Origin: Opitutales bacterium
GTDB taxonomy: Bacteria > Verrucomicrobiota > Verrucomicrobiia > Opitutales > PNEW01
Direction: 5' to 3'
Length of the DNA stretch: 32,000 bases
NCBI GenBank assembly: GCA_965219535.1
Contig: CBDCNV010000001.1
Location: 1,020,001-1,052,000 of the forward strand
Positions 1-32,000 of this stretch are shown here, piece after piece; positions within the stretch are counted from its first letter, which is position 1; each line of letters begins with the position of its first letter. The position numbers and the translations under genes are program-made. The notes beneath the pieces are model-generated. The model had not been told where the DNA came from, did no database searches, and saw nothing but the letters and a program-made list of their open reading frames with translations.

Positions 1-46
1 GGTGTGTGTGTCTGTTTTTTCGGGGGTTCTAAAACGGGTGCAGTTT

Positions 47-2236
47 TCATGATGCTCTCCTGATTGAAGGTGAAAATTGTTTATTTTCCGTGATTTTATC
101 GCTTATCATTGTTGCTTTATGGGAATAGAATGGTTGATCTTTATTGACCCTATCTTTGAGCAAATCACATGGCTTATAGTGGTCGGAAACAGTCCCTTGC
201 AGATGCTCCATTTTTTTTGCAACAAGCGGTATAGTAATCGTGTCCGCGTAACGTAATGGGCCACCACGAGCGGGTGCCCATCCTGTTCCCATAATCATTC
301 CGAAATCTACGTCTTCCGGCGCTTCTACTACATTTTCCTCAAGGCAGCGGGCCGCCTCGTTTATCATGAGGAGCACCATTCGATCCTGAAGCGCTTCGCG
401 GTCAACCCGCGATGAAGGGGGCGTTTCTTGAAACTTTGCCAGGCCAGGATTCTTCTCATTTGCATGAGAACCTTTATGATAGAGGTAAAATCCCCGGCCA
501 GTTTTTTTACCGGTCCATTCTAATTGCAACATCTGCTCCAGGATGTCGGTGAGTTGTATAGGGGAGTTGAGGCGTTTATTAAGATCAAGAGCGACATGCT
601 GAGCCACATCAAGGCCCACTTCATCAATAAGGCGCAAAGGACCCATCGGCATGCCAAATTGAAGCATAGCTTCATCAATTAAACCAACACTATAGCCTTC
701 CTGAAAGAGCCGAACGGCTTCAAGGAGGTAGGGCATAAGGATGCGATTTACTAAAAACCCCGGACTGTCACTAACAATTACCGGTAGTTTACCAATGCTT
801 TTAACAAAACTTAATGTTCTAGCGAGCGTTTCATTACTCGTTTTCACGCCCTTAATAATTTCCACCAGTTTCATCCGATGGACCGGATTGAAAAAGTGTA
901 TACCGATTACATTTTCTGGATGGTTCAAATCGCTGGCAATTTCAGAAATGGAAAGGGCTGAGGTATTGGTGGCGAGAATTGTATTTGGACTAGCTTGTTC
1001 TTCCAACTGTTGAAAAATTATCTTTTTCAAGTCCATTTTTTCAACCACCGCTTCAATTACCATATCGGTATTATGAAGAGGAACATCAACTGAAACCGGT
1101 CGAATTCTATCCATCCCTTTTTGCGCTTCGACCGCAGTAAAAACTTTTCGCTTGATTCCATTTTTATAGAGGCGTTGTGCCAGCTTCATTCCATGACCTA
1201 ATTGCTCTTTGCTGATGTCTTTAAGAAGGACCGGTATGTTGCGAGCGCTCATCCATTGGGCGATTCCAGAACCCATCACTCCTGCACCGACAACCGCGGC
1301 CGTGGATGTTATTCGGAGAGAATCTTTAGACGAGTTTTTACCCGACACATCAACTTTAAGCTTTTTAGCTCGTTCCTGGAGAAAGAAGATATTGACGAGA
1401 TTGCGAGAAGCTTCTGTTTTCGCCAGCTCAAGCAGGGCTTGTTTCTCACGCTTTAATGATTTCTCAACTGTCCCTCTCATGCTTTGCTTGATAACCTTGA
1501 GTGCTTTTAGCGGAGCGGGGTAGTTCCCTTTTGTTTTTTTGATAATGTCTTTTCTAACTTTTCCGGCGATGAGGGTCGCTACGGGAAAAGTATTAACAAA
1601 GAAAAAAGGATAATTCGTACGCTTAGAGACCATAGCTTTCACACTTGCTATCTTAATAATATATTCCGGGTAAGCCACGGTATCGACGATCCCGAGTTTT
1701 AAAGCATGTTTAGCCGCATAGATCTTGCCGCTCAAAATGACATTAAGTGCCTTAATAAAGCCAATGAGTCGGGGCAGGCGAGTTGATCCTCCCCATGCTG
1801 GAAGGATTCCGAGTTGGACCTCGGGCAGACCGATTTTTGTGACTTTATCAGAGGATGCGATTCGATAATCACAGGCTAGCGCTAGCTCCAGCCCACCACC
1901 AAGACAAGCTCCATGAATTGTTGCGACAGTTGTCAAGTGGAGTCGGCTTAGCCGAGAGAAAACTTTCTGCCCTAATTCGATCAGGTTCAAAACTGCGTCG
2001 TCAGATAATTCATTCGCAAAGGCATTAAGATCCACACCGGCAATAAATATTTTAGGTTTGGCACTGTGGATCACTAAACCTTTAAGTGATTTTTCCTGTT
2101 CGAGGAATTCCAAATGCTCATTTAATTCGTCTAAAGTGTGTTCATCTAGAATATTGGCTGTAGAATCAGGACGATCGAATGTCAGAATGCAAATTCCCGA
2201 TCCAGTAATTTCTCTAGTTATATTTGAATTGTTCAT
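47..2236 (-). CDS. Multifunctional fatty-acid oxidation alpha subunit (enoyl-CoA hydratase / 3-hydroxyacyl-CoA dehydrogenase), FadB/FadJ type
   Basis: 729-aa ORF. It has N-terminal crotonase-fold motifs (FIAGVDLNAF; HGACLGGGLELALACDYRIA) and a central Rossmann motif (VVGAGVMGSGIAQ) of 3-hydroxyacyl-CoA dehydrogenase. It is the last gene of a tightly packed minus-strand operon. Confidence 0.93.
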   Translation of the reverse strand: MNNSNITREITGSGICILTFDRPDSTANILDEHTLDELNEHLEFLEQEKSLKGLVIHSAKPKIFIAGVDLNAFANELSDDAVLNLIELGQKVFSRLSRLHLTTVATIHGACLGGGLELALACDYRIASSDKVTKIGLPEVQLGILPAWGGSTRLPRLIGFIKALNVILSGKIYAAKHALKLGIVDTVAYPEYIIKIASVKAMVSKRTNYPFFFVNTFPVATLIAGKVRKDIIKKTKGNYPAPLKALKVIKQSMRGTVEKSLKREKQALLELAKTEASRNLVNIFFLQERAKKLKVDVSGKNSSKDSLRITSTAAVVGAGVMGSGIAQWMSARNIPVLLKDISKEQLGHGMKLAQRLYKNGIKRKVFTAVEAQKGMDRIRPVSVDVPLHNTDMVIEAVVEKMDLKKIIFQQLEEQASPNTILATNTSALSISEIASDLNHPENVIGIHFFNPVHRMKLVEIIKGVKTSNETLARTLSFVKSIGKLPVIVSDSPGFLVNRILMPYLLEAVRLFQEGYSVGLIDEAMLQFGMPMGPLRLIDEVGLDVAQHVALDLNKRLNSPIQLTDILEQMLQLEWTGKKTGRGFYLYHKGSHANEKNPGLAKFQETPPSSRVDREALQDRMVLLMINEAARCLEENVVEAPEDVDFGMIMGTGWAPARGGPLRYADTITIPLVAKKMEHLQGTVSDHYKPCDLLKDRVNKDQPFYSHKATMISDKITENKQFSPSIRRAS

Positions 2237-2254
2237 CTTAATTTTTTTTAAGAT

Positions 2255-3544
2255 CTATATACTCTCCAACCAGAGTGCGCCTCCTTGTCCACCACCCACA
2301 CATAGGGAGACAAGCGCCCGTTTCGCTTTTCGTCTTTTAAGTTCTTTGAGCGCGGTTAATGCAAGTCTTGTCCCTGTAGCCCCGACCGGATGACCGAGGG
2401 CGATAGAGCCGCCGTTTACATTTAAGATTTCCTCGGGGATTTCTCCCAGAGCAAAATCTCTTCCCAAATGTTCTTTGCAAAAGTCTTGTGATTTAGAGGC
2501 CTGTATGACTGCCAGAACTTGTGCGGCAAAGGCTTCATTAATTTCGATGAGGTCTGCATCTTTAGGGCTCAGCCCCAGTTTTTTTTCTGCTTTATCCATA
2601 GCGAAAACCGGCCCTAGTCCCATTCGCTCTGGATCACAGCCGGCGTATTCGTAACCAATAAGTTTTCCCAGGGGTGTCAGTCCGTGTCGATGACAAGCAT
2701 TTTCAGTCATTACTAAGAGAAAGGCTGCCCCATCGGTGATTTGCGAAGCGTTGCCCGCGGTGACGGTTCCCGTGCGTCTGTCAAAAACCGGACGCAATTT
2801 ACCTAAAGCTTCAAGGTTTTGATTTTCACGCAGTCCATTATCTCTCTCGACGAATGCTGTCCCATTGTTGCTTTGAGAGAGGTAAACAGGACAAATTTCT
2901 TCTTGAAGCCGGTCCTGCGCCGCAAAGGCTTTTTTGTGAGAATGCACGGAAAATTGGTCCTGCTCATCACGAGAAATATTAAACTCCCGGCTGAGGACTT
3001 CACCGGTTTCCCCCATATTGAGTCCACAAACAGGATCAGTTAACCCCATTATCAATCCTACTTTTGGTTTAAAATCGGAAGGTCGAAACTTGAGGAGGTT
3101 GCCAACTCTTTGCACGACGGTTTTCGAACGAGCAAGAGCGGAGAATTTTTTCGACGCGGTTTGACTGAAGAACAAAGGTATTTGTGACATGCTTTCGCTC
3201 CCTCCGACGAGAAAAATCTCTCCACGTCCTGCAGCTATTTTTTCCGAGGCTTGAGTAATAGCTTCAAAGCCAGATGCACAATTGCGGTGAACGGTAATAG
3301 CAGGAACTGATTCTGGAATGCCAGCGCGCAAAGCAATGACTCGTGATATATTGGCGGCATTTGCCGGTTGACCGACACAACCGATTATCACTTCGTCTAT
3401 GGAGTCGGGTGCGATGCCCGTTTTAGCAAGCAATGCACTTACTGCGGTTCGTCCCAACTCAACAGCACTCAGATTTGCAAATTGGGTACCTGCCTTAGTA
3501 AAAGGTGTGCGTATCCCATCAACAATGTAAAGTGATTGAATCAT
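2255..3544 (-). CDS. Acetyl-CoA C-acyltransferase (3-ketoacyl-CoA thiolase), FadA/FadI type
   Basis: 429-aa ORF with the thiolase nucleophile context VHRNCASGFEA and C-terminal NVNGGSIALGHPVGATG and CVGGGQG motifs. Its ATG overlaps the upstream stop (ATGA at 3541-3544). Confidence 0.93.
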   Translation of the reverse strand: MIQSLYIVDGIRTPFTKAGTQFANLSAVELGRTAVSALLAKTGIAPDSIDEVIIGCVGQPANAANISRVIALRAGIPESVPAITVHRNCASGFEAITQASEKIAAGRGEIFLVGGSESMSQIPLFFSQTASKKFSALARSKTVVQRVGNLLKFRPSDFKPKVGLIMGLTDPVCGLNMGETGEVLSREFNISRDEQDQFSVHSHKKAFAAQDRLQEEICPVYLSQSNNGTAFVERDNGLRENQNLEALGKLRPVFDRRTGTVTAGNASQITDGAAFLLVMTENACHRHGLTPLGKLIGYEYAGCDPERMGLGPVFAMDKAEKKLGLSPKDADLIEINEAFAAQVLAVIQASKSQDFCKEHLGRDFALGEIPEEILNVNGGSIALGHPVGATGTRLALTALKELKRRKAKRALVSLCVGGGQGGALWLESI

Positions 3545-5094
3545 CCTTTTACCCTATTAAGTGATTTAGCTTTGGCCGATATCCTTTGACGGCGTTGTCG
3601 ATTATAGGTCGGTTCCTCAGGTTTTTCTCGATTATCTACAATTTTTTCTTCTTTGAGTGCTTGGCCGACTTTATGCAGTTTACGGATACCTTCCGCTGAG
3701 TGAAATATTATGCGGTTGGGCCTTATCTCGGTATCTTTAATAAACCGGGCGTTAATTTCGTTAATCAATGCTTTGTTATCAGTAGAACCCCGTTTACTGA
3801 CGTGAAGAATCAGTTCGTCTACTTCCAATGGATCATCGTTTACTTTTCGAAGTTCAAGTTGCCACGCGCCGACAGGTTCAATGTTATCTAGAAGATATTC
3901 CAAAACATTGAAATTTACTAGTGTGCCTTTGATTTTTTGAAGTTGCATGGAACGCACATCTGAAACACGTGAGATTTTTCCCATTAATCGCGGTAATTGA
4001 CGGCTGCAATGAGGACATGGCTCGTAGGTAATCCCGCCATCTATGAAATCACCGGTGCGATAACGAAGGATAACCGTGCCCCGAGAATTTAAAGGAGTGA
4101 AAACTATTTCACCACCCTCACCATCGGGAAGCACCTCTCCTGTCTCGGGATTGATAATTTCTACAATGCCCATATCAGGATACAAGTGGTAACCGGGTGA
4201 AAGCTCATCACGATGGAAGGGACATTCTACCCAGGCCATTCTAGATTCCGTGAACGCATAGGTGGCTACTACTGACACCGCTGGCGACCCCAGTGTGGCA
4301 CATAAATCTGACAGCTTGCGACGTGTCCCAGTAACGACCTTTTCTCCGCCGAGAATTATAAGTCGTAGATTCTCGAAATGTTCACCTTCTTCGACCGCTT
4401 GATTTAGCATGTGATAAACAAAAGTTGGCATTCCAATTAGAACCGTGGGTTTAATTTTTTTGATGAGCTGAATACTGCCTTCGGTACCCATCACTTTCCC
4501 CCCTCCTGATCCAAGGCAGAATAGGTTTTTTTCAATAGCTCCGTGGTAGACTTGCCAATAAGCTAAGTGCGGTGCATAGGGAAACACGTTGAGGATACGG
4601 TCTTCCTTTTCCGCCTGCGCAATTTCAACAATTCTAGCACCACTCACAGCTAAATTGCGAAGATCATGTTGTGTGTAAAGGAAGGGGATGGGTTCTGTAG
4701 ACCGCCCCGTGGTACTGGTCATGAAGATCGGCCGATACTCGCGCTCCAATTCCTCTTTTACACGGGCCTTCCCTCGCATCAGTGCGCGAAGAAATACTTC
4801 CGGTTGTCGGGCGAGTAATTGGGAATCAGGAATGAGAATAAAGTCCCGAATCTTGCTTGTATTTTCCGGTGTGGACAACAGGTCTTCCTTGCTTGTAAAG
4901 GGGAGTCTCTCTAAATCCTCCACCGTCCGGATGTCATTCACCTCAATTTTATGGTCATGAAATAGCTGGCCGTAATGCTTTGAAAAGGGGAGAACCTTTC
5001 GGCGTAAAAAATGATTAAGGACCTTCCCTTGATGAGAGAGAATAGATCTTTTATCAAGGGCGTCCCAGTTTCTAGTTATAATTGATGTTTTCAT
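3541..5094 (-). CDS. Adenylate-forming acyl-CoA ligase, phenylacetate-CoA ligase / coenzyme F390 synthetase-like (ANL superfamily)
   Basis: 517-aa ORF with a degenerate P-loop-like TSTTGRSTEP and the conserved YRTGD (RYRTGDFIDG). Size and layout fit the PaaK-like family rather than FadD. It overlaps the upstream gene by 23 nt. Confidence 0.75.
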   Translation of the reverse strand: MKTSIITRNWDALDKRSILSHQGKVLNHFLRRKVLPFSKHYGQLFHDHKIEVNDIRTVEDLERLPFTSKEDLLSTPENTSKIRDFILIPDSQLLARQPEVFLRALMRGKARVKEELEREYRPIFMTSTTGRSTEPIPFLYTQHDLRNLAVSGARIVEIAQAEKEDRILNVFPYAPHLAYWQVYHGAIEKNLFCLGSGGGKVMGTEGSIQLIKKIKPTVLIGMPTFVYHMLNQAVEEGEHFENLRLIILGGEKVVTGTRRKLSDLCATLGSPAVSVVATYAFTESRMAWVECPFHRDELSPGYHLYPDMGIVEIINPETGEVLPDGEGGEIVFTPLNSRGTVILRYRTGDFIDGGITYEPCPHCSRQLPRLMGKISRVSDVRSMQLQKIKGTLVNFNVLEYLLDNIEPVGAWQLELRKVNDDPLEVDELILHVSKRGSTDNKALINEINARFIKDTEIRPNRIIFHSAEGIRKLHKVGQALKEEKIVDNREKPEEPTYNRQRRQRISAKAKSLNRVKG

Positions 5095-6859
5095 TTACTT
5101 CGACCTTTCGATTTAGAAGTGAACAGATCTTATCCAGCTGTCTTTCCGCTTCCTGACGTCCACAAGCTATGTATTTGCCGGGTTTATTATATTCATACCA
5201 TTGGGATTCACAGGTTATGGGCTGCAATACAACGTCTGCCCGTAATATATCACGCTCAACAATATGGATTTGACCGCCTTCCATGCTTCGCATCACCGTG
5301 TCCATGATATTTCCTTCCGCGAAGTAGTTTAGGTGCTTGTTTAGTAGCCGGAATAGACCTTTAAAGAAGTTACGATTACCGTTGTTTTTATAAGTTGAAG
5401 CGCACTCCCGCATGTAGCTGGGAGATAGAACCGTGCTCACAGCAATAATATTCTCGATCCCCATCTCTTCCAAGACGTCAACGGGTAGAGGGTTGGTGAC
5501 ACCTCCATCAATGTAAGTTTCTCCATTGATCTCCATGGGAACAAAGACACCCGGAATGGTACAACTGGCACGCACAGCAGAGACGACATCTCCCTCAGAA
5601 AACACGTCGGGGTCCATCGTGTTTATATTCGATGCGACGATCCGGAGTGGGATGGATAAGTCGGCGAAACGCGCATAACCCAATGCCCGCCTCAGTCTGT
5701 CCTTAATTTTTCTTCCGAGGAAAAAGGCGCGCCGTGGTGGTAAGACGAAATCGAGGAGTTCGAGTAATCCTAATCGTTTTTCAAGTCCCCGAGAAAGTCT
5801 TTCCATGTCTCGACCATTATATCCGTATGCCCAATGGGCGGCGACATAGGCACCCATGCTCGAAGCGGCAACAACGTCGATATCGATACCGTTCTCTTCA
5901 AGTACCTGGATGACACCGATGTGTGCCAGACCTTTGGCGCTTCCCGGGGAGAGTGCGAGACCAATACGGCAACGCCCGATCTCACGGGCAATACGGCGGA
6001 ACTGCGCGTTGTAGCGTCGTTCCACTTCGCGATCATAGTCGGGCCCTTCAGGTATATTTAGATCGGTAGGCAGGGTGCGAATAACACTGCTTAACGGCAT
6101 ACCGATTTTGTTATTGATGAATTGCAGGTTGTGAGGGGACTCTCCCTTTTCCAGGATAAGTAAAGGTTTAATTTTCCGGGTATCCTTGGCGAAACGATTA
6201 CTCACTTCGCGGATCAATAGATTTATCGTGTAGAAGTCCCTCGTTCTTTGACTTAATGCGATATAAATATTTTCGAAGTGAATCGCACACTCGAACAAGG
6301 TTCGCCGAATCCTATCACCTGCGAAGTAGAGGAGAACAAAGGAGTAAGACTTATAGCAGGTCTCAAGAAAGGGAAGAAGAAGAGAGAAGGCCTTATGGTC
6401 ATCTCCTAAATTAATCTTGAGCTTAAGATAGGGGATCTCCTTTTCTGATTTTATATAACTATTACCGTTCGTATAGCCGTTGACCGCAGGTATCTGATTA
6501 CCCAAATCAGCCAAGTTGTAATCTCCTCCTTCTTCGCTGAATTCAATTAACAAAACTTTACGAAAAGTTTCTTCGTAAAGAAAATGACAAAGCTTTGTTC
6601 GGATTTCTTCATTAAGCAATTGCTTTGCCTGATCGACGAAAACTACGGTGTTCTTTTTACTGTCTTTGAAGGTATCTTTTTTGAATTCTACATTAAGTGA
6701 TCGATTGCCAGAGTCATGCTCAAGAGACTTGACCAGCTTTTCATTGTCGATCAGCAGTTGACGCAGGCGATTGCCCGGTATTCGCAGCACCCGTGATGTT
6801 GCTATAAATAAAGGATGTGACTCAAGATTCTGGATGAAATTTTTCACTGAATTAGTCAA
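5072..6859 (-). CDS. Patatin-like phospholipase domain protein with an unrecognised ~300-aa N-terminal domain
   Basis: 595-aa ORF whose C-terminal half carries patatin features: oxyanion region LALSPGSAKGLAHIGV, nucleophile elbow ASSMG, and catalytic Asp in YIDGGVTNPLP. I recognise no motif in the N-terminal ~300 aa. The annotated start is TTG and is uncertain. Confidence 0.8.
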   Translation of the reverse strand: MTNSVKNFIQNLESHPLFIATSRVLRIPGNRLRQLLIDNEKLVKSLEHDSGNRSLNVEFKKDTFKDSKKNTVVFVDQAKQLLNEEIRTKLCHFLYEETFRKVLLIEFSEEGGDYNLADLGNQIPAVNGYTNGNSYIKSEKEIPYLKLKINLGDDHKAFSLLLPFLETCYKSYSFVLLYFAGDRIRRTLFECAIHFENIYIALSQRTRDFYTINLLIREVSNRFAKDTRKIKPLLILEKGESPHNLQFINNKIGMPLSSVIRTLPTDLNIPEGPDYDREVERRYNAQFRRIAREIGRCRIGLALSPGSAKGLAHIGVIQVLEENGIDIDVVAASSMGAYVAAHWAYGYNGRDMERLSRGLEKRLGLLELLDFVLPPRRAFFLGRKIKDRLRRALGYARFADLSIPLRIVASNINTMDPDVFSEGDVVSAVRASCTIPGVFVPMEINGETYIDGGVTNPLPVDVLEEMGIENIIAVSTVLSPSYMRECASTYKNNGNRNFFKGLFRLLNKHLNYFAEGNIMDTVMRSMEGGQIHIVERDILRADVVLQPITCESQWYEYNKPGKYIACGRQEAERQLDKICSLLNRKVEVNENINYN

Positions 6860-7255
6860 ACATGGAATTAAATATTACTAGACAATTATATGAGGAATAA
6901 GTGTCGTTTTATATTTCAAAAAATGGTCCTCGATTGGTTTAATTGGCTAAGGAAATTTACCATTAGCTTTATAATTAATGCTTGTATTTAATATCTGCTG
7001 ACTAGAGCAATTACCCTATATAAAATAGTCGATATTTTCGAGATAATAGTTTATCAACTACATTTATTTACACTATTTTAACTTAAATCGATTGATAAAA
7101 TAAGAGCCTAACTAGTAATGACTTAGTTCATTATAGTTTTTGTGCTCATTCTTCTAACCAATCGTAAAATGAGCACGTTTCTTAAGGAAATAGATGAGAT
7201 ATAACCTGCTGGAAAAATTGGCACTATGCCGTATTAGAAATACTGGATGCAGGAT

Positions 7256-7269
7256 ATCCGATTTCGGAT
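7256..7269. promoter_or_regulatory. Palindrome ATCCGA-TT-TCGGAT, a candidate operator
   Basis: Perfect 6+6 inverted repeat with a 2-nt centre, read directly. It is embedded in a run of ATGCAG and GATTG repeats inside a 550-bp non-coding region. Confidence 0.3.
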
Positions 7270-7410
7270 TGCAGAATGCAGATTGTGGATTGACACACGA
7301 TGCAGTGAAGCAAAATGCAAGTTAATCCAATCGATTCCTAATTTATCGCATCATCACAAACACGCATGTTCGCTTTCACCCATTATCGCTTTATCGCGCT
7401 TACTCTTCAA

Positions 7411-8538
7411 CTAGCAGCACCAGTGTCGAATGAGATGAGAGTAAATTTCCGTACCCTTCTCTAATTGATCGAGATCGATCCATTCATCATGGGTGTGTGC
7501 CTGCGCGATATCGCCCGGTCCAAATACGACGATTTTTTTCATCGCCGATAACATCGCTCCGTCAGTGCCGTAGGATACCGTTCGCGGTGTTTTTTTTCCG
7601 GTAAGCTGTAATACTTCTTTAACGAAGTCAGATTGAGGATCGACATAGAGCGGTGTGGCCTGTGACCGAAGGTCGAATTCAATTCCACTATCCGCTGCCG
7701 CTTTACGCGCTCTCTCAACGAGAGCATTGGCATTTTGACCGGGCATCGGGCGAAAATAGACGGTGCAAACACTCTGCGGAGGGGTAATATTAATGGCCTT
7801 GGTATGATCATTAATACCAATGTTCCAGCTCATGGTGGGGGGATCAAACTCATCATTTTGCCACGAGGGATCGGATTCAATCTCATCATGAATGTTTTTC
7901 ATTTCAGTGAGAAAGGGAATCATTGCCAGGTTGGCATTAATGCCCTCACGGGTACTTGAATGAGCCGCTCTTCCCTTGGAAGTGGCAACAAATCCATAAG
8001 TTCCTTTGTGTGCGTAAACGACCTCCAGCATTGTCGGTTCACCAATGATTCCATTGCTCTCACCATCGACCATTTCACGGTAAAATTTTGAATTGTCTGC
8101 CACTTGTTTTGCACCCCCGTAACCTATTTCTTCATCCGCGGTGCAGGTAATATAGATGGGATTTTTCAACTCCGCTGCCGAAAACTGTTCCGCTGCTGCC
8201 ATCATACAGGCGATAGAGCCTTTCATGTCACAGCTACCGCGACCGTAAAGTTTGTTCCCTTTAATCGTCGGGTTAAAAGGTCCATGTTCTTCAGTAAACC
8301 AGGGATCGGCGGGCACGACATCGGTATGACCGAAATAGGCCATCCCACCGCTCCCTTCTCCTTTTTTACCGATGACATTAACTTTTTGAACCCCGTTGTC
8401 ATCGTTATATTCGATGCGCTCAGTTTCGAAACCAAGCTTGGTTAATGTCTCTTGAACATAATCGCTGACCGGGGCGTTGGAAAATACACTTGTAGACTCA
8501 AACGCGATTAAATCCTGATCGTATTGAAGTGAATTCAT
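7411..8538 (-). CDS. M20-family metallo-deacylase (ArgE/DapE-like acetylornithine deacetylase / desuccinylase)
   Basis: 375-aa ORF with the motifs HTDVVP, GRGSCDMKG and ADEEIGYGG, which are typical of M20 ArgE/DapE enzymes. Confidence 0.85.
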   Translation of the reverse strand: MNSLQYDQDLIAFESTSVFSNAPVSDYVQETLTKLGFETERIEYNDDNGVQKVNVIGKKGEGSGGMAYFGHTDVVPADPWFTEEHGPFNPTIKGNKLYGRGSCDMKGSIACMMAAAEQFSAAELKNPIYITCTADEEIGYGGAKQVADNSKFYREMVDGESNGIIGEPTMLEVVYAHKGTYGFVATSKGRAAHSSTREGINANLAMIPFLTEMKNIHDEIESDPSWQNDEFDPPTMSWNIGINDHTKAINITPPQSVCTVYFRPMPGQNANALVERARKAAADSGIEFDLRSQATPLYVDPQSDFVKEVLQLTGKKTPRTVSYGTDGAMLSAMKKIVVFGPGDIAQAHTHDEWIDLDQLEKGTEIYSHLIRHWCC

Positions 8539-8639
8539 AGTTTAATAATATCTCTTTTATAGACGTAAAAAGTAGATCAATAAGATAATTTTTTAAGAGG
8601 GAATTCAAAATTAATCGGACTGAATAAGTAATTCCCGGA

Positions 8640-9887
8640 TTAGGGAATAAACACGTTTTCGCGTTCTTGCTTAACGAGGGGTCGATTTCCGTTTTCAGTT
8701 ACGACAACCGCTTGTTCTGTATGGACTGCACCGTTTCCAAGATACATGACGCACGATTCAAGATTGAAGACCATTCCCGCTTCGAGGACAATATCGGAAG
8801 GAATATCCACACAATCGTCACGAATACGCAGTCCGTTGTCAGCGACTATTATCGGATATTCACGTACTTCCAGGCCATAACTGTGTCCATGGGGAAAAGA
8901 ATCCTTGATACCGTTATTATCGAGTGTCTGGCGCATAGCATGTTGAACTTCAGACGCTTTAACTCCCGGTTTAATGACATCTTCAGCGGCAGCCATCGCG
9001 GCGCGTAAAGCTTGGTGACGGGCTGAGAGTTCTTTTGAAGGTTCACTCATCGCTACCGTTGTGCCGGTGTCTGAAAACTGATGGTTATAATAGCAGCCAT
9101 AATCCACATAAAACACATCTTTCTCGCTGAAACGGTGTTCCACTTCAGCGGCAATACCTAATCCTTGGATAGCGTATAAAAAATGTTCAAAATCACCACC
9201 TTGTTCTGAAACCCGGGTGCGAAAATTTTGGACGAGTTCACTGGCGAGGCTGCCTGGTTTTAAGAGAGCGAGACTTTCCATCGCCGCCTGTTCACTGATT
9301 TCAGCACCGCGGGTCAAACTGGCAAGATCGTCTTCGCTTTTTACCATTCTAATGAGACGAATCAGATTCGTACAATCTTTTATTGATGCCTTCGACAGTC
9401 CGTTGCTAATAGCAGCTTCTGTATCCGCGGGTAGATTTTCTTTTTCTAAACCGATGCGTGCTTCCAGCAATCCGCGATCATTTAAAATTGCGTGAAGTGA
9501 TTCTGTAGGGGTGCTACAGTTATAGGGATTTTTATGTAATTCATGGAAATTTCGTAGATGGCCAGGGATTTCAATAGGAGGTAAAGTTGAATTATTAAAT
9601 TCTGAGGAATTACCGTAGGTATATATGTCGCTTACCCAATTGTCGGCTGCGTTTAACGAGAAGAGAGGATTAACGACAAGCGCCGGTTCGCCATCGAGGG
9701 GGTAGACCGCATAACCTTGCGCCAGCCGACTCGGGGCGCCGGGAACCATCATGTAATCTTTGAAAAGCGGATCGATCCAGCAGTAATAATCGGTGAAATA
9801 AGTGACATTGGCAAAGGATGTAGCGATGAGAACATCCAGATTGTAGTTGCGCATATATTCATCAGCGCGCGCTTTGTTAAAAAACAT
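8640..9887 (-). CDS. M24-family metallohydrolase (creatinase / Xaa-Pro peptidase / ectoine-hydrolase-like fold)
   Basis: 415-aa ORF with a creatinase-type N-terminal domain plus a pita-bread C-terminal domain. Candidate metal ligands are present (VDYG, SDTG, HGHSYG, NLES, HTEQ). Confidence 0.8.
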   Translation of the reverse strand: MFFNKARADEYMRNYNLDVLIATSFANVTYFTDYYCWIDPLFKDYMMVPGAPSRLAQGYAVYPLDGEPALVVNPLFSLNAADNWVSDIYTYGNSSEFNNSTLPPIEIPGHLRNFHELHKNPYNCSTPTESLHAILNDRGLLEARIGLEKENLPADTEAAISNGLSKASIKDCTNLIRLIRMVKSEDDLASLTRGAEISEQAAMESLALLKPGSLASELVQNFRTRVSEQGGDFEHFLYAIQGLGIAAEVEHRFSEKDVFYVDYGCYYNHQFSDTGTTVAMSEPSKELSARHQALRAAMAAAEDVIKPGVKASEVQHAMRQTLDNNGIKDSFPHGHSYGLEVREYPIIVADNGLRIRDDCVDIPSDIVLEAGMVFNLESCVMYLGNGAVHTEQAVVVTENGNRPLVKQERENVFIP

Positions 9888-9939
9888 AGACTCTTATTTT
9901 ATAATTTATATATGCTAAGAGTGAAAACCTGAAGTGTAA

Positions 9940-10845
9940 TCAGGTTGCGCGCTGACTGTCTTTTATCTCGATTGGTGGATTTTCGAGCTCTAATTGCTGA
10001 TGGTATATTGAACTGGGTTTATCAGCTGCTGGAGCTGGGATACGAACAGGAGTTTCGGTTAGACGCGGTTCAATTGTTAGCTCACCCCGGATAATTTCAT
10101 TCGTAAATTGTTCCAGTACCTCATTACTTTTGTTAAGTACTATGATCGGCCACGCATCCAACGCGCAGTACTGGGCCAACAGCAATCGTCGCGGTCGGTT
10201 AGACGTGTTGATCGCGGAACCGTGAAGCATGCGAACATGATGAATGGATATGCCGCCTGCTTTTAACTCAATGGGCACAGCACCTTCGGGTTTGAAATTT
10301 GGATCGGTTACGGCGCCGATAAATTTTCCGTTCTGATGGTGACTATAAATTTTACCTTTATGTGACCCGGGAATGACCATCAAACATCCGTTTTCTGTGG
10401 TCATGTCATCGATTGCGACGCCTACGGCAAGAAGGTCATCATTGGTATGCGGATAAAATGCCCAGTCCTGGTGCCATTGTACAGGACTGCCAAGTTTGTC
10501 CAATTTCATATTTAATTTATGTCCGTTAGAGCGGAGACCATAGCCGATCAATTGAGATACTATCGCGAGTATTCTTCCGTGGTGGAGCGAATCATTATAT
10601 ACGGGATGTTGTTTAAAAGGATTTTTAATTCGGCGTAGCTGAGGATTATCCGGGCTGTGCTCGGGCTCCAGGTCGAATACATCATCCGACTCTGTAACCG
10701 CCCGCGATTTCTCAACTAGTTCGCTCGTCACGCGGCGGAGATCGTTAACCTCCTCTTCAGACAACACGCCTTCAACTCCAATATATCCCTGTGAATGATA
10801 GAATTCTATTTGTTCGTCGGTTAGTACGTATTCCTCAGTAAGCAT
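9940..10845 (-). CDS. Phytanoyl-CoA dioxygenase (PhyH) family Fe(II)/2-oxoglutarate dioxygenase
   Basis: 301-aa ORF with the HxD iron motif in VQWHQDWAFYP, a distal His in ISIHHVRMLHGS, and PhyH-like length. Confidence 0.8.
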   Translation of the reverse strand: MLTEEYVLTDEQIEFYHSQGYIGVEGVLSEEEVNDLRRVTSELVEKSRAVTESDDVFDLEPEHSPDNPQLRRIKNPFKQHPVYNDSLHHGRILAIVSQLIGYGLRSNGHKLNMKLDKLGSPVQWHQDWAFYPHTNDDLLAVGVAIDDMTTENGCLMVIPGSHKGKIYSHHQNGKFIGAVTDPNFKPEGAVPIELKAGGISIHHVRMLHGSAINTSNRPRRLLLAQYCALDAWPIIVLNKSNEVLEQFTNEIIRGELTIEPRLTETPVRIPAPAADKPSSIYHQQLELENPPIEIKDSQRAT

Positions 10846-11045
10846 AATTGATCCTTAGCTTGGTTAGAAAATATGTATGATTAAAGTGTGATTTTCAGTG
10901 TATTAGAATACCAGAGAGTAAGATAAAGTTGCTGACTCAATGCATGGCAATGTAAATTACTGAGTCATAAGAGATTTTAAACGTATTTTTGCTCTTGTGA
11001 AGTTTATTTTTGGCAAATGACAATTAATCGTAAATTATTTCGCTT

Positions 11046-12095
11046 ATGATACTAGGGATTGAAAGTTCCTGTGATGAATCTGCGCTGGCATTATTTGATG
11101 AACAGAGGGGGTTTGTTGGTGAATGGGTGCACTCGCAAATCGCTATTCACGAAAATTACGGAGGTATCGTCCCCGATTTAGCCAGTCGCGAGCATTTAAA
11201 GAAATTTCCCTTATTATTGGATGAGATGCAAACAACACTGGACGTTAATGCTGTTAATCGTATCGCGGTGACTTGCGGACCGGGACTTGCCGGTTGCCTG
11301 GCTATGGGAATAGCCCTTGCTAAGAGTTTAGCCTTGGCATGGCAGATTTCATTAGTGGGAGTCAATCATCTGCGCGGTCACGCCTATTCACCGTTTATCC
11401 TTTTACATCAGAATGATCCCTCTCAATTTGATATAAATCTACAAAAATGCCTTCCCCATCTTGGTCTCATTGTCTCAGGCGGAAATACAATTCTCTTCAG
11501 GCTTAATGAAAACCGTTCGCTGGAGATTCTCGCTCAGACGGTGGACGATGCGGCTGGTGAAGCGCTGGATAAGGGCGCAAAATTACTGGGAATGAAGTAT
11601 CCCGGAGGCCCACTTATTGAAGAACACGCGGAACGGGGTAACAATAAAGCTTTTGATTTCCCCAGAGCCTATTTTCACAGCGATGAGTTGAAATTCAGTT
11701 TTTCAGGATTAAAAACAAGCCTTCGCTATCGCTTGGAAAAAATTAGTGATGATAACCTTGAGACTTTAATGCCCGATATCTGTGCCAGTTATCAGGAAGC
11801 GGTCGTTCAAGCTTTAGCGCGAAAAACTGAACAGGTTTTAACGTGTTCGTCATTTGCCAGTTTAGGTTTATCTGGCGGTGTCGCTAATAATAAACGCCTG
11901 CGAGCGGTATTTAATACTCTCGCTCAAAGCCATGAAATTCCACTTTTTATAGCTGAGCCCGCTCATACGGGTGATAACGCTGCGATGATCGCTTTTGATG
12001 CTTACGCCGACTCGATGGGGACGATTCCATCGGAAAATTTTGATTTATCTTTCCATCCATCCTTAAGCCTAAGTCCAGAGAATTCAGCGGTTTAA
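11046..12095 (+). CDS. tsaD: tRNA N6-adenosine threonylcarbamoyltransferase
   Basis: 349-aa ORF with the N-terminus MILGIESSCDESA, the GVNHLRGH metal motif and a GGVANN C-terminal motif, as in the Kae1/TsaD family. Confidence 0.93.
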   Translation: MILGIESSCDESALALFDEQRGFVGEWVHSQIAIHENYGGIVPDLASREHLKKFPLLLDEMQTTLDVNAVNRIAVTCGPGLAGCLAMGIALAKSLALAWQISLVGVNHLRGHAYSPFILLHQNDPSQFDINLQKCLPHLGLIVSGGNTILFRLNENRSLEILAQTVDDAAGEALDKGAKLLGMKYPGGPLIEEHAERGNNKAFDFPRAYFHSDELKFSFSGLKTSLRYRLEKISDDNLETLMPDICASYQEAVVQALARKTEQVLTCSSFASLGLSGGVANNKRLRAVFNTLAQSHEIPLFIAEPAHTGDNAAMIAFDAYADSMGTIPSENFDLSFHPSLSLSPENSAV

Positions 12096-12175
12096 GTTGA
12101 AACCCGTTTTATCTTTACTATATTACCCTAATTAGTAAATTGCACACTCCCAAACGAGAAAATGGGTTTCTAGAG

Positions 12176-13888
12176 ATGAAATCAGTGAATGAAACAATGC
12201 AGAACCCCTCAAAAGTGGAGGGAATTAAAGACGCCAGCGATTATCTGCGTGGCACCATACTGGAGGGCCTCGCGGACGACACGACCGGAGAAATCGCTAA
12301 AAGCGATACGCAATTAACTAAATTTCACGGAATTTATCAGCAGGACGACCGGGATCTGCGTCGTGAAAAGCGTCAACAGAAGCTTGAGAAAGCGTTTAGT
12401 TTTATGGTCCGCATTCGCAATCCGGGGGGCATATGCAGTCCTGATAGTTGGCTGATGGTTGATGAGATCGCGGATAAGTACGCCAACGGATCCATCAGAT
12501 TAACGAGCCGTCAATCTTTTCAACTTCACGGTGTCCTCAAGGGCAATCTCAAAAAAACGATTAAGGAGATCAATGATGGTCTACTCGATACGATTGCGGC
12601 CTGTGGAGACGTCAATCGCAACGTCATGTGCAACCCCAATCCTTATCAATCGAAAGTGCATGAAGCTGTATATGAAGTGGCGAAAGCTATCAGTAATCAT
12701 ATGACTCCCCAGACGCATGCTTATCACGAAATATGGCTGAATGGGGAATTGGTAGGGGGTGCCAAAGAAGATGAGGATGTGGAACCCATTTACGGTAAAA
12801 CCTATCTTCCGCGAAAATTTAAAACCTCAATCGCCGTCCCGCCGAGTAATGATGTAGATTTATTCAGCCAGGATTTAAGCTTTATTGCGATTGTAGAAGA
12901 TGACAAACTGGTTGGTTTTAATGTCACAACCGGCGGGGGCATGGGGATGGATCATAATAAACCGGAGACCTATCCGCGCCTTGCCGATGTTATAGGCTAT
13001 ATAACACCTGAGCAAGTCATCCCGATCGCGGAAGCCGTGGTTACTACACAGCGCGATTATGGCGATCGCAGTAATCGCAAGCATGCACGCCTTAAGTATA
13101 CGATTGAAGATCGAGGTCTTGAATGGTTCAAGGGAGAAGTGGAGTCTCGATCTGGGATTAAGCTTCAACCTGAGCGCCCCTATAAGTTCGACACCACCGC
13201 GGATCGATATGGTTGGAGCAAGGGTACTAATGGCTTTTGGAATGTTAATCTGTTTATTGAAAACGGGCGGATTAAAGATACGGATGATTTTAAAATTAAG
13301 ACAGGTTTGAAGGAAATCGCAAAAATTCACAAAGGTGATATGCGTGTCACGCCGAATCAGAATCTGATTATAGGAAATATTACAGATGAGGTTCGGGCGA
13401 CAATAGAGGATCTACTTAAGAAATATCGAATATTTGAAAGTTACAATCAATCTGCCTTAAGGCTCAATTCTATGGCCTGCGTGGCTTTGCCTACTTGTGG
13501 CCTGGCACTTGCGGAGAGCGAGCGTCAGCTTCCCGATATCATATCAAAATTAGAATTAGCAATAGAGGAATCTGGATTGCGTGATGATGCGATCAGCATC
13601 CGCATGACTGGCTGCCCCAATGGATGTGTTCGACCCTATCTCGGTGAGATCGGCCTAGTGGGTCGCTCGCCAGGTAAATATAATATCTATCTTGGAGCTA
13701 AGATCGACGGAACACGGCTCAACAAATTATACAAGAAAGCAGATACGGTCGATGAGGTCATTGAGGAACTATCACCGATTATTAGGCACTATGCAACGGA
13801 AAGAAAAACGGGAGAAGAGTTCGGTGATTTTGTTATCCGCAAGGAATACGTCAAAGCTACGCTTGCCGGGCGAGAGTTCCATGATTGA
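12176..13888 (+). CDS. cysI: Assimilatory sulfite reductase hemoprotein beta component
   Basis: The protein is collinear with CysI throughout (FHGIYQQDDRD, TYLPRKFK, VVTTQRDYGDRSNRKHARLKYT). The siroheme/4Fe-4S cysteines are present (CVALPTCGLA, TGCPNGC). ATG at 12176 is preferred over the TTG at 12140 used by the ORF track. Confidence 0.93.
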   Translation: MKSVNETMQNPSKVEGIKDASDYLRGTILEGLADDTTGEIAKSDTQLTKFHGIYQQDDRDLRREKRQQKLEKAFSFMVRIRNPGGICSPDSWLMVDEIADKYANGSIRLTSRQSFQLHGVLKGNLKKTIKEINDGLLDTIAACGDVNRNVMCNPNPYQSKVHEAVYEVAKAISNHMTPQTHAYHEIWLNGELVGGAKEDEDVEPIYGKTYLPRKFKTSIAVPPSNDVDLFSQDLSFIAIVEDDKLVGFNVTTGGGMGMDHNKPETYPRLADVIGYITPEQVIPIAEAVVTTQRDYGDRSNRKHARLKYTIEDRGLEWFKGEVESRSGIKLQPERPYKFDTTADRYGWSKGTNGFWNVNLFIENGRIKDTDDFKIKTGLKEIAKIHKGDMRVTPNQNLIIGNITDEVRATIEDLLKKYRIFESYNQSALRLNSMACVALPTCGLALAESERQLPDIISKLELAIEESGLRDDAISIRMTGCPNGCVRPYLGEIGLVGRSPGKYNIYLGAKIDGTRLNKLYKKADTVDEVIEELSPIIRHYATERKTGEEFGDFVIRKEYVKATLAGREFHD

Positions 13889-13891
13889 TGC

Positions 13892-14866
13892 GTGCAAACG
13901 ATAGGCATTGCAAGTTTTGAGGAGCAGGCAGCGGCATTCGACCATTCGGTAACCGCGACACCGAAAATTTCCACTTTTTGTTCAAGCAGTGACTGGATAT
14001 TATCTGCTCATAAAAATTTACATCCACCGCGAGAAACATTGGTCCATGAAGATGACGATCATTGGCTGACGCTCACTCAAGGGCCTCTCTTCCATCTAAG
14101 TAATGTTATACAGCCGATGGAGTCAGCCTGGTGCTTTAGCTGTCCCCTCATCGGTCCTGATCCCAGGCATAGTGTCAGTCTGCTTCTTAAGCTGCTAAGG
14201 CGTCGTAAGGAAGATATTTCTCTATTATTACTTGGTGGTATTCCTCGCGGTTCAAAAATGCATGCCGACTGCTATCAGTATATAGGTAAATTTTTCCGCA
14301 TTCAGGCTTTCCCGGGAAGCGATTGCTGTGAGGCAAGTCTCAAAGGAGGTGCAGACGGTTATCTCTCGCGACGCAGTGTCAGCTTCCGGGCGTCGTTGAG
14401 ATCGGGCATGCGAAAAGCGATAAAAGAAGGGGTTGAATTCGAACGCTTATCCGGTAACCTGGACGGAAACAGCATACTGAATCGTGTGCTTTCGGTTGAG
14501 ATGCGGTCGTGGAAACATGGAGTGGGAGAAAGTGTCTTCCGACATCATGATCACTACCAGTTTTATCGGGACCTAATCAGGCGAACCACGAGTAAGGGGT
14601 TATTGCGAGCGGTTTTTGCCAGGCGAGAGGGTGAGGATATTGCCTACGTGATAGGAGGAATTCTGGGACGCAAATATCGCGGATTCCAAATGGGTTTTGA
14701 CTCCTCTATGAGAGCAATGGGAGCAGGTAATTTGGTTCAATTTGAATTGATTGAAGCCCTCTGCGATGAAGGTGTGGAGTACTATGATTTAGGAATGGAT
14801 ATGAATTATAAAAGGCGTTGGGCCGAGAATCGGCTTGAATTTGTCAACCTTCTCGTGACCCCTTGA
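13892..14866 (+). CDS. GNAT-fold acyltransferase, CelD/BioF2-like (FemAB-type) family
   Basis: 324-aa ORF. The C-terminal ~140 aa resemble the Acetyltransf_6 / CelD-like family (GGILGRKYRGFQMGFD, GAGNLVQFELIE, YDLGMDMNYKRRW). It has a GTG start 3 nt after the cysI stop. Confidence 0.65.
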   Translation: MQTIGIASFEEQAAAFDHSVTATPKISTFCSSSDWILSAHKNLHPPRETLVHEDDDHWLTLTQGPLFHLSNVIQPMESAWCFSCPLIGPDPRHSVSLLLKLLRRRKEDISLLLLGGIPRGSKMHADCYQYIGKFFRIQAFPGSDCCEASLKGGADGYLSRRSVSFRASLRSGMRKAIKEGVEFERLSGNLDGNSILNRVLSVEMRSWKHGVGESVFRHHDHYQFYRDLIRRTTSKGLLRAVFARREGEDIAYVIGGILGRKYRGFQMGFDSSMRAMGAGNLVQFELIEALCDEGVEYYDLGMDMNYKRRWAENRLEFVNLLVTP

Positions 14867-14967
14867 GGGTGGGAGGTGTTTTCGAAAAAGCGTAAACGTG
14901 TGTATGCGGTAGAACTATCTACGGCTTCGGCTTCGTTCCCTATTACTTCATAAATATTGCAACCTAA

Positions 14968-15072
14968 GGTGGAGCGGGCTGCCTGCCAACCATAGCCTTG
15001 GCGAAGGTTGGTCCCTGGCACGCTTCTTTACTTACTACACTCTTCAACGCGGTAGGGACACCGCGTTCCACC
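14968..15072. repeat. GC-rich structured or palindromic element (REP/MITE-like, or an unknown ncRNA)
   Basis: GGTGG (14968-14972) can pair with CCACC (15068-15072). Internal stems are CCAACC/GGTTGG (14986-14991 / 15006-15011) and a perfect 8-bp hairpin AACGCGGT-AGGGAC-ACCGCGTT (15046-15067). It lies in a convergent intergenic spacer. Confidence 0.35.
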
Positions 15073-15083
15073 ATTATATTATA

Positions 15084-15110
15084 AGGCGTTTATGCCTTCA
15101 ACATACGTAA
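15084..15110 (+). repeat. Left terminal inverted repeat AGGCGTTTATGCCTTCAACATACGTAA
   Basis: A hand alignment to the reverse complement of 18264-18290 (AGGCGTATGTACCTTCAGCATACGTAA) gives 23/27 matches. Confidence 0.6.
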
Positions 15111-15205
15111 CGAAAAATGAATAAAATTAATACTGATAAGAAATTATTAAAAGAAGAAGTGAACAAATATACTAAATGTCTAAAAGCTTATCTGGAAGCA
15201 TTAGG

Positions 15206-15472
15206 TTATTCAGTAAATTGTGATAAAGCTGAAAGATGATCTTCAATTGAAGTTTCAAAACCTTTTAGATAGTCTACATTGGTAGAAGGAGATTTGCGTT
15301 TAAAGGTTTTATTGTTATCAATCCAGTCACCTTTAAACAAATCTAAATTATTGTTTTTTGATTCTTTAATAAGAGTTAAAGCTAGAAAATTCAATATGGA
15401 TTGAGTTCCTTCAAGCTGGCCTTTTAAATAGTTCAGTTCTGATCTTGTGTTCTTGTCCTCTATATATTCCAT
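15206..15472 (-). CDS. Hypothetical 88-aa protein (island cargo)
   Basis: ORF with an AGGA 6 nt upstream of the ATG. It is divergent from the 2-TM gene. No recognisable motif. Confidence 0.5.
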   Translation of the reverse strand: MEYIEDKNTRSELNYLKGQLEGTQSILNFLALTLIKESKNNNLDLFKGDWIDNNKTFKRKSPSTNVDYLKGFETSIEDHLSALSQFTE

Positions 15473-15596
15473 GGTTTATCCTTTGTTTATTGAAGTAGGG
15501 TTTGATACACTAAATAATTCTGATCAAATAAACCTCTAATAGTCTATATTATTTATAAATACAGACTTGGAATTGAATAATTATTTTGAATTTTAC

Positions 15597-15625
15597 TTGA
15601 CCGTCCTTCCTTCTATTCTTATATT
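15597..15625 (+). promoter_or_regulatory. Sigma70-like promoter TTGACC-17 nt-TATATT, predicted to give a leaderless mRNA
   Basis: The -35 is at 15597-15602 and the -10 at 15620-15625. The ATG at 15631 lies only 5 nt after the -10 hexamer. Confidence 0.5.
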
Positions 15626-15630
15626 ATGGT

Positions 15631-16140
15631 ATGATTAATCAAATAAGTAAAGTTTCCAGAAACAGGGCGTGGCTTGGACTTTTAGATACTAAAAGGGAGG
15701 CTAGGTATTTTACTTTGTTATCAGATAATATGCGGAAAAAAGATTTGGGATTTTCTGGTATTATATCTATTGGGGCTTTTTTTACTTCTGTATTAATATT
15801 ATCTGAGTTATCAGTTAATATAGGGGCTTGGATAAGTGTGGCGGTAACTGCGTTTGCAGGATGGGGAATTGTTCTTAAGTATTCTTACAAATCTGCTATA
15901 GCTTCTTCATTATCTAATAAATGTTTTGATTTAGCTCTTGATTGGCAACGATTGTGGGAGAATATTGATAATTTGGATAATGATAAAGCCATTTCAAAAA
16001 TTGAAGAATTAGAAAAAAAGGCATTTGAAATAACAGAATGTTCACCACGTGATCTTGGCCATAAAGAAAAACTTAATATAAAATCTGCTGAATATGTTTA
16101 TGCCACTATTTGTCACGAATACCCAAATGTTTCTCTATAA
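15631..16140 (+). CDS. Two-TM membrane protein with SLATT-like architecture (hypothetical)
   Basis: 169 aa. The layout is a basic N-terminal helix (RNRAWLGLLDTKREARYF), two adjacent hydrophobic helices (GFSGIISIGAFFTSVLILSEL; IGAWISVAVTAFAGWGIVL), then an ~85-aa helical acidic tail. A strong promoter lies directly upstream. Confidence 0.7.
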   Translation: MINQISKVSRNRAWLGLLDTKREARYFTLLSDNMRKKDLGFSGIISIGAFFTSVLILSELSVNIGAWISVAVTAFAGWGIVLKYSYKSAIASSLSNKCFDLALDWQRLWENIDNLDNDKAISKIEELEKKAFEITECSPRDLGHKEKLNIKSAEYVYATICHEYPNVSL

Positions 16141-16150
16141 TTTTTGATTT

Positions 16151-16297
16151 ATGGATGAAGAAGAATCATTTGTTACTAATGAGCCAAGGTCATTGCCTAG
16201 ACCACCATATCCACCGCCACCGCCACCGCCACCGCCTGATCCACCACCTGATCCACCGCCTGATCCACCACCACCGCCTGATAAAGATAAATCTTAG
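16151..16297 (+). CDS. Possible 48-aa poly-proline mini-ORF (MDEEESFVTNEPRSLPRPPYPPPPPPPPPDPPPDPPPDPPPPPDKDKS)
   Basis: ATG lies 10 nt after the upstream stop. The frame is open through the CCACCGCC(TGAT) repeat tract. It is below the 60-aa cut-off of the ORF track. No RBS is visible. Confidence 0.3.
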   Translation: MDEEESFVTNEPRSLPRPPYPPPPPPPPPDPPPDPPPDPPPPPDKDKS

Positions 16298-16497
16298 ATA
16301 TAAAATATCTGCATGAGTCTTGACATAGATTCATCAGATTTTCGTTTAACATTAGATCAAAAAATAATCACCTAAAAACGCAATGAACCTTAAAGAAGCT
16401 AACACGCCAAAGAAGCTCAATCAGTTTATACAGGAACGTAAAAAGGAGCGTAAATACGTTAAAGGTGATAAGGATAAATTCGACCGTACCTTAAATT

Positions 16498-17367
16498 CTA
16501 TGATGAATTTACCGGAAAAGTCGAAATCAAAGCAGGAAACATCCGCTCAGGGTTCTTCCTGAAGTTGTAACGATATTCAAATTCCTTTGTATACTTGTTT
16601 AAATGCTTAGGTGATACATGGACATGGGTTCCTGTAATACTGCTTTTTAAGCGTGACCAGTAGCCTTCTAGGCTATTCACATGTATATCACCGCGTGCAT
16701 ATTCTTTAGCACCATGCTCTACTGTCTTATGTGTATATCCTTTCTTGGAAAGACCTTTATAGGCATACCATTCGTCAGTGCTTATAGTGCTTCCTTTTTC
16801 AACTTTCTTTAAAATTTCAGGTTCGATAGTTCTAGTTTTAGCGTCAGGTACAACCTTAGTAGCTATCTGTCCGCTACGTTCAGCTAATCCAAATATAACA
16901 GTCTTACCTTCTGCTCCGCGTCCACGTTTGCCCTTGTGCTTACCGCCTACATAGGTTTCGTCAGCTTCAATATGACCAGAAAAAACTTGGTTTCCATTTA
17001 TCAGAGACATGTGCTTACGGATCTGATGCCCCATCCGCCAAGCACATTTATAAGTAACCCCTAATTGCCTTTCTAGTTCTTTAGCTGGCACACCATGACG
17101 TGATGTAGTGAATAAGTAAATGGCATAGAACCATAGCCTAAGAGGTGTTCGTGATTTTTCAAATATGGTGCCAACCATAGGGTGAATATGATGCCCGCAC
17201 CATTGGCATGAGTATGCTTTTTCAGATTTTATTTTATACCAATTTGACTTCCTGTTACACTTTGGGCATGTGTGATCGTGTTCATAACGAGCATTAAATA
17301 AGTGGTCTAAGCAAGTATCGTCATCTGGAAATTTTTTGAAGAACTGGGTAATTGTTATCTTATTCAT
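16498..17367 (-). CDS. IS1595-family (ISXO2-like) DDE transposase with N-terminal zinc ribbon
   Basis: It has the zinc ribbon CPKCN...CQWCGH and DDE residues in EADETYVGG, STDEWYAYKG and NSLEGYWSRLK. Start MNKITITQFFKKFPDDD at 17367 is preferred over 17379, which falls inside the predicted -10 box. Confidence 0.92.
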   Translation of the reverse strand: MNKITITQFFKKFPDDDTCLDHLFNARYEHDHTCPKCNRKSNWYKIKSEKAYSCQWCGHHIHPMVGTIFEKSRTPLRLWFYAIYLFTTSRHGVPAKELERQLGVTYKCAWRMGHQIRKHMSLINGNQVFSGHIEADETYVGGKHKGKRGRGAEGKTVIFGLAERSGQIATKVVPDAKTRTIEPEILKKVEKGSTISTDEWYAYKGLSKKGYTHKTVEHGAKEYARGDIHVNSLEGYWSRLKSSITGTHVHVSPKHLNKYTKEFEYRYNFRKNPERMFPALISTFPVNSS

Positions 17368-17389
17368 GCCTATAAACATACACCATATT

Positions 17390-17413
17390 TTACGTATGTC
17401 AAGAGCAATAAAT
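17390..17413 (-). repeat. Internal degenerate third copy of the island end sequence (candidate transposase-proximal IR)
   Basis: The reverse complement ATTTATTGCTCTTGACATACGTAA aligns to the left IR GTTTATGCCTTCAACATACGTAA with about 18/23 matches and one gap. It contains the TTGACA -35 of the transposase promoter. Confidence 0.45.
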
Positions 17414-17439
17414 TAAATATTTTAAAAAAAATAATTTAG

Positions 17440-17468
17440 TTGACAGAATTAATTTTTGTATTAATACT
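17440..17468 (+). promoter_or_regulatory. Sigma70-like promoter TTGACA-16/17 nt-TAATAC(T)
   Basis: The consensus -35 is at 17440-17445 and an A/T-rich -10 at 17462-17468. It points toward the NYN gene. Confidence 0.45.
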
Positions 17469-17515
17469 TATTTCTAATAACAATACCGTTACGCCCGTAG
17501 GCGGGCACAAAATAT

Positions 17516-17543
17516 GCCCCCATTAATTTGGGGGCTTTTTTTT
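17516..17543 (+). terminator. Rho-independent terminator (GCCCCCA-TTAATT-TGGGGGC followed by T8)
   Basis: Perfect 7-bp GC stem (17516-17522 / 17529-17535), a 6-nt loop, and eight T residues (17536-17543) ending 1 nt before the NYN ATG. Confidence 0.8.
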
Positions 17544-17544
17544 A

Positions 17545-18210
17545 ATGATTAACCAAATAAAGCTAGCAATTTTGATTGATGGAGCGTGGTTTCATAAAGC
17601 AATCCAGCACGCAACAACGTTTAAAAAACGTGATATTACGTGTGAAATGATCTACGAAAACACTAAGAAAATAATTAACGATGATGAAGCTTTATACCGT
17701 ATATTTTATTACAATGCGATTCCTTATGACAAACAAAACGAAATAAATCCTATATCAGGAGAGAGAATAAACTTTGGTAATACAAGCCTTGCTAACGCCA
17801 TGAGAAAATTCCATGAGGATATGAATTGTAAGGCTCAAGTAGCACTTCGTTTGGGCACATTAGCAAAAAAGGGATGGGTTATTTGCCAATCGAAACAGGA
17901 TGAAATGATAGAAAATCATAAGGAATCTATGGAGATTTCCGCAAAAGATATGCATATGGTATTTGGTCAAAAAGGTGTTGATATGCGTATAGGTCTTGAT
18001 GTTGCTAGTTTAACTTTTAAAAGGCTTGTTGATAGAATAGTTATTATCTCTGGTGATACAGATTTTATTCCTGCAATGAAATTAGCAAGGAGAGAAGGTG
18101 TTCAGATAGTATCTGTTCAAATTGCTAATTATCATAAATTACCCAAAAGTATTGTTCATGATTCTGACTTTATTCGTGTTCTTACTATAGAAAAGCAGAT
18201 ATCTACATAA
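17545..18210 (+). CDS. NYN / LabA-like (PIN-related) predicted ribonuclease domain protein
   Basis: 221 aa with the motifs LAILIDGAWF, GQKGVDMRIGLDVASL and IISGDTDFIPAMKLARREG, which are characteristic of the NYN/LabA family. Confidence 0.85.
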   Translation: MINQIKLAILIDGAWFHKAIQHATTFKKRDITCEMIYENTKKIINDDEALYRIFYYNAIPYDKQNEINPISGERINFGNTSLANAMRKFHEDMNCKAQVALRLGTLAKKGWVICQSKQDEMIENHKESMEISAKDMHMVFGQKGVDMRIGLDVASLTFKRLVDRIVIISGDTDFIPAMKLARREGVQIVSVQIANYHKLPKSIVHDSDFIRVLTIEKQIST

Positions 18211-18263
18211 AAAGCGTAACGGAATCCTTATATATTCTGATATATATATTAAGGTGTATGTTT

Positions 18264-18290
18264 TTACGTATGCTGAAGGTACATACGCCT
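18264..18290 (-). repeat. Right terminal inverted repeat (plus strand TTACGTATGCTGAAGGTACATACGCCT)
   Basis: Partner of 15084-15110, with 23/27 identity by hand alignment. Confidence 0.6.
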
Positions 18291-18440
18291 ATTATAATAA
18301 ACAACTGAAGGGACGAAGACGATGACGCAGACGAAGACGAAGATTAATCCTTATCATCATACCCATTGCTCAAACAATGGGTTAAATATGTCACTCCCCT
18401 CCAGGGTGAAACATCTCGATTATTTAAGGGACGATGATAA

Positions 18441-18866
18441 TCAATCTATGAGGTCGACTCTCCTGGCATGTCTGCCGCCATCGAAAGGAACATCCAACCA
18501 TTCATTCACTATTTCGAGGGCGGTCTCTTCTGAGATCATACGTTGCCCGAGAGATAACATATTCGCGTCGTTGTGGGCACGACTTAGGTTGGCCGTTTCT
18601 ACATTCCAGCAGAGTGCGCAACGAATACCTTTAACTTTATTGGCACACATCGCTTCACCATTACCTGATCCCCCCAGAACAATGCCGCGTTCGCATTCCC
18701 CTCCAGCGACGGATTCAGCTGCGGGTCTAATGAAAAGGGGATAATCGACTGATTCATTGTTATTCGTTCCAAAGTCTTTTACGGTGTGCCCTTTGTCTAT
18801 CAAGATTGCCTTGATTGCTTCTTTATATTCAAAACCGGCATGATCTGTTCCTAAGGCGATATTCAT
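18441..18866 (-). CDS. rpiB: Ribose-5-phosphate isomerase B
   Basis: 141 aa with the motifs LGTDHAGFEYK, GIVLGGSGNGEAMCANK and GGRHARRV, as in the RpiB/LacAB family. Confidence 0.92.
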   Translation of the reverse strand: MNIALGTDHAGFEYKEAIKAILIDKGHTVKDFGTNNNESVDYPLFIRPAAESVAGGECERGIVLGGSGNGEAMCANKVKGIRCALCWNVETANLSRAHNDANMLSLGQRMISEETALEIVNEWLDVPFDGGRHARRVDLID

Positions 18867-19063
18867 AATAGGAAAAATTGGATAAGGATCAGGGAGAAAG
18901 CAATTTATTTAGGAAAAAAGTAACACCGTGTGTTGGCCCCAATTTTTTTCTTCGATTCGATTGTCATACAAGGATTGATACAAGTTGAAAGAAATAGTTT
19001 GTTTCACCACCCTCTCTTTATAAAGATTACGTAGTTTAATTATTTCTCTCTCCATTTATACAT

Positions 19064-20221
19064 GTGAAAATCATTCACCGTTACATTTTTCGGTCTGTAT
19101 TATTTTCCAGTCTCGCGGCGGTTGGTCTCTTTGTGTTTTTACTCCTCGCGGGTAATATTCTCAAGGATATCATTGGTTTATTGATGACCGGACGATTAAA
19201 CCTTCAGATGTTTCTGCAATTAATGTTACTGCTCATTCCCTATGTTGTTTCGTATGCCTTACCTTTAGGGATTTTAACGGGTTTACTGATGGCCTTAGGT
19301 CGTCTTTCAGCCCATCGAGAAGTAGTCGCATTAAAGTCAGTGGGAATTTCTATTTTTCATATAGCGACACCGGTAATAACTGTTGCACTGCTCGGGGTAG
19401 TATTATCAGCCTTGATTAATTGTTTTTATGCGCCCGAGGCGAAAACGCGTTATCGTAATCTTCTATCCAATACTGTGCGCCAGTCACCTTTGAGCTTTGT
19501 CGCCCCCAAAACTTTTATCCACGAGTTCACCGGGTACGTGCTCTACGTGGGAGAAAAAAGTGGGAACACTTTAAAGGATTTTTGGATTTGGGAACTTGAT
19601 GATAATTATAATGCGATAAAGCTACTGCGAGCTCGTGAGGGTAAATTCAATTATGACGCCAAAGGTGACGCACTGATTCTCACCTTGGTTGAAGGATTTT
19701 CAGAAATGCGCAGCGCGAGAAATCCTAATGATTTGCAAAGTATCCGGCCGACTGTTTCGTTTCGCTTAGCTCGCTTGCGATTACCGCTTGATCGTCTGCT
19801 TGGACGTAAGAGTAGTTATGTCAGCCTTTCCACTTTAAATATTAACCAGCTGATAGATCGCAAAGAAATGCTGGCGGAAAAAATTACTCAACTTGAAAAT
19901 GAAGTTGATGCGGATGAACGCAAAACAACGATTGCTGAAAAGATAAAAGTACAGATGCAGATTCAAAAAAATATTGCGATGGCATTCTCGGTACTCTCCC
20001 TGACTCTAATTGGCATACCACTAGGGATCAAAGTCAGTCGAAAAGAAACTTATGCCAATCTCGGCCTGGCGCTCGCACTTGCCATGGGTTACTATTTTCT
20101 CATCATTATGGTCGGGTGGTTGGAGAAATCACCCCAGTTACGTCCCGATCTAATTATTTGGGTGCCTAATCTCGTTTTTCAAGCAACCGGGCTCTGGTTG
20201 ATTTTCCGCGCTAACCAGTAA
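19064..20221 (+). CDS. LPS export ABC transporter permease, LptF/LptG (YjgP/YjgQ) family
   Basis: 385 aa starting MKIIHRYIFRSVLFS. It has three TM helices, a large periplasmic insert, then three more TM helices. GTG start. Confidence 0.85.
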   Translation: MKIIHRYIFRSVLFSSLAAVGLFVFLLLAGNILKDIIGLLMTGRLNLQMFLQLMLLLIPYVVSYALPLGILTGLLMALGRLSAHREVVALKSVGISIFHIATPVITVALLGVVLSALINCFYAPEAKTRYRNLLSNTVRQSPLSFVAPKTFIHEFTGYVLYVGEKSGNTLKDFWIWELDDNYNAIKLLRAREGKFNYDAKGDALILTLVEGFSEMRSARNPNDLQSIRPTVSFRLARLRLPLDRLLGRKSSYVSLSTLNINQLIDRKEMLAEKITQLENEVDADERKTTIAEKIKVQMQIQKNIAMAFSVLSLTLIGIPLGIKVSRKETYANLGLALALAMGYYFLIIMVGWLEKSPQLRPDLIIWVPNLVFQATGLWLIFRANQ

Positions 20222-20292
20222 TTGGAGGATGCTCTCTAATCGCGGCAAGATCAAAGCATTTAAAACGTTCTTTCTTTGCCTTCCTTCCTCTT

Positions 20293-20395
20293 GTCATTGC
20301 GAGGAGTGAAGCGACGAAGCAATCCAGACGGCTTACATTATGCTGCAGACATCCCCCTGGATCGCCACAGTCGGCTTCGCCTCCTTCGCGATGAC
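20293..20395. repeat. Long imperfect palindromic (REP/MITE-like) element between convergent genes
   Basis: The left arm GTCATTGCGAGGAGTGAAGCGACGAAGCAATCCAG (20293-20327) is an imperfect inverted copy of the right arm CTGGATCGCC...CTCCTTCGCGATGAC (20357-20395). Confidence 0.6.
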
Positions 20396-20468
20396 AAATG
20401 GAATCAATCGAAAATTATCGATGATGAAGACACAGCTGAATCAGTACGCTCTTATCCGAGCCTGAATT

Positions 20469-20714
20469 TTAAAGGTTCTTTCCAGGGTCGAAGGATTCGA
20501 GCTCAAGTTTGTCCTTACCTTTTTTCAGCTTGTCGATTTTTAATTCAGCATCTTTTAGACGCTTTTGACAGGCGATAAGCAGGTTATTCCCTTCTTCGAA
20601 TTTAGAGACTAATTCAGCGAGCGGAATATCCCCGCTTTCCATTGATTCAACAATTGTTTCCAGGCGTTCGAGTGATTCTTCGAAATCCGGATTATCCGAG
20701 TTTTTTGCGCTCAT
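20469..20714 (-). CDS. xseB: Exodeoxyribonuclease VII small subunit
   Basis: The sequence FEESLERLETIVESMESGDIPLAELVSKFEEGNNLLIACQKRLKDAELKI matches the XseB pattern. ATG at 20714 is preferred to the upstream TTG at 20735. Confidence 0.9.
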   Translation of the reverse strand: MSAKNSDNPDFEESLERLETIVESMESGDIPLAELVSKFEEGNNLLIACQKRLKDAELKIDKLKKGKDKLELESFDPGKNL

Positions 20715-20890
20715 AACGATTAATAGTGGTGTCAAAAGGTCAAAAAGTCAAAAAGGGAAAAGCGACTATGCGGGACAAGTGAATCTACCCAAAGTACGCT
20801 CCATATCTACACATCTACACATTTTCTCTTATTCCTAAACGTCCCGTTTTGCGCTGGCAAGATTGCGAAAGGTTTATTGAAATTATATCT

Positions 20891-22150
20891 ATGCACAGCG
20901 TATTAACGATTTTTATTATCCTCTTAGTAATCAGGCTTATTGCCGAATTGTGGCTCGATGGACTCAATCGAAAAGAAGTATTGAATAATGCACATTCGGT
21001 GCCTGATGCTTTTCGTGAATTTATTGACCCTCCAACTTATGAGAAGTCTGTCGCTTACACCTTAGCGAAGAACCAACTAAGCAAAATTGAAACGGTTTTT
21101 GATGCGACGATTCTTGCCCTTGTCATATTAAGTGGATTTTTACCCTGGGTTTATGAAGGGTTGGCCAATTATCTAGGGCATTCGATCTGGGCACAGTCTA
21201 TCATCCTGATCATTATTGGGTTCGTTTTGGGGATCCCTTCTCTTCCCCTTGAATGGTGGGATCAATTTCGGCTCGAAGAACGATTTGGTTTTAATAAAGG
21301 CACCTTGCAGCTTTGGTTGATGGATAAGGTAAAGGGTTTGCTCATCGGCTTTGTCATTGGATACCCCATGCTCTGTATTCTTCTCTGGATTGTCCACCTT
21401 CCGCATTGGTGGATATGGGCTTTCATCATTTCCTTCTGTTTTCAACTATTGATGATGGTTATTTACCCTATGTTTATTATGCCCTTGTTTAATAAATTTG
21501 AACCACTACCCGAGGGTGCCCTGCGAGAGCGTCTTCTGACCCTTGCGGACCGCACGGGGTTTAAGGCTAAAACGATTCTCGTGATGGATGGAAGCAAACG
21601 ATCTGCTCATTCGAATGCGTTTTTTACCGGCTTTGGTAAAATACGACGCATTGTTCTCTATGATACATTAATGGAGCAATTGAAACCTGAAGAACTTGAA
21701 GCTGTCTTGGCGCACGAAATCGGTCATTATAAATTAGGACATATACCTAAAATGATATTCCTCTCAGGTTTAATGATGTTGATAGGCTTTTGGGTGCTTG
21801 CCAAGCTGGCCGCCAGCACCTGGTTTTACGTCGGGTTTTCGTTTTCACTCGACAGTGATATAGCGATCGCATTTTTACTGTTTTCTCTCATAAGCGGGCT
21901 TTTTACTTTTTGGTTGTCACCCTTGTTCAACTTGAGGTCACGTAAACATGAGTTTGAGGCCGATAACTTTTCGAGCAAAGCATTAAATACCTATAAACCA
22001 TTGATTGATTCATTGAGAAAGCTTTCGGAAAAAAACCTCAGCAATCTTACCCCGCATCCGCTATACAGTCGTTTCCATTACTCACACCCGACACTTATAG
22101 AGCGGGAGTGCGCTTTGACTGAAACCCCATCTCCCGAGCTTACGACATAA
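20891..22150 (+). CDS. M48-family zinc metalloprotease, Ste24 / CAAX prenyl protease 1-like
   Basis: Multi-TM protein with HEIGHYKLGH (HExxH) and the C-terminal HPLYSRFHYSHPTLIER typical of Ste24. ATG at 20891 is preferred to the TTG at 20849. Confidence 0.88.
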   Translation: MHSVLTIFIILLVIRLIAELWLDGLNRKEVLNNAHSVPDAFREFIDPPTYEKSVAYTLAKNQLSKIETVFDATILALVILSGFLPWVYEGLANYLGHSIWAQSIILIIIGFVLGIPSLPLEWWDQFRLEERFGFNKGTLQLWLMDKVKGLLIGFVIGYPMLCILLWIVHLPHWWIWAFIISFCFQLLMMVIYPMFIMPLFNKFEPLPEGALRERLLTLADRTGFKAKTILVMDGSKRSAHSNAFFTGFGKIRRIVLYDTLMEQLKPEELEAVLAHEIGHYKLGHIPKMIFLSGLMMLIGFWVLAKLAASTWFYVGFSFSLDSDIAIAFLLFSLISGLFTFWLSPLFNLRSRKHEFEADNFSSKALNTYKPLIDSLRKLSEKNLSNLTPHPLYSRFHYSHPTLIERECALTETPSPELTT

Positions 22151-22186
22151 GTTTGGATCAGATTTAGAGAGTAAGCTGCTAATTGA

Positions 22187-23101
22187 ATGCGCACATACTT
22201 ATTATTCAAATATGGTTTCTCAGGCGCGGTAATTCTCTGGCTCAGCGTATTAACGCTGGAAGCTAAACTCATTCGAGTGGCGACACTTAATCTCTACAAC
22301 TATGTGATTACTAATCGAATGGTAGGTAGTGTTTACCGTAAAGATTACCCCAAACCCGAGGATGAGAAAGAAGCACTGAGAGAAGTCGTCATCAAGACAG
22401 AACCTGATATCCTCGCGATACAGGAAATTGGACCAAAGCCATACCTGCTGGAATTTCAGCGTGATTTACGAAGTGATGGTATCGATTATCCCTATATTAT
22501 TTTAATGGAAGCTGTAGATAAAGATCGCCACACGGGGATACTATCAAAACTTCCTTTCGATCAAGTTAAGCGCCATGATAATCTGGAATTTAAATGGTTT
22601 AACGAGAGACTTAAGGTAAAATGCGGGCTTCTTGAAATAATTTTTGAAAGTGAAAACCTACAGTGGTCGCTTTTTAATTTGCATTTAAAAAGTCGATACA
22701 CCGTCCACGAGGAGGATCCGGAAGGCCGGATTCAACGTGAAGGTGAGGCGACTGTTATCCGTAATTATATTAAAAAAAATTATATTCAGAATTCTAATCT
22801 ACACTATCTCATTGTCGGCGATTTTAACGATACGATCGGCAGCAAAACTCTGCGCCGGCTTTTAAAAAGCGGTTCTACTAAGATTGCAGATCCCGTTTCG
22901 GCCCGTGACTCTCGCGGTGAGACCTGGACCTATTACTATAAGAAAGAAGATGTGTACTCTCGGTTTGACTATATTCTCTCATCCCCGGAGATGGTGCCGT
23001 ATATCGAAAGCGCAAGTGGAACTATCGTCGATATACCGGCAATGAAGCGTGCATCAGATCATCGCCTCGTATATGTTGATATCATTATACAAGAAGAGTA
23101 A
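22187..23101 (+). CDS. Secreted endonuclease/exonuclease/phosphatase (EEP) family protein
   Basis: It has an N-terminal signal-like helix and the EEP motifs ATLNLYNY, DILAIQEIG, VGDFND and SDHRLVYVDI. Confidence 0.8.
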   Translation: MRTYLLFKYGFSGAVILWLSVLTLEAKLIRVATLNLYNYVITNRMVGSVYRKDYPKPEDEKEALREVVIKTEPDILAIQEIGPKPYLLEFQRDLRSDGIDYPYIILMEAVDKDRHTGILSKLPFDQVKRHDNLEFKWFNERLKVKCGLLEIIFESENLQWSLFNLHLKSRYTVHEEDPEGRIQREGEATVIRNYIKKNYIQNSNLHYLIVGDFNDTIGSKTLRRLLKSGSTKIADPVSARDSRGETWTYYYKKEDVYSRFDYILSSPEMVPYIESASGTIVDIPAMKRASDHRLVYVDIIIQEE

Positions 23102-23108
23102 ATCCAGA

Positions 23109-24059
23109 CTACGACGGCTGTCTGCTCTTTTCGATTTTACAATAAATGCGGCGTAATGCCTCTTCAACAGAAGGGGGCAGGGGCGGACTGAATGCTGAAT
23201 CAACATTCGCTTTCAGGTGATCGAGATTTGATGTGCCCGTGACAATTACATGTATGGCTTTTTGATTAGCGACATATTTGATGCCACGGTCCGCTAAGAC
23301 CACCGTGCCCTCTTTGATCCAGTGATATATCGGGTCACTTTCAGATAATGCTTCCTGTCCCAGTATCCCTTCATCCTTATAAGTGTTAATCCAATTAATC
23401 AAATCATGTGGATCGTAGAATGGTTTTCTCACCGGTGACATGCATAAGAGGCCGGGATCATTTATTGAACTTTTTGGAAAGATACGTCGCTCAGGTCCCT
23501 GAATGCACATGTTATAACGAAACATAAATACATCAAATAAATCAGTCTCAATGGCCTGTGATATTGTAGACTGATCGAGATCCCCCCACATATGCTCACT
23601 CACACCGAGGAATTGTATCATTCCCTCTTCTTTCAATCGGACAAAAGTTGGATACAGCCTATCGATCGCTTCCCGGTAGTGCTCCGGTTTAAGACCATGG
23701 AGTAAGACGATATCTAATCTATCCGTATTAAGGCGTTTCAAGCTGCGTTCGACCGAGGAGACCATTTTTTCAGGTGCTTTCAGAAGCGCTTCACCGTCAT
23801 TAACCTGAATTTTGGTGCAAATAATACTGGGAGTTATCAGCTTTGCCTCTTTAAGCGCACTGCCTAAGATCGCTTCAGTGTTTCCATAAGCGGGAGAAGT
23901 GTCGAAAAAATTTATACCCAAGTCCAATGCGCGATAGATAATTTGATGGGCCTGGGATTCAGTCATTCCCAGTTTTTGCCCCAATCGGGAGTCACCCCCC
24001 GTTCCTAAACCGACACGTGATACCCGTAGACCAGTCCTTCCTAAACGAACGAATTCCAT
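23109..24059 (-). CDS. Aldo/keto reductase family oxidoreductase
   Basis: 316 aa with the N-terminus MEFVRLGRTGLRVSRVGLGTG, the motifs FFDTSPAYGN and LHGL, and AKR length. Confidence 0.88.
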   Translation of the reverse strand: MEFVRLGRTGLRVSRVGLGTGGDSRLGQKLGMTESQAHQIIYRALDLGINFFDTSPAYGNTEAILGSALKEAKLITPSIICTKIQVNDGEALLKAPEKMVSSVERSLKRLNTDRLDIVLLHGLKPEHYREAIDRLYPTFVRLKEEGMIQFLGVSEHMWGDLDQSTISQAIETDLFDVFMFRYNMCIQGPERRIFPKSSINDPGLLCMSPVRKPFYDPHDLINWINTYKDEGILGQEALSESDPIYHWIKEGTVVLADRGIKYVANQKAIHVIVTGTSNLDHLKANVDSAFSPPLPPSVEEALRRIYCKIEKSRQPS

Positions 24060-24121
24060 TTTATCTATATATGATTCAAGTAAATGTTACTTGGATAAAT
24101 AGAGAGTTACTACTAAAATTA

Positions 24122-25171
24122 TTATTGAGATGGGCTACTATTATCACGCCACTTTACGCCTAACCCCGGTTTATCGAATGGACTAAGACAACCGTCTATA
24201 AGTTCGGGCACACCTTCCACCGCGGAATCGCTTTTTACGCCAGCGGTACCTATTTCGGCCCGTGGACATTGCATCGCCGTAACCAGATGAAGTCCCCAAA
24301 CTTCTCCTCCACGGTGAGGAATGACAGTGACACCATTCTTATTCGCTAAGTCGCATATTTTTTTTGCTTCTGTGATTCCGCCGCACCAGGACACATCAGG
24401 TTGTATAATGTGAGCAGCTTTCCGGTCTATTAATTCCAGGAAACCGTATTGAGTGAATTCGTGTTCACCGGTGGCTATCTGCGTTGAACTCACTTCGCTC
24501 GTCAATTGGGTGTACCCATTGTAGTCGTCTGCAATAAGTGGTTCTTCAATCCACTTCAAATTATAGGGTGCCAGTTGTTCAGCCATCTCAAGTGTATAGT
24601 CGACATTCCATCCCATCCAGCAGTCGAGCATTAACTCTGCTTCACTTCCAATTTGTTCACGCGCGTTCGCGACTCGCTCCACATTTCGTCGCATACCTTC
24701 GGTACCGTCCGCGGGGCTCGCTACTTTTGAAATTTTAAAAGCGCGAAACCCGGAGTCTATATTCGCGCCGATATTTTCACCCGTAGCGTAAGCGAGCACC
24801 GGAGTATTTTTTGTGCTGCCGAGACATTCGTATACGGGTACATTTTTTATCTTACCAATTAAATCCCAAAGCGCGATATCAACTCCACTGATGGCCATAA
24901 CGGCGATCCCCTTACGACCGTAAGCGATAGTCTCCCAGCACATCTCTTCCCACAATTGTTCAACATCAAATGGGTCGCGTCCTATAAGGATCTTAGGGAG
25001 TGCATGTTTGACGATCTCAATTGCAGCGACTCCGCCCCCGCCGGCCCCTATGCCTATAAGTCCTTCATCGGTATGTATTTCCACACCAAAATTCCAGAAT
25101 TTATCACGCCAACCCCCGGGGGCCGGTTGATAATTGGGATAAAAAGGCAAGACCTCAGTAATTTTCATCAA
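24122..25171 (-). CDS. Enolase-superfamily acid-sugar dehydratase, L-rhamnonate dehydratase-like
   Basis: The segments LMLDCWMGWNVDYTLEMAEQLAPYNLKWIEEP, ATGEHE, IIQPDVSWCGGIT and VIPHRG closely parallel my recollection of the E. coli RhamD sequence. Confidence 0.8.
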   Translation of the reverse strand: MMKITEVLPFYPNYQPAPGGWRDKFWNFGVEIHTDEGLIGIGAGGGGVAAIEIVKHALPKILIGRDPFDVEQLWEEMCWETIAYGRKGIAVMAISGVDIALWDLIGKIKNVPVYECLGSTKNTPVLAYATGENIGANIDSGFRAFKISKVASPADGTEGMRRNVERVANAREQIGSEAELMLDCWMGWNVDYTLEMAEQLAPYNLKWIEEPLIADDYNGYTQLTSEVSSTQIATGEHEFTQYGFLELIDRKAAHIIQPDVSWCGGITEAKKICDLANKNGVTVIPHRGGEVWGLHLVTAMQCPRAEIGTAGVKSDSAVEGVPELIDGCLSPFDKPGLGVKWRDNSSPSQ

Positions 25172-25244
25172 GCCTCATTCAAGAAATTACTGAATCGATT
25201 TCTCTTTAACGTGAATGAACTTATCCCGAGATATTATTAATTAA

Positions 25245-26141
25245 TTAATAAACGCGAATGGGAACTTGCACGGCGCCGAAACCAGCCGCTTCCATATAGA
25301 GGTAACCGGTGCCTGGCGCCCCTCCCTCTACTGTAACATTGACCGATCTCGCGCCACCCGGAATAATGACTTCAGGCATGATTATACTATCCGGAACATC
25401 CGTTGTTACATCAATATAAAGTCCGCTTGCCGGTGCTTCGCTGTATAATTGAAAGATGAGAATATCACGTTGCCCCGAAGCTAAGTTGACTGATCCGGGG
25501 ATGACATTAAAGCTTGCGGAATCAACATAGAAATCACCAATCGGTAGTTCTCCCTGATCAGTACGTAACACTATCTCGTAACTGTTTCTCGTGGGTAAAC
25601 TGGGAACCGAGAAGCCAATTGAAAATGGTGAATAAAATTCAGTATCAATCTCTCTTCCATTAAATACAATAACATCAGTTTGAGAAAAACCACGACCAAT
25701 AATGCCAACTTTAGAACCCACGGGTCCACGTTTGCTTTCCAGTTGGATAACGTAGCGATTGATGAGCTGAGTCTCAAACATCTTGCTCATATATTCCTTG
25801 TATTGATATTCGTCCCCCATCCCAAATTTATAATCTACCTTGTAATAATATAATGCCGTATTATGCCCGATCGGAAGTTTATAGTCGTATGCGAAATGAT
25901 TTGAACCTTCCTCCGTTTGTCTCATCGGTAAGATTTCACCATTTATCACGAGACTGACTTTATAAGTATCAAAAATAAATTGGCTGTGATTTATTTTCGC
26001 ATTACAAGAGAAAGTATAAATATTTGAGGGGTTCGTTGGTGTTTTAAGCGGTGTTAAGTTTTGGACGGTAACACCACATCCAGCGAAGAAAATGCAGACC
26101 GAAGTTGCGATCAAGCAATGAAGTATTTTTTTTGTTTTCAT
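25245..26141 (-). CDS. Lipoprotein with IPT/TIG-like domain
   Basis: The signal peptide plus lipobox (MKTKKILHCLIATSVCIFFAGCG) begins at the internal ATG at 26141. An IPT-like segment is present (GPVGSKVGIIGRGFSQTDVIVFNGREI). The longer ORF start at 26186 would overlap hemW. Confidence 0.7.
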   Translation of the reverse strand: MKTKKILHCLIATSVCIFFAGCGVTVQNLTPLKTPTNPSNIYTFSCNAKINHSQFIFDTYKVSLVINGEILPMRQTEEGSNHFAYDYKLPIGHNTALYYYKVDYKFGMGDEYQYKEYMSKMFETQLINRYVIQLESKRGPVGSKVGIIGRGFSQTDVIVFNGREIDTEFYSPFSIGFSVPSLPTRNSYEIVLRTDQGELPIGDFYVDSASFNVIPGSVNLASGQRDILIFQLYSEAPASGLYIDVTTDVPDSIIMPEVIIPGGARSVNVTVEGGAPGTGYLYMEAAGFGAVQVPIRVY

Positions 26142-26174
26142 AGTTCTATTTTCAAATAACATTAGCAACCCATC

Positions 26175-27359
26175 ATGATTCTGCAAGAAAAAGCTGAAGA
26201 GGTATTGCCATTAGGATTTTATTTTCACGTACCCTTTTGCTCTTCCATTTGTGATTTCTGCTCGTTTTATCAGAAAGTACCGCGACGAGATGAAATCAAA
26301 CGTTATTTAAATGGAATGGAATTAGAGTTAAAAAGTCGTCCTCTCAATCGTTGTGTTGATACTGTTTTTTGGGGTGGAGGTACACCTGGTCTACTGATGG
26401 CGAAAGACCTTCAACGCCTTGGCTGTGCAATGTTAGAAAAGTTAACGCGACCACCGATTGAGTGGACGGTAGAGTTAGCGCCATCTACAGTTAAAAAAGA
26501 AAAACTGAAAGTTCTTCGCGATCTCGGGGTGACACGAATTTCAATGGGGGTGGAAAGTTTTTCTGACCGGTTATTAAAAACCTTAGGTCGCCAACACAGC
26601 CAACGGCAGGTCTTTCAGGCAATCGATACGATAAATGATCTGGGGTTCGAAAATTTAAATCTTGATCTCATTTTTTCTATCCCAGGTCAAACGATTGATG
26701 ATTGGTTATCGGATCTTAAGCAAGCTATTCGAATTTCGCCCCAACATATTTCAACCTATTGTTTGACATACGAAGAAGACACTGCGCTTTTTATCCGTCT
26801 CTCACATGGCAAGATTATTAAAAAACCGAAAGAGGAAGACGCGTCCATTTACGAAATTACAAGAGCAACACTTGAAGATGCTGGTTACAATCAATACGAG
26901 ATATCCAACTACGCGGTTGATGGCTTCGAATGTCTACATAATAAAAATACCTGGCGTCTATACGATTGGATTGGATTCGGACCTTCAGCAGCTTCTCAAT
27001 ATAATGGGCGACGTTTTGCTAATGTTGCATCACTTGAGCAATGGCTTGAGGGGATAGAAAAAGGTCAACCAATTATTATCGATGATATAAATCTGAATGC
27101 CGAAATGCTGGCCGCTGATTGTCTTATCTTCGGCTTGCGTATGAATAGAGGTGTTCATGCAGAAAAATTGCAACGCCGATTTCCTGAAATTAATTTCAGT
27201 GAGCTTCAACCTTTATGGGAAAAACTTAGCGGTGATAAATACCTTGAAATGCTGGAGGACAAAAATATCCGTTTGACGTCGCGGGGTCGACTGGTCGCAG
27301 ACCGTATTGCAGTGGAAATTCTCGAGGCCTTTGACACCTTGCCGTCGGCGTCCAAATAA
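26175..27359 (+). CDS. hemW: Radical SAM heme chaperone HemW (oxygen-independent coproporphyrinogen oxidase-like)
   Basis: It has the radical-SAM CxxxCxxC motif in HVPFCSSICDFCSF, the motif GGGTPG, and a HemN_C-like tail. Confidence 0.88.
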   Translation: MILQEKAEEVLPLGFYFHVPFCSSICDFCSFYQKVPRRDEIKRYLNGMELELKSRPLNRCVDTVFWGGGTPGLLMAKDLQRLGCAMLEKLTRPPIEWTVELAPSTVKKEKLKVLRDLGVTRISMGVESFSDRLLKTLGRQHSQRQVFQAIDTINDLGFENLNLDLIFSIPGQTIDDWLSDLKQAIRISPQHISTYCLTYEEDTALFIRLSHGKIIKKPKEEDASIYEITRATLEDAGYNQYEISNYAVDGFECLHNKNTWRLYDWIGFGPSAASQYNGRRFANVASLEQWLEGIEKGQPIIIDDINLNAEMLAADCLIFGLRMNRGVHAEKLQRRFPEINFSELQPLWEKLSGDKYLEMLEDKNIRLTSRGRLVADRIAVEILEAFDTLPSASK

Positions 27360-27611
27360 TTGTTTAAATAGTTATTTATTAAACACTTAAGTAAATTATA
27401 AACCCGCTATTGCGCGACCTTTTTTTTCACACAATCGCGGTTCAATTTCGAACGGTGACTGCGGTAAATCGTTTTTCCTTTAGCCGTCAGACAGGGTGCC
27501 GTATTGAGTGACGTCTCCACCGCCAGGCAGATTAAATGTTAACAGCTAATTTATACTTTAATACAGATATTACAAATTAGTCGACTTACGCATTTAATTT
27601 TAATCGAAGAT

Positions 27612-28403
27612 TTAAATATCGTAGTCCTGATATTTTTGCTGATCCATTTCTAAAGCGGGTGAAGATCTGCGCGGTTTGCCGACCTTTTTTGCGGGGACAC
27701 CGGCTACCGTGGTATGGGCCGGTACATCATCAAGCACTACGCTGCCAGCACCAACCCAGGCACCTTCTCCTATTTCAACGTTTCCAATGATTTTAGCACC
27801 CGCACTTAATAGCACTCCCGATCTTATTTTTGGATGTCGGTCACCAAGCTCCTTCCCCGTTCCACCAAGTGTAACTTCGTGTAAGATGGACACATTATCT
27901 TCAATCACCGCGGTTTCACCTGCGACAAAACTGGTCGCGTGATCGAGCATTATCCCGGATCCAAATCGCGCAGCTGGATGAATATCGACCGCAAATTCTT
28001 CTGAAATGATACTTTGGAGATAATGAGCTAACTCCTTGCGATCTTTTTTCCAAAGCGAGTGGCACATGCGGTACCCACTTATAGCGATGAATCCTTTTAA
28101 ATAAAGTAACGGAGTGAGATAATCATTGCAGGCCGGGTCGCGTTCGAAAACCGCCTTAATATCATTACATATTTGTACAATGATCTCTTGTTCTTTCGTT
28201 AATATCTCATAAAAGAGATCTCTGAGTATTTGTTCTGGCAATGCGTAACGGCCCAGTTTTCTTGCCAACCGGTAGCTGATAGCTTCTTCCAGGCTTACAC
28301 GATCAAGCACGCACTCTTTTAGAAGCGCGGAAAGGGCAGGTTCTTTTTTGGCTATATCCGCTGCATCGGATTGCATGCGTTGCCACATCGTATCCTTACT
28401 CAT
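27612..28403 (-). CDS. cysE: Serine O-acetyltransferase
   Basis: It has an N-terminal SATase helical domain and left-handed beta-helix hexapeptide repeats (DIHPAARFGSGIMLDHATSFVAGETAVIEDNVSILHEVTLGGTG). Confidence 0.92.
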   Translation of the reverse strand: MSKDTMWQRMQSDAADIAKKEPALSALLKECVLDRVSLEEAISYRLARKLGRYALPEQILRDLFYEILTKEQEIIVQICNDIKAVFERDPACNDYLTPLLYLKGFIAISGYRMCHSLWKKDRKELAHYLQSIISEEFAVDIHPAARFGSGIMLDHATSFVAGETAVIEDNVSILHEVTLGGTGKELGDRHPKIRSGVLLSAGAKIIGNVEIGEGAWVGAGSVVLDDVPAHTTVAGVPAKKVGKPRRSSPALEMDQQKYQDYDI

Positions 28404-28712
28404 CGTTGGAAGTATCTCTCTAGTTTATGAGTCATGTATAAAGTGAATTATTGATAGAAATTAATAATTCTAATCAAAATCTCATCCGTTAAGCGAGGCC
28501 TATAGGAATTATAAACTTTGATTGCTTTACTATCAAGCACCAGTATTTTGGCTGATAAATGCTCTGATTATGAAATTTAAGGCAGAATATTTTAAATCTG
28601 GCAATGGCACAAGTTATTGTAAAGCTAATATCAAATCGGGCAAAGGTGTTTATTTATATAAAATCCATCGCTGATTAAATGGAAAATTCGATTTTCGATT
28701 CTTATTACTATT

Positions 28713-28720
28713 TTAATTAA
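28713..28720. repeat. Target-site duplication TTAATTAA (left copy)
   Basis: The identical 8-mer directly flanks both IRs of the IS. The right copy is at 29456-29463. Confidence 0.7.
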
Positions 28721-29455
28721 GGGTCATGCCTAGAATAGACACATATCAGATGTGTAAGCTATTCTAGACAAATGAGAAATAAGTATGTACATCGTTCAAA
28801 AATTTCTGAGGCCAAATTTCGGCAGTTAGTAAAGTGTTTTAGCTTGGATATGGAAGCGTTGAAGATAGCCCAATTGACAGGATTGAATCGTAACACGGTC
28901 AACCGTTATTTGCGCTTGTTGCGGGAGCGTTTGTTGCAGCAATGTGCGCAGGCCTCGCCTTTTAGGGGGTCGGTGGAAATGGATGAGTCCTACTTTGGAG
29001 GCAAAAGAATTCCAGGGCAAAGAGGTCGGGGTGCATTCAAGAAAGTGCCCGTCTTCGGGTTGCTCAAGCGTAATGGGAAAGTCTATACCCAGGTTGTACG
29101 CAACGTCTCCAGAGCCGCTCTGCATGCGGTGATCCAAGGGAGAGTTACTTTTGACAGTGTGCTTTATTCTGACGGGTGGCGTGCTTACAACGGCCTCGTG
29201 GATCTGGGCTATAAGAAGCATTACCGTGTCAATCACAACGACAACGAGTTTGCCCAGGGACACTCCCACATTAACGGGATTGAATCTTTTTGGGCTTTTG
29301 CTAAACTTCGATTGGCTAAGTTCAAAGGTCTTTCTCGTAGGACCTTCCAACTGCACCTCAAAGAAACTGAATATCGCTTTAACCATCGTCATCAAAACCT
29401 CCATCGTAACATCCTTAATATGTGCTTAAGATACCCTCTGTTCTAGGCATGACCC
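28721..29455 (+). mobile_element. Complete 735-bp IS1595-family insertion sequence (IS1016-like size class)
   Basis: Perfect 15-bp terminal IRs GGGTCATGCCTAGAA (28721-28735) and TTCTAGGCATGACCC (29441-29455). There is an 8-bp flanking duplication and a single DDE transposase ORF whose stop codon lies inside the right IR. Confidence 0.88.
28772..29446 (+). CDS. IS1595-family DDE transposase (short form with HTH N-terminus, no zinc ribbon)
   Basis: 224 aa with DDE residues in VEMDESYFGG, LYSDGWRAYNG and HINGIESFWAFAK, and an HTH-like LTGLNRNTVNRYLR. Confidence 0.92.
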   Translation: MRNKYVHRSKISEAKFRQLVKCFSLDMEALKIAQLTGLNRNTVNRYLRLLRERLLQQCAQASPFRGSVEMDESYFGGKRIPGQRGRGAFKKVPVFGLLKRNGKVYTQVVRNVSRAALHAVIQGRVTFDSVLYSDGWRAYNGLVDLGYKKHYRVNHNDNEFAQGHSHINGIESFWAFAKLRLAKFKGLSRRTFQLHLKETEYRFNHRHQNLHRNILNMCLRYPLF

Positions 29456-29463
29456 TTAATTAA
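29456..29463. repeat. Target-site duplication TTAATTAA (right copy)
   Basis: See the left copy at 28713-28720. Confidence 0.7.
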
Positions 29464-29472
29464 TATTAATCT

Positions 29473-30399
29473 ATGGAAAATATAATCATACTCGGGACAG
29501 GATGTGCAGGTCTCACGGCTGCTATTTATTGTGCGCGAGCCAATCTAAAACCACTGGTAATTGAAGGTATTCTGCCTGGGGGACAACTTACAACAACATC
29601 AGAAGTAGAGAATTATCCAGGTTTTCCCGAAGGCATTGATGGCTATACAATGATGGACCAGATGCGTAAACAGGCCGACCGTTTTGGGGCGCGATATATC
29701 AATGATAATATTACAAGCGTTGATTTTAGTCATTCAGTTAAAAAGCTTAATTCTGAAAATAAGTCCTATGAGTCAAATAGCGTAATCATCGCTACAGGCG
29801 CTTCGCCGAGAATGCTTGGTATTCCCGGTGAAAATGAGATGTTTGGTGGAAAAGGGGTGACAACCTGTGCAACCTGTGACGGTGCGTTTTATCGAGAGAT
29901 GGAAGTCGCGGTTGTGGGCGGTGGCGATTCCGCCTGTGAGGAAGCATTATTCCTGACACGGTTTTGTTCTAAAATTAATCTCATCCATCGGCGCGATGAA
30001 TTGCGCGCGTCGAAGATCATGGCTGATCGTACATTAGCTCATGAAAAAATATTTCCCATTTGGGATTCACAGGTTGAAGCAGTGCTACCTGACAATGAAG
30101 GTACTGTTCGTGGAATAGAATTACTGAATAAAAAAACGATTGAGAAGAGCGAAATTCCATGTAAAGGAGTCTTCATCGCTATTGGCCATATACCCAATAC
30201 ACAACCCTTTCGCGATTGCCTTAATCTTGATGATGAGGGCTATATAGTTCCGGAAGCTGGTAGTCAGGTGCAAACGCACATACCTGGAGTTTATGTCGCG
30301 GGCGATTGCAGCGATCATGTCTATCGACAGGCCATCACCGCAGCCGGAATGGGTTGCCAGGCTGCCATCGATGCGGAGAGATGGCTCGCTCAACTATAG
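29473..30399 (+). CDS. trxB: Thioredoxin-disulfide reductase
   Basis: It has the FAD motif [12 protein letters not shown], the redox-active CATCDG, the NADPH motif [12 protein letters not shown], and C-terminal GVYVAGD. Confidence 0.95.
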
Positions 30400-30510
30400 A
30401 CCGGCAATAGCAGGGTTAAATTCAGAACAAAGTCACCAGGCATTTCTTTAAACCATGCGCGAGTAATTATAACATCTCTCGTTTATGTTTTATATAACTG
30501 CTTAAAATAA

Positions 30511-30542
30511 AAAGCCCCCGCAGTATCATGGGGGGGCTTTTT
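30511..30542. terminator. Bidirectional rho-independent terminator
   Basis: AAAAGCCCCCG-CAGTATCAT-GGGGGGGCTTTTT has a GC stem flanked by an A-run and a T-run. It lies between convergent trxB and a small minus-strand ORF. Confidence 0.8.
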
Positions 30543-30591
30543 AGTTGCTATGGCTAGGTATTATTGGGCTAAATTTTTTCGCACCTGTTCA

Positions 30592-30837
30592 TTATTGTAA
30601 TGATCCATCAAAAACCAAAAGGAGTGTACCCATATAGGCACGAATTGATAAGGTTCTACCGTCCGTCGTCTCTTTGGTCAGGATTGTCATATTAACCGGA
30701 TGATATTTTTGTTTTATCAAGGGTGAATTTTTGGCATGTGAATTAAAAACTTGCCCCATCTTAACGAGGGAGTTGGAGATGCAATCAGTATAGGTGGTGT
30801 TATCTAATCCAGCTCTGATCATTGCCTGCCGAGTCAC
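30592..30837 (-). CDS. Hypothetical 81-aa protein (second gene of a small AT-rich cassette)
   Basis: ORF only, with a GTG start 27 nt after the upstream ORF. No motif recognised. Confidence 0.4.
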   Translation of the reverse strand: MTRQAMIRAGLDNTTYTDCISNSLVKMGQVFNSHAKNSPLIKQKYHPVNMTILTKETTDGRTLSIRAYMGTLLLVFDGSLQ

Positions 30838-30864
30838 TACATAATAATATAAGAGTTCGGATAT

Positions 30865-31080
30865 CTATAAAGAATCAGGGTCGTCTATCACAGCATGATA
30901 TAAGAGCTCGTTGTCCAATGCCTTTCTAAGTAAAGTGCAGTCATTAAGTATTGCGGTGAGATCATCTGAGGGGGACAGCGATTTCCCAAATACTTGCCGA
31001 ATAAATGAAGCATCCTGCTCCGTCAGGTTGAGATTTTCAGTTCTCTTATAAGGTGAATTACTGGTTAATCTATTATACAT
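30865..31080 (-). CDS. Hypothetical 71-aa protein (first gene of a small AT-rich cassette)
   Basis: ORF only. Its upstream region carries repeated TATATA-NGG-TATATA boxes. Confidence 0.4.
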   Translation of the reverse strand: MYNRLTSNSPYKRTENLNLTEQDASFIRQVFGKSLSPSDDLTAILNDCTLLRKALDNELLYHAVIDDPDSL

Positions 31081-31104
31081 AAGTAAAGTTTATTAAATAT
31101 AAGT

Positions 31105-31142
31105 TATATACCTTATATAAATTAAACTATATACCCTATATA
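31105..31142. promoter_or_regulatory. Two direct repeats TATATACC(T/C)TATATA spaced 23 bp apart
   Basis: The repeats are at 31105-31119 and 31128-31142, read directly. They lie 25-60 bp upstream of the 71-aa ORF start. Confidence 0.4.
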
Positions 31143-31161
31143 TCAATAATAAAAGACCTTA

Positions 31162-32000
31162 CTATAAGTTCATACACACATTTTTACCAAAATTTACCAT
31201 TCTCCTTAAATTATCGGCAAGTATACGGGAACAATAGGGAGCGATGAGAGCTCCTTTCGCCCTCAGACCGTTAAATATGACGAGAGCGGGGAGGCGCAAA
31301 TGCTGTTCAATTACCGGGCGGGTATTATCCATTGCGGGTCGAATGCCCGCGACATGATTTAGCACTTTAAATTTCAATTTTGTAAAGGAGCGAAGGCTAT
31401 TCAAAATTTCATTTTTCCCGTGTTCACTCGGTTCATGATCGAGGGGGTCCCAGGAAAAAGTGGCACCAGCCAGACAGCGATACTCGCTTAAGGGCAACAG
31501 CCACTTGCCGCCATTGAGTATAGTACGGGGGAGTAGTTGGGTGTCGGTTTCCAAAGTCAGCACTTCCCCTTTAGCTGGTTTGAAGGGAAGACTTTCAAAC
31601 CACGGATTTTCACGTCCGCGATAACCTTCGCAGAAAATAATGCGCTTCGCTATCCAATCTTTCCAGATTACCTTATCAGATTCGAGTTTCAGATCATCGT
31701 ATTGGAATCGCGTAGTAAGGCGTGATTTTTTCTGGTCGAGGTATTCACCTAGATCTATTACGAGACGGGGTATATTGACGTAGGCGGCAGGTGAGAGTGT
31801 AAAACTGCCCAATGGATCATGAATTATCTCAGGCTTGAGACCCGGTTTATTTACTGTCTTGAGAAACTGCGCAAATTCCGAATGATCTCTACAGCTTTTG
31901 AAGCGTTTTGCTTCAGCACTTGACTGAATCAAATGGATTATACTCATTTCATTGAAGTAGGGAGCACCTAAATCTGATTCAAGCTGGCGGTAGGTGTTGT
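31162..32000 (-). CDS. FAD-dependent oxidoreductase (DAO family), N-terminus beyond the window
   Basis: The frame stays open upstream of the first Met to the window edge (..NTYRQLESDLGAPYFNEMSII..). C-terminal DAO-like motifs are present: AGIRPAMDNTRPVI and NGLRAKGALIAPY. Confidence 0.6.
   Translation of the reverse strand, partial: NTYRQLESDLGAPYFNEMSIIHLIQSSAEAKRFKSCRDHSEFAQFLKTVNKPGLKPEIIHDPLGSFTLSPAAYVNIPRLVIDLGEYLDQKKSRLTTRFQYDDLKLESDKVIWKDWIAKRIIFCEGYRGRENPWFESLPFKPAKGEVLTLETDTQLLPRTILNGGKWLLPLSEYRCLAGATFSWDPLDHEPSEHGKNEILNSLRSFTKLKFKVLNHVAGIRPAMDNTRPVIEQHLRLPALVIFNGLRAKGALIAPYCSRILADNLRRMVNFGKNVCMNL

Follow-up and report, generated by a model that had tools for sequence, protein, structure and literature searches.

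Within the IS1595 family, ISfinder recognises groups that carry passenger genes, and toxin-antitoxin modules are familiar passengers of Tn3-family transposons. The transporter IS (tIS) derivatives of the IS1595 family were described by Siguier, Gagnevin and Chandler (2009, as cited in PMC3129680 and PMC7986276), with a size range of 1.5–4.7 kb in the description cited there. We analysed a stretch of 32,000 nucleotides from an Opitutales bacterium (the window) that carries an AT-rich insert between two convergent housekeeping genes. This insert is very probably a 3205-bp tIS of the IS1595 family with a promoter on a relic end, an outer end, two cargo slots and the mode of action that we infer below. 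It is of an already known kind, a cargo-carrying IS1595 element, and not a new kind of element.

Insertion site and boundaries

The ends and target of the element are as follows.

15077 to 15084, no strand: left copy of the target-site duplication TATTATAA (empty-site comparison with L001 and L002)
15085 to 15110, plus strand: left terminal inverted repeat GGCGTTTATGCCTTCAACATACGTAA, the cargo-side end (IRR; homologous ends in L003, L175 and L176)
18215 to 18289, minus strand: outer end segment, comprising the terminal repeat and about 50 bp of subterminal sequence (88% identity to L175 4228–4303)
18290 to 18297, no strand: right copy of the target-site duplication TATTATAA (empty-site comparison with L001 and L002)

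A low-GC block bounded by inverted repeats had been reported in a preliminary description of this DNA, and the block was confirmed. Its GC content (approximately 15100–18300) is 0.27–0.37 against 0.44–0.50 in the flanks, falling to 9 G+C in 60 nucleotides at 17400–17459. The repeats at 15084–15110 and 18264–18290 are imperfect, matching at 23 of 27 positions. The outer terminal repeat on the right occupies 18264–18289 (reverse complement GGCGTATGTACCTTCAGCATACGTAA), and the adjoining subterminal sequence contains an AT-rich palindrome. The counterpart of this segment in L175 is joined to cargo different from that of the window.

The search for empty sites proposed in that description was successful. 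In two metagenome contigs from independent assemblies (L001 and L002), the block is absent; the same rpiB and GNAT genes are present with an intervening spacer of 361 bp, and 301 bp to either side of the block match the window at 100% identity. The sequence of the empty site, CCACCATTA-TATTATAA-TAAACAAC, contains one copy of the 8-bp duplication where the window has two. The duplication and the 23/27 repeats coincide exactly with the empty-site breakpoints, and the mobile unit is 15085–18289 (3205 bp). The hexamer ATTATA, noted earlier on the outside of both ends, does abut both, but the duplication is 8 bp long and the hexamer is its inner six bases. By comparison with the empty sites, the 3205-bp element is a recent insertion in the AT-rich sequence that separates the convergent GNAT and rpiB genes, although either insertion or precise excision would explain an empty and an occupied site; either means a mobile element. 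Within the window the element is present in single copy, with no second copy of the exact 3205 bp.

Conserved core and clade of relatives

The core of the element consists of two convergent genes.

16498 to 17379, minus strand: IS1595-family DDE transposase, 293 aa (Pfam and NCBIfam profile matches)
16383 to 16562, plus strand: conserved small ORF of 59 aa (found in 32 of 33 delimited elements)

The transposase is complete and has both a DDE domain and, at its N terminus, a Zn ribbon (Pfam DDE_Tnp_IS1595, 156.6 bits, and Zn_ribbon_IS1595; NCBIfam transpos_IS1595, 218 bits). Residues D140, D202, E238 and K245 are shared by all of 17 homologues. The −10 box (17380–17375) is located downstream of the first ATG, and some members of the transposase cluster are 289 aa long; the true start is probably Met5 at 17367, which would give 289 aa. 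The intact transposase, the terminal repeats, the 8-bp duplication and the exact empty site together support the earlier proposal of a passenger-carrying IS1595-family element. The window holds a second IS of 735 bp, whose 224-aa transposase lacks the Zn ribbon and falls in a different subgroup. Both are of the IS1595 family, but the likeness once noted between their repeats reflects that shared family only.

Relatives were delimited by an exact 8-bp duplication and at least 17 of 24 repeat matches, which gave 37 elements; about nine loci with ample flanks were not delimitable under this strict criterion. The delimited elements are 1670–3552 bp long, with 757–2619 bp of DNA beyond the transposase gene, and no bare or minimal IS occurs among the 37. 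Their duplications are 80% A+T, and most of the elements have a GC content below that of their own flanks. The end repeats, whose conservation in other copies had been set as a check, are kept in those found. Across these elements, the layout of the clade is fixed: a transposase-proximal repeat that bears the −35 box of the transposase promoter, the transposase, a convergent ORF of about 55 aa, at least one hypervariable passenger gene, and the far repeat.

The small ORF overlaps the 3′ end of the transposase gene by 65 nt. With its conserved motif, it was found in 32 of the 33 delimited elements checked (about 55 aa), and also on a Sulfitobacter plasmid, where it is unannotated. Judged by this conservation, it is a core gene of the clade, unannotated in public records; it had no match in Pfam or the PDB. 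The passenger genes lie upstream of it. None of 20 adjacent passenger proteins matched Pfam, and one or more transmembrane helices are predicted in 19 of 23. The weak ‘fourth core’ of the end repeat claimed at 16454–16462 proved to be the codons K-Y-V-K of the small ORF. Homology with relatives continues through it to approximately 16375–16382, and it was rejected as an element end.

The only long stretch common to the window and L003 is a 1039-bp core (16375–17413) with an inner repeat copy at its edge. Both points would suit a plain IS approximately 1 kb long (about 16375–17417) and lying in an older AT-rich island, the outer 27-bp repeats being there by chance or unrelated. However, the core has no repeat at its left edge, the empty sites lack the whole 3205 bp with a single TATTATAA restored, and in 37 of 37 relatives the duplication lies immediately outside the outer repeats, which enclose the cargo. 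We regard the plain IS as extremely improbable.

The inner end and slot A

The region between the transposase gene and the outer end contains three features.

17389 to 17414, minus strand: relic of the ancestral transposase-proximal repeat (conserved in L003, L175 and L176; its position is that of the functional repeat in distant relatives)
17440 to 17544, plus strand: promoter and leader of the NYN gene (promoter prediction, RNA fold, conservation)
17545 to 18210, plus strand: 221-aa NYN (LabA/DUF88-type) predicted RNase, the cargo of slot A (Pfam NYN, PADLOC NYN)

The earlier count of one left end and two right ends was correct. The inner copy is real, and L003, L175 and L176 have kept it at the corresponding position. 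The copy does contain the −35 box of the transposase gene, as had been stated: TTGACA at 17402–17397. Its inner part, TTGACATACGTAA, is retained and supplies this box, and its tip has decayed. An inverted submotif shared by the two right-end copies is also present (17374–17384 and 18253–18263). Among relatives with 51–77% identical transposases, the transposase-proximal repeat lies 47–93 bp upstream of the gene and carries TTGACA; in distant relatives, the repeat adjoining the gene contains TTGACATACG. The same TTGACATACG occurs at the same distance from the gene in the window, L003, L175 and L176, with the tip absent. The inner copy is read as the ancestral repeat because the proximal repeat of the distant relatives sits there, carrying TTGACA.

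This comparison shows that, in the subclade of at least 90% identity, the transposase-proximal repeat has lost its tip and is kept only as the transposase promoter. The working end in this subclade, which includes the window, is by the same comparison another repeat further out, whose sequence is of the cargo-side type. Flanked by the duplication, it lies beyond the relic by 58 bp in L003 and L176, 738 bp in L175 and 875 bp in the window; the L175 copy agrees with the far repeat at 26 of 26 positions. The transposase and small-ORF core is 91–94% identical among these four elements; their cargo is unrelated. As the comparison shows, a second cargo slot (slot A) extends from the relic to the outer end; it is empty in L003 and L176, and filled with a HicAB-like pair in L175 and with the NYN RNase gene in the window.

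Both right ends could be active in a nested element, which would move either as 15085–18289 or as approximately 15085–17417, leaving the NYN module behind. The inner copy does keep 10 of 10 inner repeat bases (TTACGTATGT) together with subterminal CATAC motifs, and L003 and L176 resemble forms without NYN. Nevertheless, its terminal 4–6 bases match no functional tip and differ between the window and L003, and all four close relatives have the duplication at the outer end. L003 and L176 retain the outer end 58 bp beyond the relic and are therefore not products of relic-end transposition. Two active right ends are, in our judgement, quite unlikely.

A possible, still tentative origin of slot A is that, once the ancestral near end had been inactivated, a surrogate or solo end of the far type, lying further out, was recruited by the transposase, capturing the intervening host DNA (NYN in the window), the cargo being swapped later by recombination. 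The outer end is of the far-end type (..CTCAGCATACG) and not the near-end type (..CTTGACATACG), and in L175 it matches the far end exactly. One and the same outer segment of 76 bp adjoins one cargo in the window and another in L175, where hicA is truncated by it, and elsewhere the leader and NYN gene form a self-contained, usually monocistronic module. Against recruitment, no donor locus was found. In L003 and L176, only 58 bp lie between the relic and the outer end, and this spacer bears no relation to the 50 bp of subterminal sequence in the window and L175, so that the history must have included two or more events, or a deletion. A simple origin from two inverted copies and a subsequent deletion is at odds with the HicAB genes in slot A of L175, which face outward.

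The NYN protein scores 40.4 bits with Pfam NYN (cut-off 24.2) and E=4e-6 with PADLOC NYN, and has the conserved aspartates D12, D146, D152 and D173. Its promoter is TTGACA-17-AATACT. The leader contains a conserved CCGUUAC, a hairpin GCCCG-UAGG-CGGGC (17486–17506) and an intrinsic terminator (17516–17543) that abuts the start codon; its fold has z = −3.35, and it has no Rfam entry. The leader motif lies upstream of NYN genes in 11 other loci, with covariation. In ToxIN, a promoter, a short structured RNA, a strong terminator and a nuclease gene follow one another. The order here mirrors that layout, and NYN relatives are found in defence-like islands, on plasmids and in phages. By this analogy, the leader RNA and NYN might form a type III-like toxin-antitoxin pair, in which a small RNA would neutralise the RNase at a ratio set by the terminator, instead of a regulated defence or housekeeping RNase. 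Yet the leader has no tandem RNA repeats, and in about 11 of 20 viral contigs the hairpin motif stands before genes other than NYN, which better fits a general regulatory site, e.g., for antitermination or attenuation, than a dedicated antitoxin. We consider the type III-like reading unlikely. Among leader attenuators and antiterminators, the lambda nut site combines boxA with a boxB hairpin. The NYN leader likewise has a linear motif (CCGYUAC), directly followed by a 5-bp hairpin and then an intrinsic terminator before the gene, and its motif also heads other transcription units in viral contigs. It differs in having no sequence similarity to boxA or boxB, and no N-like protein was identified for it. 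That the leader is an antitermination site is offered, on this analogy, as a hypothesis only.

Slot B, mode of action and comparison with known systems

The cargo on the far side of the core comprises the following.

15117 to 15472, no strand: end-proximal cargo, 40-aa and 88-aa ORFs (ORF list; no profile match)
15526 to 15601, no strand: conserved 76-bp intergenic block with palindrome AGTCTATAT..ATACAGACT (88% identity to L003 6924–6999)
15631 to 16140, plus strand: 169-aa divergent SLATT-like protein with two transmembrane helices, the cargo of slot B (profile matches, AF2)
16151 to 16297, plus strand: 48-aa proline-rich ORF (PPYPPPPPPPPPDPPPDPPPDPPPPP) on a triplet-repeat tract (conserved in L177)

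The SLATT-like protein matches NCBIfam SLATT_4 below the cut-off (E=8e-4, 19 bits). We found 210 relatives of it; among 40 tested, SLATT_4 matched 32 and SLATT_1 matched 23. Its AF2 model (pLDDT 93) is all-helical, with no match among solved structures, and helices 38–56 and 64–82 are predicted to span the membrane. The promoter, TTGACC-17-TATATT at 15597–15625, has its −35 box overlapped by the 76-bp block, and the mRNA is probably translated leaderless. The block is conserved in L003 despite unrelated flanking genes, and lies within the 89% match to L177. The putative 40-aa ORF (15117–15239, plus strand) starts 7 nt inside the repeat and overlaps the putative 88-aa ORF (15206–15472, minus strand); either one may be expressed. 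Neither had a match in Pfam, PADLOC or NCBIfam, and close relatives likewise have an ORF beginning just inside the cargo-side end. Whether the 48-aa ORF is coding is uncertain; in L177 its repeat number differs in frame. Slot B of L176 encodes HicAB-like proteins.

From position and family resemblance, the parts of the element may act as follows. The DDE transposase would bind the two outer repeats and move the whole 3.2 kb as one unit. By also binding the relic repeat within its promoter, it would keep its own expression low, as may convergent transcripts that start in the cargo operon and run on through the small ORF to enter the transposase gene from its 3′ end. The SLATT-like membrane effector, the NYN RNase and, in relatives, HicAB would be addiction- or defence-type genes favouring retention of the element.

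The SLATT-domain two-TM effectors of conflict systems (NCBIfam SLATT_1/4; Pfam PF18181/PF18186) share with the slot B protein a size of about 165 aa, an N-terminal helix, the two-TM hairpin and a C-terminal helical region, and most members of its family give profile matches. Its own scores, in contrast, are below the curated cut-offs, and neither a SMODS nor a SLOG partner accompanies it in the element. In L177, a SLATT-like module (89% identical) adjoins a far-type repeat with no transposase gene; the second end of this unit was not found, and it resembles a transposase-less remnant or cassette. The window element, unlike it, is presumably autonomous.

Tn3-family transposons are likewise DDE transposons with addiction-type genes near the transposition module, and HicAB-like pairs occur in L175 and L176. 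However, the transposase family of the window element is unrelated to theirs, no resolvase or res site is present, the element is much smaller, and its cargo is SLATT-like and NYN, not a classical type II pair.

The closest match is with the IS1595 tIS, compared here by their cited description. In common with these, the window element has a DDE transposase with PF12762 and a Zn ribbon, short terminal inverted repeats, an 8-bp duplication at an AT-rich target, passenger genes inside the repeats and a size within 1.5–4.7 kb. It differs, as far as that description goes, in the central position of the transposase gene with cargo on both sides, in the original near end that has become an internal promoter relic behind the outer end, in the clade-wide small convergent ORF, and in the hypervariable passenger slot present in every delimited clade member.

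Boundaries of the element and its empty site

The block between the convergent GNAT and rpiB genes of the window had a GC content of 0.27-0.37, against 0.44-0.50 in the flanks, and was delimited by inverted copies at 15084-15110 and 18264-18290 with 23/27 matches, as the preliminary description had stated. The features of this locus are listed here.

Features of the insertion locus (window coordinates)
13892-14866, plus strand: GNAT gene
15111-16382: slot B, the cargo region between the far (left) end and the small ORF; two overlapping small ORFs, a 76-bp block, a 169-aa protein and a proline-rich ORF
16383-16562: small ORF, window copy, 59 aa
16498-17379, minus strand: IS1595-family transposase ORF, full length
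17389-17414: inner repeat ATTTATTGCTCTTGACATACGTAAA, at the transposase promoter
18441-18866, minus strand: rpiB

An exact look-up of the rpiB protein retrieved two independent assemblies, L001 (ENA) and L002 (Logan), in which the same GNAT and rpiB genes are separated by a spacer of just 361 bp. Both assemblies matched the window at every position of the 301 bp on either side of the block (100% identity), and they are the empty sites that the preliminary description had suggested looking for. The empty site read CCACCATTA-TATTATAA-TAAACAAC, and the occupied site in the window read ...ATTA-TATTATAA-[GGCGTTTATGCC...GGTACATACGCC]-TATTATAA-TAAAC. The target duplication is thus the 8-bp TATTATAA, of which the window has two copies. 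Comparison of the two sites places the mobile unit at 15085-18289, a length of 3205 bp, and the terminal repeats of 26-27 bp lie at the breakpoints set by the empty site. All of this unit, with its NYN, SLATT-like and other ORFs, is missing from the empty site, and the insertion of the element is recent. The hexamer ATTATA, described earlier as abutting both ends, is indeed present there, but it is the inner part of the 8-bp duplication and not a 6-bp duplication.

It may be noted that the GNAT-rpiB spacer holds a hairpin, AACGCGGT-agggac-ACCGCGTT, immediately before the insertion point (window 15018-15080 and 18303-18369). Partial look-alikes of the spacer were intergenic in two genomes: L003 (705-826), which has a close relative of the element, and L177 (8523-8553 and 8690-8727), which has a copy of the SLATT-like module. 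The spacer sequence may be a lineage-specific intergenic repeat or terminator. A repeated REP-like element as the insertion target was considered and rejected, since the sequence is present in a single copy in the window and the similarity in L003 and L177 is only partial.

The transposase, its relatives and a conserved small ORF

The transposase scored above the cut-off against PF12762 (156.6 bits; cut-off 27), the Zn ribbon PF12760 (34.3 bits; cut-off 25.4) and NF033547 (218 bits; cut-off 75). Residues D140, D202, E238 and K245, invariant in 17 homologues of 55-76% identity, are what we take to be the catalytic D, D, E/N with K/R about seven residues on. For the IS1595 family, ISfinder gives a target duplication of 8 bp, and its subgroups of the family include ISPna2 and ISNwi1. 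The element combines a DDE domain and a Zn ribbon with the catalytic residues, terminal inverted repeats at its exact ends and an 8-bp duplication; the nearest annotated relatives of its transposase carry the name 'IS1595 family transposase' only. Passenger genes unrelated to transposition sit inside the repeats and are absent from the empty site. The element is a transporter IS (tIS) of the IS1595 family, and the earlier proposal of a passenger-carrying member of this family holds. According to the passages in PMC3129680 and PMC7986276 that cite Siguier et al. 2009, the 'transporter IS' with passengers was first defined for the IS1595 family.

Upstream of the transposase gene and of the SLATT-like gene, the -10 box ends 5-8 nt ahead of the likely start (window 17365-17380 and 15620-15633, respectively), a spacing that suggests leaderless mRNAs. 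For the transposase, Met5 (position 17367) is the probable start.

A second, unrelated IS1595-family element of 735 bp lies at 28721-29455 of the window, between cysE and trxB. Its repeats (GGGTCATGCCTAGAA..) match at 18/20 positions and its 8-bp duplication is TTAATTAA; the 224-aa transposase is without a Zn ribbon, and its protein cluster is recorded on 13 contigs.

Relatives of the 3.2-kb element were gathered by protein search, exact-protein context look-ups, a metagenome scan and an annotated-plasmid search. The script that delimited them accepted only inverted repeats matching at 17/24 positions or more and flanked by an exact 8-bp direct repeat. A further 37 elements were delimited, each with an exact 8-bp duplication. 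Their length was 1670-3552 bp, with 757-2619 bp from the stop codon of the transposase gene to the far end, i.e., the cargo-side repeat, and no minimal IS of ~1 kb was seen among them. The duplications were 80% A+T, and the GC content of most elements was below that of their own flanks. The repeat consensus of the clade was (G/C)G(G/C)nnTTATCCCCTTGACATACG(G/T), and the near repeat, on the transposase side, carries TTGACA and is located 47-93 bp upstream of the transposase gene.

When the ORFs beyond the transposase gene were compared all against all, one large family emerged, an ORF of ~50-64 aa found in 32 of 33 elements. It is convergent with the transposase gene, usually overlaps its 3' end, and has the motif xLKEARKxxKLxxFIKEH..GDxxKFDxxLxxM. 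A profile search of the family gave no Pfam relative, and comparison with PDB sequences gave chance-level matches only. On plasmid NZ_CP083567 of Sulfitobacter sp. W027, whose element is 1670 bp long, the small ORF (L178, ~3810-3980) is intact and unannotated in the RefSeq record; annotation probably misses it routinely. The weak 'fourth core' of the preliminary description (16454-16462) was dropped as an end, since it lies inside the small ORF and the homology continues through it.

The gene directly upstream of the small ORF differs in nearly every element. All 20 passenger proteins tested were without a Pfam match, and a crude hydropathy scan predicted at least one transmembrane helix in 19 of 23. 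A hypervariable passenger slot, largely of predicted membrane proteins, is present in every delimited member of the clade.

The inner and outer ends and exchange of cargo

The transposases of four elements, those of the window, L003, L175 and L176, fall in one 90% cluster. These four elements have a common core, 91-94% identical (window 16375/16382 to 17413/17431), that contains the small ORF, the transposase gene and the transposase promoter. The inner repeat is the near repeat of the clade, at the usual distance from the transposase gene and with the -35 box at 17402-17397. Its tip bases do not match the functional tip and vary between elements. In each of the four, it is a second, outer repeat that the duplication flanks, and this lies beyond the inner one by 58 bp in L003 and L176, 738 bp in L175 and 875 bp in the window. 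The outer repeat is of the far-end sequence type (..CTCAGCATACG) and not of the near-end type (..CTTGACATACG); the L175 copy matches the far end at 26/26 positions. No element bounded by the inner repeat was seen among those delimited.

The 'two right ends' of the preliminary description are accordingly correct: an inner copy conserved at the promoter in four elements and an outer repeat flanked by the duplication. The best reading of the inner copy is a relic retained as a promoter, and perhaps also as an autoregulatory site. For the outer end, the origin that fits best would be a surrogate far-type end, recruited after loss of the near end. An origin by two inverted copies followed by a deletion was also considered and dropped, as it does not agree with the orientation of the hicAB genes in L175.

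Slot A, between the relic and the outer end, is empty in L003 and L176, holds a HicA/HicB-like pair in L175 and holds the NYN module in the window. The window and L175 share the outer 76 bp (the repeat and ~50 bp) at 88% identity but differ in the cargo attached to it, and this segment truncates hicA in L175. The pair in slot A of L175 and that in slot B of L176 are homologues (64% and 40% amino acid identity). Modules therefore move between the slots.

In slot B of the window, the two overlapping small ORFs lie immediately inside the left end. The 76-bp block, which bears a palindrome, is also found in L003, there between unrelated genes, and the segment 15501-16364 recurs in L177 at 89% identity. 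The L177 copy of the SLATT-like module adjoins a far-type repeat, is without a transposase gene and lies near a phage integrase. It is flanked by a 27-bp direct repeat, ACGGAATTTCCTAGTTTAAGGCCTTAA (4351-4377 and 5624-5650), that is half of a palindromic hairpin, and the junction is odd. Between the SLATT-like gene and the small ORF, a tract of CCACCG/CCTGAT triplet repeats harbours the proline-rich ORF of 48 aa (window 16151-16297). This ORF is also conserved in L177 (~5415-5560), where the repeat number differs in frame. It may encode a ribosome-stalling peptide or may be no more than a repeat.

For the 169-aa protein of slot B, a word-based search found one close relative and a full HMMER search found 210. 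Among 40 relatives, NCBIfam SLATT_4 was matched in 32 (best E 2.6e-8) and SLATT_1 in 23, together with a few Pfam SLATT matches. The window protein had no Pfam match, and scored 19.3 bits against SLATT_4, under the curated cut-off of 55. Two transmembrane helices, forming a hairpin, were predicted. An AF2 model built from the alignment was all-helical (pLDDT 93), and a Foldseek search of it against the PDB returned nothing at E <= 0.001. We call the protein SLATT-like rather than an established member of the family. It shares the N-terminus MINQI with the NYN protein, encoded by a common 16-nt start of the two genes (15/16 identity).

The NYN module and its leader

The 221-aa protein of slot A matched Pfam NYN (PF01936) with 40.4 bits (cut-off 24.2), and D12, D146, D152 and D173 were invariant in 30 homologues. 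By these sequence criteria it is a bona fide NYN-domain protein and a predicted nuclease. Its relatives were found in restriction-modification or defence-like neighbourhoods, beside transposase genes, on Campylobacter conjugative plasmids and in phages. A DNA search of annotated plasmid and phage collections returned a 132-nt conserved NYN core only. The sequence ahead of the gene has the features below.

Features upstream of the NYN gene (window coordinates)
17440-17468: promoter-like site, TTGACA-17-AATACT
17493-17506: 5-bp hairpin with a UAGG loop, preceded by the linear motif CCGUUAC
17516-17543: strong intrinsic terminator abutting the NYN start codon

The fold of this leader had a z-score of -3.35. 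The same order of features was found ahead of the closest NYN homologues (38-47% identical; Verrucomicrobiota, Kiritimatiellia and similar groups). The general form of the motif is CCGYUAC and GCCNG-UAGG-CNGGC, followed by a terminator-like hairpin (window 17479-17544; NYN loci L014-L021, L052 and L074; viral contigs L179-L198). A 33-nt covariance model gave 12 matches of 31-48 bits, each 63-82 nt upstream of a closest-homologue NYN gene, and no match in ~70 more distant NYN loci or in 469 kb of IS loci. In the stem 98% of cells pair, compared with at most 42% in shifted registers. Compensatory changes were observed, one pair being C-G, A-U or G-C and another C-G or G-C. In Rfam 15 the window leader matched Phe_leader only, and below threshold (24 bits against 55); for the 8 NYN loci and 12 viral loci compared with it, the motif matched nothing. 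A literature search for an RNA motif tied to NYN genes yielded nothing.

Inspection by eye showed that in several loci the hairpin's 3' arm has an alternative pairing partner in the terminator's 5' arm, which suggests attenuation. An exact-pattern scan of IMG/VR found the motif in 20 viral contigs. About 8-9 of these run into a hairpin and a NYN gene, and ~11 precede other phage genes. From this distribution, the motif appears to be a leader signal used generally by mobile elements of these hosts. Since a terminator and a nuclease gene are both present in the module, leader and NYN gene might together form a type III toxin-antitoxin system (ToxIN-like). In type III systems, however, tandem antitoxin-RNA repeats precede an endoribonuclease toxin gene, with a terminator in between, and the absence of such repeats from the leader makes this reading less likely. 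Antitermination or attenuation by the leader is the hypothesis we favour.

Three further observations concern the NYN loci. In two Verrucomicrobiota loci (L015, 2759-3583; L019, 2969-3811) an IS1-like transposase gene immediately precedes the leader-plus-NYN unit; NYN as IS cargo was rejected there, no enclosing inverted repeats being found. In the window an exact 9-bp inverted repeat, CCGTTACGC / GCGTAACGG (17486-17494 and 18214-18222), encloses the module, and the leader motif begins with the left copy. The 9-bp repeat was absent from 10 other NYN loci and was discarded as a general NYN feature. Finally, the Rfam sRNA Acido-Lenti-1 occurs four times around an Akkermansiaceae NYN gene and type I restriction-modification locus (L074; 729-773, 4689-4733, 4821-4865 and 4954-4998); two of the four copies exceed the gathering score.

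Proposed mechanism and relation to known elements

In the mechanism that we propose, the transposase would act on the two outer repeats and move the entire 3.2 kb. The relic repeat, along with convergent transcription through the small ORF, would damp transposase expression, and the SLATT-like, NYN and HicAB-type cargo would aid persistence of the element. A bolder reading, which we consider unlikely, is that this IS1595 clade is a dedicated cassette shuttle and not an IS with chance passengers. Its transposase and small-protein core would need or exploit the hypervariable membrane-protein/toxin/defence slot and gain a second slot by swapping the near end for an outer end, the small ORF being a new accessory or regulatory protein of transposition. 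Separately, the same reading would make the NYN leader a new antitermination/attenuation RNA site common to mobile elements and phages of PVC-type (Planctomycetota-Verrucomicrobiota-Chlamydiota superphylum) bacteria.

The small ORF, the universal hypervariable slot, the near-end replacement giving a second slot and the NYN leader motif are the more novel items, and are offered as leads that merit pursuit, drawn from comparative evidence. Four points would be useful if confirmed: that a small ORF has been overlooked by annotation, even on a plasmid of a cultured Sulfitobacter; that the hypervariable slot, with its mostly membrane-type passengers, is common to all delimited members; that a second slot arises by end replacement, with the old end retained as transposase promoter; and that a non-Rfam leader motif stands upstream of NYN RNase genes and phage genes. 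These leads overturn no current understanding, and the classification as a tIS is an ordinary one. Passenger-carrying IS blur the line between IS and transposons, and small genes of the defence, addiction and membrane-effector types spread by this route. The present element is a clean example of this known kind, a recent insertion with its empty site at hand.
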